A stretch of DNA of 64,000 nucleotides from Candidatus Marinacidobacterium sp. GTDB taxonomy: Bacteria; Acidobacteriota; Vicinamibacteria; Marinacidobacterales; Marinacidobacteraceae. Positions within the stretch are counted from its first letter, which is position 1. The number at the start of each line of letters is the position of its first letter. Under the pieces are notes generated by a model, which had not been told where the DNA came from, searched no databases, and saw nothing but the letters and a program-made list of their open reading frames with translations. The stretch lies in NCBI GenBank assembly GCA_965204755.1, contig OZ242011.1:1984001-2048000 (forward strand). Reading direction: 5' to 3'. Below are positions 1 to 64,000 of this stretch, piece after piece. Position numbers and translations under genes: made by a program.

Positions 1-1
1 A

Positions 2-553
2 GTGGAGGAACTGCTGCACGCCCCCGACCCGGCGACCGCGCGCGGGAAACGCGACCTCGCCATCCTGGAGTTGCTCTACGGGACCGGGGTGCGCGTCTCC
101 GAACTCGTCGGGCTCGACCTCACCGACCTGCAGCGGAACTCGCGGATCCTGCGGGTGCTGGGGAAGGGCGGCAAGGAGCGGGTCGCCCCCTTCGGGGAAG
201 TCGCCGCCGACGCCCTCGGCGACTACCTGTCCGCCCGCGGCGAACTCGCCGCCGCCGGCGCCGCGTCGGAAGCGGTCTTCCTGAACGCCCGCGGCGGCCG
301 GCTCACCGACCGCTCGGTGCGCACCATCGTGCGGCGCTACCTGGGCGAGGCGGGAATCGCCCACCTGGCCGGCAAGGCGACCCCCCACACGCTCCGCCAC
401 GCCTTCGCCACCCACCTCCTCGACCGGGGCGCCGACCTGCGCGCCATTCAGGAACTCCTCGGGCACGCCAGTCTGGCGACGACCCAGAAGTACACCCAGG
501 TCTCCACCGCCCGCCTGTTCGAGGTGTACGCCAAGTCCCACCCGAGGACCTGA
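2..553 (+). CDS. xerC: Tyrosine recombinase XerC/XerD (5'-truncated by window edge)
   Basis: RDLAILELLYGTGVRVSEL, GKGGKER, HTLRHAFATHLLDRGADLRAIQELLGHASLATTQKYT: complete R-K-H-R-H-Y catalytic set of chromosomal Xer type. Confidence 0.85.
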   Translation: MEELLHAPDPATARGKRDLAILELLYGTGVRVSELVGLDLTDLQRNSRILRVLGKGGKERVAPFGEVAADALGDYLSARGELAAAGAASEAVFLNARGGRLTDRSVRTIVRRYLGEAGIAHLAGKATPHTLRHAFATHLLDRGADLRAIQELLGHASLATTQKYTQVSTARLFEVYAKSHPRT

Positions 554-559
554 CGCCGG

Positions 560-1815
560 TCAATACCGGGGCGGGGGCCCGAACACCGCCGGGCAGTCGA
601 AGATGCGGCGGTAGCGGGCGACTTCCTCCGGGTCGCCGACGGTCTTGTTGGCGTCGTCGCTGAGTTTCACCAGCGGCCGCCCGTTCGCGCCCACCGGCTT
701 CACCACCAGCGAGTAGGTGGGCAGCCCGCAGTCGTGGGTGAGGTTCGTCCCCCACCCGAACGAGACCCCGATGCGCCCGCGGAATCGCCGGTGGAGCGCG
801 ACCAGGTCCTCCACGCGGAGCCCGTCGCTGAAGACCAGTGTCTTCGCGGCGGCGTCCACTCCCCGGTCGCGGTACCAGCGGAGCGCGCGTTCCCCGAAAG
901 CCGCCGGGTCGCCGGAGTCGTGGCGGACGCCGCGGAACCGGGCGGCGCGGGCCGCGTCCACCTCGCGGAAGTAGGACTCCGAACCCCAGGTGTCCGTGAG
1001 GAAGACGGAATACGGCGCCCCGTAGTCGTCCCGCCAGGCGTCGGCCGTCTCGAGGAACGACGCCGCGACGGCCTCGTCCGAATCCGCCCCGAGCGCCGCT
1101 CCCACCATGAAGACTTCGTGGGCGACCGTCCCCACCGGGGCGAGACCGTGGCGGAACGCGGAAGCCGCCGCCGAAGTCCCGACGAACTGCCCCGGCAGCG
1201 CCTCCGCCAGCCGCTCCTCGACTTCCTGCTGCCATTCCCGCGAGAACCGCCGCCGCGTGCCGAACGAGGCGAAGCGGACTCCGGGCTCCCCCCGCAGGAC
1301 CTCGATCTTCCGCGCCAGGTTCTCCCGGCCGGCGGCGAGCGCCTCCCGCTCCGCCCCGGCGCCCCCGGCGGCGAGCGCGGCGCGGACGAGGAGTTCGCTG
1401 AGCGTGGAGAGGAACAGCGTCTCCCAGAGAATCCCCTCCGCCCAACCGGCCTCGACCTCGAGCCGGAACCCGCCCCCCTCCACCGCCAACTCGAACGGCG
1501 GCAGCCGCAGCCGCGAGAGGAACGACAGGAAGTCCTCGCCGAAGAGCGCCCCTCCGCCGAGGTTCCGCAGGTAGTCGAGTTCCTCCGGGCGGAACGAGAG
1601 CCCCCGCACCCCTTCGAGCGCGTCCCGGAACTCCTCCGCCGGCAGCAGCGCCGCCAGGTTCGCGTCCCGGTCGCGGCAGATCAGCCGGTAGCGGACGCTC
1701 ACCGCGGGATGCCGCCGGAAGACGAACTGCCCCATCGTGAACTTGTAGAAGTCCACATCGAGGAGGGAGGCGACCGGAGGGGCCGCCCCCGGCCGGCGCG
1801 TCGTCAGGCGCGTCG

Positions 1816-1837
<22 letters not shown>
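560..1837 (-). CDS. pncB: Nicotinate phosphoribosyltransferase
   Basis: SLLDVDFYKFTMGQ, FGTRRRFS, GTVAHE, GVRHDSGDP, FSDGL, FGWGTNLT, VKLSD motifs. Confidence 0.93.
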
Positions 1838-4243
<2,406 letters not shown>

Positions 4244-4274
4244 GAGCGGCGGCGCCGGGAGAGGGGGCGCCCCG

Positions 4275-4359
4275 CGGAGGGAGAGGGATTCGAACCCCCG
4301 GACCCTTGCGGGTCAGTGGTTTTCAAGACCACCGCCTTCGGCCGCTCGGCCATCCCTCC
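4275..4359 (-). tRNA. tRNA-Ser (anticodon TGA)
   Basis: Reverse complement GGAGGGATGGCCGAGCGG...GTGGTCTTGAAAACCAC...long variable arm...GGTTCGAATCCCTCTCCCTCCG; CCA not encoded. Confidence 0.95.
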
Positions 4360-4499
4360 GTGGGAGGGGCGCCCCGTCGGGGGGCCGGCGGCTAGCGGCG
4401 CGCCGGCCCTACGACGACGAGGCTGATCGCCGGCGACTCATTCCCCGGAGACTCATAACCCTGTCAGCGGTCTGTCGGCGGGCGTCGGCGCGGCCCGGC

Positions 4500-5426
4500 T
4501 CAGTCCTGCGGCGGCAGGGCGTCCAGCATCGCCTGCGCCTGCGCCGCTTCCGCGCTCTCCGGGTCCACCTCGATCACCATGCGCAGGTGCTCGGCGGCGG
4601 CCGCGAGGTCGCCGGTGTTCAGGTAGGCCATGCCGATCTGCAGGTGCGGCTCGCCCCAGTCCGGGCGGCGCTCGGCGGCGATCTCGTAGAAGGGGATCGC
4701 ACCGGCGGCGTTCCCGGTCTGGAAGTAGATCTGCCCCACATTGAAGGGGATGACCTCGTCTTCGGTCACTTCCACGGCCATCTCGAAGTACTTGACCGCT
4801 TCCTCCATGTCGTTCTGGCCGGCGGCGGTCTCGGCGAGCCCCACCAGCGCGCCGGGGTGGTCCATCTCCTGGTCGAGCACCATCTGGAACGCGGCCTTCG
4901 CCTCGTCCGGCCGGCCGAGTTCGCGCAGCACGCTGCCCCGGTTCAGGTTCACCTGGTAGATCGTCGGGTCGGCGGCCAGCACTTCGTCGTACTTGGCCAG
5001 CGCCTCGTCGAACCGACCGGCCTGGTGGAGTTCCTGAGCCTCCGCGAGCAGGCCGCCGCCGGTTCCCGCCGACTGCCCCATCTGCGCCTTCTCCAGCACC
5101 AGGTCCATGTCCGGGTTCTTCCCGGCCTGCTTCATCGGCGCCTGGTAGTTGTAGGGCATGAACCCGGTCGCCTGCACCGCGAAGTCGTAGGTGCGGCTGC
5201 GGAAGCCGAGGATCGCCCAGCGCCCGTTGTCGTCGGCGGTGGCTTCGAGCACCCGCCCGGAGTCCCCGGTCTGCGCGGTGACCGTCGCCCCGGGGATGGG
5301 GTTGCCCTCCTGGTCCTTGACCGTCCCGGAGACGCGGCCGGTCCCCATCTGCGCCCAGGCGAAGGCGCCGGTCAGCAGGAGCGCCGGCGCGGCGAGCGCC
5401 GGGATCGTCCGGAAGTTCCGTCTCAT
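4500..5426 (-). CDS. Secreted carboxypeptidase-regulatory-like domain + TPR protein
   Basis: Signal peptide, GRVSGTVKDQEGNPIPGATVT beta-sandwich motif, several TPR-like helical repeats. Confidence 0.8.
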   Translation of the reverse strand: MRRNFRTIPALAAPALLLTGAFAWAQMGTGRVSGTVKDQEGNPIPGATVTAQTGDSGRVLEATADDNGRWAILGFRSRTYDFAVQATGFMPYNYQAPMKQAGKNPDMDLVLEKAQMGQSAGTGGGLLAEAQELHQAGRFDEALAKYDEVLAADPTIYQVNLNRGSVLRELGRPDEAKAAFQMVLDQEMDHPGALVGLAETAAGQNDMEEAVKYFEMAVEVTEDEVIPFNVGQIYFQTGNAAGAIPFYEIAAERRPDWGEPHLQIGMAYLNTGDLAAAAEHLRMVIEVDPESAEAAQAQAMLDALPPQD

Positions 5427-5479
5427 GGTGTCTCTCCTTCGGCGGCGCCGCCGGAAACGGGCGCCCCTCTGCGTCCGGC

Positions 5480-5553
5480 TGGCTGGGAAGCAGGGACTCG
5501 AACCCCGATTCCACGGTCCAGAGCCGTGTGTCCTGCCATTGGACGACTTCCCA
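5480..5553 (-). tRNA. tRNA-Gln (anticodon CTG)
   Basis: Reverse complement TGGGAAGTCGTCCAATGGCAGGAC-ACACGGCTCTGGACCGTG-...GGTTCGAGTCCCTGCTTCCCAGCCA. Confidence 0.95.
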
Positions 5554-5630
5554 GTTTCACGGGAACCCGTGAGGATAGCAGGGTCGGGGTGGTCGCCCCC
5601 GGCCCTCGGCGCCCCCGGCCCCGCCCGCCG

Positions 5631-6350
5631 TCAGGCCGGCGCGACCGCCGGCATCTCGTCCCAGGTGCGCCCGTCCAGCAGCCGCCCGGTCCGCTTCTTG
5701 AAGACCCCGCCCCACTGCTTGAAGAAGAACGGCACCCCCTCCCGCCGGCATCCGTCGCGGATGTCCCGCACCCACGCCGCCTCCATCGGCCGCGCCCCCG
5801 GCCCGGACTCCCCGCCGGCGATCACCCAGTCCACCCCGCCGAGTCGGAGCCCCGGCAGCGGCCCGAGCAGCGGCTCCAGCGACAGGAACTTGGTGCGGGC
5901 GCCGGTCTCCCGCAGCATCGGCAGCCGGAAGAGGGTCTCCTCCGACTCGATGCTCGTCCCCAGCCAGATGTTCGGCGTCCAGTCGAGCCGCCCGGAGAGC
6001 GTCACCGCCCGCCGGGGCCGCTTCGTCAGCACCTGGAAGGTGTGGCGGGAGGCCCGGTTCATCACGGCGAACACCCGCTCGATGAACGCGGTCGGCACCT
6101 CCCGGTGGAAGAGGTCGGACATGGAGTTCACGAACACCACCCGCGGCTTCCGCCACCGCAGCGGCTCGCCGAGCGTCCCCGGATGGATCGTCGTCCGGAA
6201 CCCGTTCCGGTACTTCGCCACCCCCATCGCCCGCAGCCGCCCCGCCATCCGCTCCGCGTAGCACCGCTCACACCCGGCGCTGACCTTGGTGCACCCGGTC
6301 ACCGGGTTCCAGGTCACCTCCGTCCACTCGATGGCGGAGACGGTGGACAT
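5631..6350 (-). CDS. DUF5131 (phage Gp37/Gp68-like, three-Cys motif) protein
   Basis: [65 protein letters not shown]. Confidence 0.92.
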
Positions 6351-6480
6351 CGCGGCCTCCCTTTCAGTCCGGGCGCCCGGCGCCGGTCACGGCGGCGAAC
6401 GGTACCCCCACTCCCGGCGCCGCGCCTCGGCCGCGGGTCGCACCCGCCGAAAGGCAGCCGCCGGCCCGGCCGGGTCGCCC

Positions 6481-6831
6481 CGCCCGCGCTACCCTCCCGT
6501 CGGCGCGCGCGACAACGGTGCTATTCCGCCTGCCGTAGCCCGCTCCTCCGGGAGCGCCGTGGCGCAATGTGGGGTTGCCGGCCTCGGCCGGATGGCGGGC
6601 CCCACCGCGCGCCACACTTCGAGACGCCGGGCGCCGGCTGACACCCGCCGGGCTGGATTCGCGGATCAGATCGCCGGCGATGCACACCGTTCCGCCCGCC
6701 CGCGCTACATTCCCGTCGGCGCGCGTGACGACGGTGCTATTCCGCCTGCCGTAGCCCGCTCCTCCGGGAGTGCGTGCGCAATGTGGGGTTGCCGGTCTCG
6801 GCCGGATGGCGGGCCCCACCGCGCGCCACAC
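6481..6831. repeat. Two ~135-bp direct repeats (6481-6617, 6697-6831) with internal hairpins, REP-like
   Basis: Near-identical copies 216 bp apart. Each has GTAG followed by a CGCTCC..GGAG(C/T)G hairpin and a second GTGGGG...CCCCAC hairpin. Confidence 0.8.
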
Positions 6832-6854
6832 CTCATTCGAGACGGTGGGCATGG

Positions 6855-7715
6855 CTACTCGCCTTCGCTGAATCGCAGAAGGTGACCGGCGATATCCGTA
6901 GCGGTCTTCGTGCCCTTGGGATGGCCGGCGCAGAACATGAACTCGAACAAGGGGCCGCCTCGCGAGTTCCTCAACAGTGCTGACTGTTCCAAGAACCGTG
7001 AGCCAAAGGTCCTCCGTAGGTTGCGCTTATAGATTGAGACGAGACCCTCGACACCGGACTGACGCTTCACCTTGTCGCCGCCGAAAAGTGTGCCCTGGGC
7101 CTCATAGAGATCTCTCCAAGACTCGTCGCCGTAGATCCGAGTGAGCGTTGCCTTCCAAGCCGGCGAGACGCTCTCGGGGTCTCTCGCCTTCGGCAATAGC
7201 CGTGCAATGGCGGACACGGGGAAGAGGATCCAGGTGTCGAACATCCGCAGTCGGGCGATCCGCTTCATCGTCTGCCATTCAATTTGAGTGGCGAACGGAT
7301 CGAGAAAGAGAACGCCGCGCCATCCGTACGCAGGAAACTCGCGGTGCTGCAGGAAGTCGTTGGCGTCGGTCTCGTGGATGTCGATCCAGCGACCGCGATA
7401 GTCCCGCCGCAGGTGCGCGAGTGCCCTGCATCGCGCGTGGTCGCGTTCGATGAAGATGCACCGGTCGAAGGGTCGGTCGTCGACCTCCAAAGCGCGTCGG
7501 GCGGAACCCTTGAGGAATTCCCGCTCTGGTTCGCCGAAGTCGGATCTGAACCGGGGCTCGATCCACCCGGTACCGGCGAACGCATCGATGTACATCAGAT
7601 GGAAACCCTTGTTCTTCAGCGCCGTCGTGTAGGCACGCAGATAGCCCGTCAAGATCGCCAGTTTCTGCATGGTCCATTTGCCGCCGAACGAAGTGGCGCG
7701 CGGCGCAGTCGTCAT
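6855..7715 (-). CDS. tcmP: Three-Cys-motif partner protein (methyltransferase-like)
   Basis: FGGKWTMQKLAILTGYL, YIDAFAGTG, KGSARRAL, VLFLDPFA; co-oriented with DUF5131; visibly lower GC. Confidence 0.85.
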   Translation of the reverse strand: MTTAPRATSFGGKWTMQKLAILTGYLRAYTTALKNKGFHLMYIDAFAGTGWIEPRFRSDFGEPEREFLKGSARRALEVDDRPFDRCIFIERDHARCRALAHLRRDYRGRWIDIHETDANDFLQHREFPAYGWRGVLFLDPFATQIEWQTMKRIARLRMFDTWILFPVSAIARLLPKARDPESVSPAWKATLTRIYGDESWRDLYEAQGTLFGGDKVKRQSGVEGLVSIYKRNLRRTFGSRFLEQSALLRNSRGGPLFEFMFCAGHPKGTKTATDIAGHLLRFSEGE

Positions 7716-7852
7716 TATCAGAGAAAAATGCCTACTGCTGCGTCAGATTCCGTCATGGGGAACGAGCCGGATTGCTTCATGGGTCCAGTCAACGCCGTCG
7801 AACTTGGCGGGGCAGTCTCACGCACGCACTTACCGGCTTGCCACAAGGCCGG

Positions 7853-8281
7853 TTATGCCGGATTTCGCGGTCTGTCGGTGCCTTGGCCGCGCCGGTCCCC
7901 GGCAATGTAGGCGATTCCGTCGAAGGGGAGGTTCGGGATTCGCGTCGGGGCGCGGTGGGCGGTGACCTGCGAGCGCACGGCAGCCTTCATGACCTCCTTC
8001 CAAGCCTCGGCCGGGGCCGGGGTCAGCAGGTGGTCGAGGTGTCCGTGGATCCGCAGATGTTCCTCGGCGGTGGCGGCGAGGCCGCGCTCGAAGTGCGTTC
8101 TGGCTTGGGGCTCCGTGTCGCCCATCGCCAGGTAGTCCACTTCGAGGCCTTGGGCGAACCAGAAGGAGTCGTCCCGGCCGACCCGGACCCTCAGGTCACC
8201 CATCCCGCCCGCGCGGGGAGGCCGGTCGTCGGCTACGGCGGCCCCGCCCTCACTGGCGGACGCGGTTTGCGGCTGCTCCAT
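7853..8281 (-). CDS. Hypothetical protein with HicB-like N-terminal motif
   Basis: WFAQGLEVDYLAMGDTEPQARTHF resembles the HicB partial RNase-H-fold motif. Confidence 0.45.
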   Translation of the reverse strand: MEQPQTASASEGGAAVADDRPPRAGGMGDLRVRVGRDDSFWFAQGLEVDYLAMGDTEPQARTHFERGLAATAEEHLRIHGHLDHLLTPAPAEAWKEVMKAAVRSQVTAHRAPTRIPNLPFDGIAYIAGDRRGQGTDRPRNPA

Positions 8282-8296
8282 GTCGGAAATCTAACA

Positions 8297-8336
8297 CTTG
8301 ATATCAAGACTGCGCAAGCCACGGAACGGCTATGAT
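8297..8336. promoter_or_regulatory. Perfect 12-bp palindrome CTTGATATCAAG and a -10-like TATGAT in the divergent promoter region
   Basis: Palindrome at 8297-8308; TATGAT at 8331-8336, upstream of the helicase start. Confidence 0.4.
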
Positions 8337-8365
8337 GCTCCGGTCATGACGGGCGGAGGCTGCCG

Positions 8366-11300
8366 GTGAACCTCATCTCCGCCGGCGCGGAGGTGCGGCG
8401 GGTGCGGCGGCGGTTGGGGTTGACGCAGGAGCAATTCGCGGAGGCGTTGCGGGTGACGCCGCTCACGATCCATCGGTGGGAGACCGGGCAATCCCGGCCG
8501 CAGCGGGCGGCGCGGGAGAGGCTGCAGCGGTTCGAGGAGCAGGTGGCGGCCATGGAATCCGGGCGGGCCGCGGAGCCCATGGCCGGCCCCGCCGACCCGC
8601 CGGCGCTGGACTTCGCCGGGAACCCGCAGGCCGCGGCGACCGTGGCCGAGGCGCTGCGGCTGGCGCACGGGCACCAGTTCAACCCGGCGTTCGCCGCCGA
8701 GACCGCCCGCATAGACCCCCTCCCGCACCAGCGGATCGCCGTGTACGAGCGGATGCTCGCCCAGGACCCCCTCCGCTTCCTGCTCGCCGACGACGCCGGG
8801 GCCGGGAAGACGATCATGACCGGCCTCTACCTCCGGGAGATGCTGTCCCGGGGGCGGCTCGCCCGGGCGCTGGTCGTCCCGCCCGCCGGATTGGTCGGCA
8901 ACTGGGAGCGCGAACTCCGCGAACTCTTCCGCCTCCGCTTCCGCATCGTCTCCGGCGCGGACATCCGCGAGGGCGGCGCGTTCGACGGCCCCGGCAGCGA
9001 CCTCGTCATCGTCTCCCTGGACACCCTCGCCCGCGAAACCGCCTTCGAGGCGCTCCGCGCCGAAACCGTCCGCCCCTACGACCTCGTCGTCTTCGACGAG
9101 GCGCACAAACTGGCCGCCCGGGTCCACGCCGGCCGGGTCACCGCCACCCGCCGCTACCGGCTGGCCGAAGCGCTGGCCGGCGTCCGGTCCGCCTCCTCGA
9201 AGCGGGACTTCGCCGGCCTCCGCTGGCGCGCCCGGGGCCTGCTGCTGCTCACCGCGACGCCGCACATGGGCAAGGACGCGCCCTACCACTTCCTCTGGCG
9301 GCTCCTCGACCCCCACGCCTTCTCTACCGGCGAGGCCTGCCGCCGCGCCGGCGCCCCCCTCCGCAACCGCCACTTCATCCGCCGCACGAAGGAGGAGATG
9401 GTCACCCTCACCGGCGAGCCGCTCTACCGCCCCCGCCGCTGCAACACCGTCTCCTACGGCCTGACCGACGGCCCCGATGGCGAAAAGGCCCTCTACCGGC
9501 TCACCACCGACTACCTCCAAACGACCTACGGCCGCGCCCTCTCCAACCGCCCCGCAGCGCAGTTGGCGATGGGCGTCTTCCAGCGGCGACTGGCCAGTTC
9601 CACCTGGGCCGTCCTCCGCTCCTTCGAGCGCCGGATCCGGAAACTCCGCGAAGCCGCCGCCGACCTGGAATCGGGGCGGACGGACGCGCGGGCGCTCCGC
9701 GCCGCCCAGCGGCAGTTGGACGCCCGCCACGGCGAGGACTGGTTCGAGACCCGCACCGCCGACGAGGACGCCGGCCCGGACGGCGCCGACGAGGGCCGCG
9801 ACAACTACGAGGACGCCGTGCTCGGCGCCTTCGTCGAACTCACCGTGGAGGGCCTGCAGAAGGAGATCGCGACCCTTCGAGACCTCCGCGACCGCGCCCG
9901 CCGACTGTTGGACGCCGGCGACGAGTCCAAGTTCGACCGCCTGCGCGAGGTGCTCGAAGCCCCGGACGAGGAAGACGACGAGCCCGGCGCGGGCAAGTGG
10001 CTCCTCTTCAGCGAGCACCGGGACACCGCCGACTACCTGGTGCGCCGCTTGGAGGGACTCGGCTTCGTCGGCGGGGTGGCGCTGATCCACGGCGGCCTCA
10101 CCTGGCGCGAGCGCGAGGAGCAGGTCGCGCACTTCCGCGACCCGCAGGGCGCCCGCTACCTGGTCGCCACCGACGCCGCCGGGGAGGGCATCAACCTCCA
10201 GTTCTGCTCGCGGATGGCCAACTACGACATCCCCTGGAACCCGGCGCGGCTGGAGCAGCGGATGGGCCGCATCCACCGCTACGGCCAGCGGCGCGAAGTG
10301 CGCATCGCCAACCTGGTCGCCGGCGACACCTACGAAGGCCGCGTCCTGGAAGTCCTGCTCGAGAAGTTGGACGCGATCCGCGACGAACTCTCCAGCGACA
10401 AGGTGTTCGATGTCATCGGCCGCCTGTTCGAGGGCCGGCCGCTCGGCGAAGTGATGCTCGGCGGCCTCGCCGGCGACCGCGACGCGGAGGCCGCCGAGCG
10501 TCTGCTCGCCGGGCGGTTGACCGCCGAACGCGTGGCCGAAGTCACCGAGGAGCAGCAGCGGATCTACGGCAACCCCGGGGAAGTCGCCGAGCGGCTCCCG
10601 GAACTCCGGGCCGACCTCGACCGCGAGCGCTACCTCGAACTGCTGCCGGCGTATGTGCGGCGGTTCGTGGAACAGGCGGCCCCGCTGCTCGACCTGGAAG
10701 TCCGCGGCGATCCGGACGGTTTCTTCACGCTGGCGTCCGCCCGGCCCGGCGCACTCGACCCGCTGCTCCCCGCGCTGGAAACCCACCCGCCGATCGCGCG
10801 CTCCCGCCTCTCTGCGCGCCGCCCGCCGGCGGAACCGGGCGAGCCCGGCGTCTGGCTCCACCCCGGCGAACCGGTCTTCGACACGCTCGCCGACGAGGTC
10901 GGACGGCGCCACCGGCGCGACGCCCGGCGCGGCGCGATCTTCGTGGACGCCCGGGCGGAGGAGCCGTACTTCCTCCACCTGGCGCTGGTCACCGTCGAAC
11001 GCCTGCGGGAGCCGGTCGAGGTCGAGGGGCATCCCGGCCTCTTCGAAGCGCGGCCCGACACCGAACCGGAAGTCCTCGAGCGCCGCCTCCTCGGCATCCG
11101 CCATGCCGCCGGCGCCGCCCCGACCACGGAGCCCGTCGAGCGGCTGATGCTCCTGCGCCCGGCGCCGGAAATCGCCCCCGGCGGCGTCCCGCTGGCCGCC
11201 CGCGGCGTCGCGATGCGGGCGGAGTCCGCGGCGCTCGCGGAGCGCGCGCGGGACGACCTCGTGGAGGAGCGCCGGAACGCGGCGCGGCGCGAACTGCCGG

Positions 11301-11968
11301 AGCGCCGCCGCCGGCTGGCGGTCGGCTTCGACCTGAAAGCCGCCGAACTCGCCGCCCGCCGCGCCGAACTCGCCTCCGGCAAGCGCGCCCCGGAGGACGG
11401 GGAGCGGGAGGAAGTCCGCAACGAACAGCGCCTCCTCGCCCGGGAAAAACGCCGAGCCCTGGCCCGCCTCGAAGCCGAACCGAGCCGGATCGTCCCCGGC
11501 GGCGCCCCGCTGCTCCTCCACGCGCTGGTCGTCCCCTCGGACGACGAGGAGGAGAAGCAGCAATACGACGCGACCGTGGAGGAGATCGCCGTGCGCCACG
11601 CCGTCGAGTGGGAGCGGCGGCGCGGCCGGGAAGTGAGCGATGTTTCCAAACCGGCTCTCGCCCGCGCCCGGGGGCTTTCCGACTGGCCGGGCTTCGACCT
11701 CCTCTCCCGCGGCCCGGACGGCGAGGAGATCTGCATCGAGGTCAAGGGCCGCGCCGGCCGGGGCTCGATCCACTTCCAGGGCAACGAGTGGAAGCAGGCC
11801 ATGAACCGGGAGGACACCTACTGGCTCTACGCCGTCCTCGACTGCGCCACCCCGACTCCGCGCCTCCAGCGAATCCGGAACCCGTTCCGCCAGTTCCTGG
11901 TCCGCGAACAGGTCTCGCTCGCCTATACGATTCCGGCATCGAAACTGATCGAGTGCGCAGAGAAGTGA
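8366..11968 (+). CDS. XRE-HTH + SNF2 helicase + DUF3883 (PD-(D/E)XK-like) protein
   Basis: N-term LGLTQEQFAEALRVTPLTIHRWETG; LLADDAGAGKT, DEAH, TATPH, ATDAAGEGINLQ, WNPARLEQRMGRIHRYGQ; C-term GFDLLS..IEVKGR..EWKQA. Confidence 0.92.
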   Translation: MNLISAGAEVRRVRRRLGLTQEQFAEALRVTPLTIHRWETGQSRPQRAARERLQRFEEQVAAMESGRAAEPMAGPADPPALDFAGNPQAAATVAEALRLAHGHQFNPAFAAETARIDPLPHQRIAVYERMLAQDPLRFLLADDAGAGKTIMTGLYLREMLSRGRLARALVVPPAGLVGNWERELRELFRLRFRIVSGADIREGGAFDGPGSDLVIVSLDTLARETAFEALRAETVRPYDLVVFDEAHKLAARVHAGRVTATRRYRLAEALAGVRSASSKRDFAGLRWRARGLLLLTATPHMGKDAPYHFLWRLLDPHAFSTGEACRRAGAPLRNRHFIRRTKEEMVTLTGEPLYRPRRCNTVSYGLTDGPDGEKALYRLTTDYLQTTYGRALSNRPAAQLAMGVFQRRLASSTWAVLRSFERRIRKLREAAADLESGRTDARALRAAQRQLDARHGEDWFETRTADEDAGPDGADEGRDNYEDAVLGAFVELTVEGLQKEIATLRDLRDRARRLLDAGDESKFDRLREVLEAPDEEDDEPGAGKWLLFSEHRDTADYLVRRLEGLGFVGGVALIHGGLTWREREEQVAHFRDPQGARYLVATDAAGEGINLQFCSRMANYDIPWNPARLEQRMGRIHRYGQRREVRIANLVAGDTYEGRVLEVLLEKLDAIRDELSSDKVFDVIGRLFEGRPLGEVMLGGLAGDRDAEAAERLLAGRLTAERVAEVTEEQQRIYGNPGEVAERLPELRADLDRERYLELLPAYVRRFVEQAAPLLDLEVRGDPDGFFTLASARPGALDPLLPALETHPPIARSRLSARRPPAEPGEPGVWLHPGEPVFDTLADEVGRRHRRDARRGAIFVDARAEEPYFLHLALVTVERLREPVEVEGHPGLFEARPDTEPEVLERRLLGIRHAAGAAPTTEPVERLMLLRPAPEIAPGGVPLAARGVAMRAESAALAERARDDLVEERRNAARRELPERRRRLAVGFDLKAAELAARRAELASGKRAPEDGEREEVRNEQRLLAREKRRALARLEAEPSRIVPGGAPLLLHALVVPSDDEEEKQQYDATVEEIAVRHAVEWERRRGREVSDVSKPALARARGLSDWPGFDLLSRGPDGEEICIEVKGRAGRGSIHFQGNEWKQAMNREDTYWLYAVLDCATPTPRLQRIRNPFRQFLVREQVSLAYTIPASKLIECAEK

Positions 11969-11982
11969 AGGAGGCTGACCCC

Positions 11983-13107
11983 GTGTCCCGGACGCCGGAC
12001 GAACTGGACCCGCCGGCGCCGGCCCTTCCCGCCCACCCGGAGTCCGCCGAAACCCTCGTCGAAGACCCGGATGCGGCGACCGAGGCCGCGGACGAGAACG
12101 GCGAGTCCGTCCGTTACCTGATCTCGAGTTACGGCTCGGACATGCCGGTGGACGCCCTCGTCCGCCGCTTCCAGCGCGAGGACATCTTCATTCCTCCGTT
12201 CCAGCGGAAGTTCGTCTGGAGGCGGAACCAAGCCTCCCGATTCGTCGAGTCGCTCCTGCTCGGCCTCCCGGTCCCCGGCATCTTCCTGTTCCGGGAGCCG
12301 GACACGCGCAAGTTGATGGTCGTGGACGGCCAGCAACGCATCGTCACGCTCTCGTCCTTCTACGGCGGCGTGCTCGGCGATCGCAAATTCACGCTGTCCC
12401 AAGTGAGTCCCGAGTTCCGGGGAAAGGCGTACGCCGACCTGGAGGACGACGACCGCCGCGCGCTCGACGACGCGATCGTCCACGCCACGATCTTCCACCA
12501 GGACGAACCCACGGACGACCGGGGATCGGTCTATTCCGTCTTCGAACGACTGAACACCGGCGGAAGCGTGCTCCAACCGCAGGAGATCCGCTCCTGTGTG
12601 TACCGGGGACCCCTGATCGACCTCTTGGGTGAGTTGGCGAAAGACGACGACTGGCGTTCCCTGTGGGGCCGCCCGAGCGACCGGAAGAAGGACGAAGAGG
12701 TCATTCTCCGGTTCCTCGCCCTCCACAACGACCTCGACGCCTACCAGCCACCCCTGAAGCGATTCCTGAACGAGTTCACCCGAACGCATCGGCAGTGGAA
12801 CGCCGCTGCCGGCCCCGCTTTCGAGAAGCAGTTCCGCGAGAGCGTTCGCGTCATCGCCGCCTCACTCGGCCCTCGCGCGTTCCGGCCGGAGCGCGCCGTC
12901 AACACGGCCGTCGCCGACGCCGTGTTGTGCGGCGTGGCGCACCGACTATCCCTCGACGGGGCGCCCGATTCGTCGGCGTGGGCGCCGGCGTGGGAACGGT
13001 TGAAGGCGGGATTGAAATCGGACGACCTCGTCTCCGGCGGCACCGCGCACCTGGACCGCGTCCGAAGGCGCATCCTCCTTGCGCGTGACGCGTTCGCCCG
13101 AGTCTGA
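11983..13107 (+). CDS. DUF262 (GmrS/ParB-like) protein, copy 1
   Basis: IPPFQRKFVW, ESLLLGLPVP, VVDGQQR, FERLNTGG; GTG start after AAGGAGG. Confidence 0.9.
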   Translation: MSRTPDELDPPAPALPAHPESAETLVEDPDAATEAADENGESVRYLISSYGSDMPVDALVRRFQREDIFIPPFQRKFVWRRNQASRFVESLLLGLPVPGIFLFREPDTRKLMVVDGQQRIVTLSSFYGGVLGDRKFTLSQVSPEFRGKAYADLEDDDRRALDDAIVHATIFHQDEPTDDRGSVYSVFERLNTGGSVLQPQEIRSCVYRGPLIDLLGELAKDDDWRSLWGRPSDRKKDEEVILRFLALHNDLDAYQPPLKRFLNEFTRTHRQWNAAAGPAFEKQFRESVRVIAASLGPRAFRPERAVNTAVADAVLCGVAHRLSLDGAPDSSAWAPAWERLKAGLKSDDLVSGGTAHLDRVRRRILLARDAFARV

Positions 13108-13562
13108 TGCATCGGCCGCAGACGCAGAGCCTCGAGAACGCGTTCGCCGCCGCCGAGAGCGCGTGCGCCGACCTCTACGACGAGGACGAGGGGCGCGTGG
13201 CGCTGTTGATGACCATCTGGGCGTCGGGGTATCTCGAGGTGACCTGTCGAGAGACACTCCTCCACTACGCGAGGGAGCGCTCGGCGCCCGCTGTCGCGCG
13301 GTATGTGCGGAGCCAGTTGCACTGGTTCCAGAATCCGAACATGGAGCGGATCGCCGAACTGATCGGCCGGTTCGACAAGGACAAGGCGGCGGAACTGCGC
13401 GATTGGGCGGAGGGCCCGGTCGCGGAGAGCGTGAACAGCATCCGGGGGCTCCGCAACCAGGTCGCCCATGGGCAACTGCCGGATGTGAGCGTCGCTTGGA
13501 TCGTCGGACACTTCCGCAACGCCCGCCTCCTTTCGAACCGCCTGGCGAGGCTGATGGCGTGA
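13107..13562 (+). CDS. HEPN-family putative RNase (RiboL-PSP/MAE_28990-like), copy 1
   Basis: SGYLE helix and RNQVAHG (Rx4H); TGATG-coupled to DUF262. Confidence 0.82.
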   Translation: MHRPQTQSLENAFAAAESACADLYDEDEGRVALLMTIWASGYLEVTCRETLLHYARERSAPAVARYVRSQLHWFQNPNMERIAELIGRFDKDKAAELRDWAEGPVAESVNSIRGLRNQVAHGQLPDVSVAWIVGHFRNARLLSNRLARLMA

Positions 13563-13761
13563 TGCGGCGCCCCGGCTTCGTCCCGCTACGATTCCGCTGT
13601 CTTCGCGATTCCGTTCTCGGAACCGGTCGAGAAGGCCGGGAGGGACTGATGGTGGGTCTGACACCGGGGCGAACCGTGCGCGGGGCGCTCCTTGCTTCGC
13701 GTCGTTGCGGCGGCGCGCGTTCGGCGTTCGGCGGCCCGCCGACTCGGGCGGAGGATCCCCG

Positions 13762-14046
13762 ATGAAGATTCGGGAGGCTGTCCGGTGCGCCAAGGCCCGC
13801 GTCGCCGACCTGTTCGAGGACGAGGGCATCACCGCGCTCGCCCTCGAGGAGATCGAGTGCCAACCCGACGAGGGCGTCTGGACGCTGACCATCGGTTTCT
13901 TCCGCCCGTGGCACAAGGGCGCGGAGGAGCGGAACTTCCTCGGCGAACCGCGGCTGTCGCGTTGCTTCAAGGTCGTTCGGCTCGCCGACGCGACCGGCGA
14001 AGTGCTCTCCGTCCGGAATTGGGCCCAAGCGGAGGCGGCGCGATGA
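13762..14046 (+). CDS. Small conserved hypothetical protein, paralogue of 18030-18317
   Basis: LEEIE..VWTLTIGFFRPWHKG..RCFKVVRL, closely similar to the second copy. Confidence 0.75.
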   Translation: MKIREAVRCAKARVADLFEDEGITALALEEIECQPDEGVWTLTIGFFRPWHKGAEERNFLGEPRLSRCFKVVRLADATGEVLSVRNWAQAEAAR

Positions 14047-16202
14047 GCGCTCCGGTGGCCGAGGCCGTCCGGGACCGGGCGGCGGAGCGGTCGGAGCGCT
14101 ATTCGGAGCACCGCACGGTCGAAGAGTTCGCGAGGCAACTCGACAGCGGCGAACTCATCGCGCCCAACCTGCGGCGGCGGCCCTGGTCGTTGCGGCGGGC
14201 TTCCCGGTTCATCGAGTCGTTGATCAACGGCCTTCCGGTCGGGGAAGTCTTCCTGTTCCCGGATACGGAGACCGACCGCCGGGTAGTCCTCGACGGGAAC
14301 CGGCGGCTCGCCGTCCTCGCTTCGTTCTACCGGGGCTGGTTCGGCGGAGAGGGATTCGCGCTGACCGGGGTGGACCCGGAGATCGAGGGCAAGACCCGCC
14401 GGACGCTGCGCTATCCCTACGGCGGCCGGCTCGACGAGGCGGTGATCCCGACCACGGTCCTGGCGCCCGGTTCCGACGAGGGTCGGTCGGCCCTCCGAGA
14501 AGTCGTCGAGCGCCTGCACAGCGACGACGCGCCGATGCGGCCGCAGGAAATCCGGACTTGCCTCCACCGGGGGGCATTCAACGACCTGCTGGGCCGATTG
14601 GTCGAGGACGCCGGGTGGAGACGCCTCTACGGCGATGCGGGCGACCGCCGGGACGAAGAAGAGGCCGCCCTCCGGTTCCTGGCGCTCCACAACGCGCTCG
14701 ACCGGTACCGCGGCGCGATGAGGGACTTCCTCGACGCCTTCATGGGCCGCCACCGCCGGTGGTCGGCCACCGACGACCCGCCGTTCGTGCAGCAGTTCCG
14801 GGGCGCGGTCGGACTCCTCGCCGGCGCGTCGGCCCGGGTGGCGGCCGGCGCCGGAGACGGCTCGGAGCGCGCCCCGGACCCCCGAATCCTCGACGCCCTT
14901 CTCTGCGGCGCGGCCCACCGCCTGGAAACCGGGCCGCCCCCCGACGACGACGCCGTCCTCCGGGCGCGGAAGCGGCTCACCCTTCGGTTGGAAGCCGAGG
15001 GTCTCGCTTCCCCCGACGCCCCGGACGAAGATTCCGCGCGGCGGCGGATCGAACTCGCCCGCGAAGCGTTCGGCGCGGCGCAGGACTCGGCGCCGCTTCC
15101 CCCGCCGGAACCCCGCGAAACCGGGCGACGGGCCGGCCGCCCGCCGCCGAAACCCGCGCCTCCGCCGTCCCCGCCGGCGGAAGCGAGCGCGACGACCGCA
15201 CCGAAAGACGACGGGGACGAAATCCTGACCGTCGAGACCGACATCCTCCAATACTCCGGAAGCCCCTCGATTCCCGACCTGCTTCGGGAAGTGGAGAGCG
15301 GAGACCTCGTCATCCCGAAGTCCCGGCGGACGCTCCGGTGGTCGCGCGAGCGGGCGTCCCGCTGGATCGAATCCCTGCTTCTCGACCTCCCGGTCCCCGG
15401 GGTCGTCCTGTTCGCTGAGCGGGAACGAGGCCGGTCGGTCGTCGTGGACGGATGCCAGCGGCTCCTTTCGATCCTCTGCTTCTACCGGGGCGAGATCGGT
15501 GACGAGGAATTCACGCTTCGCGGCGTGGGCGGCGACCTCGAGGGCCGGCCCTACTCCGGGCTGACCTATGCGCGCCAACGGGCGCTCGACGACGCGGTGG
15601 CGCCCCGGTCGGTCTTCCGCCAACTCGACGACGGATGCGACGCCGACTCCATCCATGCGGCCTTCGAACATCTCAGCCGACTGCGCGCGCAGGAAATCCG
15701 CTCCTGCCTCTTCCCCGGCCCGCTCGACGACCTGCTGTCCGAACTGGCGGAGGATCCGTGTTGGCGCCGCCTCCGGGGCGCTCCCGGAGAGGGGCTGCAG
15801 GACGAGGAGGACATCCTTCGTTTCCTGGCGCTCCACAACGAGCCCGAAACCCGCGGCCGCTCCATGAAGCGGTTCCTGAACGCGTTCATGGAGGGAAACC
15901 GCAACACAATCACCGCTGCCGCGCCGTTCGCCTCCCAGTTTCGCGGCGCGGCGCGCGCCACCTGCCGGGAGATCGGCCCGGAGGCGCTCCGGCCGGACGG
16001 GGTGTTCGACGAGTCCTTCGCCGACGCCGTCCTGTGCGGCGTCGCGCACCGCCTGGAGAACGGTTCGGGCGCCGACGCGCCTCCGCTCAAAGCCGGTTAC
16101 CGACGGCTCCTAGAACGGATGTGCGAGACGGAACCCGGCGGAAAGCGCCCCGCGAACGGCGAGCGCATCGCCCTGGCGCGGGAGGCGTTCGCAGCGTCGT
16201 GA
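14043..16202 (+). CDS. Tandem double DUF262 protein with Pro-rich linker and degenerate motifs
   Basis: Two repeats of ASR[FW]IESL..LPV / QEIR[TS]CL / LRFLALHN / LCG.AHRL; DGQQR altered to DGNRR and DGCQR. Confidence 0.8.
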   Translation: MSAPVAEAVRDRAAERSERYSEHRTVEEFARQLDSGELIAPNLRRRPWSLRRASRFIESLINGLPVGEVFLFPDTETDRRVVLDGNRRLAVLASFYRGWFGGEGFALTGVDPEIEGKTRRTLRYPYGGRLDEAVIPTTVLAPGSDEGRSALREVVERLHSDDAPMRPQEIRTCLHRGAFNDLLGRLVEDAGWRRLYGDAGDRRDEEEAALRFLALHNALDRYRGAMRDFLDAFMGRHRRWSATDDPPFVQQFRGAVGLLAGASARVAAGAGDGSERAPDPRILDALLCGAAHRLETGPPPDDDAVLRARKRLTLRLEAEGLASPDAPDEDSARRRIELAREAFGAAQDSAPLPPPEPRETGRRAGRPPPKPAPPPSPPAEASATTAPKDDGDEILTVETDILQYSGSPSIPDLLREVESGDLVIPKSRRTLRWSRERASRWIESLLLDLPVPGVVLFAERERGRSVVVDGCQRLLSILCFYRGEIGDEEFTLRGVGGDLEGRPYSGLTYARQRALDDAVAPRSVFRQLDDGCDADSIHAAFEHLSRLRAQEIRSCLFPGPLDDLLSELAEDPCWRRLRGAPGEGLQDEEDILRFLALHNEPETRGRSMKRFLNAFMEGNRNTITAAAPFASQFRGAARATCREIGPEALRPDGVFDESFADAVLCGVAHRLENGSGADAPPLKAGYRRLLERMCETEPGGKRPANGERIALAREAFAAS

Positions 16203-16681
16203 GCGCTTCGGGAAAGGCGGCGCGCCTGGAGAGGGCGTTCCTGTCGGAACTGGAATGGGCCCGCGGGCTGGACGAAGCGCGACGGGAACGCCTCGTGGAG
16301 TTGATGACGATCCAGGCCTCCGCGTACCTGGAGGCCGCCTGCCGGGAAATCGTCATCGCGTACGCCGCCCGCCGGGCCGACCCGGAGGTCGCGAACTATG
16401 TGGAGCGTCAGATGGATCGCTTCGGCGCGCCCCGCATGGACCGCATCGTGGCGCTCGTCCGCGCCTTCGAGGAGCGCAAGGCGCGGGAGTTGAGCGCGTT
16501 CGCGCAGGAGTCGGGCGCGTTTACGCGAAGGTCTCTCGCGGCGAGCATCAACACCCTGGTGACGAGGCGGAACGAAGTCGCCCACGGACGAGCGGGGCGG
16601 AAGTTGGAGATCGCGGAGATCGACCGGCATTTCCGCGATGCCCGGACGGTGGCGAAGCAACTGGAGGAACTGCTGGCGTGA
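16199..16681 (+). CDS. HEPN-family putative RNase, copy 2
   Basis: LMTIQASAYLEAACRE and RNEVAHG; homologous to 13107-13562; GTGA coupling. Confidence 0.8.
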   Translation: MSASGKAARLERAFLSELEWARGLDEARRERLVELMTIQASAYLEAACREIVIAYAARRADPEVANYVERQMDRFGAPRMDRIVALVRAFEERKARELSAFAQESGAFTRRSLAASINTLVTRRNEVAHGRAGRKLEIAEIDRHFRDARTVAKQLEELLA

Positions 16682-18033
16682 GCGCCGTGGCCGCCCCCGG
16701 AGTCGCCGCCGCCGAGGCCCGCGCGGCGCCGCAGCGCGAAGACCGTCACGCCCGGAACGCGGCGGAGTACTACGACCCGGACGAACTGCTGGCCCTGCTC
16801 CGGGCCGGCGAGGGGACGGCGCTGGAACTGCGGGAGGCCGCCGACCCGGGGGGCGTGCCCGACGGACGCCGCGCCGACACCGACCTCGCCGAAGTCTTCG
16901 TCAGCATGGCGAACACGAACGGGGGCCTGGTGGTGTTCGGCGTCGGCCGCCCGGACGGGAAGGTCGTCGGCATCGAGCCCGAACGGCGCGACGCGGCGGA
17001 GCGGTTCGCCCTGCATGTCGCTTCGGCCCGTTGCGAACCGACCATCCTCGCGGAGCCGGATTGGGTCGTCCTTCCCGACGAGGGCGGCATCGGCCGCGCC
17101 TGTTTCGTCGTCCGCATTCGTCCGTCGTTCCGCGACTACCACCGGACGAGCGAAGGACGCTGCCTGCGGCGGAGCGGAACGCGCCGGTTCCCTGCCCATC
17201 CGGAACTCATGGACCGGCGCCTGACCCGGCAACGCCCGCCGACGCCGGTCGAGGACCGCCCGGCGCTCCGGAGTCGGCTCCCCGACCTCGACCGGACGCT
17301 GCTCGCCGCCTACTTCCGCCGCCGGTTCCCGGACTGGTCGCCACCGGAGGATTGGTCGCCGCTGCTCCGGAACCACCACTTCGCCGCCGAAACCGCCCTC
17401 GGCGTCATCCCGACTTTCCTCGGCGTCCTGATGTTCTCCGAACGCCCGGACGACTACTTGCCGGGCGCCTTCATCGAGATGGAGTTCCACGGCGCGAAAG
17501 CCCCGGAGGCAGAGTCGCCGACCGTCGAGCGAATCATCGGGCCGCTCCCTCGACAGATCGAGCAGGCGGTTTCGTCCCTCGAAGACTCGCCGCTGACCCG
17601 TACCGTCTCCCCGACGGAAGACGGCGCCGGACCGGGCTACTCGATCGGCGCCCTCCGGGAGGCGGTCGCGAACGCCGTCGTCCACCGGGACTACGCCGAC
17701 CCGTCTCCGGTGGTCGTCCGCGTGTTCCCCGACCGCATCGAGTTCGAGAACCCCGGAACCCTCTGTAACGCCGAGCCGTCCTCTCTCTACGCCGGAGCGC
17801 CGCCCAGGCGCCGCAACCAGATGCTCGCCGGCGTCCTCGGGTACTGCGACAGCCGCTACCCGGGCGGCCGGTTGACGAAGTTGCCGGGCGTCGGATTCTC
17901 GACGCTGATCCGCGAGAGCGAGCGCCTGTCCGGTCGCCGTCCGGATCTGGAAACGATCGGCAGAACGACCCGGCTCGCGCTCCATTGGATCCCCCCTTCC
18001 TTCTCACCAACCCCTTCGGAGAACCACCGATGA
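16678..18033 (+). CDS. Schlafen/AlbA_2 + HATPase_c_4 (RecG-C-like) protein
   Basis: GEGTALELRE, SMANTNGGLVVFGV, ALREAVANAVVHRDY, FPDRIEFENPG, RRNQMLA. Confidence 0.85.
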   Translation: MSAVAAPGVAAAEARAAPQREDRHARNAAEYYDPDELLALLRAGEGTALELREAADPGGVPDGRRADTDLAEVFVSMANTNGGLVVFGVGRPDGKVVGIEPERRDAAERFALHVASARCEPTILAEPDWVVLPDEGGIGRACFVVRIRPSFRDYHRTSEGRCLRRSGTRRFPAHPELMDRRLTRQRPPTPVEDRPALRSRLPDLDRTLLAAYFRRRFPDWSPPEDWSPLLRNHHFAAETALGVIPTFLGVLMFSERPDDYLPGAFIEMEFHGAKAPEAESPTVERIIGPLPRQIEQAVSSLEDSPLTRTVSPTEDGAGPGYSIGALREAVANAVVHRDYADPSPVVVRVFPDRIEFENPGTLCNAEPSSLYAGAPPRRRNQMLAGVLGYCDSRYPGGRLTKLPGVGFSTLIRESERLSGRRPDLETIGRTTRLALHWIPPSFSPTPSENHR

Positions 18034-18317
18034 ACATGTTGAACGCCCGGGAAGCCGGCCGCAAAGCCAAGCAGCACATCGCCGAACTTCTCAGCGACGA
18101 GAACATCACCGAGATCGGCCTCGAGGAAATCGAGTACGAAGACGACGAGAGTGTCTGGCTCGTAACCGTCGGCTTCTTCCGTCCCTGGCACAAGGGCGTC
18201 GAGGAGAGAAACATCCTCGGGGAGCCCCGGTTGTCGCGCAGTTACAAGGTCGTCCGCCTGGACGCTGCCGGCGAGGTCATCTCCGTTCGGCATCGCGACC
18301 CCTCGATCGTGCGATGA
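18030..18317 (+). CDS. Small conserved protein upstream of PIN gene (candidate antitoxin)
   Basis: IGLEEIEYEDDESVWLVTVGFFRPW..RSYKVVRLD; ATGA-coupled to PIN gene. Confidence 0.75.
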   Translation: MNMLNAREAGRKAKQHIAELLSDENITEIGLEEIEYEDDESVWLVTVGFFRPWHKGVEERNILGEPRLSRSYKVVRLDAAGEVISVRHRDPSIVR

Positions 18318-18775
18318 GACGACACATCGCCTCGGTGTTTCTCGACGCCGGACTCCTGGTTCTGCTGATCGTAGGCGCCGTCGGCAAGGATCGCATCGCG
18401 CGCCATCGCCGGACGAAGCGGTTCACGGTGAACGACTTCGACTTCCTGGTAGAACTGTTGGAAGGGGTGAAGATCTTCGTTACGCCCCACACGCTCACGG
18501 AAGCATCGAACCTGCTCGCTCAACATGGAGAGCCTGACCGATCCCGTTTCCTGGGCGTGCTTCGCTCGCTGGTCGAAGACAGCGAGGAGAGAACTGTTCC
18601 GGCGCGGATCGCGACCGGCACGACCGAATTTCTCCGACTGGGACTTACGGATGCGGTACTGCTTGAAGTCGTGTCGAAGAAGACGCCCGTGCTTACGAGC
18701 GATCAAGACCTCTACCGCACCGCGTTGGCTCGCACCGACGAGTCGGCGCTGAATTTCTATCATCTCCAAGCGTAG
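18314..18775 (+). CDS. PIN-domain protein
   Basis: VFLDAGLLVLL, TPHTLTEASNL, LGLTDA, LTSDQDL: acidic PIN catalytic residues. Confidence 0.8.
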   Translation: MRRHIASVFLDAGLLVLLIVGAVGKDRIARHRRTKRFTVNDFDFLVELLEGVKIFVTPHTLTEASNLLAQHGEPDRSRFLGVLRSLVEDSEERTVPARIATGTTEFLRLGLTDAVLLEVVSKKTPVLTSDQDLYRTALARTDESALNFYHLQA

Positions 18776-18927
18776 GCTGACCGCCATGCCGCAGATCGGG
18801 CCGGGGCATTCAGGCCCGACGCGGAGCCCGTCTGTCCTTTCGGGCGGCATGTGGAAGCGGTGAGCACGAGGATGCGGCGTCGTCGGGCGCGAACTTCGAT
18901 CCGCCTCGAGATCGGGGGGAAGACATC

Positions 18928-21900
18928 TTGACAGGGAAACGGTTGATCGAAGTCGCGTTTCCGTTGGAGCGGGTCTCCAAGGACTCCGTCCACGAGAAGA
19001 ATGTGCGGCACGGGCATATCTCGACGCTGCACATCTGGCCGGCGCGGAGGCCGCTGGCGGCGAGTCGGGGGGTGATCCTTTCGACGCTGTTGCCGGACTC
19101 CGGGAACTCCGACCGGCGGCGGCGGGTGTTGGAGCGGATGGCGGGGCACTGGGTGGTGATGCGGGACAAGGAGGGGGAGGTCGTCGGCAGGGTGTGGAAG
19201 GACGGGATCTTCCATTGGGGGGAGGAGAATCAGCCGGAACTGGATGCCTTCCGGGAGGAGGTTCGGGATGCCTTCGGGGGGCGGGCGCCGCGGGTGCTGG
19301 ATCCGTTCGCGGGGGGCGGGGCGATTCCGTTGGAGGCGATGCGGCTGGGGTGCGAGGTGGAGGCGGCGGACTTGAACCCGGTGGCTTGGTTCATCCTGCG
19401 GTGCACGCTCCACTACCCGAAACTCACTTCGGGGGAGCGGAGGCTGCCGGAGCGCCTGTCGGCGTATCCGTCGTTCGGGGAGGCGCGTCGGTGGGCGGAA
19501 TCCGAGGAGTTCCGGCGAAGTCGCGGGGTCGGCCGGCGGGGGCGGAGGAGGAAGGCGGACGCGGAGGAGACGGCGCCGGCGCTGTTGGTCCCGGGGCAGG
19601 CGCGGGCGCCGGCGGTTCCGTTCGCGTGGCACCTGCGGGCGTGGGGGGAGCGGGTGCTCACGGGGGCGCGGCGGGAACTCGCGGCGCGGTATCCGGTGTA
19701 TGCGGACTTCGAGCCGAAACGGCGGAAAGGGCGGAGGCGGGACTACGACCTGCCGGACATCGAGTTCGAGCCGCGGCCCATGCGGCAGTTGCAGCCGGAT
19801 GACGAGGGGAAGGTGTCCGTTGACGCCTTGAACGAGGAGTTCAGCGAGGAATACCTGGAGGACGAGCGGAATCCCCGGTGGGTGGCGAAGCCGCCGGTGG
19901 CTTACCTCTGGGCGAGGACGGCGAAGTGCGCGGGGTGCCGGGCGGAAGTGCCGTTGTTGAAGACGCGGTGGCTTTGTCGGAAACCGGGGGGCGCGAGTCG
20001 GCCGGCGAAGCGCGTGCTGCTCACCATGACGCCGCGGGCGGACGGGAGCGGGGTGGACTTCGGGCTCGAACACGAAGTCCCGGAGGAGGCGGGGAGTCCC
20101 GCAGACCGGCGCGAGAGCGACCGGAAATTGGGCGCGGGGACGATGACCCGGCGGGGTGCGACCTGCCCGTGCTGCGGCGCGATCGCCACGATGGCCGACC
20201 TGCGGCAGGAGGGCCGGGCCGGGCGGCTCGGGGAGCGGATGACCGCGGTGGTGGTGGACGGGCAACGGGGGAAGGAGTACCGGCTGCCTACGGAGGCGGA
20301 GTTCGCGGCGGCGGAGGTAGGGGAGGAGGAGTTGGAGGGGTTGTATGCGGGTATCCCGTTCGGACTTCCCGACGAGCCCACTCCGCCGGAGGGCGCTCTG
20401 GGAATGCGGATTCCCCGGTACGGCTTCGACACTTGGCGGCGGCTGTTCACGAACCGGCAGTTGCTCGCCATCGGCATCCTGCTACGAGAGATCCGGGCCT
20501 GCGCCGGCGAGATGGAGGAATACCCCGAAGCGTGGCGTGAAGGGTTGATGGCGTTCCTCGCGCCGTCCGTCAGTCGCGTCGCCGACCGGGGAAGCGCGCT
20601 GGCCACTTGGACGAACAATCCCGAGAAGATCAGGAGCACTTTCGCTCGATTCGCGTTGCCGATCGTCTGGGACTTCGCCGAATCGTGCCCGCTCAGCGAT
20701 ACCACCGGCGGTTTCCTCCAGGCCGTCGAATGGATCGCCCGCGTGGCGAGCCATGTGGGCGAGGCGGGCGAGTCCGCGCCCGACGCGACGGTCTCGCTGC
20801 GCTCCGCCGCCGATGCGCCGTCGGGGCAGTTCGATCTCATCTGCACCGACCCGCCGTACTACGACGCCATTCCCTACTCCGACCTGATGGACTTCTTCTA
20901 CATCTGGTTGCGGCGGGCGCTCCACGGACTGTCCGACGATACGGACCGCGCCTTCGCCGCGCGTCTCGGCCCGAAGTGGGACGCGGACGCGAACGACGGG
21001 GAACTCATCGACGACGCCAACCGGTTCGACGGCAGCCGGAAAGCCTCCAAACGGAACTACGAGGACGGGATGGCGCGGTGCTTCGCGCGGTTCCGCGACG
21101 CGCTGCGGGACGACGGCCGGTTCGTGGTCGTCTTCGCCAGCAAGGACCCGAACGCTTGGGAGACGCTGGTCTCCGCGATCATCCGCTCCGGTTTCGTGGT
21201 TACCGCCTCGTGGCCGATCCAGACCGAGATGGCCACCCGCCAGCGGGGGCGGGCGTCGGCGGCGCTCGCTTCGTCCATCTGGCTCGTGTGCCGGAAGCGG
21301 CCGGCGGCTCGACGAGGTTGGGACAACCGGATCCTCAAGGAGATGCGCTCGAACATCCGGGAGCGGCTGCGCCAATTCTGGGACGCGGGGATCCGGGGGC
21401 CGGACCTGGTATGGGCCGCGACCGGCCCGGCTCTCGAAGTCTTCAGCCGCCACCCCTTCGTCTCCAACGCGGACACGGAAGGCGAACGGATGAGCGTGGC
21501 CGAGTTCCTCCAGCAGGTGCGCCGGTTGGTCGTCGGCTTCGCGGTGGACCGCGTGCTGGCCCCGGACGACGACGGGGAGGATGCGTCCGTCGCCGAGAGC
21601 CTCGACGACCCGACCACCTACTACCTGCTGCACCGAAACGACTTCGGCCTCGACCCGGCCCCGGCCGGCGCCTGCATCCTCTACTCCCTCTCCTGCGGCG
21701 TTTCCGACTCCGACCTCGGCGGCCGCCTGGACTTCCTGGTGCGGAAGGAATCCCGCGGCGCCGGTGACGAAGACGCGGAAGAAGAACGCGACGACGAGGA
21801 GGGCGGTGCGTCGGGCGACAAGTTGCGGCTCAAACCGTGGGCCCGCCGCCGTCCGACCATCGGCGACCCCGGGGCGGACGGTTCGCCCCCGCCGCTGATC

Positions 21901-22176
21901 GACGCGCTGCATCGGACGATGCGCCTCTGGACGGAGGGCGACCAGGGAAAGGTGGACGCCTACATCGCGCAGACGGGTTACGCGGAGAGCGAACTGTTCG
22001 GGCGCGTCCTCCAGGCGGTGATCGAGATGGCGGAACCGGATTCCGACGAGCGCAGCCTGCTGGAATCCATCCAGAACCATGTCCCGGCGTTCCGCGCCGC
22101 CGCCCCCGCGCCTTCGGGGCCCCGGCCGGCGAGACTCCCCTTCGCGCCGCCGCCCGACCCGGAACCCGCCCAATGA
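18928..22176 (+). CDS. DUF1156 adenine-specific DNA methyltransferase with Zn ribbons
   Basis: KRLIEVAFPL, LHIWPARRPLAASR, DPFAGGGAIPLEA, CxxC pairs, TDPPYYD. Confidence 0.92.
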   Translation: MTGKRLIEVAFPLERVSKDSVHEKNVRHGHISTLHIWPARRPLAASRGVILSTLLPDSGNSDRRRRVLERMAGHWVVMRDKEGEVVGRVWKDGIFHWGEENQPELDAFREEVRDAFGGRAPRVLDPFAGGGAIPLEAMRLGCEVEAADLNPVAWFILRCTLHYPKLTSGERRLPERLSAYPSFGEARRWAESEEFRRSRGVGRRGRRRKADAEETAPALLVPGQARAPAVPFAWHLRAWGERVLTGARRELAARYPVYADFEPKRRKGRRRDYDLPDIEFEPRPMRQLQPDDEGKVSVDALNEEFSEEYLEDERNPRWVAKPPVAYLWARTAKCAGCRAEVPLLKTRWLCRKPGGASRPAKRVLLTMTPRADGSGVDFGLEHEVPEEAGSPADRRESDRKLGAGTMTRRGATCPCCGAIATMADLRQEGRAGRLGERMTAVVVDGQRGKEYRLPTEAEFAAAEVGEEELEGLYAGIPFGLPDEPTPPEGALGMRIPRYGFDTWRRLFTNRQLLAIGILLREIRACAGEMEEYPEAWREGLMAFLAPSVSRVADRGSALATWTNNPEKIRSTFARFALPIVWDFAESCPLSDTTGGFLQAVEWIARVASHVGEAGESAPDATVSLRSAADAPSGQFDLICTDPPYYDAIPYSDLMDFFYIWLRRALHGLSDDTDRAFAARLGPKWDADANDGELIDDANRFDGSRKASKRNYEDGMARCFARFRDALRDDGRFVVVFASKDPNAWETLVSAIIRSGFVVTASWPIQTEMATRQRGRASAALASSIWLVCRKRPAARRGWDNRILKEMRSNIRERLRQFWDAGIRGPDLVWAATGPALEVFSRHPFVSNADTEGERMSVAEFLQQVRRLVVGFAVDRVLAPDDDGEDASVAESLDDPTTYYLLHRNDFGLDPAPAGACILYSLSCGVSDSDLGGRLDFLVRKESRGAGDEDAEEERDDEEGGASGDKLRLKPWARRRPTIGDPGADGSPPPLIDALHRTMRLWTEGDQGKVDAYIAQTGYAESELFGRVLQAVIEMAEPDSDERSLLESIQNHVPAFRAAAPAPSGPRPARLPFAPPPDPEPAQ

Positions 22177-23438
22177 TCCGCCGCCTCCAAGTCCTGAACT
22201 ACCGGGGGCTCCGTTACCTGGACCTCCGGTTGGCCCCGTTCCAGATCCTCGTCGGCCGGAACGCGAGCGGGAAGAGCGCGGCGCTGGACGCCATCGCGTT
22301 CCTCCGCGACCTGGTCGCCTCCGGGCTCGAGGCGGCCGTCGAGAAGCGGACGCGCAACTTCCGGGACCTGGTGTGGGGCCGCCCGACCGGGGAGTCGGGC
22401 TTCGAACTCGCCGTGGAGTGCGGCCTCGCGGCGCGCGACCCCGAAGCGCCGTCGGACCCCGGAGACGACCGGGTATTCCGCTACGAAGTCGCCATCCGCG
22501 AAGTGGACGGAGCGCCCCGGATCACCGCGGAGCGCGGCCTGCTCGGGCCGCTCGGCGCGTCCGGCTTCGGGAGGCGGCGCGCCCGGTTCCCCGACCCGCC
22601 GCCCGCTCCGGGAACGATCTTCGTGGACGCCGCGAACGGGGACTACCGGCAGGTGCTCGCGCGGACCGACGCCGGCGCCTGGCGCTATGAACCGGAGACC
22701 GCGCCGGCGGTGGCCGAGCCCTGGGAGTCGCCCTACACCTTCGGCGCCGGTCGCCCGGCGCTCGCCCACCTCCCGGACGCCCCGGACGACTTCCCGGCGG
22801 CGTTTCGAGTCCGCCGGCTGCTCGCGGAAGTCCGCCGCCTGTTCGCGGCCCCCGCCGCCCTTCGCCGGCCCAGCCCGTATTCGTGGGACGCGAAGTCGCT
22901 GTCCCCCGACGGCGGCAACCTTCCCTGGGTCGTCCGGCGCCTCCGCTCCGAAGACGAAGAGGCGTTCGCGCACTGGTTGGAGCATGTGCGCTCCGCCCTC
23001 CCCGAGGTCGAAGACGTGCGGGTCGTCGTGCGGGAAGAGGACCGCCACGCGTACCTGATGGTTCGGAACAACGCCGGCCACGAGGTTCCGTCGTGGTCGG
23101 TCTCCGACGGCGCGCTCCGGCTGATGGCGCAAACGCTCCCGCTCTACGCGCGCTCCCCGGAGACGATCTGCCTGATCGAAGAGCCGGAAGCCGGGGTGCA
23201 CCCGGCGGTGATGCAGGAGGTGCTCGACGCGCTGCAGCCGGCCGGCGACCGCCAGGTGCTCGCGGCTACGCAGTCCGCGGCGCTTCTCGCGGAGGCCGAC
23301 CCGAAGACGATTCTCTACTTCTCCAAAACCGCGAACGACGCGGCCGATGTCTGCCCGGCGCTCGGGCATCCGAAGTTGAAGACCTGGGACGGCGACCCCG
23401 ACTTCGCCATGTTCTTCGCGTCCGGGATCCTGGACTGA
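22173..23438 (+). CDS. ABC-type AAA ATPase, Mad3-like, copy 1
   Basis: GRNASGKS Walker A, SVSDGALRL signature, LIEEPE Walker B; H-loop ATQS. Confidence 0.82.
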   Translation: MIRRLQVLNYRGLRYLDLRLAPFQILVGRNASGKSAALDAIAFLRDLVASGLEAAVEKRTRNFRDLVWGRPTGESGFELAVECGLAARDPEAPSDPGDDRVFRYEVAIREVDGAPRITAERGLLGPLGASGFGRRRARFPDPPPAPGTIFVDAANGDYRQVLARTDAGAWRYEPETAPAVAEPWESPYTFGAGRPALAHLPDAPDDFPAAFRVRRLLAEVRRLFAAPAALRRPSPYSWDAKSLSPDGGNLPWVVRRLRSEDEEAFAHWLEHVRSALPEVEDVRVVVREEDRHAYLMVRNNAGHEVPSWSVSDGALRLMAQTLPLYARSPETICLIEEPEAGVHPAVMQEVLDALQPAGDRQVLAATQSAALLAEADPKTILYFSKTANDAADVCPALGHPKLKTWDGDPDFAMFFASGILD

Positions 23439-24091
23439 TGGCGAGAGGGAGCGTCCGGAAACTCCTGGTCGTCGTGCCCGATCGGCATCTTCGCGCTTCG
23501 CTCGAAACGCTGATCGGCCAGCGCTGGAAGGACCTCGGGATGCGCCCGGAGCCTTTCGAAGTGCGACGACACCCGGATTCCGATCCGGGCTGTCGGATGG
23601 CGACCGTTGCGTTCCTGCGGACCCTCGAACACGACTACGAGCGGGTACTCGTCGTTTTCGACCACGACGGCTGCGGCAGCGGCGATTCCCCGGAGGAAAT
23701 CGAACGGCGGGTCGAGGCCGATCTGGCCGCAAACGGTTGGCGCGGAAGGTCGAGGGTGATCGTCATCGCTCCCGAACTGGAGGCTTGGGTGTGGGGGCGC
23801 TCGGAAGGCGCCCTCCGGGCTCTCGGTTGGAAGGCCGGCTTCCCGGCGCTCCGGAACTGGCTCGCCGGACAAGGCCGGTGGCCGCCGGCGGAGCCCAAGC
23901 CGCCCGACCCGAAGGAAGCAGTGGCGTTGGCGCTGCGCCTGCGCCATCGGGTTCCGGATGCCCGATTCTTCAGGAGTTTGGCTGCCGCCGCGGACTTCGC
24001 CGACTGCCGCGACCGCGCGTTCCGTGAACTCCGCGCCACCCTGTGCGCTTGGTATCCGCCGGTCCCGCGGCCGAAGAGGTATGGATCGTGA
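23438..24091 (+). CDS. Mad4-like protein (DUF4276/TOPRIM-like), copy 1
   Basis: HPDSDPGC, VVFDHDGCG, PELEAWVW, KPPDPKEA, DCRDRAF. Confidence 0.75.
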   Translation: MARGSVRKLLVVVPDRHLRASLETLIGQRWKDLGMRPEPFEVRRHPDSDPGCRMATVAFLRTLEHDYERVLVVFDHDGCGSGDSPEEIERRVEADLAANGWRGRSRVIVIAPELEAWVWGRSEGALRALGWKAGFPALRNWLAGQGRWPPAEPKPPDPKEAVALALRLRHRVPDARFFRSLAAAADFADCRDRAFRELRATLCAWYPPVPRPKRYGS

Positions 24092-24206
24092 TGACACGGC
24101 CGGTGGCCGGGAGGGGACGCTCCGTTCTCGCACGGCGCCGACCCCGCGCCGCTCCCCCCGCGCGGGGGGAAGATTCCCGACCGGTCACCGTTCCGGGGCC
24201 CGTATC

Positions 24207-25472
24207 GTGATCCGCCGCCTCCAAGTCCTGAACTATCGGGGCATCCGCTACCTGGATCTTCGGTTGGCCCCGTTCCAGGTCCTCGTCGGTCGGAATGCGA
24301 GCGGGAAGAGCACGGTGCTGGACGCGATCGCGTTCCTGCGCGACTTGGTTGCCTCCGGGCTCGACCTGGCGGTCGAGAGGCGGACGCGCAACTTCCAGGA
24401 CCTGGTGTGGGGCCGGCCGACCGAGGACCTCGGCTTCGAACTCGCCGTGGAGTGCGGTCTCGCGGGATTCGCTCCGGAAGCGCCGCCGGCCCCCGAAGAC
24501 GACCGGGTGTTCCGCTACGAGGTCGCCGTCCGCGAAGAGGAGCGGGCGCCGCGGATTACGGCGGAGCGCGGGTTGCTCGGGCGCTTGGGAGCGCCCGGCT
24601 TCGGGAAGCGGCGCGCGCGGTTTCCGGACCCGCCGCCCGCGCCGGAGACGATTTTCGTGGATGCGCGGACCGGGGAGTACCGGCAGGTGCTCTCGCGGAC
24701 CGACGCCGGCGCGCTCCGCTTCGAGCCGGAGACGGCGCAGTTGGTGAGTGAACCGCGGGAGTCCCCGTATTCCTTCGGCCCGGGACGGCCGGCTCTCGCC
24801 CACCTCCCGGACGCGCCGGACGACTTCCCGGCGGCGCTTCGAGTCCGCCGGCTGCTGACGGAGGTCCGCAGCCTGTTCGTGGATTGCGCGGCCCTTCGCC
24901 GACCCAGCCCGTATTCCCGGGACACGAAGTCGCTCTCCTCCGACGGCGGCAACCTTCCCTGGGTCGTTCGGCGTCTTTGCTCCGAGGACGAAGAGCGGTT
25001 CGAGCACTGGCTGGAGAACTTGCGCTTCTCGCTGCCCGAGGTCGAAGGGGTGCGGGTCGTCGTGCGGGAAGAGGATCGGTGCGCCTACCTGATGGTTCGC
25101 TACGCGGCCGGCCACGAAGTTCCCTCGTGGTCGGTATCCGACGGCACGCTCCGCCTGATGGCGCAGACGCTGCCGCTCCATGCGCGCGCCCCGGAGACGA
25201 TCCACCTGATCGAGGAACCGGAAGCCGGCGTGCATCCGGAGGTGATGCAGGATGTGCTCGATGCGCTGCAGCCGGCGGGCGACCGCCAGGTGCTCGCGGT
25301 TACGCAGTCCCCGGCGATCCTGGCGGATGCCGACGCGAAGACGGTCCTCTGCCTGGCCAAGGACGAGCGCGGCCTGCTCGATGCGATTCCGGCGCTTTCG
25401 CATCCGCGCATGGATGGTTGGATCGGCGCCCCGCACCTGGGCAACCTCTTCGCCGGAGGACTGCTCGGATGA
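24207..25472 (+). CDS. ABC-type AAA ATPase, Mad3-like, copy 2 (no downstream partner)
   Basis: Close paralogue of copy 1; GRNASGKS, SVSDGTLRL, IEEPEAGVHP, VTQSP. Confidence 0.8.
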   Translation: MIRRLQVLNYRGIRYLDLRLAPFQVLVGRNASGKSTVLDAIAFLRDLVASGLDLAVERRTRNFQDLVWGRPTEDLGFELAVECGLAGFAPEAPPAPEDDRVFRYEVAVREEERAPRITAERGLLGRLGAPGFGKRRARFPDPPPAPETIFVDARTGEYRQVLSRTDAGALRFEPETAQLVSEPRESPYSFGPGRPALAHLPDAPDDFPAALRVRRLLTEVRSLFVDCAALRRPSPYSRDTKSLSSDGGNLPWVVRRLCSEDEERFEHWLENLRFSLPEVEGVRVVVREEDRCAYLMVRYAAGHEVPSWSVSDGTLRLMAQTLPLHARAPETIHLIEEPEAGVHPEVMQDVLDALQPAGDRQVLAVTQSPAILADADAKTVLCLAKDERGLLDAIPALSHPRMDGWIGAPHLGNLFAGGLLG

Positions 25473-25581
25473 GAGATTCCGGGTCCTTGCCGCCATCTGG
25501 TGCGGAGGGGAGATCCGGCGTCGTGTGCGCCGCGTATCTCCTCGCCGGGACTCGCCTGGGTCCGCCTGCCGCAGTCGCCTC

Positions 25582-26083
25582 ATGATCCGCCGTCTCCAAG
25601 CCCGGAACTACCGCTGCCTCCGGTATGTGGATCTCCGCTTGGACCGCTTCCAGGTCCTTGTCGGCCCGAACGCCAGCGGCAAGAGCACCGTGCTCGATGC
25701 GGTGGGTTTCTTGGGCGATCTGGTCGCTTCCGGGGTCGAGGCGGCGGTGGAACGGCGCTCGCCGGACTTCCGGGACCTCGTTTGGGCCCGCCCGGAAAGA
25801 GGTGACGGCATCGGCTTCGAACTCGCCGTGGAGTGCGGCCTCTCGGCGCGCGACCCGGAAACGCCGTCGGCCCCCGGAGACGACCGGGTATTCCGCTACG
25901 AGGCCGCCCGATCCCAGGAAGGCAGCCGAACGCGTGCTGGAACGAAACCACCGGCCGATCACGGCTCGCTTCTATCGAGAGTTGGCGAAGACGGCGGACT
26001 TCCGGGACTGCACGGATCCCGCGTTCTGCGCCCTGCGCGACACTCTCCGGGACTGGTATCCCGCGGCGCCGGAACCGCCCTGA
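25582..26083 (+). pseudogene. Deleted Mad3-like/Mad4-like pair: ATPase N-terminus joined to Mad4-like C-terminus
   Basis: ATPase sequence stops at ..RVFRYE (~25902). Another frame then reads PPDPRKAAERVL..DFRDCTDPAFCALRDTLRDWYP, matching the end of 29548-30189. Confidence 0.8.
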
Positions 26084-26426
26084 GTCTCGGTGCGGAGCTC
26101 TTCGGTGAGCGAACGGGGGATCGGACTCGCGGTGAGGTGTGATCTCACCGAGCAGGACCGCGAGGCGCTCTCGAAACTAAGGACGATCCGGTGCGCGGTG
26201 GAACGGCAACCACGCTCCCGAGCGCTGCCGAGACGCCGGCCATCGGCAGCGACCGGTGCGCACCGAGCGCATCCCTCGGCCGGCATCGGACTCCGCCGGC
26301 CGATATAGACTTCCGTCGCGGTGCTGGCAGTCACCGATATCGGTGCGCCGCCGTCGAGACTTCGCGCCGTTCCCGGCGATGCCGGGGTCGTAGCCATTCC
26401 GAGCGAGACACTCCCGCACTCAGACG

Positions 26427-27908
26427 ATGACACCCGACGCCGCCTGCCGCGTCTCCGTCCGCGACTTCGGCCCCGTCTCCTCCGCCGCGTTCGACCTGCG
26501 TCCGCTCACCGTCCTGGTAGGGCCCAGCAATACCGGCAAGTCGTATCTCGCTACCTTGGTGTATGCGTTCCTCCAGTGCTTCGGCCCCGCCGGTCGGAAT
26601 CGATCCGCCGTCGCGTTCGATCTACGCGACGACTTCGATGCCATGCCCGACGGAATACCGTCGTCCGCGATCTCCGAATTCTCCCAGTGGGTCATTCGGG
26701 TCCAGGAGACGCGCGCCCCGTCGCCGCTGCCGGCGAGCATATCCGCTCGTCTTCATGCCTTCGTGAAGAACGGCAAAGGACTTCCCGAAGAGTTCACCCG
26801 CCGGTTGCCGCGCTACTACGGAAAACACGATCTGCGCCGCCACCGCGCGAACCACGCGACACTCGAAGTCGAGTGTGTCACTCCGGACAACAATTCAATC
26901 GGTTACCGGTTCGATTTGCTCCGGGACGATCCGAAAGTCACCGGCCGGATCAGCGACGCTCTCCTGAGTCCGCCCACCGTGGTCGACGAACTGGCGCGGC
27001 GGGCCTACGCGCACGCCAACCTGCCTTCTCCCGCCGACGAATCGGACGGCCGGAAGCACCTCAGATGGCTGACTCTGCGCATTTTCGAGGACGCGGTCGC
27101 CCCGCTGCGGCGACCGGTCTATTACCTTCCCGCCAGTCGCACCGGACTTCTGCATAGCCACCTGGGTGTCGTGACCAGCCTCATCGAGAACGCCGCCGAT
27201 CCCACGGCCCTGCCTTCAACCGAACCGAACTTGTTGTCGGTCGTTTCGGCAGACTTCCTGAACAGGATGCTCCGGGCGCGCTCCTTCGATGGAGGTGTGC
27301 GGCCGCCAGAGTTGTTGGACTCGGCCGAGCGCCTGGAGACGGAACTTCTCGGCGGTCGCGTGGATGTCGGACGCGATGAAATCGGCGCTTCGCGTTTCAC
27401 CTATCGACCGACTACCTGGAAGAAGGCCATGCCCTTGGCCTCGGCCTCCTCCATGGTCTCCGAACTCGCGCCCGTCGTGATTTTCCAGCGATACATCCTT
27501 CGACCCGGTGATCTGATCGTTATCGAAGAGCCCGAGGCCCACTTGCACCCGGCGACCCAGGCGGCCTTCGTCCGGTGCCTCGCCCGAGTCGTCCGCGCCG
27601 GCGTTCGCGTGCTGCTCACCACGCACTCGGAGTGGGTGATGGAGGCCGTCGGGAACCTGGTGAGCGCCTCGCGGCTGCCCGAAGAGGCGAGAGGGAGGAT
27701 CGCCGGCAGCGACACGACACTGGCGCCGGAGGAAGTCGGCGTGTGGCTGTTTCGGGAAGCCGAGGGGTCCGGGGGCTCCACCGTGGAGGAGATCACGATC
27801 GATCCCGAAGTCGGTCTCTATCCCGCCGGGTACGACCGGACGGCAGACACCCTCTACAACAACAGCGTCCGCATCTCCAACGAGTTGCGGCGGCTCGCGG
27901 GATCGTGA
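26427..27908 (+). CDS. AAA_15/AAA_21 ABC-type ATPase of a second family
   Basis: VRDFGPV, GPSNTGKS, YLPASRTG, ASSMVSELAP, VIEEPEAHLHP, TTHS. Confidence 0.87.
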   Translation: MTPDAACRVSVRDFGPVSSAAFDLRPLTVLVGPSNTGKSYLATLVYAFLQCFGPAGRNRSAVAFDLRDDFDAMPDGIPSSAISEFSQWVIRVQETRAPSPLPASISARLHAFVKNGKGLPEEFTRRLPRYYGKHDLRRHRANHATLEVECVTPDNNSIGYRFDLLRDDPKVTGRISDALLSPPTVVDELARRAYAHANLPSPADESDGRKHLRWLTLRIFEDAVAPLRRPVYYLPASRTGLLHSHLGVVTSLIENAADPTALPSTEPNLLSVVSADFLNRMLRARSFDGGVRPPELLDSAERLETELLGGRVDVGRDEIGASRFTYRPTTWKKAMPLASASSMVSELAPVVIFQRYILRPGDLIVIEEPEAHLHPATQAAFVRCLARVVRAGVRVLLTTHSEWVMEAVGNLVSASRLPEEARGRIAGSDTTLAPEEVGVWLFREAEGSGGSTVEEITIDPEVGLYPAGYDRTADTLYNNSVRISNELRRLAGS

Positions 27909-28099
27909 GCGGCCTCGTGGCCTCCGTGCGCGCCGCGGTGGCGCCGGAAGCGGTCGATAGCCGGATCGACCGGGACGGCTGCCGCAGCGACCTCCTGCGC
28001 CGCGCGATCCGCCTGCGCAACGAGATCCGCCAGCCGCTCCTGTTCCAGTGCGGCGACTCCCTGGAGCCGCTCTTCTCCGACCAGAACCCCGCGGCGTAG
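27905..28099 (+). pseudogene. Short GTGA-coupled ORF, probable internally deleted partner of the ATPase
   Basis: 64 codons (VSGLVASVRAAV...LFQCGDSL), coupled to the ATPase stop; too short for a complete effector. Confidence 0.4.
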
Positions 28100-28114
28100 A
28101 GCCGCTCGGGAGAC

Positions 28115-28245
28115 CGGGTTTCTGGACGAAACGACTTGCCCCTCACGGCCCGCTCCCGTCGAGACTCGGCGCGAACGACAGACCGCCGGGATCGCCGGGA
28201 CGCAGAATTCCGCACACGCCGCGACCTGCTGAGTGGTATCCCCGC
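28115..28245 (+). pseudogene. Degenerate Mad4-like C-terminal remnant
   Basis: RVSGRNDLPLTARSRRDSARTTDRRDRRDAEFRTRRD..EWYP aligns by eye with RVLERNHRPITARFYRELAKTADFRDCTDPAFCALRD..DWYP. Confidence 0.55.
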
Positions 28246-28285
28246 GCGCCGGCGCTAATCTGCGTTCGCCCGCCGCAGTCGCCTC

Positions 28286-29551
28286 ATGATCCGCCGTCTC
28301 CAAGCCCGGAACTACCGCTGCCTCCGGTATGTGGATCTTCGGTTGGACCGCTTCCAGGTCCTCGTCGGGCCGAACGCCAGCGGCAAGAGCACCGTGCTCG
28401 ATGCGGTGCGCTTCCTGGGCGATCTGGTTACTTCCGGGGTCGAGGCGGCGACGGAACGGCGCTCGCCGGACTTCCGGGACCTGGTGTGGGCCCGCCCGGA
28501 AGGCGGTGACGGCCTCGGCTTCGAACTCGCCGCCGAATTCGATCTCTCCGACGAAGACCCCGCCGCGCCCGAGGCGCCGCCCGATGACCGGGTGTTCCGC
28601 TACGAAGTCGCGGTCCGACAGGAAGACGGGGCGCCGCGCATCGCCCGGGAGCGCGGTCTCCTGGGTCGGCTCGGCGTCGGGGCTTTCCGACAGCGGCGTC
28701 AACGGTTCCCCGACCCGCAAGCCCCGCCGGAGACGATCTTCGTGAACGAAAACACTGCCGGCTACCGGCAGGTGTTGACGAAGTCCGGCGCGGGGCAGTC
28801 GCGCATCGAGCCGGAGTCGCGGGACCGGGTTGCGGAGGCGTGGGCGCCCGCCTGCGCCGTCGGCGGAGGCCGCTCCGCCCTCTCCGATCTACCGGGAGGG
28901 CCGGACGAGTTTCCCGCGGCGACTCGGAGCCGGCGGCTGCTGACCGAGACCCGACGACTCTTCCTCGACAGCGCCGCGCTTCGCCGACCTTCGCCTCCCG
29001 CGCCGCCGGGCGCCCTCTCCCCGGACGGATCCAACCTCGCTTGGCTCGTCCGGGAACTCCGGGCCGAGGACGAGCGGCGCTTCGCCGGATGGCTGCGGCA
29101 GGTGCGCTGCGCGCTGCCCGATGTCGTGGATGTTCGCGTGGTCGTCTCGGACGACGACCGCGCCCATCTGATGATCCGCTACGACACCGGTTTCGAGATT
29201 CCTTCGTGGGCGGTGTCCGAAGGAACGCTGCGCTTCCTGGCGCTGAGCCTCGTCCTTTTCCTTCCTGCGCCGGAGGTCATCTACCTGATCGAAGAACCGG
29301 AGGACGGCGTGTATCCACTGCTGATGCAGGATGTGGGAGAGGCGCTGTCGCCCGTGCATGGGCCGCAGGTTCTCGTGGCCACGCATTCTCCGGCGATGCT
29401 CACGGAAATGGAACCCAAGAACCTTCTATGTCTCGCGAAGGACGCGAACGGCGCGCCCGATGTCATCCCGGCAACCGCGCACCCCGATCTCGGTGACTGG
29501 GACGGGGTTCCCCGTGTCAGCGCACTGTTCGCTGCGGGAGCCCTGGAGTGA
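28286..29551 (+). CDS. ABC-type AAA ATPase, Mad3-like, copy 4
   Basis: GPNASGKS, AVSEGTLRF, LIEEPEDG, intact H-loop ATHSP. Confidence 0.85.
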   Translation: MIRRLQARNYRCLRYVDLRLDRFQVLVGPNASGKSTVLDAVRFLGDLVTSGVEAATERRSPDFRDLVWARPEGGDGLGFELAAEFDLSDEDPAAPEAPPDDRVFRYEVAVRQEDGAPRIARERGLLGRLGVGAFRQRRQRFPDPQAPPETIFVNENTAGYRQVLTKSGAGQSRIEPESRDRVAEAWAPACAVGGGRSALSDLPGGPDEFPAATRSRRLLTETRRLFLDSAALRRPSPPAPPGALSPDGSNLAWLVRELRAEDERRFAGWLRQVRCALPDVVDVRVVVSDDDRAHLMIRYDTGFEIPSWAVSEGTLRFLALSLVLFLPAPEVIYLIEEPEDGVYPLLMQDVGEALSPVHGPQVLVATHSPAMLTEMEPKNLLCLAKDANGAPDVIPATAHPDLGDWDGVPRVSALFAAGALE

Positions 29552-30189
29552 CGGGTACCGACACGCGTCCGCGCCTCTTGGTGTTGACGGCCGATCGGCA
29601 CTCGACCGTGTCCGTCCGCACGCTCCTCGACACCCGGCGGAGGGCCTTGGGCATTCGACGCCTGGAGTTCCGGATACTCCGGCATCCCGAGTCCGACCCG
29701 GGTTGCCGGAAGCACGCCGTGGAGGAAGTGCGGCCTTACCTCCGCCGATTCGATCGGCTCGTCGTCGTGTTCGATCATGCCGGCTGCGGCAGCGCCGACC
29801 CGCCGGAACAAATCGAACGAACTCTGGAAGACGTCCTTGCCCGGAACGGCTGGAGGGATCGCGTGAAGGTCATCGTGGTCGCGCCCGAACTCGAAGCGTG
29901 GATCTGGGGGAGATCGGAGGCCGTGGCGCGAGTGCTCGGTTGGGAGGGCGGATTCGCCGCGCTCAGGACTTGGCTCGCCGAGCAGGGCCTTTGGCCTCCG
30001 GGAGACCCCAAGCCTCCCGACCCGAAACGAGCCGCCGAGCGGGTTCTCGGCCGGCGCGGAACGAGACTTACGGCCGACTTGTTCCGGGAATTGGCGTCAC
30101 GGGCGAGTTTCCGCGACTGCCGGGACCCCGCGTTCTGCGCGCTGCGCGACACTCTGCGGGAGTGGTATCCCGCGGGAGACGAACCATGA
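29548..30189 (+). CDS. Mad4-like protein, second intact copy
   Basis: LLVLTAD, HPESDPGC, VVFDHAGCG, PELEAWIW, KPPDPK. Confidence 0.78.
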   Translation: MTGTDTRPRLLVLTADRHSTVSVRTLLDTRRRALGIRRLEFRILRHPESDPGCRKHAVEEVRPYLRRFDRLVVVFDHAGCGSADPPEQIERTLEDVLARNGWRDRVKVIVVAPELEAWIWGRSEAVARVLGWEGGFAALRTWLAEQGLWPPGDPKPPDPKRAAERVLGRRGTRLTADLFRELASRASFRDCRDPAFCALRDTLREWYPAGDEP

Positions 30190-33100
30190 CCAAGAAGAAC
30201 CGGCCGACGCCGTGGCGCGAACTGGTGCATCTCAAGGAGGAACTGCGCTCCGGGGAACTCGCGCTGGCGGAATTCGCGGCCGACCTCCACGATGTGGTGA
30301 CCGCTTCGGGAAAGCGCCGCCTCTACGAGGACCCGGCGGAATTCTTCGCGCTCACCTACCTCACCCACCCGCTGCGGGAACTCGCGAAGGATGTCGCGCT
30401 CCGGCTCGCCGGGAAGAGCGACAAGGCGGTCCGGCAGTTGGAGTTGACCTACGGCGGCGGGAAGACCCACACGCTGATCACGCTCTACCACCTCTTCGGC
30501 TCCCCCCGCGAACTCCCCGACCTGCCGGCGGTGCGGGAATTCCGCGAGCACCTCGGCGAAACCCCGCCGCGCGCGTTCGCCGCCGCACTCTGCTTCGACA
30601 AGATCGACGCCGAGAAGGGGATCGACGGCGCGCGCGCCCCCGACGGCGCCGAGCGCTCGCTGAAGCACCCGTGGAGCGTCCTCGCCTACCAACTCGCCGG
30701 CGACGACGGACTGCGGGCGATCCACGCCGACGGCAAGCCCGAAGAACGCGAAACCCCGCCGGCGGAACCGCTGCTGGCGAAACTCCTGGAATCTCCGCGC
30801 GAACGCGGTATCCCTTCGACGCTGGTGCTGGTGGACGAGGTCCTGATGTACGCCGGCGAGAAGGCCGAACTCGATCCGGTCTGGGAATCGCGGCTCACCA
30901 ACTTCTTCCAGCACCTCTCGCAGGCGGTCGGCCGGGTGGACACCGCGGCGCTCGTCGTCTCGCTGCTGTCGAGCGATCCCACGAAGGCGCAGGGAGACGC
31001 CGCCGAAGGAGTGATTCGCGCCATCTCCGGCATCCTCCGGAGGACGCGGGACGAAGGCGTGGAGCCGGTCGGGAAGGAGGATGTGCCGGAGATCCTGCGC
31101 CGCCGCTTCTTCCCGCCGGACGACTTCCGCGACCTCGACGCCCACCGTCCGCAGGCCATCGCGGTGGCGCGGAACCTCACCGCGCTCGAATCCGATACCA
31201 AGAAGACCCGTCAGGCCACCGAAACCCGCCTGCTCGACAACTTCCCCTTCCACCCCGACCTCACCGATGTCTTCTACGGCAGGTGGACGCAACTCTCCGG
31301 CTTCCAGCGCACGCGCGGCATCCTTCGCGTGCTCGCTTCCGCCATGCGGCAAGCGGAGGAATGGGACAACGCGCCGCTGATCGGCCCGTCCGCGTTCCTC
31401 TCCGCTCCGGGCGCCTCGGGCCTCTCCGAATCCGTGCGGGAACTCGCGGACATCGCGACCAAGGAACCGGGGGACCGCTCGTCCGACTGGGCCGCGCTCC
31501 TCGCCACCGAGTTGGAGAAGGCGCGGCAGGCGCAGGACGAAACTCCGGCGCTGCTCGAAGGGCGCGAAATCGAACAGGCGGTGCTCGCCGTCTTCTTCCA
31601 CTCGCAGCCCGCCGGCCGGAAGGCCGGGACGCCGGACCTGCTGCGCCTCATCGGGAGCGGCGGCGCGAACCGGATCGAGTTGGAGAAAGGACTCCGGCGG
31701 TGGCGGCAACTGTCGTGGTTCCTCGACGACGAGGACACCGGACTCGCCGCCGCTTCGGACGAGATTCCCCGGTCCTGGCGGCTCGGCAACCGCCCGAACC
31801 TGCGGCAGATGCACGACGAGGCGGTGCGGCGGATCAGCGGCGATTCCGTGCGGGCGCGGCTGCTCGAGGGAATCAAGAAGGCGAAGAAGGCGCTGACCGA
31901 GGGCGCGCAGGGTGCGGGCGCCGTCGTCCACCTGCTCCCGCCCGCGCCGAAGGATGTCGCCGACGACGGCAAGTTCCGGTTCGTGGTGCTCCCGCCGGAG
32001 GCGGTGTCCGACTCCGGGAAGCCGAGCCGGACGGCGCGGCGGTTCCTCGAAGAGACCACCGGCGCGGAACGGCCGCGGGCGCACCGGAACGCGGTCCTGC
32101 TGGTCGTCCCCGGGCGGGACGGCCTGCTGTCGGCGGAGTTGGCGGCGCGGACGCTCCTCGGCTGGGAGGAAGTCGAGCGCGAGTTGTCTTCCCACGCGGT
32201 GGACCCCGCCCAGAGGGAGCGGCTCCGGGCGAGGCTCGGGGAAGCGCGCCGGAACCTCCCGGGCCAGGTGCGGCAGGCCTACTCCGTCGTCGTGACGCTG
32301 GACGAAGACGGGAAGGTCGCGGCGTTCCGGCTGCCGGGTTCCGCCGAGCCGCTCTTCCGGCAGATCCGGGACGACCGCCGGTCGCGCGTCCGCGACCAGG
32401 AGGTGAACTCGGCGGCGCTCATGCCGGACGGGCCGTACGACCTGTGGCGCGAGGGGGAGGACGCGCGGCCGCTCAAGGACATCGTGGGGTCGTTCTCGCG
32501 GTTGCCCCGGATGCCGAAACTGCTGCGGCCGGAACTGGTGGTGGATACGGTGATGCAGGGCGTGGAGAACGGCCGCTTCGCGGCGCGGCTGCGGCGCCCC
32601 GACGGCACGGCGCGCACTTGGTGGCGCGAGCCGGTGGACGCGGCTTCGCGCGAGGACGCGCTGGAGATCGTCCTCCCGGAGAAGGCGGAGTTGAGCGAAC
32701 TCGCGCCGGGGCTGCTCGCGCCGGGGGTCCTGCCCGACCTGTGGAGCGGGGAGGGGCCGGGCACGCTCCTGCGGTGGGACGACCTGCTCGCGTACTTCGC
32801 GGGGGGGCGCGCCGCGCCGATTCCCGGCGAAGAGCCGGTGTTCGTTCCCCGGTGCGGGGAGTCGGAGGTCGCGGCGGCGGCGGCCGCGGCGGTGGAGGAC
32901 GGGACGGTCTGGCTGGACGGCGGGGCCTACTCGCTGTGGAAGGAGCCGGTTCCGGCGGGGGCGTTCCGGTCGGGGGCGGCGCTGCGCCCGCCGCCGCGGA
33001 AGTTGGAGCCGGCGGAGATCGGGGAGGACGGGCTGCCCGCGGCGTGGGAGAACGGGGCGACCACCGGCGCGGCGCTGCTCCGGGCGGCGTCCCACGAGTC

Positions 33101-33485
33101 GCGGCAGTCGCTCCCGTGGGGCGTCCTGCGGGACTCGATCCGGGGCGCGGTGGACGCCCGCTGGCTGAAGTTGAGCGACGACAGCGGCCCGGTGGACTGC
33201 GATGTGGACGCGGCGGCGCTGCTGCGGCTGACGCGGCCGTCGCGCCGGGAGGGGCCGCCGGTGCCGCCGCCGATCCCGCCGGGGCCGATCGCAGCCGGCG
33301 CGGAGTTGGACGACGCCCAATTCATGGACCTGGCCGAGAAGGTGGGCGATCTCCGGTCGGCCAGCGCCGGCCACGAGTTGCGCTTCGAGGTGCGCGTCTC
33401 CGTCGCGGAGGACGCTCCCGCTGCGGTGCGCGCGGAGATCGACCGCCTGCTGGGCGAGATCTCGGAGGCCCTGAAAACCGGCTGA
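30186..33485 (+). CDS. DUF499 AAA+ ATPase
   Basis: PWRELV, EFAADL, FFALTY, LTYGGGKTH, VLVDE, ILRRRFF, FPFHP, FQRTRGILR. Confidence 0.9.
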   Translation: MTKKNRPTPWRELVHLKEELRSGELALAEFAADLHDVVTASGKRRLYEDPAEFFALTYLTHPLRELAKDVALRLAGKSDKAVRQLELTYGGGKTHTLITLYHLFGSPRELPDLPAVREFREHLGETPPRAFAAALCFDKIDAEKGIDGARAPDGAERSLKHPWSVLAYQLAGDDGLRAIHADGKPEERETPPAEPLLAKLLESPRERGIPSTLVLVDEVLMYAGEKAELDPVWESRLTNFFQHLSQAVGRVDTAALVVSLLSSDPTKAQGDAAEGVIRAISGILRRTRDEGVEPVGKEDVPEILRRRFFPPDDFRDLDAHRPQAIAVARNLTALESDTKKTRQATETRLLDNFPFHPDLTDVFYGRWTQLSGFQRTRGILRVLASAMRQAEEWDNAPLIGPSAFLSAPGASGLSESVRELADIATKEPGDRSSDWAALLATELEKARQAQDETPALLEGREIEQAVLAVFFHSQPAGRKAGTPDLLRLIGSGGANRIELEKGLRRWRQLSWFLDDEDTGLAAASDEIPRSWRLGNRPNLRQMHDEAVRRISGDSVRARLLEGIKKAKKALTEGAQGAGAVVHLLPPAPKDVADDGKFRFVVLPPEAVSDSGKPSRTARRFLEETTGAERPRAHRNAVLLVVPGRDGLLSAELAARTLLGWEEVERELSSHAVDPAQRERLRARLGEARRNLPGQVRQAYSVVVTLDEDGKVAAFRLPGSAEPLFRQIRDDRRSRVRDQEVNSAALMPDGPYDLWREGEDARPLKDIVGSFSRLPRMPKLLRPELVVDTVMQGVENGRFAARLRRPDGTARTWWREPVDAASREDALEIVLPEKAELSELAPGLLAPGVLPDLWSGEGPGTLLRWDDLLAYFAGGRAAPIPGEEPVFVPRCGESEVAAAAAAAVEDGTVWLDGGAYSLWKEPVPAGAFRSGAALRPPPRKLEPAEIGEDGLPAAWENGATTGAALLRAASHESRQSLPWGVLRDSIRGAVDARWLKLSDDSGPVDCDVDAAALLRLTRPSRREGPPVPPPIPPGPIAAGAELDDAQFMDLAEKVGDLRSASAGHELRFEVRVSVAEDAPAAVRAEIDRLLGEISEALKTG

Positions 33486-33579
33486 CGCCGGGGCGTCGGC
33501 GCGCGCGGCGGAGGCCGTTCCGGCGGGGCCGCCGAGTTACCATCCGCGCCCGGCCGGGCAGCCGGACCCGTCAGGCGCA

Positions 33580-33666
33580 GGAGAGGTGCTGGAGTGGCTG
33601 AACAGGGCTGCCTGCTAAGCAGTTGCGCGGGCAACCGCGCCGAGGGTTCGAATCCCTCCCTCTCCG
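33580..33666 (+). tRNA. tRNA-Ser (anticodon GCT)
   Basis: GGAGAGGTGCTGGAGTGG..GCTGCCTGCTAAGCAGT..variable arm..GGTTCGAATCCCTCCCTCTCCG. Confidence 0.95.
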
Positions 33667-33695
33667 CCGCCCGTTTGCGCACTACTCCGGGATTC

Positions 33696-36581
33696 GTGGC
33701 GAGCAGTTCGAGATTGCGGTCGTTCTCGTTGCCGAGGCTTCTCGCGTTCGGGCTCGCCGGCGCTCTCGCGCTCTCGGCGCCCGCGTTCGCGCAGCCCACC
33801 GGTGGGGTCGGCGGGGTGGTGGAGGACGCGACCGGGGCGGTGTTGGCGGGGGCGCGGGTCACGCTGGTGGAGACGGGCCGCGGGCTCTCCCGCGCCCAGG
33901 CCGCCGGGGCGAACGGGCGGTTCGGGTTCGCGGGGCTTCGGCCGGGGCGCTACGCGGTGTCCGCCGCGCATCCGGGGTTCGCGGAGGGGGCGCCCGTCGA
34001 AGTGCTGGTGGAGGCGGGGTCGGCGCCGGAGGTGGTGTTGCGGCTCTCGCTCGCCGGGGTCACGGAAAGCGTCGTCGCGGAGGGGGCGCGGCGGCCGCTG
34101 GACATCCGGGGGACCGGGGTGCGGGAGACGGTGGATCGGGCGGTGCTCGACGACCTGCCGAACGGGCGGGACATCTGGACGGTGCTCGAACAGACGCCGG
34201 CCGTCCTCATGAACAAGGTGAATGTGGGCGGACAGGAGAGCGGGCAGCAGTCGCTCTTCTCCGCCGCCGGTTCCGCCTGGACGCAGAACCAGTACTACCT
34301 GAATGGCGTGAATGTGACCGACCCGGCCGCGATGGGGGCGTCGCTCACCTACTACGCGTTCGACAGTTTCGAGGAAGTCGAGGTTTCGACCGCCGGGCAC
34401 CGAGCCGAGATCCAAACGCCCGGCGTCTTCCTGAACATCGTCGCCAAACGGGGCGGCAACGACTTCGCCGGAGGCGGCAGCGTGTTCTACGAACACGAGC
34501 GGTTCCAGGCGCAGAACCTGGACGACCGGCTCCGCGCCAGAGGCGTCGGGCAGGCGAACCGCCTGAAGGCGCTGCTCGACTGGTCGTTCGATCTCGGCGG
34601 GCCGATCCGGCGGGAACGCGCCTGGTTCTACCTGAACCGGTCGCGGGTGAAGATCGAGCCGTACTTGCCCGGTTTCTTCCTCGAGAGCGGCGAGCCCGGA
34701 GTGGACCTCACCCAACTCGACAACACGCTCGCCCGGGTGAGCGTCGAAGTGGCCGACGGGCACGAAGTCGGCCTCTTCTACTTCCGCAACGACAAGTTCC
34801 GGCCGTACCGGGGCGCCGGGCTCTTTCGTCCGGCGCCGCAGACGACCTTCTACCAGGACTCGGTGAGCGCGCTCGGCCAGTTGAACTGGTCGGCGGTGCT
34901 CGGGGAGTCCGCGCTCGTCGAAACCCGTTTCAGCCTGCTCGACCTCGACTTCCCCTACGGGCAGCAGCCGGACGCGGAACCCGCCGTTTCCCGCTGGGAA
35001 CTGAACACCGGGGTATGGCGCGGCGGTTCCGGAGCGAACATCCACTACGAGCGGAACCGCTACCAGGCGAGCGGGACGGCCACCGTATTCCGGGACGGCC
35101 TGTTCGGCGCGACGCACGAGTTCCGCGCCGGTTTCGAGTTCAGCCACAACCCGGCGCGAACCACGCGCAACCTCCACCAGGCCATCGTCTATACCCACGA
35201 CCGCGTCCGCCCCATCGAAGTGACCCTCTACAACGATCCCGTCGTGACCCGGAACCGGACGCGCAACCTCGGCGTGTTCGTCCAGGACAGTCTGGTGCGC
35301 GGGCGGTGGGCGTTCGAGATCGGGGCGCGCGCCGACTGGTGGGGCGGCGGGTTCCCCGACCAGACCAACGAACCCGGCCGGTGGAGCGCGGTGTTCGAGT
35401 CACTCGGCGTCGGCCGCCGCACCGACGGGAACCCGTCCGTCGTCTCCTGGTTCGGGATCGCGCCGCGGGTCGGCGCCAGTTACCGGTTGACCGCGGACGG
35501 CCGGACGCTCCTTCGCGCTTCCGCCGGCCGGTACCTCCACCAACTCGCGCTCCATGTCCCGGCCTACGCGAACTCCAACGAGCAGGCGTCCGCGCGTTTC
35601 CGCTTCGACGACCGGGACTTCGACGCGCTGGTGGACGACGGCGAAGTGGACTTCTCGGCGCCGCTCGAGGTCTTCCTGCCCTCGCGCAACGAAGTCGATC
35701 CCGACCTGAAGCAGCCCTACACCGACGAACTCACGCTGGGTATCCACCGGGAGTTCGGCCGGGGCGTGACCCTCGGCCTCACCGGGATCGTCCGGAGCGA
35801 ACGAAACCTCCTGGAGGACACCGATGTGGGCGTTCCGGCGAGCGCTTGGACGCCGACAGCCCACTCCGACCCCGGCCGCGACTTCGTTCGCGGCACGGAA
35901 GACGACAACCCGGTGACCCTCTACCTGCAGGATCCGGCCACGCTGGGGCAGAGCCGCTTCCGCCTCTACAACCCCGGCATCACCGCGAGTTACCGGGGAC
36001 TCGTCTTCGAAGCGCGCAAACGGATGGAAGACCGCTGGCAACTGCTCGCGTCAGTCTCGGTGAGCCGTTCGCGGGGATGGCTGCCGGGCGCCGGCGACCA
36101 GAGCGAAGAAGGAACCGGTTTCCCCGGCGCGCTCTTCAACGACCCGAACCACGACAGCGACCTCCACTACGGCCCGACCTTCTGGGACCGCCCCTTCGTC
36201 GCCCGGGTCTCCGGCAGTTACCGCCTGCCGTGGGGTTTCGCCGCCGCCGCTTCGGCCCGCGCCCACTCCGGCTGGCCGAACTACCGCTCGGTCATCTTTA
36301 CGGAAACGCTCGACGGGCAGCCCTTGCCCCAAGGCAGCACCGAAGTGATCGTCGAACCGCCCGGCGCCGCCCGCTCGCCCATCGTCCCGCTCCTCGACCT
36401 CCGCCTCGACCACCGCCTCACCCTCGGCGGAGCCGTGGAACTCTCGACCTACCTCGATGTGTTCAACGCGCTGAACCTGAACAGCGTCGTCGGCGAAGGC
36501 TCCCGCGACGATTCCTTCGGCGCCGTCGTCGGCATCCTCCCTCCCCGGGTCGCCCGGATCGGTCTCCGCCTTCGGTTCTGA
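33696..36581 (+). CDS. TonB-dependent receptor with N-terminal carboxypeptidase-regulatory-like domain
   Basis: Signal peptide, GVVEDATGAVLAGARVT, plug LPNGRD..YYLNGVNVTD, C-terminal PRVARIGLRLRF; start approximate (must lie after the tRNA). Confidence 0.85.
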   Translation: MASSSRLRSFSLPRLLAFGLAGALALSAPAFAQPTGGVGGVVEDATGAVLAGARVTLVETGRGLSRAQAAGANGRFGFAGLRPGRYAVSAAHPGFAEGAPVEVLVEAGSAPEVVLRLSLAGVTESVVAEGARRPLDIRGTGVRETVDRAVLDDLPNGRDIWTVLEQTPAVLMNKVNVGGQESGQQSLFSAAGSAWTQNQYYLNGVNVTDPAAMGASLTYYAFDSFEEVEVSTAGHRAEIQTPGVFLNIVAKRGGNDFAGGGSVFYEHERFQAQNLDDRLRARGVGQANRLKALLDWSFDLGGPIRRERAWFYLNRSRVKIEPYLPGFFLESGEPGVDLTQLDNTLARVSVEVADGHEVGLFYFRNDKFRPYRGAGLFRPAPQTTFYQDSVSALGQLNWSAVLGESALVETRFSLLDLDFPYGQQPDAEPAVSRWELNTGVWRGGSGANIHYERNRYQASGTATVFRDGLFGATHEFRAGFEFSHNPARTTRNLHQAIVYTHDRVRPIEVTLYNDPVVTRNRTRNLGVFVQDSLVRGRWAFEIGARADWWGGGFPDQTNEPGRWSAVFESLGVGRRTDGNPSVVSWFGIAPRVGASYRLTADGRTLLRASAGRYLHQLALHVPAYANSNEQASARFRFDDRDFDALVDDGEVDFSAPLEVFLPSRNEVDPDLKQPYTDELTLGIHREFGRGVTLGLTGIVRSERNLLEDTDVGVPASAWTPTAHSDPGRDFVRGTEDDNPVTLYLQDPATLGQSRFRLYNPGITASYRGLVFEARKRMEDRWQLLASVSVSRSRGWLPGAGDQSEEGTGFPGALFNDPNHDSDLHYGPTFWDRPFVARVSGSYRLPWGFAAAASARAHSGWPNYRSVIFTETLDGQPLPQGSTEVIVEPPGAARSPIVPLLDLRLDHRLTLGGAVELSTYLDVFNALNLNSVVGEGSRDDSFGAVVGILPPRVARIGLRLRF

Positions 36582-36614
36582 CAGCCGCCCGCTCGGCCGC
36601 GCCGCCCGGCGGGG

Positions 36615-38795
36615 TCAGGGGCCGGGGTCGGGGGTGGCGCCCAAGGCGGCCAGGCGTTCGCGGACTTGGGGTTGGTCGGCGTTCAACTCCAGGGAGCGCT
36701 CGAAGGTGGCGCGGGCGTCTTCCGGGCGGTCGGTGCGGTCGTAGGCTTCGGCGAGGACATTCAGGACGGAGGGGACCGGGGCGCGGAGGCCGATGGCGCG
36801 TTCGAGGTGTTCGACGGACTCCTCGAAGCGGCTTTGGAAGAACCGCGTGAAGCCGAGGCCGGTGGCGACTTCGTGGGAATCGGGGAAGGCCTCCTCCATC
36901 GGTTCGAGCAGCGCCGCCGCTTCGGGGACGCGCCCGGTCTGGAGGTATCCGTGGGCGAGTTTCCAGCGGGCGGCCGGCAGTTGGGGATTGTCGGCGGCGA
37001 CGGCGGCTTCGTATTCGGCCAGGGCCTCCTCGAAACGGGACAGCGCGAGGAACTGGTCGCCGCGCACCATCGGCAGCAGGCCGGGGACCTCCGCGTTGAA
37101 GCCGCGCCGGTACACGAAGCCGCTCCTCGGGACGCCGGCGCGGGGGGAGACCTGGATGCGGCGCTCCCGGCGGTCGAGCACCGCGCCCGTTTCGTCTTCG
37201 AGTTGCGCGGCGAGCCAGTAGTTCCCGCCGACGCCGACATCGAGGGGCAGGCGGGCTACGACGGCCCCGGTTCCCCGGGCGGGCTCCTCGGCTTCGGAGA
37301 GCACCCGGTCGCCCGGGTTGCCGGCGTCCTCGTCCAGGATGCGGAAGCGCACGACCTGACCCGGTTCGGCGCCGAGCACCGGGGCGAAGGCGTGGAGGGT
37401 GTCGCCGAGCGCGAAGACGCCGCCGGCGGCCGGTTTCACTTCGACGCTTCCGATCTGGAAGGTGCGCACCGCGTCTTCGGTCGGGGCGTCCACGAGCAGG
37501 TTGCTGTCGAAACCGGGGATCACATCCACCAGCCGCGCGTCGGCGCCGGCGCCGCCGAGCGCGGCGTCGGAGAGGTCGAGCGTGTCCTCGAAGACGGTGA
37601 ACTGCTGGGCGGCGCGGTTTCTGACGACGACGCTCACTTCATACACGCCGGGGAGCAGCGGCACGCTGTCCTGGTAGGCGAAGGGGGAGGACCGGACCTG
37701 GTCCACCTGGCTGCGGGTCAACTCCAGGAACGCCGGGCGGTCCACCGTGAGCACGGTGACTTCGTCCTCGTTCACCGCCTCCACGCTGATGTCCAGGGTG
37801 GTGTAGAACCGGGTTTGGTCTTCGTCGGTTTCGAGGGTGAAGTTCTGCGGATCGATTTCGACGGTGAAGTGGACGAAGGGCGTGTCCTGCGGGCCGCCGG
37901 TGATGCCGAAGATGCCGCGGCTCTCGACGAAGTTGAACGAGTACTCGGTCGAAACCCGGTCCCGGTACCGCAGCCAGGCGTCGGCGTAGTCGCTGCGGAT
38001 CGCCCGGCGCGGGGAATCCTCGACCCGGGCCATGAGCAGGTCGGTGGCCATCGAGGCGCGCCCGGTGGTCCAGTCGCCCGGCTCCGAGGGATCGAACGAG
38101 AGCGAGGCGTTCGCCAACTCCACATCCACCCGCTGCAGCGCCTCGTAGGCCTGGATGTTCCCCTCCGGGGTGGACGCCTGCGCGTACTGGCCGCGCACCA
38201 GCGAGCCGGGGCCGTCCACGATCGGGTGGTAGATCCGGTACTCGCCGATGTCGTGGCGCTTGAAGAACAGCAGGTAGAAGAACGACGGCAGCCCCAGCCG
38301 CACATCGCCCTGGTAGAACCACAGTTCCGACGAAACGACTTCGTTGTAGCCGTCGAAGGAATGGCGCTCGCGCGGCTCGCCGAGCATGATGTAGTAGCGG
38401 CCGCGGTCGGTGCGCCAGCCTTCGCGGAAGGTTTCGCGGCCGAGGAACTTGTTGGCGTACTCCAGCCGGGCGTAGTGCTCGTCGCGGAACTCGTTCTCCA
38501 GCGTGGCCGGGTGGGGGTCGCGCTTTTGCCAGAAGACTTCGATGAAGCGGTTTCGTTCTTCGAGGGTCTCGAGGCTGAGGAAGACTTCCTCTTCCCGGTC
38601 GGTGATGATGTAGGTGACCTCTTTCTCCAGCCAGTCGCGGTGTTCCGGCCGGAGGCGTTCGAGTCGCTCGCTCTTGCTGAGTTCTTCCTGCGCGGCGGCG
38701 CCCGAAGGGAGCGAAACAGCCGACAGGAAGGCGAAGGCGCCGGCGAGCACGACGGCGACGGGGGCGGAGAGCGCGCGGCGCGCGGCGGGGGTCAT
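36615..38795 (-). CDS. GWxTD-domain protein with C-terminal TPRs
   Basis: FWQKRDP..ENEFRDEHYARLEYAN..GWRTDRGRYYIMLGEP; ATGA-coupled to the regulator. Confidence 0.88.
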   Translation of the reverse strand: MTPAARRALSAPVAVVLAGAFAFLSAVSLPSGAAAQEELSKSERLERLRPEHRDWLEKEVTYIITDREEEVFLSLETLEERNRFIEVFWQKRDPHPATLENEFRDEHYARLEYANKFLGRETFREGWRTDRGRYYIMLGEPRERHSFDGYNEVVSSELWFYQGDVRLGLPSFFYLLFFKRHDIGEYRIYHPIVDGPGSLVRGQYAQASTPEGNIQAYEALQRVDVELANASLSFDPSEPGDWTTGRASMATDLLMARVEDSPRRAIRSDYADAWLRYRDRVSTEYSFNFVESRGIFGITGGPQDTPFVHFTVEIDPQNFTLETDEDQTRFYTTLDISVEAVNEDEVTVLTVDRPAFLELTRSQVDQVRSSPFAYQDSVPLLPGVYEVSVVVRNRAAQQFTVFEDTLDLSDAALGGAGADARLVDVIPGFDSNLLVDAPTEDAVRTFQIGSVEVKPAAGGVFALGDTLHAFAPVLGAEPGQVVRFRILDEDAGNPGDRVLSEAEEPARGTGAVVARLPLDVGVGGNYWLAAQLEDETGAVLDRRERRIQVSPRAGVPRSGFVYRRGFNAEVPGLLPMVRGDQFLALSRFEEALAEYEAAVAADNPQLPAARWKLAHGYLQTGRVPEAAALLEPMEEAFPDSHEVATGLGFTRFFQSRFEESVEHLERAIGLRAPVPSVLNVLAEAYDRTDRPEDARATFERSLELNADQPQVRERLAALGATPDPGP

Positions 38796-40222
38796 GCGCC
38801 GGTGATTTCCCGCAGCGCCTCCGGCGAGGCGTTCTTGCGGGAGGGGCGGATGCCGTGGCGCTTGAGCATCTCGTTGAGCGTCGTGGGTTTCATGCCGAGC
38901 ATCCGGGCGGCGCGCTTCTGGATGCCCTCCGCGCGGTCCAAGGTGTCCAGCAGCACCTGCCGTTCGATGCTCAGGATGTATTCGCGGAAGGACACGCCGT
39001 TCGCCAGCGAGGTGGCCGGCGCGGGGAACGACCGGCCGGAGCGGCTGCGCACCGCGTCCGGGAGGACGGCGGCGCCGAGTTCCCGGTCGGTGCCGAGCAC
39101 CACCGCCCGCTCCACCGCGTTTTCGAGTTGGCGCACATTGCCCGGCCAGGCGAAGTCGAGGAGCACCTGCATCGCGGCGGTGGAAAAACGCAGCCCGGTC
39201 TTCCCGTTCTCGCTCCCGTACTTCTTCAGGAAGTGCTGGGTGAGCGCGGGGATGTCCTCCCGGCGCTCGCGCAGCGACGGGAGGTGGATGTTGATCACAT
39301 CCAGCCGGAAGTAGAGGTCCTCGCGGAACTTCCCCTGCTCCGCCAGCCGTTTCAGGTCGGTGTTCGTCGCGGCGATGACGCGGACATCCACCTTGATGGT
39401 GTCCACGCCGCCGAGGTTCATGAACTCCTTCTCCTGGATCACCCGGAGCAACTTCGCCTGGGTTTCCTGGTGCACCGTCCCGATCTCGTCGAAGAAGATG
39501 CTGCCGCCGTCGGCGATTTCGAACAGCCCTTTCTTCGGGGAGATCGCGCCGGTGAAGGCGCCTTTCACATGGCCGAACAGGTTGCTCTCGAGGAGTTCCG
39601 GCGGGAGGCTGCCCGAGTGGACGGTGACGAAGGGCCGCTTGCGGCGGGGGCTGAGGCGGTGGATCGCCTTCGCCACCAGTTCCTTCCCGGTGCCGCTCTC
39701 GCCGGTTACCAGCACATTCGACCGCGAAGCCGCCACCTGCTCGATCAGCGCGTACACCTCCTGCATCCGGGGCGACTTCCCCACCAGTTCGTCGAATTTG
39801 TCCCGGCGCACCAGTTGTTCGCGGAGGCTGCGGTTCTCCCGCGCCAGCCGGCGCTGGCGGACGCCGTTCTGGACCAGGTTGAGCACTTCGTCGTTCTTGA
39901 AGGGCTTGGTCAGGTAGTCGAACGCGCCGCACTTGATCGCGGTGACCGCGGTGTCCACCGAAGCGAACGCGGTCAGCATCACCACGGAGATCTCCGGGTC
40001 GATCTCCCGGATGCGGCTCAGCACCTTGAGGCCGGAGATGTCCGGCAGCATCACATCCACGATGGCGAGGTCCACCGGCTCCCGGTCGGCGATGCGGACG
40101 CCGTGTTCGCCGGTTTCGGCGATGCGCACCGCGTAACCGGCCTGCTTGAGGAGCGCTTCGAGGATCTCGCGCATCACCTGCTCGTCGTCCACGACGAGGA
40201 TCGTTCCCTTGAGTCGGCTCAT
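38792..40222 (-). CDS. Sigma-54-dependent response regulator (NtrC family)
   Basis: REC domain (VVDDE, DVMLPD), GESGTGKE, GAFTGA, WPGNVRQLEN, C-terminal Fis-type HTH. Confidence 0.95.
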   Translation of the reverse strand: MSRLKGTILVVDDEQVMREILEALLKQAGYAVRIAETGEHGVRIADREPVDLAIVDVMLPDISGLKVLSRIREIDPEISVVMLTAFASVDTAVTAIKCGAFDYLTKPFKNDEVLNLVQNGVRQRRLARENRSLREQLVRRDKFDELVGKSPRMQEVYALIEQVAASRSNVLVTGESGTGKELVAKAIHRLSPRRKRPFVTVHSGSLPPELLESNLFGHVKGAFTGAISPKKGLFEIADGGSIFFDEIGTVHQETQAKLLRVIQEKEFMNLGGVDTIKVDVRVIAATNTDLKRLAEQGKFREDLYFRLDVINIHLPSLRERREDIPALTQHFLKKYGSENGKTGLRFSTAAMQVLLDFAWPGNVRQLENAVERAVVLGTDRELGAAVLPDAVRSRSGRSFPAPATSLANGVSFREYILSIERQVLLDTLDRAEGIQKRAARMLGMKPTTLNEMLKRHGIRPSRKNASPEALREITGA

Positions 40223-43200
40223 GCGCCGGCCTCCTTGCGGGCTCGCGCCCGGTTTCCGGCGGCGGCGCGCGCCGAGGCCGACGCCGCCCGCCCCGCGGGT
40301 TCGGGCGCCCCGACGGCCGAGGCGTCCGCCGCCGGGAAGCGGATCACGAACCGCGTGCCGCTGTTCAGCCCGCTCTCCACCTCCATCACGCCGCCGTGCT
40401 CCTGCACGATCCCGTAACTGATGGACAGGCCGAGCCCGTTGCCTCCGCTCTTCTTCCGCGTGGAGAAGAACGGGTCGTAGATGCGCCGGATGTCCTCCGG
40501 CGCGATGCCTTCGCCGGTGTCCGCGACTTCCGCGATCACCTGGTCACCGTCGACGCGGGTGGTCAGCGTGAGCCAGCCGCCGGCCGGCATGGCGTCGAAG
40601 GCGTTCACCGAGAGGTTCACGAAGACCTGCTGGAGCCGGTTCCCGTCGCCCCGGATCGGGGGCAGCCGCGCGTCGAGGTCGCGGCGGATGCGGATGCGCG
40701 AGGCCCGCAACTGGTGGTCGAGCAGCGACAGGACTTCGCCGAGCACCCGGTTCAGGTCCACCGGGGCGAACTCGGTCTGCCGGTGGCGGGCGAAGTTGAG
40801 GAGGCCGTTCACGATCCGCGAGGCGCGCTCGGTCTGCTGCTCGATCTTGTTCAGCAGCGGCCGCCGCGGGTCTTCGCCTTCGGTCTGGTCCTGGAGCATC
40901 TGCGTGAAACTGGAGATGCCGGCGAGGGGGGTATTGACTTCGTGCGCGACGCCGGCGGCGAGGACGCCGAGCGAACTCATCTTCTCGCGCAACTGCATCT
41001 CGTTCTCCATGCCGACGCGTTCGGTGATGTCCTCGAAGATGAGCAGGGCGCCGTGGTGCTCGCCGCCGCCGGAGACGAAGGGCGCCGCCTTCACATTCAC
41101 CACGCGCTCGATGCCGTCGGCGGACTTCAGGTTGTGCCGGGAAACGCCGCCGCGGGCGCCGCCGGTGAGCCAGCCGGCGCCGAGGCCGGCGTCGAGCGCG
41201 CGGATCAACTCCGGCGGGAACACCGCCTGGTAGGAGGAATGGGACACCTCGTGGCGGCTGCGGCCGTAGATCCGCTCCATGGAGCGGTTCCAGCGGATCA
41301 CCCGGCCGCCCAGGTCGAGCACCACCACCCCGGCGGCCAGCGACTCGATGGTGTCTTCGCTCTGCTCCCGGAGGGCGACGACTTCCTCGTGTTTCGCCTG
41401 GAGCGAACTGTAGAGCCGGGCGTTCACCAGCGCGGTCGCCGCCTGCGCCGCCAGCGTGCGCAGCAGGTCGAGGTCCTCCGAAGAGAGGTCGTCGCCGTCC
41501 TCCGTCGCGCCGAGCGCGATGACGCCCACCACTTCGCCCCGGGCGTAGCAGGGAAGCGCGTTCCGCACCCAGGCGCCTTCGCTCACCCGCGGCGGGAGGT
41601 CGGCGGTGGAAGCGGGCGAGCCGACGGCGAGGCGCTTCCGCACCGAGGCGGAAGCGACGAACGCCTCCGCCGCCTCGACCTCGTCGTCGTCGAGGCCGCG
41701 CGAAGCGACCGCGCGCAGCGTCGGGTCCGCCGGGGCGCCGGTCGCGGTCAGCAGCGTCACCCGCTCCATGCGGAAAGTGGACGCGATGCGCTCCACGATC
41801 TGGTTGCCCAGCGGGACGAGGTCCAACTGCGAGTTCATCTCGCCGGCGAGGTCGGTGAAGGCGCGGCGGAAGTCGTAGCGCTCCCGGTAGAAGAGCCGGT
41901 CGAGGAACCGCTCCGCGCGCTGGCGGAACGCCGGCACCAGCAGCGCGGCCACGATGGCGGACAGCACCGCGATGATGAGCGAGTGCTCGTCGCCGCCGAG
42001 CCAGGAAGTGCCGAGCAGGAACGCGGCGAGATAGACCGCGGCGATTCCCGCCATCAGGCCGGCGAACAGCAGGCCCCGCTTGAACAGGATCTCCACATCC
42101 ATCAGCCGGTACTTGACGATGGCGTAGGCGAACGAAAGCGGCGCGAGCACCATCGCCGCGAGCGAGAGTTCCATCGCCGGCGTGGGGGAGATGCCGGAGA
42201 AGTACGGCACCGCATACACCAGCGCGAAGGGCAGCATCCCGGCGCCGGTTCCCCAGACGATCCACTTCAACTGCTTGCGGACGGTCACGCTGCGGGCGGC
42301 GCGGAAGGCGTCCACGAAGGCGGCGAAGGCGGCGAAGGAATAGACCGCCCAGAGCACCGGCTCCAACCGGTCGAGCACCGTCTCGCTGACGGTGATGACG
42401 CCCGGCCCCGGACTCAGCGCCGAGAAGTAGAGGAGGCGGGCGAAGAGCGAGAGCCCGAGCAGCGCGAAGGGCGCGGCGTAGGCCCAGCGGAGCAGGCGCG
42501 GTTCGCGCTCCAGGAACCGGCTGCGGCTCGGGAAAGTGAGCGCGAAGTGCAGGAAGACCGCCGGGAAGAACAGGACGCCGACGCGGTCGAGCCAGAAGAA
42601 GAGGTGGTCGAAGAAGTCCAGTTCGCCGGTGAACGAGAACGAGAAGGCCAGCAGCCAGAGGACGCAGAGCCCGTAGAAGTGCGCCGCCGCCGAAACGCCG
42701 CGGCGGAAGGCGTAGACGAAGGTGCCGACGCCGGCGGCGAAGACGCCCACCGCGGCGAGGAACAGGTAGAGCGAGACATTGCCGGCGGGCAGCGGGGCGA
42801 CGGTCAGGGTCAGGCCGCGCCGCTCGCCCTCCCGGACGAGGACATACCGCAGGTGGGACTCGGCGTCCACGCTGCGGAGGATCTCCGGCACCTCGTCGGC
42901 GCGGTTCACCTCGAACACGCCGCCCCCGGCCGGGTGGCTGATCGCCTGGAGCGAGTCGCCGGGGCGGATGCCGGCCAGGTCGCCCGCGCCGCCCGCCTCG
43001 ACGCGGCTGGCGACCACCCGTCCGAGGTCGTCCGCCCAGAGCACGCCGTCGTCCATGACCCCGGCCGCGATCTGCCGGGTGGCGTTCGTCGCCGCCAGCG
43101 CGAAGAGGAGGGAGGTGGCGGCGACCGCGAGGACGGATCGGGCGCCGCCGCCGACAGCCCGGGGGAGAAGCGCCCCGCCCTTCGCTCTTCGACCGGAGGG

Positions 43201-43389
43201 TGGCAGGTCCGCGTTCGGTTTCGGCGCGGGGCGCTCCTCCCCCGGGCGGGCGGCGTGAACCGCTGCGCGATTCCCCCCGCCATCTATCGCGGGGAGGGGG
43301 CCACCCCCTCCCCGCACCCCTCCCCGGTCGTCGCTTCGCGCCGACGGGACCTCCCGGGACTTTCTCCACGGGCTGCTGGGGGAGGGCAT
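40219..43389 (-). CDS. Membrane sensor histidine kinase (PDZ, multi-TM, GAF, PAS, HisKA, HATPase)
   Basis: AGIRPGD PDZ, TM segments, GVAHEVNTPL, QVFVNLSVNAFDAM, DTGEG, GNGLGL; start uncertain because of a MITE in the 5' end. Confidence 0.88.
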   Translation of the reverse strand: MPSPSSPWRKSREVPSARSDDRGGVRGGGGPLPAIDGGGNRAAVHAARPGEERPAPKPNADLPPSGRRAKGGALLPRAVGGGARSVLAVAATSLLFALAATNATRQIAAGVMDDGVLWADDLGRVVASRVEAGGAGDLAGIRPGDSLQAISHPAGGGVFEVNRADEVPEILRSVDAESHLRYVLVREGERRGLTLTVAPLPAGNVSLYLFLAAVGVFAAGVGTFVYAFRRGVSAAAHFYGLCVLWLLAFSFSFTGELDFFDHLFFWLDRVGVLFFPAVFLHFALTFPSRSRFLEREPRLLRWAYAAPFALLGLSLFARLLYFSALSPGPGVITVSETVLDRLEPVLWAVYSFAAFAAFVDAFRAARSVTVRKQLKWIVWGTGAGMLPFALVYAVPYFSGISPTPAMELSLAAMVLAPLSFAYAIVKYRLMDVEILFKRGLLFAGLMAGIAAVYLAAFLLGTSWLGGDEHSLIIAVLSAIVAALLVPAFRQRAERFLDRLFYRERYDFRRAFTDLAGEMNSQLDLVPLGNQIVERIASTFRMERVTLLTATGAPADPTLRAVASRGLDDDEVEAAEAFVASASVRKRLAVGSPASTADLPPRVSEGAWVRNALPCYARGEVVGVIALGATEDGDDLSSEDLDLLRTLAAQAATALVNARLYSSLQAKHEEVVALREQSEDTIESLAAGVVVLDLGGRVIRWNRSMERIYGRSRHEVSHSSYQAVFPPELIRALDAGLGAGWLTGGARGGVSRHNLKSADGIERVVNVKAAPFVSGGGEHHGALLIFEDITERVGMENEMQLREKMSSLGVLAAGVAHEVNTPLAGISSFTQMLQDQTEGEDPRRPLLNKIEQQTERASRIVNGLLNFARHRQTEFAPVDLNRVLGEVLSLLDHQLRASRIRIRRDLDARLPPIRGDGNRLQQVFVNLSVNAFDAMPAGGWLTLTTRVDGDQVIAEVADTGEGIAPEDIRRIYDPFFSTRKKSGGNGLGLSISYGIVQEHGGVMEVESGLNSGTRFVIRFPAADASAVGAPEPAGRAASASARAAAGNRARARKEAGA
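43155..43375. mobile_element. ~220-bp MITE-like element, copy 1
   Basis: Imperfect terminal inverted repeats CAGCCCGGGGGAGAAG / CTTTCTCCACGGGCTG; homologous to 52611-52830. Confidence 0.75.
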
Positions 43390-43518
43390 GAGGGCGGGAA
43401 AGGGTTGGGGCCGGTGGGCGCGCCATTCTATCCAACATCACGGATATGACGAAACTCGTTACGCATATTTGGATGATCCGTCCGGCGCACCCCGGCGCGG
43501 CCAGGAGCCCGCGGGCAC

Positions 43519-43549
43519 AAAAAAAGCGGCGGCCGGACGGGGCCGCCGC
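43519..43549 (-). terminator. Intrinsic terminator
   Basis: Minus strand GCGGCGGCC-CCGTCC-GGCCGCCGC-TTTTTTT, after the stop at 43578. Confidence 0.8.
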
Positions 43550-43577
43550 GGGGAGCGCGAAGAGCGCCGGGAACCGG

Positions 43578-45491
43578 TCAGAAACGGACGGCCAGTCCCC
43601 CGACCACGCGGCGGGGGGCGCGGGCGACGGCCAACTCGTCGAGCAGCGAGCGGCCCATGAGGTCGCGGAAGAAGAGGTCGCGCACCGCGAAGGAGAGTTC
43701 CCACTCGGTGCCGCTCCACTCCGTGAACGGGATCAACTGGAGGATCTCCACATCGAACCGCGCCGTCCGCCCGTCGCCCGGCGCAGCCGGCCCGGCGCCC
43801 GCCGCCGGGCCGGCCACTGCCGCCGCCGTGATCCCGTCGTGGTTGATGAGCCGGTACACCGCGTTCAGCCGGGTGCCCGAGGGACGCCACTGCGCCTCGA
43901 CCTCGGCGGAGAGGTCGTGGAGCACCGCGCCGTCCGAGACCGCGAGCACGCCGATCGGGGCCCCGCCCGCCCCGGACTCCGGGGAGCCGCCCACCACCGC
44001 CATCAGGTAGGAGACCCGGCCGCCCAGGTCCACGCCGCGCGCCACCGGCGCCATCTCGCGGATCCAGTCGAGGGCCACGCCCTGCGCGGTGAAGTTCCCG
44101 GCGGACGCCACCTCGAACCGGCCGCCCTGCCGCGGGCGGGACTCGAAGGAGCGGACCAACTGGTCGGTGGTGACTTCCCGGAAGCCGCGGACGCCGAGCG
44201 TGGCGTTCGGGGCGAGCCGGTGCTGGACGCCGGCCTGGTACCGGGCGCTCCGCTGCGCCGGCATGGTCGGGAACCCGGAGGGGTCGAGCGCCAGCAGGTC
44301 GGCGTGCGCGATCCGGGAGAGGAGCGCCGCGTCGTCGCCGATGGGCCCGTCCACCCGCACCGCCATCCCGCCGACCAGTTCCCAGTTGTCCGACGCCCGG
44401 TAGCGGAGCACCGCGCGGGGCGCGAGGCCCCGGTGGCCGGAGAGGTAGGAGAAGCGGCGGTAGGTCAGGCCGGTGCTCAGCGAGGCCCGGCCCAGCGAGA
44501 AGTCGTCCGCGACGAAGGCGGCGCCGTCCCAGGCGGCCTGCGGCTCCTGCAGCAGGTCGGCGTTCAGGATCGGGGCCGCTTCCGGCCGGTAGTCCGGGGC
44601 GTCGCCATAGACATGGCGCTGGTAGCCGAGGCCGGCGCTGAACCGGTGGCCGTCCAGCGGGGCCATCCGGTAGGCCAGGTTCGCCGCCCACGAAGCGAAC
44701 GCCGACTCCATCAGGCGCGCCTCCGCCTCCCAGTCGCCGCGGGCGGTGGAAGGCAACTCGAACCGGGTGTAGGCGATGCCGGAGTCCAGCGCGCGGCCTT
44801 CCGCGAGGCCGAGCGAACTGCCGGAGGCGGCGAAGACGCCGAACTCCCCGTCGAAGGCGCCGAGCGCCGGGACATGCGGGCGGGACTCCGACCGGAACCA
44901 CTCGTCCTCGTCGTCCCACCGGGAACCGGCCGAGGCCTGGCGCTCCTTCAGCACATTGCGGCGGCCGCGCTGGAGGAGCCAGCGCAACTCGGAGAGCGTC
45001 CCCGCGCCCGGCTCCGCCCCCACCGCCGCCATCTGCAGGAGCAGCGTGTCCGTGATGGCGGCGCCGCTCGAGACCTGCACCCGCGTCCGGGGGGAGGGGA
45101 GGAACCCGGCGAGGAAGGCGCGGAGGCTGTAGAGGCCTTCGCTGGCTTCGTCCACCTCGAAGCGGCCGTCGTCGCCGGTCACCGCGAACCGCGCCTCTTC
45201 CGGCTGCTCGGAGGCGAAGACCGAGACCAGCGCGCCGGGCAGCGGCTGGCCGTCGTTCGTGACCACCATGCCGCTGATCTGCGCCAGCACGACCACTCCG
45301 GCGGCGTTCGGCGCCGCCGCCGTCTCCCCGGCGGCGAGCCGCGCCGCCGCCAGTGTCGGCGCCGGGGGGGTCGCCGCCGGGGGCTCGGAGGCCGCCGCCG
45401 CGCCGGAAACGAGCAGCGAAACGCCCGCCGCGAGACCCGGAATCCGAGGCCGGGAGGCGGGGCGCGAACGCCGGGCGGGCTGGCGGAACAT
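43578..45491 (-). CDS. Outer-membrane beta-barrel/TonB-receptor-like protein with carboxypeptidase-regulatory-like domain
   Basis: ISGMVVTNDGQPLPGALVSV; amphipathic beta strands; C-terminal VVGGLAVRF. Confidence 0.7.
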   Translation of the reverse strand: MFRQPARRSRPASRPRIPGLAAGVSLLVSGAAAASEPPAATPPAPTLAAARLAAGETAAAPNAAGVVVLAQISGMVVTNDGQPLPGALVSVFASEQPEEARFAVTGDDGRFEVDEASEGLYSLRAFLAGFLPSPRTRVQVSSGAAITDTLLLQMAAVGAEPGAGTLSELRWLLQRGRRNVLKERQASAGSRWDDEDEWFRSESRPHVPALGAFDGEFGVFAASGSSLGLAEGRALDSGIAYTRFELPSTARGDWEAEARLMESAFASWAANLAYRMAPLDGHRFSAGLGYQRHVYGDAPDYRPEAAPILNADLLQEPQAAWDGAAFVADDFSLGRASLSTGLTYRRFSYLSGHRGLAPRAVLRYRASDNWELVGGMAVRVDGPIGDDAALLSRIAHADLLALDPSGFPTMPAQRSARYQAGVQHRLAPNATLGVRGFREVTTDQLVRSFESRPRQGGRFEVASAGNFTAQGVALDWIREMAPVARGVDLGGRVSYLMAVVGGSPESGAGGAPIGVLAVSDGAVLHDLSAEVEAQWRPSGTRLNAVYRLINHDGITAAAVAGPAAGAGPAAPGDGRTARFDVEILQLIPFTEWSGTEWELSFAVRDLFFRDLMGRSLLDELAVARAPRRVVGGLAVRF

Positions 45492-45603
45492 AGGCAGGGT
45501 AGTGAAGCGCGGCGGGGCCTTCCTGTCAAACGCGTTTCCCGACGCATTCCCGCGGATCGGGCGGTTCCGGCGGCCCGGCGGGTACTAGAATCCGACCCCG
45601 CCG

Positions 45604-46923
45604 ATGCCGGACGACGAACCGACCCTGATCGACCGGATCGGCGCCCGCGAGATTCTGGACTCGCGCGGCTATCCGACGGTGGAGGCCGAAGTCCGGCTGG
45701 ACGGCGGGGGATTCGGACGGGCCGCCGCCCCCTCCGGCGCCTCCACCGGGACGCACGAGGCGGTGGAGCGCCGGGACGGCGAGGCGAAGCGCTACCGGGG
45801 CAAGGGCGTCCGGGAAGCCGTCCGCGCCGTCGAGGACCGGATCGCCGCGGAACTCGTCGGCGAGGACGCCCTGTGCCAGGCCGCGCTCGACGAACTGCTC
45901 GTCGAACTCGACGGCACGCCGGACCGCTCCGGGCTGGGCGCGAACGCCATCCTCGCGGTCTCGCTGGCGGTCGCCCGCGCCGCCGCCGACGCCTGCGGCC
46001 TCCCGCTCTACCGGGCGCTCGGCGGCTTCAACGCCGACCGCCTGCCGGTCCCGTTCTTCAATGTGCTCAACGGCGGCGCCCACGCGGACAACCGCCTCAC
46101 CGTCCAGGAGTTCATGGTCGTCCCGCAGGGCTACGAGAGTTTCTCCGAGGCCCTCGAAGCGGGGGCGGCGGTTTACCACTCACTCCGCGAGGTGCTCTCC
46201 CGGCGCGGGCTCTCCACCGCGGTCGGTGACGAGGGCGGGTTCGCGCCGCAGTTGGACGACGCGGAGGCGGCGCTCGGCCTGCTGATCGAGGCGGTCGAGG
46301 CCGCCGGGCTGACCCCCGGCGAGCGGATGGGGCTCGCGCTGGATGTGGCGGCGAGCGAGTTCCACGACGACGCCGGCTACCGCTTCGACCCCGACGGCGC
46401 CCCGATCCCGGCGGAGGCGATGATCGAGAAGTACGCCGGCTGGCTCGACCGCTTCCCGGCGCTCCTCTCCATCGAGGACGGGCTCGCCGAGGACGACTGG
46501 GAGGGGTGGCGGGCGCTGACCCGAGAGTTGGGCGGCCGCGCGCAACTCGTGGGGGACGACCTGTTCGTCACGCAGTCCGACCGGCTCCGCCGCGGGATCG
46601 AGGGCGGCGCCGCGAACGCGATCCTGGTGAAGCCGAACCAGGTGGGGACGCTCACCGAGACCCTCGAAGTCGCCAGGCAGGCCCGCGCCGCCGGCTTCGG
46701 CGTGATGCTCAGCCACCGCTCCGGCGAAACCGCGGACACCGCGATCGCCCATATCGCGGTCGCCGCCGGCGCCGGGCAAGTCAAGGCCGGGGCGCCCTGC
46801 CGGGGGGAGCGGGTGGAGAAGTACAACGAACTGCTCCGCATCGAGGAGGAACTGCGCGAGGGCGGCCGGGCCCGCGGCCGGCTGGCGGCGGAGCCGCGCC
46901 GTCCCGGACGGGAGCGCGCTTGA
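45604..46923 (+). CDS. eno: Enolase
   Basis: [52 protein letters not shown]. Confidence 0.97.
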
Positions 46924-47528
46924 CCGAGGCGGAGGCGCCGGGGCGCGTCCGGCAGTACCCGCTGGAGCGCGGCTCGCTCGAAATCCAGTTCATCGAGGAG
47001 TTCTTCGGCGAGTTCGACCGGAAGAAGACCGCCGGCGAGATCCGGAAGCGGCTGGGCGGACGGGAGCACGGCATCTTCATGGTGGAGGCGCCGCTCCCCG
47101 GGGACCCGGCCCGCCTCGCCCCGGTCGCCTACCGGGTGGTGCACGAGATCCGCGCCGAGGAGCGCGACCCCCAACTGGCGGACCTGGTCTCCCGGCTCGC
47201 CGGGGCGGTGCGGTTCTCCGGGCAGCGCGTCCTCTACGCCTGGCTCGGCGGGACCCGGAGCGACTGGCGCGGGCAGGGGCACTTCCGGGCGCTCAGCGAG
47301 TACGAGGAGGAGTGGGCGCTGGAGAAGGGGTTCCGCGAGATCGTGGTGAAGACCAAGAACCGCTACTACGAGATGCGCGGCGCGCTCACCCACCTGCAGT
47401 TCGATGTCATCCACTACGAGCGCCACCCGGTGGAGCCCGGCGAGTCGAAGGTCTATCTCTCGAAGCGCCTGGGCGGCGGCCGCCGCCCCGCCCGGACGGC
47501 GCCGCTCGCGGGAGTCACCGAAGCCTGA
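46920..47528 (+). CDS. GNAT-family acetyltransferase-like protein
   Basis: [17 protein letters not shown] motif [11 protein letters not shown]; TTG start overlapping the eno stop. Confidence 0.7.
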
Positions 47529-47602
47529 CCTTCCCGACCGGCTGATACTTTCGCCGGTTCGACTCTCCCCGGTTCGACATTCCCCAGCGGAGGTTTCCGG
47601 CC

Positions 47603-49681
47603 ATGACGGGACGGCACTACGGGCGCGGCTTCGCGTCCCGGCGGCGGTGGCTGCCGACTCTCCCCCTCCTGCTCGCGCTCGGGGCGCCGGCGGCCGCCGA
47701 AGTCGTCCGGTTCGAGGTCACCGAGCGGGGCGACCTGCTGGGCGGGCGGGCCTTCGGGCTGGCCGGGGCCTACGAGCGGATCGCGGGCGTCGTCCACTTC
47801 GCCTTCGACCCGGAGAACCCGGCGAACCGGATCGTCGCGGACCTCGGGCTCGCCCCGGTGAACGCCGACGGCAAGGTCGAGATGTCCGCCGACTTCCACC
47901 TCCTCCGCCCGAAAGTGATGGCGAAGGGGCGCGGGACGCTGCTGCTCGAAGTGAACAACCGGGGGCGGAAGGGGCTCCTCTCCTACTTCAACATGGCCGA
48001 GGGCAGCCTCTGGCCGGAGACCGGGGCGCACTTCGGCGACGGCTTCCTGCTGCGCCGGGGATTCACCCTGCTCTGGCTGGGCTGGCAGTGGGATGTCCCC
48101 GACGACGACCCGCTGCGGATGCGGATGTTCCCGCCGGTCGCGACGAACCCGGACGGCTCGACGATCACCGGCCTCGTCCGCGCCGACTTCTCGGTGCGGA
48201 CCGAGACGCCGCACCACACCCTCGCCGACCGGAACCACCGGCCCTACCGGGTGGCCGACCCCGACGACGAAGCGAATGTCCTCACCGTCCGCCGCCGGGT
48301 CGAGGACGAGCGGGAAGTCGTCCCCCGCGGGCAGTGGGGCTTCGGGCGGATCGAGGACGGCGCCCCGGTCCCCGACGACGGCGCGGTCTGGATCGAAGGC
48401 GGCTTCCAACCCCACCGCATCTACGAAGTCGTGTACCGCTCGGAAAACCCGCCGCTGGTGGGCCTCGGCCCGGCGGGGATCCGCGACCTGGTCAGCCGCC
48501 TCCGCCACGACGGCGCGGACGCGCTGGGCATCGGCGCCGACGACCTCGACAGCGCCCTCGGCTTCGGAATCTCCCAGAGCGGCCGGTTCCTCCGCACCTT
48601 CCTCTACTACGGGTTCAACGGCGACGAGCGCGGGCGCCGGGTCTTCGACGGCGTGATCTCCGATGTGGCCGGCGGCGGGCGCGGCAGTTTCAACCACCGC
48701 TTCGCCCAAGCCTCCCGCGACGCCCACCCCTACCTCAACCAGTTCCACCCGACGGACATCTTCCCGTTCACCGACATCGAACAGACCGACCCGGAGACCG
48801 GCCGCACCGAAGGACTGCTCACCCGCCAGCGCGAACGGTTCTACCCCCGCGTCTTCTACACGAACTCCTCCTACGAGTACTGGGGCCGGGCGGCCAGCCT
48901 GATCCACACCACGGTGGACGCCGCGGAAGACGCGGTCATCCCCGACCACGCGCGGGTCTATCTCTACGCCGGCACCCAGCACGGGCCGGGGCGGTTCCCG
49001 CCGCAGGTCACCATCGGGCAGCAGCCGGCGAACCCGAACAACTTCCGCTGGGGCCAGCGGGCGCTGCTGCTGGCCATGGACGAGTGGAGCCGGGGCGGGG
49101 CCGAGCCGCCGCCGAGCCGCTACCCCAGCGTGGAGGCGGGCACCGCCGTCGCGGCGGAGGACCTCGCCTTCCCCGCCGTCCCCGGCGTGACCACCTCCGA
49201 CCGGGTGCACTACGCCTACCGCGCCGACTACGGGCCCCGGTTCGCCGACGAGGGCATCGTCACGAAGGAGCCGCCGGAGATCGGGCGCCGCTTCCCCATC
49301 CGGGTCTCCGCGGTGGACGCCGACGGGAACGAAACCGCCGGCATCCGGCTGCCGGAAGTCGCGGTCCCGCTGGCCACCTACACCGGCTGGAACCTGTTCC
49401 GCGCCGAGGCCGGCCCGCCGGACGAACTCTCCAGCATGGTGGGTTCGTTCCTGCCGTTCCCGCGGACGGCGGGCGAACGGGAGGCCTCCGGCGACCCCCG
49501 GCCCTCGGTCGAGGAGCGCTACGCGAGCCGGGAGGACTACCTCGGCCGCTACACCGCCGCGGCGCTCGAACTCATCGACGCCGGCTACCTGCTCGGCGAG
49601 GACCTGCCGGCGCTCACCCGGATCGCGCTGGAGCGCTGGGAGCATGTGATGGGCGCCCCCGCCTCCGCCGGCAGCCGCTGA
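47603..49681 (+). CDS. Secreted alpha/beta-hydrolase-domain protein
   Basis: Signal peptide, EVNNRG, GWQWD, GISQSGRFLR nucleophile elbow, EYWGRAASL. Confidence 0.82.
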   Translation: MTGRHYGRGFASRRRWLPTLPLLLALGAPAAAEVVRFEVTERGDLLGGRAFGLAGAYERIAGVVHFAFDPENPANRIVADLGLAPVNADGKVEMSADFHLLRPKVMAKGRGTLLLEVNNRGRKGLLSYFNMAEGSLWPETGAHFGDGFLLRRGFTLLWLGWQWDVPDDDPLRMRMFPPVATNPDGSTITGLVRADFSVRTETPHHTLADRNHRPYRVADPDDEANVLTVRRRVEDEREVVPRGQWGFGRIEDGAPVPDDGAVWIEGGFQPHRIYEVVYRSENPPLVGLGPAGIRDLVSRLRHDGADALGIGADDLDSALGFGISQSGRFLRTFLYYGFNGDERGRRVFDGVISDVAGGGRGSFNHRFAQASRDAHPYLNQFHPTDIFPFTDIEQTDPETGRTEGLLTRQRERFYPRVFYTNSSYEYWGRAASLIHTTVDAAEDAVIPDHARVYLYAGTQHGPGRFPPQVTIGQQPANPNNFRWGQRALLLAMDEWSRGGAEPPPSRYPSVEAGTAVAAEDLAFPAVPGVTTSDRVHYAYRADYGPRFADEGIVTKEPPEIGRRFPIRVSAVDADGNETAGIRLPEVAVPLATYTGWNLFRAEAGPPDELSSMVGSFLPFPRTAGEREASGDPRPSVEERYASREDYLGRYTAAALELIDAGYLLGEDLPALTRIALERWEHVMGAPASAGSR

Positions 49682-49685
49682 CGGG

Positions 49686-50744
49686 ATGCGACCGGCGGCC
49701 CCCGGCCTCCTCGCGCTGGGGCTCCTCGCCGCCGCGCCGGGGTGCCGGGGCGGCGGCGAGCCCGGCGGCAGGGGGGAGCCCGGCGGGGGGCCGCTGGTGG
49801 TGCGGCTGGGGCATGTGGGGTTCCCGGGGTCGCCGTTCGACCACGCCGCCCGCCATTTCGAGGAACTGGTCGAGCAGCGGTTCCCCGGCCGGGTGGACAT
49901 CCGCATCTTCGGGGCGAGCCAGTTGGGCGAGGACAAGGAGATGCTGGAAGGGCTCCGGCTGGGGACGCTGGAGATGCATGTCCCCTCGTCGGTGCTCCAC
50001 TCGCTCGCGCCGGAATTCGGCCTCTTCGACCTGCCGTTCCTCATCGAGGACCGGGCGCACTTCCAGCGGATCGCCGAAGGCGAGATCGGGCGGGAACTGG
50101 CCGCGCTCCTCGAAACCGAACACGGGATCACCCTGCTCGCCTACTGGGAGAACGGGTTCCGGGTCATCACCAACGATGTCCGCCCGATCGTCGTCCCCGC
50201 CGACCTCGACGGGATCCGGCTCCGCACGCCGAAGGACCCGGAGCGGGTGCGGCTCTTCGAAACGCTCGGCGCCAGCCCGGCCTCGATGAGTTTCGGCGAG
50301 GTGTTCACCGCGCTGCGGCAGGGCGTGGTGGACGGGCAGGAGAACCCGCTGGCGCAACTCACCGCCGCCCGGTTCCACGAGGTGCAGCGCTTCCTTTCGG
50401 TCTCGAACCATGTGTACACCCCGGCCTACCCGCTGGTCGGCAGCGCCTGGTTCGCGCGCCTGCCGGAGGATCTCCGCGAGGGGCTCCGGGAGGCCGCCTT
50501 CGAGACCGGGCGGTTCGTCCGCGGGTTCCTCGCGGAGGAGGACGCGCGCCTGCTGGCGTCGTTCGACGGGGAACCGGCGGTGAACGAGGTGGACCGCGAC
50601 GCGTTCGTCCGCGCCGCCGCGCCGGTGTTCGACCACTACCGCGAGCGCTTCGGCGCCGGGCGGATCGAAGCCGCCCGGGCGTTGGCCGCGCCGCCGGCCG
50701 ACCCTCCCGACAACTCTCCCGACAACTCTCCCGACGGCCGGTAG
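49686..50744 (+). CDS. dctP: TRAP transporter substrate-binding lipoprotein
   Basis: SQLGEDKEM, FDLPF, WENGFR, DGQENP. Confidence 0.92.
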   Translation: MRPAAPGLLALGLLAAAPGCRGGGEPGGRGEPGGGPLVVRLGHVGFPGSPFDHAARHFEELVEQRFPGRVDIRIFGASQLGEDKEMLEGLRLGTLEMHVPSSVLHSLAPEFGLFDLPFLIEDRAHFQRIAEGEIGRELAALLETEHGITLLAYWENGFRVITNDVRPIVVPADLDGIRLRTPKDPERVRLFETLGASPASMSFGEVFTALRQGVVDGQENPLAQLTAARFHEVQRFLSVSNHVYTPAYPLVGSAWFARLPEDLREGLREAAFETGRFVRGFLAEEDARLLASFDGEPAVNEVDRDAFVRAAAPVFDHYRERFGAGRIEAARALAAPPADPPDNSPDNSPDGR

Positions 50745-50756
50745 GCGTCCGCGGAG

Positions 50757-51281
50757 GTGGCCGGGCCGACGACCCCTCCCGCGTCCGGCGGCGCGAATGC
50801 CGACGCGCCGCGCGGCCGCCGCGGCCCCCTCGAAACCGCCTGCTCGGTCCTCCTCGCCGCGATGGCGGCGCTCTGCCTCGTCGAAGTCGGCCTCCGCTAC
50901 GGGTTCGGCGGGACGCTCGGCTTCTACGACGAACTCGCCGGGTTCCTGCTGGTCTGGCTGACCTTCCTCGGGTCCTGCCTCGCCCGGCGCGACCGCGCCC
51001 ACATCGGCATCCGCGACCTGGTGGAGCGCCTCCGCCCCGGACGGCGCCGCGCCGCCGCGCTGCTCGAACACGCGGCGATGCTGACCCTCCACGGCGTCCT
51101 CCTCTGGTTCGGCGCCGCGCTCGCGCTCCGGTTCGCCTCGGAGCGGGCGATCACCATGCCCCTGCCGATGGGCCTGTTCTACCTGGTGCTCCCGCTCTCC
51201 GCGCTCCTCACCGCCGCGCTGGAAGTCCGCAGCCTCCTCGCCCTGCTCCGCCCGCGCCCCGCCCCTGACGCCGGCCGCTGA
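50757..51281 (+). CDS. dctQ: TRAP transporter small permease
   Basis: 4 TM segments, ELAGFLLVWLTFLG, HIGI. Confidence 0.85.
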   Translation: MAGPTTPPASGGANADAPRGRRGPLETACSVLLAAMAALCLVEVGLRYGFGGTLGFYDELAGFLLVWLTFLGSCLARRDRAHIGIRDLVERLRPGRRRAAALLEHAAMLTLHGVLLWFGAALALRFASERAITMPLPMGLFYLVLPLSALLTAALEVRSLLALLRPRPAPDAGR

Positions 51282-51300
51282 CCCCGGCCGCTGACCCCCG

Positions 51301-52587
51301 ATGGAGATCCTGGTCGCGCTGCTCGCCGCCGCCGGGCTGGTCCTCACCGGGATGCCGGTCGGCTATGTGCTCATCGCGGCCTCGGTGCTGGCGATCTGGC
51401 TGACCACCGGCACGCCGCTCACCGTCGTCCCGCTCCGGCTCTTCAACGGCACCGACTCCTTCCCGCTGGTCGCGGTGCCGCTGTTCATCCTCGCCGGGGC
51501 GCTCATGAACCGCGCCGGCATCTCGCAGCGGCTCACCGACTTCGCCGCCTCGATCGTCGGCTGGATGCGCGCCGGGCTGGCGATGACCACGACGACTTCC
51601 TCGATGCTGTTCTCGGAGATGTCCGGCTCCGCGGTGGCGGACGCGGCGGCCCTCGGCAGCGTCCTGATCCCGGCGATGAAGGAGCGCGGCTACCCGGCCC
51701 GCTTCGCCGCGGCGGTGCTGTCCTCGTCCGCCACCATCGCCATCCTGATCCCGCCCTCGATCCCGATGATCCTCTACGGGGCGGTCGCCGGCGCCTCCGT
51801 CGCCCGGCTCTTCCTCGCCGGGGTGGTTCCCGGCGTGCTCGCCGGTGTCTTCATCATGGCGGTCAGCCGGGCGCTGGCCCGGCGCGGCGGCTTCGGCGAG
51901 TCGGAGCCCTTCTCCGCCCGCCGCGCCGGCGCCGCGCTCCGCGCCGCCGCCGGGCCGCTGCTCATCCCGGCGGTGATCCTCGGCGGCATCTTCTTCGGCT
52001 GGTTCACGGCTACCGAGGCGGCGGCGGTCGCGGTGCTGCTCGCGCTGCTGCTCGGCGGCGCGGTCTATCGGAACTTCCGCCGGGCGGACCTCGGCGAGGC
52101 GTTCGGCGAGGCCTCCCGGCAGACCGCGGTGGTCATGATCCTGGTCGCCGGCTCCGCCGTCCTCGGCTGGTACCTGGCGAACCAGCAGGCCCCGGAGCGG
52201 CTGGCCGGCTGGGTCCTCTCCCGGGTGGAGGCGCCCTGGGCGGTGGCGCTGGTGCTCGACGGCATCCTGCTGCTCGCCGGGACGATCCTCCACAGCGCCG
52301 CCGCGGTGGTGCTGCTCGTCCCCATCCTCCTCCCGCTGGCCGAGTCGGTCGGGATCGGCCCGGTGCACTTCGGGATGATGGTCACCGTGAGCCTCGCGGT
52401 GGGGCAGCAGACCCCGCCGGTGGCCTCGGTCCTCATCACCACCTGCTCGCTGGCCAAGACCTCGATCTCCGAGGTGATGCGGGTGAATGTCTTCTTCATC
52501 GGCGCCCTGCTCGTCGTGCTGGCGCTGGTTACCTTCTGGCCGCAGTCGGCGCTCTTCCTCCCGGACCTGCTGCTCGGCGCCGGGTGA
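51301..52587 (+). CDS. dctM: TRAP transporter large permease
   Basis: SFPLVAVPLFILAG, SGSAVADAA, IPPSIPMI, FTATEAAA, QTPPV. Confidence 0.93.
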   Translation: MEILVALLAAAGLVLTGMPVGYVLIAASVLAIWLTTGTPLTVVPLRLFNGTDSFPLVAVPLFILAGALMNRAGISQRLTDFAASIVGWMRAGLAMTTTTSSMLFSEMSGSAVADAAALGSVLIPAMKERGYPARFAAAVLSSSATIAILIPPSIPMILYGAVAGASVARLFLAGVVPGVLAGVFIMAVSRALARRGGFGESEPFSARRAGAALRAAAGPLLIPAVILGGIFFGWFTATEAAAVAVLLALLLGGAVYRNFRRADLGEAFGEASRQTAVVMILVAGSAVLGWYLANQQAPERLAGWVLSRVEAPWAVALVLDGILLLAGTILHSAAAVVLLVPILLPLAESVGIGPVHFGMMVTVSLAVGQQTPPVASVLITTCSLAKTSISEVMRVNVFFIGALLVVLALVTFWPQSALFLPDLLLGAG

Positions 52588-52610
52588 GCGGCGGCGCGGC
52601 GGGCAGGTAT

Positions 52611-52830
52611 CAGCCCGTGGAAAAAGCGCCCCGCCCTCCGCTCCACGACCGGAGGGCGCCGAGTCTCCGTCCGGTTTCGAGGCGGGGCGCTCTTCCCACG
52701 GGCCGGCGGTGTGAATCGCTGCGCGATTCCCCCCGCCATCTATCGCGGGGAGGGGCCGCCCCCTCCCCGCGCCCCTCCCCGGTCGGCGCTTCGCGCCGAC
52801 GAGCGCTCCCCGGACTTTCTTCACGGGCGG
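52611..52830. mobile_element. ~220-bp MITE-like element, copy 2 (intergenic)
   Basis: TIRs CAGCCCGTGGAAAAAG / CTTTCTTCACGGGCGG; shared core CGCTGCGCGATTCCCCCCGCCATCTATCGCGGGGAGGGG. Confidence 0.75.
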
Positions 52831-52898
52831 CTAAAATGACGCCTGGATCGCGGGGCCGGCGAACGGCCTTCTTCGCGGTCCCGAAGAACGACCGGGTT

Positions 52899-52971
52899 GG
52901 GGCTGTGGCGCAACTGGGAGCGCGCGTGAATGGCATTCACGAGGTCACGGGTTCGATCCCCGTCAGCTCCA
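52899..52971 (+). tRNA. tRNA-Ala (anticodon GGC)
   Basis: GGGGCTGTGGCGCAACTGGGAGCGC-GCGTGAATGGCATTCAC-GAGGTCACGGGTTCGATCCCCGTCAGCTCCA; G3:U70 pair. Confidence 0.95.
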
Positions 52972-53017
52972 CCGGTTCCCTCCTCCGCCTCCGGCGGGGA
53001 GGGTCGGAGTCCGACCG

Positions 53018-53112
53018 GGAAGCGCATGGGGTCTGGCGGCCCCCGCGGACTTCAAATCCGTTGATTCCGGGTTAGTCCCCGGGATGGTGGGTTCGATTCC
53101 CACACGCTTCCG
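53018..53112 (+). tRNA. selC: tRNA-Sec (anticodon TCA)
   Basis: GGAAGCGC..GCGGACTTCAAATCCGT..long variable arm..GTGGGTTCGATTCCCAC-ACGCTTCCG; extended acceptor and D stems. Confidence 0.9.
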
Positions 53113-53165
53113 CCCGCCCGCGGCGAACCACCGGGCGACACCTTCCGCAGTCCCGACTGAGCCCC

Positions 53166-55646
53166 TTGCCCGAGGCCGGCGAGCCGCCCCGCCCGCCCGA
53201 TCCGGCGGACCCGCCGGAGACGCCATCGCCCGACCGAAGCGCCGACGCGCCCGCCGGGTCCGTCGTCCGCCAGACCGCCATCCGGAACCTCGTCTCCGCG
53301 CTCGCAGACGGCTCCGCCCTCCCCGGCGTCACCGCGCTCCGCCACTTCCCGGCGCAGGCCGCGCAGTACCGGGACTTCCCCCCCTACGCCGCGCCGAAAC
53401 TCCGCGAGGCCTACGAATCCCGCGGCGTCACCCGCCTCTATTCCCACCAGCGCGACGCCTGGGACCGCGCCCGCGCCGGCGAACAGGTCGCGGTGGTGAC
53501 CCCGACCGCCTCCGGCAAGACGCTTTGCTACAACGCGCCGATCCTGAACCGGATCCTGGAGGAGCCGGACGCCCGCGCGCTCTACCTGTTCCCGACCAAG
53601 GCGCTCTCGCAGGACCAGAAGCAGGAACTGCTCGAACTCACCGAAGCGGCGGACGCCGGGATCGGCGTCGAGGTGTACGACGGGGATACGCCGGGGGACC
53701 GCCGCCGGACGATCCGCGCCCGGGCGCACCTGGTCATCACCAACCCGGACATGCTCCACGCCGGGATCCTCCCCCACCACACCAAGTGGGCCAAGTTGTT
53801 CGAGAACCTGCGCTTCGTGGTGCTCGACGAGATGCATACCTACCGCGGCGTCTTCGGGAGCCATCTCGCCAACCTGCTCCGCCGCCTCCGCCGGGTCTGC
53901 CGCCACTACGGCGCCGACCCGCAGTTCCTGATGAGTTCCGCGACCATCGCCAACCCGAAGGAGTTGGGCGAGCGCCTCATCGAACGCGAGGTTTCGCTGG
54001 TCACGGAGAGCGGCGCGCCGCGCGCCGAACGGTTCTTCCTGTTCTACAACCCGCCGGTGGTGAACGCGCAACTGGGGATTCGCCGTTCGGCGCTCGCGGA
54101 AGCGCGGCGCATCGCCCGGGGTTTCCTCGAGAAACAACTGCAGACGGTGGTCTTCGCCCGCTCCCGCACGGACACCGAAGTCCTGGTCAAGTACCTGAAG
54201 AAGGACCTCGAAGACCGCCCCGACCGGCGCGGCCTCATTCGCGGTTACCGGGGCGGTTACCTGCCGAAGAAGCGGCGGGAGATCGAGGAAGGACTGCGCA
54301 GCGGAAGCGTGCTCGGCGTGGTTTCCACGAACGCGCTGGAGTTGGGGATAGACATCGGCGGCCTCGACGCCTCGGTGCTCGCCGGATATCCGGGAACCAT
54401 CGCCTCCACCTGGCAGCAGGCCGGACGCGCCGGACGCCGGGGCGGAGCGGCGGCTTCGGTGCTGGTCGCCAACTCCTCGCCGGTGAACCAGTTCGTCATC
54501 CGCCACCCCGACTACTTCTTCGAAGGTTCGCCGGAGCGCGGGCTCGTCAACCCGGACAACCTCTCCATCCTGCTCGAGCAGGTGAAGTGCGCGGCGTTCG
54601 AGTTGCCCTTCTCCGCCGGCGAGGAGTTCGGCGGCGAGGACCTCGAAGCCCTGCTCGGCGTCCTGGAAGAAGAGCAGATGGTCCTCCGTTCCGGCGACCG
54701 CTGGTTCTGGACGAAGGACGCGTATCCGGCGAACAGCGTGAGTCTGCGTTCGCTCAGTTCGGACAACTTCGTCGTGCAGGATCGGGAGAGCGGCCGGATC
54801 ATCGGCGAAGTCGATTTCGTGAGCGCCCATTCCACGGTGCACGAAAAGGCGATCTACATGGTGGAGAGCGATACCTGGTTCGTCGAGCGCTTCGACCACG
54901 AAGCCCGCCGCGCGGAAGTGCGTCCGGTGGACAGCGACTACTACACCGACGCGATCACCCATACCCGGGTGAACATCCTCGACCGCTTCGCCGCCGCGCC
55001 GGAGAACGCCGCCCCGGCCAGCCACGGCGAAGTCCATGTGGTGAAACAGGTCGTGGGTTTCAAGAAGATCAAGTTCTATACGAACGAGAATGTGGGTTCC
55101 GGCGAGTTGGAGATGCCGCCGGTGGAGATGCACACCACCGCGTTCTGGCTGGAGGCGCCGCTCGAAGTCCTGCTCGCGGTCCCGTTCGGCCCGGAGGACC
55201 GGCGCGACGGCGTGCGCGGGATCAAGAACGCGCTCGCCGCGGTCGCTTCCACATTCCTCATGTGCGAGCCGAGCGACCTCGGCTCGGCGATCGGCACCGG
55301 CGAAGGCGACGAGTCGGTGGGCGGCGGGCGGGTCGCGGACGCCGGGGAGGCGGCGGGCGACCCGGCCGCGCCGCCGAAGATCTTCCTCTACGACGACTAC
55401 CCCGGCGGCATCGGGTTTTCCGAGCCGCTGTTCGAAGCGCGGGCGACGCTGCTGCGCGAAACGCTGGGGCTGATCGAGCGCTGCGAATGCCGGAACGGGT
55501 GCCCGTCCTGCGTCGGGCCGGCGGAGGAGGTGGGTCTGCGGGGCAAGGACGCCGCGGTGGCCATCCTCCGGCGTCTCGCCGTTTCGCCGGAGGAGGAGGC
55601 GGAGACGCCGGCGCCCGCCGCCGCGGCGGCCTCCGGGGCGGCGTGA
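53166..55646 (+). CDS. DEAH helicase with DUF1998 (MrfA/YprA/SftH-like)
   Basis: LYSHQ, PTASGKT, LDEMH, SSATIAN, QQAGRAGRR, C-terminal CECRNGCPSC. Confidence 0.92.
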   Translation: MPEAGEPPRPPDPADPPETPSPDRSADAPAGSVVRQTAIRNLVSALADGSALPGVTALRHFPAQAAQYRDFPPYAAPKLREAYESRGVTRLYSHQRDAWDRARAGEQVAVVTPTASGKTLCYNAPILNRILEEPDARALYLFPTKALSQDQKQELLELTEAADAGIGVEVYDGDTPGDRRRTIRARAHLVITNPDMLHAGILPHHTKWAKLFENLRFVVLDEMHTYRGVFGSHLANLLRRLRRVCRHYGADPQFLMSSATIANPKELGERLIEREVSLVTESGAPRAERFFLFYNPPVVNAQLGIRRSALAEARRIARGFLEKQLQTVVFARSRTDTEVLVKYLKKDLEDRPDRRGLIRGYRGGYLPKKRREIEEGLRSGSVLGVVSTNALELGIDIGGLDASVLAGYPGTIASTWQQAGRAGRRGGAAASVLVANSSPVNQFVIRHPDYFFEGSPERGLVNPDNLSILLEQVKCAAFELPFSAGEEFGGEDLEALLGVLEEEQMVLRSGDRWFWTKDAYPANSVSLRSLSSDNFVVQDRESGRIIGEVDFVSAHSTVHEKAIYMVESDTWFVERFDHEARRAEVRPVDSDYYTDAITHTRVNILDRFAAAPENAAPASHGEVHVVKQVVGFKKIKFYTNENVGSGELEMPPVEMHTTAFWLEAPLEVLLAVPFGPEDRRDGVRGIKNALAAVASTFLMCEPSDLGSAIGTGEGDESVGGGRVADAGEAAGDPAAPPKIFLYDDYPGGIGFSEPLFEARATLLRETLGLIERCECRNGCPSCVGPAEEVGLRGKDAAVAILRRLAVSPEEEAETPAPAAAAASGAA

Positions 55647-57247
55647 GCGGCGCGCGCGGATCCCTCGCGGAGCGGCTGGCCCGCCAGCGCGGCCGCGTCG
55701 CCGGGGACCGGGGGCCGGCCGTGGCGCCGATGCCCCCCGTGGAAGCGTCGGCCGGTTCGCCGCCCGCCGAGAACCGGACGGTGCCCGCGGCCGATCCGCC
55801 CCCCGCCTTCGCCGAGCCTCCGGCTCCCGCCGCCGGCCTCCCGGCGAGCAGCCTCCCGGCGAGCGGCCTCCCGGTGAGCGGACCACCGGGCGAGAGCCGC
55901 GAGGAGAAACTCGCCCGCCTCCGAACCGCCCTCCGGCGCACCGAAGCGGGTTGGAAGGCCCCGCGTTCGCCCCGCCCGGCGCCCGAAACCGCGCCCGACG
56001 CGGACGACGACTCGCCGCGGCCGTCCGACGAGACCCGCCCGAACCCGCGCCTCGACCACCGCTCGCTCCGCCGGCGGATGTCCCGCATCCGCAGCGCCCG
56101 CGCCCTCCGCCCGGCGGAAGCCCCGCCGGCGGCGCCGCCGTCCGGCCCCGGCCACGAGCGGAGCGACCACGACTTCCCGACGGACGCCGCCTACGGCGGA
56201 CACCCGCTCTCCCGACTGGCGACTCTCCCCCGGTCACTCTCCGCCCGACTGGAAGCGACCCCGGACGCGGAGGGCGTCGCCCTCGACCGCGCGTTCTTCC
56301 TCGACACCGAAACCAGCGGCCTCGCCGGCGGCACGGGCACCTTCGCCTTCCTCATCGGCATCGGCGCGCTCTCCGGCGACCGGTTCCGCGTGACCCAGTT
56401 CCTCCTCCGCTCCCCGGCGGCGGAGCGCGAGATGCTCGAAGAGTTCCTCGCCGAGATCGGCGACCGCCCGGAGTTCGTCACCTACAACGGAAAGAGTTTC
56501 GACCTCCCGCTCCTCGAAGCCCGCCTCGCCCTGAACGGCCTGCCGAATCCCTTCGCGGACGCGCCGCACCTCGACCTGCTCACTCCCGCGCGCCGCCTGT
56601 TCCTGCCCCGCCACGAAAGCGCCAAGTTGTTCCACCTCGAAAACCGGGTGCTCGGCGTCGAACGCCACGACGACATCCCGGGCGCGCAGATCCCGGCGAT
56701 CTTCTTCGAGTTCCTGCGAAACGGCGAACACCCGGCGATGGAGTCCGTGCTGGAACACAACCGATACGACCTCCGCTCGCTCGCGGCGTTGACCGTCGAG
56801 TCGGCGCTCCGACTGGCGGAGGATTGGGACACCGAACACGGCGCCGACCTCCACGGCGTCGGCGCGCACCTCCTGAAACGCGAGGAACACGAAGCCGCCA
56901 ACCGCCTCTTCGAACGCGCCCTCGCCGCCGGCCTCTCCGGCCGCAACCGCGACCGCTGCCTCCTCCACCTCGGCGAAGAACGAAAACGCCGCGGCGACTG
57001 GCCCGCCGCCGTCGCCCTCTGGCAACGAATCGAGGAAGCCGACACCCCGGAATACCTCGAAGCCCTCCGCTGGTTCGCCAAGTACGAAGAACACGAAAAC
57101 CACGACTACGCCCGCGCCCTCGCCCATGTCCACGACGCCCAAGACCGCCTCGACCGAGTCCCGGCGCGTTTCGACGAAACCCTCCCCCGCCGCCGCGAAG
57201 ACTGGGCCCGCCGCGCCGCCCGCCTGGAAGAAAAGTCGGCGGACTGA
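55643..57247 (+). CDS. RNase-H-like exonuclease with TPRs (MrfB/YprB-like)
   Basis: FLDTETSGLAGGTGT, TYNGKSFD, HLDLL, HNRYDL; GTGA-coupled to the helicase. Confidence 0.87.
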   Translation: MSGARGSLAERLARQRGRVAGDRGPAVAPMPPVEASAGSPPAENRTVPAADPPPAFAEPPAPAAGLPASSLPASGLPVSGPPGESREEKLARLRTALRRTEAGWKAPRSPRPAPETAPDADDDSPRPSDETRPNPRLDHRSLRRRMSRIRSARALRPAEAPPAAPPSGPGHERSDHDFPTDAAYGGHPLSRLATLPRSLSARLEATPDAEGVALDRAFFLDTETSGLAGGTGTFAFLIGIGALSGDRFRVTQFLLRSPAAEREMLEEFLAEIGDRPEFVTYNGKSFDLPLLEARLALNGLPNPFADAPHLDLLTPARRLFLPRHESAKLFHLENRVLGVERHDDIPGAQIPAIFFEFLRNGEHPAMESVLEHNRYDLRSLAALTVESALRLAEDWDTEHGADLHGVGAHLLKREEHEAANRLFERALAAGLSGRNRDRCLLHLGEERKRRGDWPAAVALWQRIEEADTPEYLEALRWFAKYEEHENHDYARALAHVHDAQDRLDRVPARFDETLPRRREDWARRAARLEEKSAD

Positions 57248-57349
57248 ACTCGAGGGTTCGACCGACTCGCCGATCGAGCCTTACGCGGCCTTGAAAAGTC
57301 TGCTTGAGCGCGCTAAAACTAGTTCCTTCACGCTTGAAGGAGAGTAGAG

Positions 57350-57826
57350 ATGAAGAGGAAAGTCCTCATCGGCTTCGTCGCCCTGTTCCTGAGCGCCGCC
57401 CTCTGGGTCGCCTGCGAAGTGGGACAGCAGGCGCCGCGCTCCGCTCCGGCGGTCACTTCCGCTGTCGGGGCGCCGGATCCGACGCCCGGCTCGCAAAACC
57501 CGAGTACCGACACGATAACGCCGGGATCTCTCGCGCACCGGGAGGAACTCGCCGAGAGGGCCAGACTGGACTTCGCCCGGAGGGTCGAGCGGTACCGGGC
57601 GGAGGGGAAGTCGGAGGAGTACATCGCCTACATGCGGGAGAACGCGCTGGAGGGATACCTGCGGGATGTGCGGACCCGGCCGGCGGAGTGGTTCACGATC
57701 GAGGCGATTCTCGAACGGGCCCGCGCACGGCACGAGCGCGACATTCCGCTGTTCCTCGAAGCCGGTATCCCGCGGGAGAAGGTGGACGCGCTCCTGGCCG
57801 CCCACCCGCAGCCGTCGAAGCCGTAA
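57350..57826 (+). CDS. Hypothetical lipoprotein
   Basis: AAGGAG RBS; MKRKVLIGFVALFLSAALWVA-C signal with Cys. Confidence 0.6.
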   Translation: MKRKVLIGFVALFLSAALWVACEVGQQAPRSAPAVTSAVGAPDPTPGSQNPSTDTITPGSLAHREELAERARLDFARRVERYRAEGKSEEYIAYMRENALEGYLRDVRTRPAEWFTIEAILERARARHERDIPLFLEAGIPREKVDALLAAHPQPSKP

Positions 57827-57875
57827 GGCATCTTCGCCGGCGTCCTCGCTCGCTGTCGGAGTGATGCGGCGACCT

Positions 57876-58220
57876 GTGGGACTGCGCCTGGTAGTCCCGC
57901 GGGGTCGCGCACAGCGGGCTTCGAGACCGCTGCTCGCCAATGACGAGTCCCGTTGTTATCGGGTTTCCGGGCGCCCCTCAGCGCCGCCGGGACGCGGGCA
58001 AAGTGGGAGCGCGACCCTTGCCCGAATACTACCGAGACTGACCGGGCCAAGCGGAAAGCGTCGCGTGCTATCCTCTGTTTCCAAGGGCCGCATCCTACTA
58101 GCTCTCCCAAAAGGTGAGGAGTGCCTGGCAACTCCAAAAAAGGGACTCGGCTTTGCCGAGCGGAGGGTAGTCGCGGCGCCACCGGGCGGCCCCACGGGGA
58201 CTACCAGGCGCAGTCCCCAC
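57876..58220. repeat. ~33-bp inverted-repeat pair bracketing ~280 bp
   Basis: GTGGGACTGCGCCTGGTAGTCCCGCGGGGTCGC (57876-57908) vs GCGGCCCCACGGGGACTACCAGGCGCAGTCCCCAC (58186-58220). Confidence 0.7.
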
Positions 58221-58491
58221 CCCCTTCAGGGTTTGCGAAGGACCTCTCGCGTTCGGCCGAGCCGGTTGGCGAGTTGCTGCTCGGTCGTCCCTCGCGGGAA
58301 GAAACCGATCAGATCGATCTTGTCGTTCACCGGGTCGCGCGAATCAGAACTTCCCGTCGACTTGAGCGATGCCCCTCGCTGATGCCGCAGGCCGCGGCCG
58401 GCCGGTCGAGGGTCGGCGTTCGTCCGATCGGGTGGGTCTCAGCGAGGGCAGCGAAGCGCGAGTCCGCGCGCCTCGCCGCCGCGCAGTCGGG

Positions 58492-58797
58492 TCAGCCGCC
58501 GCTGACCGGGGGGAGGAAGGCGAGTTCGTCGCCGGGCTCGAGCGGGGTGTCCTTCGGGCGGAACCGGTGGTTGACCGCCACGCTGATCGAGGCGGAGAGC
58601 GGGGCGAGTGCCGGGTGTTCGTCGGCGAGGCGTTCCCAGACCGCTTGGGCGGTCAGCCCCGGGGTCGGGGGGACTTCGACGCGTCCGCGCCCGGCGGCCT
58701 CCCGCGCGGCGGCGAAGAGGAGGACGGTGACCGGTTTGCTCGCGCCGGGGTCAACCGTTGTCGGCGCGGCCGAAGCGCGTTCCTCCGGGGCGGTCAT
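58492..58797 (-). CDS. moaD: Molybdopterin synthase sulfur carrier subunit
   Basis: VLLFAAAREAAG, VAVN, LAFLPPVSGG C-terminus. Confidence 0.9.
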   Translation of the reverse strand: MTAPEERASAAPTTVDPGASKPVTVLLFAAAREAAGRGRVEVPPTPGLTAQAVWERLADEHPALAPLSASISVAVNHRFRPKDTPLEPGDELAFLPPVSGG

Positions 58798-59231
58798 TCG
58801 GTTACCGGTTCCTTCGGGCCTTCCACCCAGACTTCGCCGTCCTCGAACACTTCGCGTTTCCAGATCGGGACGATGCGCTTGATCTCGTTCATCGTGTGCC
58901 TGGCCGCGTCGAACGCGTGCCCCCGGTGCGGCGAAGCGGCGGCGACCAGCACGCTCGCTTCCCCGATCTCCACCCGGCCGGTGCGGTGGTGGACGCGCAG
59001 CCGCTCCACCCCGAACCGGGCTCGCGCGTCCTCCGCGACCCGCGCCAGCACCGGGAGCGCCATCTCCTCGTACGCCTCGTATTCCAGGTAGCGCACCGCC
59101 CGGCCCCGGTTCCGGGCGCGGACGATCCCGGCGAAGACCACGACCGCGCCGTCGGCGGAGACTTCCAGCCCTTCGCGGATCGCCGTCTCGCTCAGCGGCT
59201 CGGCGGTGAGCCGGAACGGGCTTCCGCTCAC
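58794..59231 (-). CDS. moaE: Molybdopterin synthase catalytic subunit
   Basis: [35 protein letters not shown]. Confidence 0.93.
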
Positions 59232-60043
59232 GACGCGGCGAGTCCGGCGGGCAGGTGGCCGAGGGGCCCGTGGCCCCGGCCGAGCGGCGCGGCCCGGAGC
59301 ATCGCCGTCCGCACATAGGCGAGCGCTGCTTCCACCGACTCCCGGAGCGTGCGGCCCCGGGCGAGTCCGGCGGCCACCGCCGCCGACAGCGTGCAGCCGG
59401 TCCCGTGCGTCGCCGGCGTCTCGATCCGGGGAGCGCGGAACACCGCTTCGTCGCGGCCGTCGCTGAAGAAGTCCACGACTTCGCCGCCGGGCAGGTGCCC
59501 GCCCTTCACCAGCACCGCCCTCGCGCCCATCTTCAGCAACCGCTCGGCGGCGCCCCGCATCGCGGATTCGTCTTCGACCGCCCGCCCGGTGAGGTCGGCC
59601 GCCTCGGGCAGGTTCGGGGTGAGGAGCGCGGCCAGCGGAAGCAGGCGCTCCCGCAGCGCGTCCACCGCGTCCGGACGCAACAGCCGGTCACCGGTCTTCG
59701 CCACCATCACCGGGTCCACCACCAGCGGCAGCCGCCGCCTCGCCATCGCCTCGGCCACCGCGCGGATGATGGCCGCCGACGAAAGCATCCCGGTCTTCGC
59801 CGCCGCCACCGGGAAGTCGTCGCACACCGCGGTGATCTGGGCGCGGATCAACTCCGGGTGGACTTCGGCGACGGCGGCAACCGCCACCGTGTTCTGCGCG
59901 GTGATCGCCGTGATCGCGGAGACGCCGTACGTCTCGTGGGCGGCGAAGGTCTTGAGGTCGGCCTGGATGCCGGCCCCGCCGCCGGAGTCGGAGCCGGCGA
60001 TGGTCAGGGCCACCGGGGGCGCCGGCGGGGGCGCCGCGGTCAA
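59228..60043 (-). CDS. thiD: Hydroxymethylpyrimidine/phosphomethylpyrimidine kinase
   Basis: [53 protein letters not shown]. Confidence 0.93.
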
Positions 60044-60063
60044 CGGTGGAGTCCGGGGGCGGG

Positions 60064-61416
60064 TCAGGAGGGAGCGGTGCGGAACGCCAGCACCCGCGCC
60101 GCGTCCTCGCCCCACTCCGCGGCCTCCGGGCCCGGCTCCAGGTTCTGCCCGTGCAGGTCGCGGATTTCGCGGTAGAGCAGCAGCCGCAACTCCCGGTCGG
60201 CTTCGAGCGGCGCATGCGGCCGCACCACCAGCGTCCGGCTGCCCTCGTCGTAGGCCACTTCGAGGTCGGGGAACGGGTTCCCGTCCGGCTCGTCCTCGTA
60301 GAGCAGGTCCACCGCCGCGTGGAAACTGTCCGCGATCATCCGGTTGGAGAACTGCACCCGGAACTCGCTGTCCAGCGGAATCTCCCGCTCGCCGTCCAGC
60401 GGCAGCGAGAAGACCACCCGCAGCGGCCCGAACTCGGCCTCCCGCGCTTCGCGTTCGGCGATGCGGATGTCCACCGGTTCGAGCGCCGGGTCGCCCGGCG
60501 CCTCCGCGATCTCGAGGCGCTCGGCGCGCAGGTAGGTCTGGCCGTCCGCGGTCCACGGCCGGCCGTACACGCGCAGCCACTTGCCGGTGTCGCGGCGGCG
60601 TTTCGGGTCGAGCCGGAAGCCCTTGCCGGCGGGGCGCATCCCGGTGACCCAGATGGCGGTCTCGCCGGTCTTGATGACGAAGTCGCGCGGCGTCTTCTTG
60701 GTCTTGATCGAGAGGTCGCCGAACAGGTTGTTCCCCCGGAACTTGCCGACGACTTCGACGCGGCGGCCGATGTACGGCTCGGGGTCGGCGAGCAGCCCGT
60801 CGAGGCCGATCGCGGCGGCGCTCCCCGGGGCGATCTCGATGCGGTCGCCGGCGGCCATCTCTTCCTTCGCCTCGCGCTCGCGGCGGTCGGAGAGGTCTTC
60901 GGTGTCGCCGATCGTGGAGACGGAGACGACGGCGAGGAACCCTTCGGTGCGGCGGTCGAGGGTGTTGCCGGAGATCCACGCCGGATCGAACGGGTAGTTC
61001 CGCAGGATCGGGTGCATCTGGAGGGTGTAGGAGTCGAGCATCCGGGTGGAGAAGAACCAGCCCTCGACTTCGACTTCGCTCGCGCCGAGGAACATCAACT
61101 GGTTCCCGGACATGTAGGAGGCCGCCATCAGGATTTCCCGCGAGAGTTCGTCCGGGTCTTCGAGCACCTGCACCCGGTGGTCGGTCCCGAAGGAGAACCC
61201 GACCTTGCCGCGCACCATCACGGCGGACTCGTGGTACCGGCCGGGTAGGCGGGAGAGGTCGGCGACGGAGACCAGTTCCGGCTGGTCGGGGAAGTAGCCG
61301 AACTGCGCGGCGGCCGGGGTCGCGGCGAGGAGCGTCGCGGCGAGGAGGGTCGCGGCGGCGGCGGGCGCGGCCGGTGTCGGGCGGGGTCCGATGCGGACGC
61401 GAACCGCGGGAGTCAT
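60064..61416 (-). CDS. Secreted protein with C-terminal Ig-like (Big_5-like) domain
   Basis: Signal peptide ending PAAAQ; [22 protein letters not shown]; start placed at ATG 61416 because the upstream ATG overlaps a -10-like TGCTACGAT. Confidence 0.6.
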
Positions 61417-61497
61417 GGTGCCTCGGGTCTCCGCAGGGCGTGTCCCGTCGGGCGTTTGCGGAGGGTCGGCCATCGTAGCACCGGGGGCGCGGGCGGC

Positions 61498-61920
61498 GAA
61501 TTGTGTATAGCTGCCGACGGGCGGCGGCGAATTGTGTATAGCTGACCGGTCGGCGGCGAATTGTGTATAGCTCCGGCCTGGCGGCGCGGAATTGTGTATA
61601 GCTCGGGCTCGGCGGCGCGGAATTGTGTATAGCTGCCGGAACCGCGCTCCGAATTGTGTATAGCTTCGGATCGGCGCTCCGGATCGCGCAGGGACGCCCC
61701 CGGTGCGCCCCGGAGGGCGCGCATCGGCCCGAATTCACCCGGAATCGCGTGTGTACGCCGGTGTAGATGCCCCGGATCGCCTACGGCCGCAAGGGGTTGA
61801 GCGGAATTGTGTATAGCTGCCCGGAATTGTGTATAGCTCGACCGAATTGTGTATAGCTGCCGCGCGAATTGTGTATAGCTGCCGCGAATTGTGTATAGGT
61901 GCCGGGAATTGTGTATAGGT
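61498..61920. repeat. Array of 12 direct repeats GAATTGTGTATAG(C/G)T in two phased clusters
   Basis: Starts at 61498, 61529, 61558, 61589, 61620, 61651 (period ~31) and 61804, 61824, 61844, 61866, 61886, 61906 (period 20-22). Confidence 0.95.
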
Positions 61921-62013
61921 GGACGACTCCGCTCCCGCGGGGCGCCGGGGGGTCTGCGCGATCCGCCGGCGGCGCGGAGGGCGGCTGGTAGGGTTGCCTC
62001 GCGGCGGGTGAGC

Positions 62014-63135
62014 ATGGCGGATCGGCAACTCCTCCCGGACTCTCCCGAGGAACCCCCCGGACTCGACCGGATCCGCGGGTGGCTTCGCCGGCCGCGCCCC
62101 CGGCTGCGGGCGGTCTGGCTCTGGTTGCGCTGGCTCGGTCGGGGAATCGCCGGCGGCGCGGGCTGGGTCGGCCGGAACGCGCTGCCGGCGGCGCGGGGCG
62201 TGGGCCGGATCGCCGCCGGCGGAGCGAGGGTGGCGCGCGCCGCCGCGCACATCGGCCGGAGCGCCGGGAAGGTCGGCGCGAGTCTGGGCGAGATGGGGAG
62301 CGGGATGAGCGCCGCCGGCGGCCGGTTCGGGCGGATCGGTTCGGCGCTCTCGAACGCCGGCGGGCGCGTGCGCCGGTTCGGCCGGGGACTCCGCCGCACC
62401 GGCCGGGGCGCCGCCGAAGGCCTCGACAGCGTGTCCGTCCTGGGGCGTCACCTCGAATCCGACGCCCCCCTCGGCCCCCCGCCCGCGGAGGAACTCCCGC
62501 CCCCGGCGCCCGAGGAACCGGAGAGCGGGTCGCCGCCCGTCGAACCGCCGCGGACGCCGCGCACCCGGAAGACCGCGAGTTCCGCGACCGCCTCTTCCGC
62601 CCCGCCGCCGACCCCGCCCGAACCGGCGCAACCCGAACCGCCTGCGGAAGCGGATCGGCCCGCGAAGCCGGCCGCCGGCGCCGCCCGGAAGGCCGCCGCG
62701 AAGCGGAAGCGGAAGCGGTCTTCGCCGCCGCCCGCCCCCACGCCGGCGAAGGAGACCGACGCCCCGCCGAAGGCGAGAGACGAACCGCCGAAGGCGAGGG
62801 ACGAACCGCCGAAGAAGAGCGACGCCGCGCCGAAGGCGCCGCCCGAAACCCCGCCCTCCGACGCCGTGCCGGACGCGCTGCCCGAAGCCTTGCGAGCCCG
62901 CATCGCGGCCCTCGGCAAACGGCCCCGCAAGCAGGCGCTCCGGTCCCTCATCCTGGACATCTGCCGCGTCCGCGAGTGGACGACCGCCACCGAACTGGCC
63001 GCCATCCTCGGGGTGGGCCGGCGGTCGCTCTCCACCCGCCACATCGCCCCGATGGCCGACGCCGGCCTCCTCGAACGGCGCTACCCCGACAACCCCACCA
63101 ACCCCGCCCAGGCCTACCGCGCCCCCGCCGCGTGA
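62014..63135 (+). CDS. Protein with Gly/Arg amphipathic N-terminus, Pro/Ala/Lys linker and C-terminal winged-HTH
   Basis: C-term LILDICRVREWTTATELAAILG..RHIAPMADAGLLERRYPDNPTNPAQAYR resembles the wHTH tail of Fic/AlbA-RecG-like proteins. Confidence 0.7.
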   Translation: MADRQLLPDSPEEPPGLDRIRGWLRRPRPRLRAVWLWLRWLGRGIAGGAGWVGRNALPAARGVGRIAAGGARVARAAAHIGRSAGKVGASLGEMGSGMSAAGGRFGRIGSALSNAGGRVRRFGRGLRRTGRGAAEGLDSVSVLGRHLESDAPLGPPPAEELPPPAPEEPESGSPPVEPPRTPRTRKTASSATASSAPPPTPPEPAQPEPPAEADRPAKPAAGAARKAAAKRKRKRSSPPPAPTPAKETDAPPKARDEPPKARDEPPKKSDAAPKAPPETPPSDAVPDALPEALRARIAALGKRPRKQALRSLILDICRVREWTTATELAAILGVGRRSLSTRHIAPMADAGLLERRYPDNPTNPAQAYRAPAA

Positions 63136-63728
63136 ACCCCCCTCCCGGCCCCGTCCGTCCCCGCCCCGCGTCCGCCGCGCGAGCCCTGCCGCCCCGGCTC
63201 ACCAAGTGGCAGGTCGCCGTCGCCGCCCTCTACCGCCTGCGCGGCGCCGTCGTCCGCCGAGACAGCGAGGACATCGCGCTCGAATGTTTCGAGTTGGCCC
63301 CCCGCCGGTTCGGCTGGCGATCCCATCCCCAGTTGGCGCCGGCCCGCGCCGCCCTCCGCGCCGCGCGCCGCTCCGCCCTCATCTCCGGCGACCACGCCGG
63401 CTGGCTGCTGACCCCCGCCGGCGTTTCCTGGTGCGAAGCCCACTTGCCGGAAGCGAAGCCGCGGCGCCGGCTGCGCGGCTGGTCCGCGCTGGAACGGCGC
63501 GAAGCCGAAGCGTTGCGCCGCCTGCTGCGCCAGCCCCTCCATACCTGCTGGAAGTCCGGGCAGCGCGCGCCCACGCTGCCGGAAGTGGCCCACACCCTCG
63601 GTTACACCGCCGACACCCCGGTCGCCGCCGTGCTACGCCGCCTGGACGACCTGTCCGCCCTCGCCCGATTCGCCGACCTCTCCGAAGTCCGGCGCTACCT
63701 GGACTGGCTCCGAAGCGGCGCCGCCTGA
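63132..63728 (+). CDS. Hypothetical winged-helix-like protein
   Basis: VAALYRLRG..SEDIALECFELAPRRFGW..GWLLTPAG; GTGA-coupled. Confidence 0.6.
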   Translation: MNPPPGPVRPRPASAARALPPRLTKWQVAVAALYRLRGAVVRRDSEDIALECFELAPRRFGWRSHPQLAPARAALRAARRSALISGDHAGWLLTPAGVSWCEAHLPEAKPRRRLRGWSALERREAEALRRLLRQPLHTCWKSGQRAPTLPEVAHTLGYTADTPVAAVLRRLDDLSALARFADLSEVRRYLDWLRSGAA

Positions 63729-63750
63729 AGTCCCGGCGGCCGCCTGCTGG

Positions 63751-64000
63751 TCAGGTTCGGACCCACCGGTACACGCACTTGCGGATCTCCCGTCGGCCGA
63801 ACCGCCCCATCTGCTGGCTGGCGTTTCCCTTGCCGCGCGGCAGGACGCGGATGCTTTCGCAGGCGAAGCCGACCGTTTCGGCGAAGTCGGAGAGGATCAG
63901 GTCCACCGGCGCTTCTTCGCCGTGGTACTGGACATTGTCGTTGACCATCGCGACGACGCCGCCCGACCGGACGACGCGGGACAGTTCGCAGATGACGACC
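63751..64000 (-). CDS. C-terminus of a site-specific amino-DNA methyltransferase (possibly N4-C, AvaI/BsoBI-type)
   Basis: ELSRVVRSGGVVAMVNDNVQYHGEEAPVDLILSDFAE..GKGNASQQMG..RKCVY; runs off the window edge. Confidence 0.6.
   Translation of the reverse strand, partial: VVICELSRVVRSGGVVAMVNDNVQYHGEEAPVDLILSDFAETVGFACESIRVLPRGKGNASQQMGRFGRREIRKCVYRWVRT

What the first reader, a model, noticed from the sequence alone, without database searches (positions are those of the whole stretch)
61498..61920. Helically phased 12-copy array of a DnaA-box-like 15-mer carrying the otherwise avoided AGCT site
Seen: GAATTGTGTATAGCT six times at ~31-bp period (3 turns), a ~140-bp gap, then six times at 20-22-bp period (2 turns). 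All copies face the same way, the cores are invariant except AGGT in the last two, and the GC-rich spacers diverge. The array sits between divergent genes with -10-like boxes on both sides. Established: the reverse strand contains CTATACACA, one mismatch from DnaA box TTATACACA, and phased repeats are typical of iterons, centromeres and cooperative operators. Ten copies keep AGCT, which seems purged elsewhere. Inference: a selected, possibly methylation-sensitive protein-binding platform (origin or DnaA-titration site, centromere-like anchor, or operator array for the adjacent wHTH proteins). No dnaA, rep or AT-rich unwinding element is visible. This is my best candidate for an undescribed system.
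Basis: partly seen in the sequence, partly recalled or inferred. Interest (0 to 1): 0.85.

Follow-up and report, generated by a model that had tools for sequence, protein, structure and literature searches.

The report
Repeat arrays matched to winged-helix proteins
The twelve phased repeats are one of nine scattered docking arrays that most likely bind the DNA-binding protein encoded right next to them, and they reveal an undescribed protein-plus-repeat system found only in one family of marine Acidobacteriota.

Summary
There are 12 same-strand copies of GAATTGTGTATAG(C/G)T at 61498-61920, six at 29-31 bp and six at 20-22 bp (0.06 expected). The array is not unique. The genome carries 104 copies in nine two-block arrays beside unrelated housekeeping genes.

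The decisive result is that the adjacent gene (62014-63135, C-terminal winged helix) belongs to a family confined to one bacterial family. Thirty of 40 homologue loci carry their own phased direct-repeat array, against 51 of 1500 control windows. Orthologues share a motif and paralogues differ. The genome's two other paralogues each sit beside an array of a different motif, and each motif is also scattered over several loci.

So the array is most likely the cognate binding platform of the neighbouring protein: a "home" operator with "satellite" copies elsewhere. The layout resembles TubR-tubC and StbA-stbS, but it is chromosomal and no NTPase gene was seen nearby. The origin and DnaA readings are rejected. 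Satellites are absent at the matching place in the sister species at 6 of 6 sites tested, so they turn over fast. Binding itself is inferred, and the cellular role (locus tethering, regulation, or selfish spread) is open.

The parts
61498..61665 (+). Block 1 of the 'home' array: six copies of GAATTGTGTATAGCT at 29-31 bp (about 3 helical turns)
61666..61803 (.). GC-rich gap between the two blocks (138 bp here, 140-222 bp between cores in the nine loci). It is not conserved between loci and holds a transition-decayed copy, GGATCGCCTACGGCC, at 61774-61788. The motif CGGATCG is enriched on this strand.
61804..61920 (+). Block 2 of the 'home' array: six copies at 20-22 bp (about 2 turns). The last two end in AGGT.
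62014..63135 (+). Gene of the proposed cognate binder ('paralogue A', 373 aa). It has an N-terminal PPGLDxIR motif and a Trp-rich helix, three long helices (residues 29-150), a disordered Pro-rich linker (151-290) and a C-terminal winged helix (291-373, pLDDT above 95).
62884..63132 (+). C-terminal winged-helix DNA-binding domain of paralogue A. The putative recognition-helix stretch reads RRSLSTRHIAPM. This stretch is similar in homologues that share a repeat motif and differs between motif classes.

Best explanation
The array is the cognate multi-site binding platform of the winged-helix protein encoded immediately downstream (62014-63135). It is the 'home' array of that gene. Eight 'satellite' arrays of the same 13-mer lie elsewhere on the chromosome. 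Proposed mechanism, inferred rather than shown: each 13-mer is an asymmetric site for one winged-helix domain. Spacing of about 2 or 3 helical turns puts all sites on one face of the DNA, so proteins load head-to-tail. The long N-terminal helices join bound proteins into one large nucleoprotein complex. At home this complex overlaps the gene's own control region and would autoregulate it, as centromere-binding proteins do. At satellites it gives the same protein further anchoring or titration points, which could bridge distant loci or tether them (the Trp-rich amphipathic N-terminal helix might touch the membrane). Each paralogue has a private motif, so one cell can run several independent sets of arrays. 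Shown: the gene-array association, the protein-motif covariation, selection on the core, dispersal, and rapid turnover of satellites. Inferred: binding itself, cooperativity, autoregulation and the cellular role.
For: (1) Association. The C-terminal domain has homologues in 20 of 27 other genomes of the same family and in 0 of 27 genomes of the two sister families, with 1-7 copies per genome. All 40 homologue loci that were fetched were scored. Thirty carry at least 5 exact same-strand copies of a 9-mer at 12-70 bp spacing, against 51 of 1500 random 3.55-kb windows of this genome. By a looser rule, 18 of the first 20 do. Arrays mostly end 30-250 bp upstream of the gene start, and some also follow the stop codon.
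(2) Covariation. Homologues from different genomes that share one motif: L073/L083/L084 with TATCGACCGGAGCT; L076/L082 with TTAGTGACAGGAGCT; L070/L081 with TATCGC(A/C)CCCAG; L069/L074 with AGCAATGGTCAA; and this genome's paralogue B with G001's L065, both AAAGACACAGG. Their putative recognition-helix stretches are alike within a motif class and differ between classes.
(3) Within this genome, all three paralogues sit beside an array of their own motif. A: this locus. B: a two-block AAAGACACAGGCT array ending about 130 bp upstream of its start. C: a GGGGGTCGAT-type array just beyond its 3' end. Each motif is also scattered, over 9 loci, 5 loci and about 5 loci.
(4) Selection on the site. The 13-mer is exact in 100 of 104 copies, whereas spacers differ within and between arrays. 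Strain polymorphisms listed at this locus fall at position 14 and in spacers.
(5) Phasing. Periods are 19-22 or 31-34 bp in nearly all arrays.
(6) A motif goes with its protein. G008 lacks the TATCGACCGGAGCT paralogue and has 2 near-matches, while G014 has 179 and G018 has 105, including satellites. G001 lacks paralogue A at the syntenic site and has 0 copies of motif 1.
(7) The protein is built for the job, with a confident winged helix and long helices that could oligomerise.
Against: No binding data exist, so everything rests on co-location and covariation. Ten of the 40 homologue loci show no array by the strict rule, including all 3 loci from genus g6. The control windows come from this genome, not from the genomes tested. 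Eight of the nine motif-1 arrays have no such gene nearby, and their neighbours are unrelated housekeeping genes. A role at satellites is therefore pure inference. Paralogue C's array lies downstream, not upstream, so 'autoregulation' does not fit every case. Gene starts were called crudely as the first ATG or GTG in frame. Satellites are not conserved in position between the two species of the genus (6 of 6 tested). That weakens any fixed architectural role and fits selfish spread equally well. No sigma-70-like promoter was found in the array. The fold match of the DNA-binding domain is generic, with no Foldseek hit at E <= 0.001.
Confidence: 0.7

Rival explanations
1. Selfish or mobile repeat element. 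The arrays are non-autonomous, MITE-like derivatives that spread through intergenic DNA. The winged-helix gene is the element's own maintenance or copy-control factor, and satellites have no host function. This accepts binding but denies a cellular role.
For: Satellites are insertions relative to the sister species: 4 of 4 motif-1 loci and 2 of 2 motif-2 satellites. This holds even though G001 has that motif at five other loci. Six of the nine arrays abut insertion-sequence end remnants. A 17-mer that forms the inverted ends of a 1.15-1.5 kb IS3-like element in G013 occurs 6 times here, 5 of them within 400 bp of an array, and a second IS-end-like double repeat lies at three loci. Paralogue number varies from 1 to 7. 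Paralogue A plus its array is an indel of about 1.8 kb against G001.
Against: The protein has no transposase, recombinase or replicase domain, and the arrays have no terminal inverted repeats or target duplications. The IS ends point away from the arrays, so the arrays are targets or neighbours rather than cargo. Core invariance beside variable spacers implies long-term selection for binding at satellites too.
Confidence: 0.2
2. DnaA-box cluster: a replication origin, or a datA/DBC-like site that titrates DnaA.
For: CTATACACA matches the TTATNCACA consensus at 8 of 9 positions. The genome otherwise has only 6 TTWTNCACA sites and no cluster anywhere, not even near dnaA. B. subtilis has six dispersed DnaA-box clusters outside oriC (PMC3245932, abstract seen).
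Against: Conservation covers 13 bp, not 9. The same two-block architecture occurs with two unrelated motifs that look nothing like a DnaA box, and with about a dozen other motifs in relatives. The sister species has 0 copies and no phased TGTGNATA pairs. dnaA lies 220 kb away and gene-strand bias places the origin near it. A DnaA-box look-alike also occurs by chance in an unrelated MITE of relatives.
Confidence: 0.03
3. The arrays are bound by some other factor, or act through DNA mechanics alone. Phased runs of flexible TG/TA steps in stiff 72% G+C DNA could give curvature or wrapping, or make a preferred IS target. The winged-helix gene is then only a frequent neighbour.
For: TGTGTATA is an unbroken run of pyrimidine-purine steps in helical phase (sequence). 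IS remnants cluster at array edges.
Against: Many arrays in relatives are G+C-rich, for example GGGTGGTCGAT and TATCGACCGGAGCT, so no common mechanical property exists. Protein-motif covariation is left unexplained.
Confidence: 0.05
4. The repeats work as RNA, for example a transcribed sponge for an RNA-binding protein, or processed small RNAs.
For: None directly. The reverse strand of the array has no stop codons and could be transcribed from the neighbouring gene's side.
Against: There is no Rfam match (best E 0.82). Spacing that follows the DNA helical repeat (20-21 and 31-33 bp) has no meaning for RNA.
Confidence: 0.02

Closest known systems
TubR-tubC, centromere-binding protein and centromere of type III (TubZRC) plasmid partition systems (PMC6009700, passage read)
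   Same: [quoted passage not shown] Binding both represses the operon and builds a higher-order complex.
   Different: TubR systems are on plasmids and prophages and come with the TubZ GTPase. Here the system is chromosomal, and no NTPase was seen among the neighbours examined. Periods are 2-3 turns instead of contiguous 12-bp repeats. Arrays reach 47-58 copies. Satellites lie at other loci. The protein has a different build (N-terminal helices, long linker, C-terminal winged helix) and no sequence-family match.
StbA-stbS of plasmid R388 (bioRxiv 10.1101/2022.04.29.490116, abstract and passages read)
   Same: A single HTH protein without a dedicated NTPase. The centromere-like site is two sets of five direct repeats in the promoter of its own operon. 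Further arrays of the same repeat lie at other promoters. The site is helically phased and the operon is autoregulated.
   Different: StbA has an N-terminal PadR-like HTH, 9-bp repeats at an 11-bp period, and sits on one plasmid. Here the domain order is reversed, units are longer and spaced wider, and the replicon is the chromosome. The family has also diversified into paralogues with private motifs.
Iteron-Rep replicons (Rep_3 family and relatives)
   Same: 13-15 bp conserved units repeated at about 20-22 bp on one DNA face, in more than one cluster. An unrelated Rep_3 plasmid contig even uses AATTGTGTATAG inside its three iterons (L023).
   Different: No Rep_3 gene was found in this genome, and there is no AT-rich unwinding element or DnaA boxes beside the arrays. 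Nine plus five plus five loci on one chromosome cannot all be origins.
Dispersed chromosomal site sets for one DNA-binding protein: ParB-parS, Noc-NBS, RacA-ram, MatP-matS (recalled, not retrieved), and B. subtilis DnaA-box clusters (PMC3245932, abstract seen)
   Same: One protein and many cognate sites spread over the chromosome. Noc also binds the membrane through an N-terminal amphipathic helix (recalled).
   Different: Those sites are single and mostly palindromic, and they are conserved across species. Here each locus is a two-block array of 4-10 or more asymmetric direct repeats, the motif is private to a paralogue, and positions change between sister species.

Membership tests
Chromosomal origin / DnaA-box cluster (oriC, datA, DBC) | Cluster of sites matching TTWTNCACA | tested here: inconclusive
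   Each unit holds CTATACACA, an 8 of 9 match (sequence). Conservation extends over 13 bp.
Chromosomal origin / DnaA-box cluster (oriC, datA, DBC) | Single locus at or near dnaA/dnaN with a strand-bias turning point, conserved in relatives | tested here: not met
   Nine loci. dnaA is at 1.824 Mb and the array at 2.045 Mb. There are 0 copies in the sister species and only stray single near-matches in 40 relatives.
Iteron-controlled replicon | Rep initiator gene next to the iterons | tested here: not met
   PF01051 (Rep3_N): 0 matches in the genome at E <= 1. The adjacent protein matches only a generic winged helix. Other Rep families were not searched.
Iteron-controlled replicon | Direct repeats of 17-22 bp at about 2 helical turns | tested here: met
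   20-22 bp period in block 2 and in most of the nine loci.
Type III partition (TubZRC) | Direct repeats in discontinuous blocks upstream of the HTH gene | tested here: met
   Two blocks end 94 bp upstream of 62014. The same holds at paralogue B and at most homologue loci.
Type III partition (TubZRC) | TubZ (tubulin-like GTPase) gene in the operon, on a plasmid or prophage | tested here: not met
   Neighbours are Big_5, an ORF with no Pfam match, a PIN domain, a C5 methylase and unknowns. The context is housekeeping chromosome. Only immediate neighbours of the 3 paralogues in this genome were scanned.
StbA/stbS-type NTPase-less segregation | Two sets of direct repeats in the gene's own promoter, plus further arrays of the same repeat elsewhere on the replicon | tested here: met
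StbA/stbS-type NTPase-less segregation | N-terminal PadR-like HTH protein of the StbA family | tested here: not met
   The winged helix is C-terminal. There is no PadR or StbA match in Pfam or NCBIfam.
MITE / insertion-sequence derivative | Terminal inverted repeats and target-site duplication, with copies alike along their whole length | tested here: not met
   All units are direct. Gaps and spacers are not alignable between loci. No duplication is visible at the clean insertion boundary of locus 8.
CRISPR array | Repeats of 23-47 bp separated by unique spacers of similar length | tested here: not met
   13-15 bp repeats with 5-18 bp G+C-only spacers.

The most novel reading that the evidence does not exclude
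One family of marine Acidobacteriota has evolved an addressable chromosome-tethering system. Paralogous anchor proteins each carry a private DNA 'address' of 11-15 bp. Each polymerises on phased arrays of that address and bridges, or pins to the envelope, its own set of 4-9 chromosomal loci. New addresses arise by gene duplication and divergence of the recognition helix. Their arrays then spread to fresh intergenic sites within the lifetime of a species. It would be a centromere-like system without a motor, working on a chromosome and multiplexed within one cell.
Probability: 0.22. Interest if true: 0.9.

Novelty: new variant of a known kind. Interest (0 to 1): 0.74.

Why it matters
Bacterial proteins that build large complexes on arrays of direct repeats are known almost only from plasmids and phages, as partition centromeres and iterons. 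In those cases one protein serves one replicon. Here the same logic appears on a chromosome, in up to seven parallel versions per genome, with arrays of up to about 58 sites and satellite arrays among housekeeping genes.

If the proteins bind as proposed, the family offers a natural set of orthogonal protein-DNA address pairs. Recognition helix and site can be read side by side across dozens of pairs. It also gives a directly testable case of how new binding-site arrays are born, spread and decay.

The result further explains why an AT-rich 15-mer, with a tetranucleotide the genome otherwise purges 25-fold, survives in 104 copies. Finally it removes a tempting but wrong 'second origin / DnaA sink' reading.

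Tried and rejected
- Origin / DnaA. Cumulative GC skew is weak and irregular. Gene-strand bias and the dnaA/parB positions place the origin near 1.8 Mb. No canonical DnaA-box cluster was found anywhere. This reading is rejected for the reasons given under rivals.
- Array orientation against replication direction shows no pattern: 3 arrays co-oriented and 6 anti-oriented.
- Even spacing of the nine arrays. The coefficient of variation of gaps is 0.56, P = 0.07. Four gaps lie within 15% of the mean, P = 0.015. The test was post hoc, so this stays an unexplained hint.
- 'The gap is decayed repeats'. Support is weak: 4 forward near-copies against 1.1-1.6 expected. The strand-specific excess of CGGATCG is clearer, 15 against 2.7 expected.
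- Shared neighbour genes. Two arrays lie next to SNF2 helicases, but these are only 32-33% identical in the two aligned helicase stretches and the genome has several more. This is judged to be chance.
- Public collections. The exact two-copy pattern gave 2 chance pairs in 185,579 species genomes, 0 hits in viral contigs, and 19 unrelated low-G+C loci in metagenomes.
- RNA. No RNA holder was listed among the sequencing runs. Rfam found nothing.
- Protein annotation. NCBIfam gave only two sub-threshold hits, the Atlas gave no usable hit, and Foldseek found only generic winged-helix folds.
- AGCT as a constant part of all motifs. It is present in only some motif families.
The queue was full each time and the tool was then declared unavailable, so nothing was folded.
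- AGCT counts in whole relative genomes. Only the pooled 40 fetched loci were counted instead.
- Literature. Four searches found no description of this family or of such chromosomal arrays: DnaA-box clusters; dispersed direct-repeat arrays / centromere-like; iteron-like / winged helix / chromosomal; Acidobacteriota sponge symbiont tandem repeats. The library lacks most subscription journals.

Full report
**1. The observation**

The window holds 12 same-strand copies of GAATTGTGTATAG(C/G)T between 61498 and 61920. Six copies are spaced 29-31 bp apart. After a 153-bp step come six more at 20-22 bp. Dinucleotide-preserving shuffles expect 0.06 matches.

The array lies between divergent ORFs. One is 60064-61473 (-), with a Big_5 domain. 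The other is 62014-63135 (+), with a weak HTH_20 / Fic-like_C match at its C-terminus.

The genome has 332 AGCT where 7446 are expected (O/E 0.04), and ACGT is equally depleted. Seventy of the 332 sit inside this repeat family. The '-10-like boxes' were not reproduced by a consensus scan.

**2. The array is not unique**

The window is G000:C1:1984001-2048000 of a 3.98-Mb, 71.7% G+C single-contig genome. The 13-mer occurs 104 times, 100 of them exact. All copies lie in nine loci: 0.358, 0.756, 1.208, 1.660, 2.045 (this one), 2.895, 2.971, 3.119 and 3.494 Mb.

Every locus has the same layout: a block of 4-10 units, a G+C-rich gap of 140-222 bp, and a second block, all on one strand. No solitary or degenerate copies exist elsewhere.

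The flanking genes are unrelated housekeeping genes. They include hisF, EPSP and DAHP synthases, an amidase, amidohydrolases, a SpoU methylase, an HtrA-like protease and two distant SNF2 helicases.

The 13-mer is essentially invariant, position 14 is C or G, and the spacers are free G+C-rich sequence. Spacers are often duplicated locally but differ between loci. That contrast is what selection for a sequence-specific reader produces. It is not what recent copying or concerted evolution produces.

**3. The origin and DnaA readings**

dnaA and parB lie at 1.82 Mb, and gene-strand bias puts the origin there. GC skew is weak.

The genome has only six canonical DnaA boxes and no cluster anywhere, which at first made the 8-of-9 match tempting. 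Three results argue against it. The motif is absent from 40 relatives, including the complete genome of the sister species G001. Conservation spans 13 bp. And the same architecture recurs with unrelated motifs (section 4 below). A DnaA-box look-alike also turns up by chance in the ends of an unrelated MITE in relatives.

**4. The turning point**

The C-terminal domain of the 62014-63135 protein has two paralogues in the genome.

The region upstream of paralogue B (about 1.047 Mb) contains another two-block array. It has five copies, a gap of about 220 bp and then seven copies. The motif is different, AAAGACACAGGCT, and the array ends about 130 bp before the gene start. That motif forms five two-block arrays in the genome.

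A genome-wide census found a third family, of the GGGGGTCGAT type, at about five loci. One of them abuts the 3' end of paralogue C.

So each of the three paralogues sits beside an array of its own motif, and each motif also has satellites.

**5. Test in relatives**

The domain is found in 20 of 27 other genomes of the same family, with 1-7 copies each. It is found in 0 of 27 genomes of the two sister families of the order.

I fetched 40 homologue loci from 10 genomes. All 40 were scored and none dropped. Thirty carry at least 5 exact same-strand copies of a 9-mer at 12-70 bp spacing, against 51 of 1500 random windows of equal length from this genome. By a looser rule, 18 of the first 20 do. 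The ten misses include all three loci from genus g6.

Arrays have 5 to about 58 units, with periods of 19-22 or 31-34 bp. One locus alternates 20 and 33 bp. Most arrays end just upstream of the gene, and some loci also carry an array right after the stop codon.

Homologues in different genomes that share a motif have closely similar winged-helix sequences, including the putative recognition-helix stretch. Paralogues with other motifs differ there.

Motif presence follows gene presence. TATCGACCGGAGCT has 179 and 105 copies in G014 and G018, which have that paralogue, including satellite loci. It has 2 near-matches in G008, which lacks the paralogue. G001 lacks paralogue A at the syntenic site and has no motif 1.

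**6. The protein**

The alignment of 17 members and the AlphaFold model (mean pLDDT 67.7) agree on the build:
- a short N-terminal motif (PPGLDxIR.W) followed by a Trp-rich amphipathic helix;
- three long helices (residues 29-150, pLDDT about 70-79);
- a Pro/Glu/Lys-rich disordered linker (residues 151-290);
- a confident winged helix (residues 291-373, pLDDT above 95).

Pfam gives only sub-threshold or marginal Fic-like_C / HTH_20 hits, and NCBIfam gives nothing meaningful. Foldseek finds only generic winged-helix folds (Fic C-terminus, ArsR/SmtB, MarR, Z-alpha) at E >= 0.008.

A profile search of 1.84 billion representatives finds 57 proteins at E <= 1e-30, many of them matched along the whole profile. 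More than a thousand further proteins share only the C-terminal domain. Eight unnamed metagenome proteins are 84-91% identical to paralogue A. The family is undescribed in the libraries and papers searched.

**7. Dynamics**

- At 4 of 4 motif-1 loci tested, the sister species has 55-290 bp of ordinary intergenic DNA where this genome has 570-1900 bp. At this locus the extra DNA is the array plus the winged-helix gene.
- For motif 2, which both species possess, 2 of 2 satellites tested are absent from the syntenic place in G001. G001 has its own five loci elsewhere.
- The array at this locus is present, with small indels and an AGCT-to-AGGT polymorphism, in contigs of runs from three other studies.
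- Six of the nine arrays abut remnants of insertion-sequence ends whose interiors point away from the array.

Arrays are therefore gained and lost quickly, and they sit in, or create, insertion-prone intergenic spots. No terminal repeats or target duplications betray a mechanism.

**8. Interpretation**

The best-supported reading is that the array is the cognate, helically phased binding platform of the adjacent winged-helix protein. It is a home array in the gene's control region, with satellites elsewhere.

[quoted passage not shown] It is even closer to StbA-stbS of R388, which has two sets of five repeats in its own promoter, further arrays at other promoters and no dedicated NTPase (bioRxiv 10.1101/2022.04.29.490116, abstract and passages read).

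What it is not: a member of either family. The domain order, the sequence family, the replicon and the missing motor protein all differ (see the membership rows).

Whether the complexes autoregulate, tether or bridge loci, titrate the protein, or merely propagate themselves cannot be decided from sequence. I put about 0.7 on binding by the neighbouring protein. I put about 0.2-0.25 on a genuine chromosome-tethering role and about 0.2 on a purely selfish reading.

**9. Caveats**

- Binding is inferred from co-location and covariation only.
- Control windows came from this genome rather than the tested ones.
- Gene starts are approximate.
- Organism identity ('sponge-associated marine Acidobacteriota') comes from earlier scan notes. 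The only support here is that coded sponge and marine metagenome runs hold the stretch.
- No supplements were consulted.

Noticed in passing
whole genome (G000); window-wide: AGCT and ACGT are each about 25-fold under-represented (332 against 7446 and 265 against 7147 expected), and CTAG about 8-fold. GATC, TCGA and TGCA are normal. In 40 loci from other genera of the family, AGCT is only mildly low (243 against 346) and ACGT is normal. The purge therefore looks specific to this genus and suggests restriction pressure on these two sites.
   Followed up: partly
G000:C1 about 1048600-1049000 (L085:2602-3000, runs on): A C5 cytosine-specific DNA methylase gene starts about 270 bp downstream of winged-helix paralogue B. 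It may bear on the AGCT/ACGT avoidance or on methylation of the arrays.
   Followed up: no
window 57878-58227: A roughly 100-150 bp segment that matches both strands (palindromic). It is multi-copy and clustered at many places in the sister genome G001. It is a separate repeat family.
   Followed up: no
G000:C1 358270, 755722, 1207898, 2895836, 2970739, 245998: A conserved element of about 45 bp beginning TGAGGTYGCCCCGCTTTCGTGGACG. Its first 25 bp or so equal the inverted ends of a 1.15-1.5 kb IS3-like element in relative G013. Five of its six copies lie within 400 bp of a motif-1 array, and the sixth lies next to a motif-2 array.
   Followed up: partly
G000:C1 358315, 2970680, 3119676-3119701, 585905: A second IS-end-like element made of two direct GACACCnACTTTTACGCA repeats ending in TGTCGAG or TGTCAAG. 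It lies beside three arrays and once alone.
   Followed up: no
whole genome; dnaA region 1821500-1823000: No cluster of canonical or Actinobacteria-type DnaA boxes exists anywhere, including upstream of dnaA. The sister species has only 10 TTWTNCACA. The origin of this lineage must use diverged boxes.
   Followed up: partly
G006:C1 and G004:C1 (L056-L062): A MITE of about 183 bp, flanked by TA, with inverted ends CAGGCTGTGGAWAA, is present in dozens of copies. Its ends mimic DnaA boxes by chance.
   Followed up: partly
L023 (metagenome contig), 2501-2556 and 2642-3454: An unrelated low-G+C plasmid-like contig has three 22-bp iterons ACCACCAAATTGTGTATAG and a TTATCCACA box just upstream of a Rep_3 initiator gene. 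The same 12-mer is used as an iteron core elsewhere.
   Followed up: yes
G000:C1 976026-976597, 989039-989873, 1433188-1433642, 1198466-1198751, 2780457-2782384: Further large intergenic direct-repeat arrays with other motifs (CAGCCGGCGG, GTCGGGCCGG, CCTTCTTCCG and others), or with more copies of the third motif. They have not been assigned to any protein.
   Followed up: no
window 61921-61945 and 63190-63728: The 14 bp after the last repeat (GACTCCGCTCCCGC) equal the 5' end of the G001 orthologue of the ORF that in this genome starts only near 63200. The winged-helix gene seems to have been inserted into the very start of that gene.
   Followed up: partly
nine array positions on G000:C1: Five of the nine gaps between motif-1 arrays are 375-452 kb, against a mean of 442 kb. 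The coefficient of variation is 0.56 (P = 0.07), and four gaps lie within 15% of the mean (P = 0.015, post hoc). The largest gap between the 18 arrays mapped (one further motif-3 locus near 2.78 Mb was found later and not included), 727 kb, spans the inferred terminus.
   Followed up: partly
G001:C1:1747246-1748340: At the place syntenic to array locus 3, the sister species has no array. Instead it has three tandem copies of about 210-250 bp of the upstream flank. A partial duplicate of a gene's 3' end lies at the place syntenic to locus 9.
   Followed up: no
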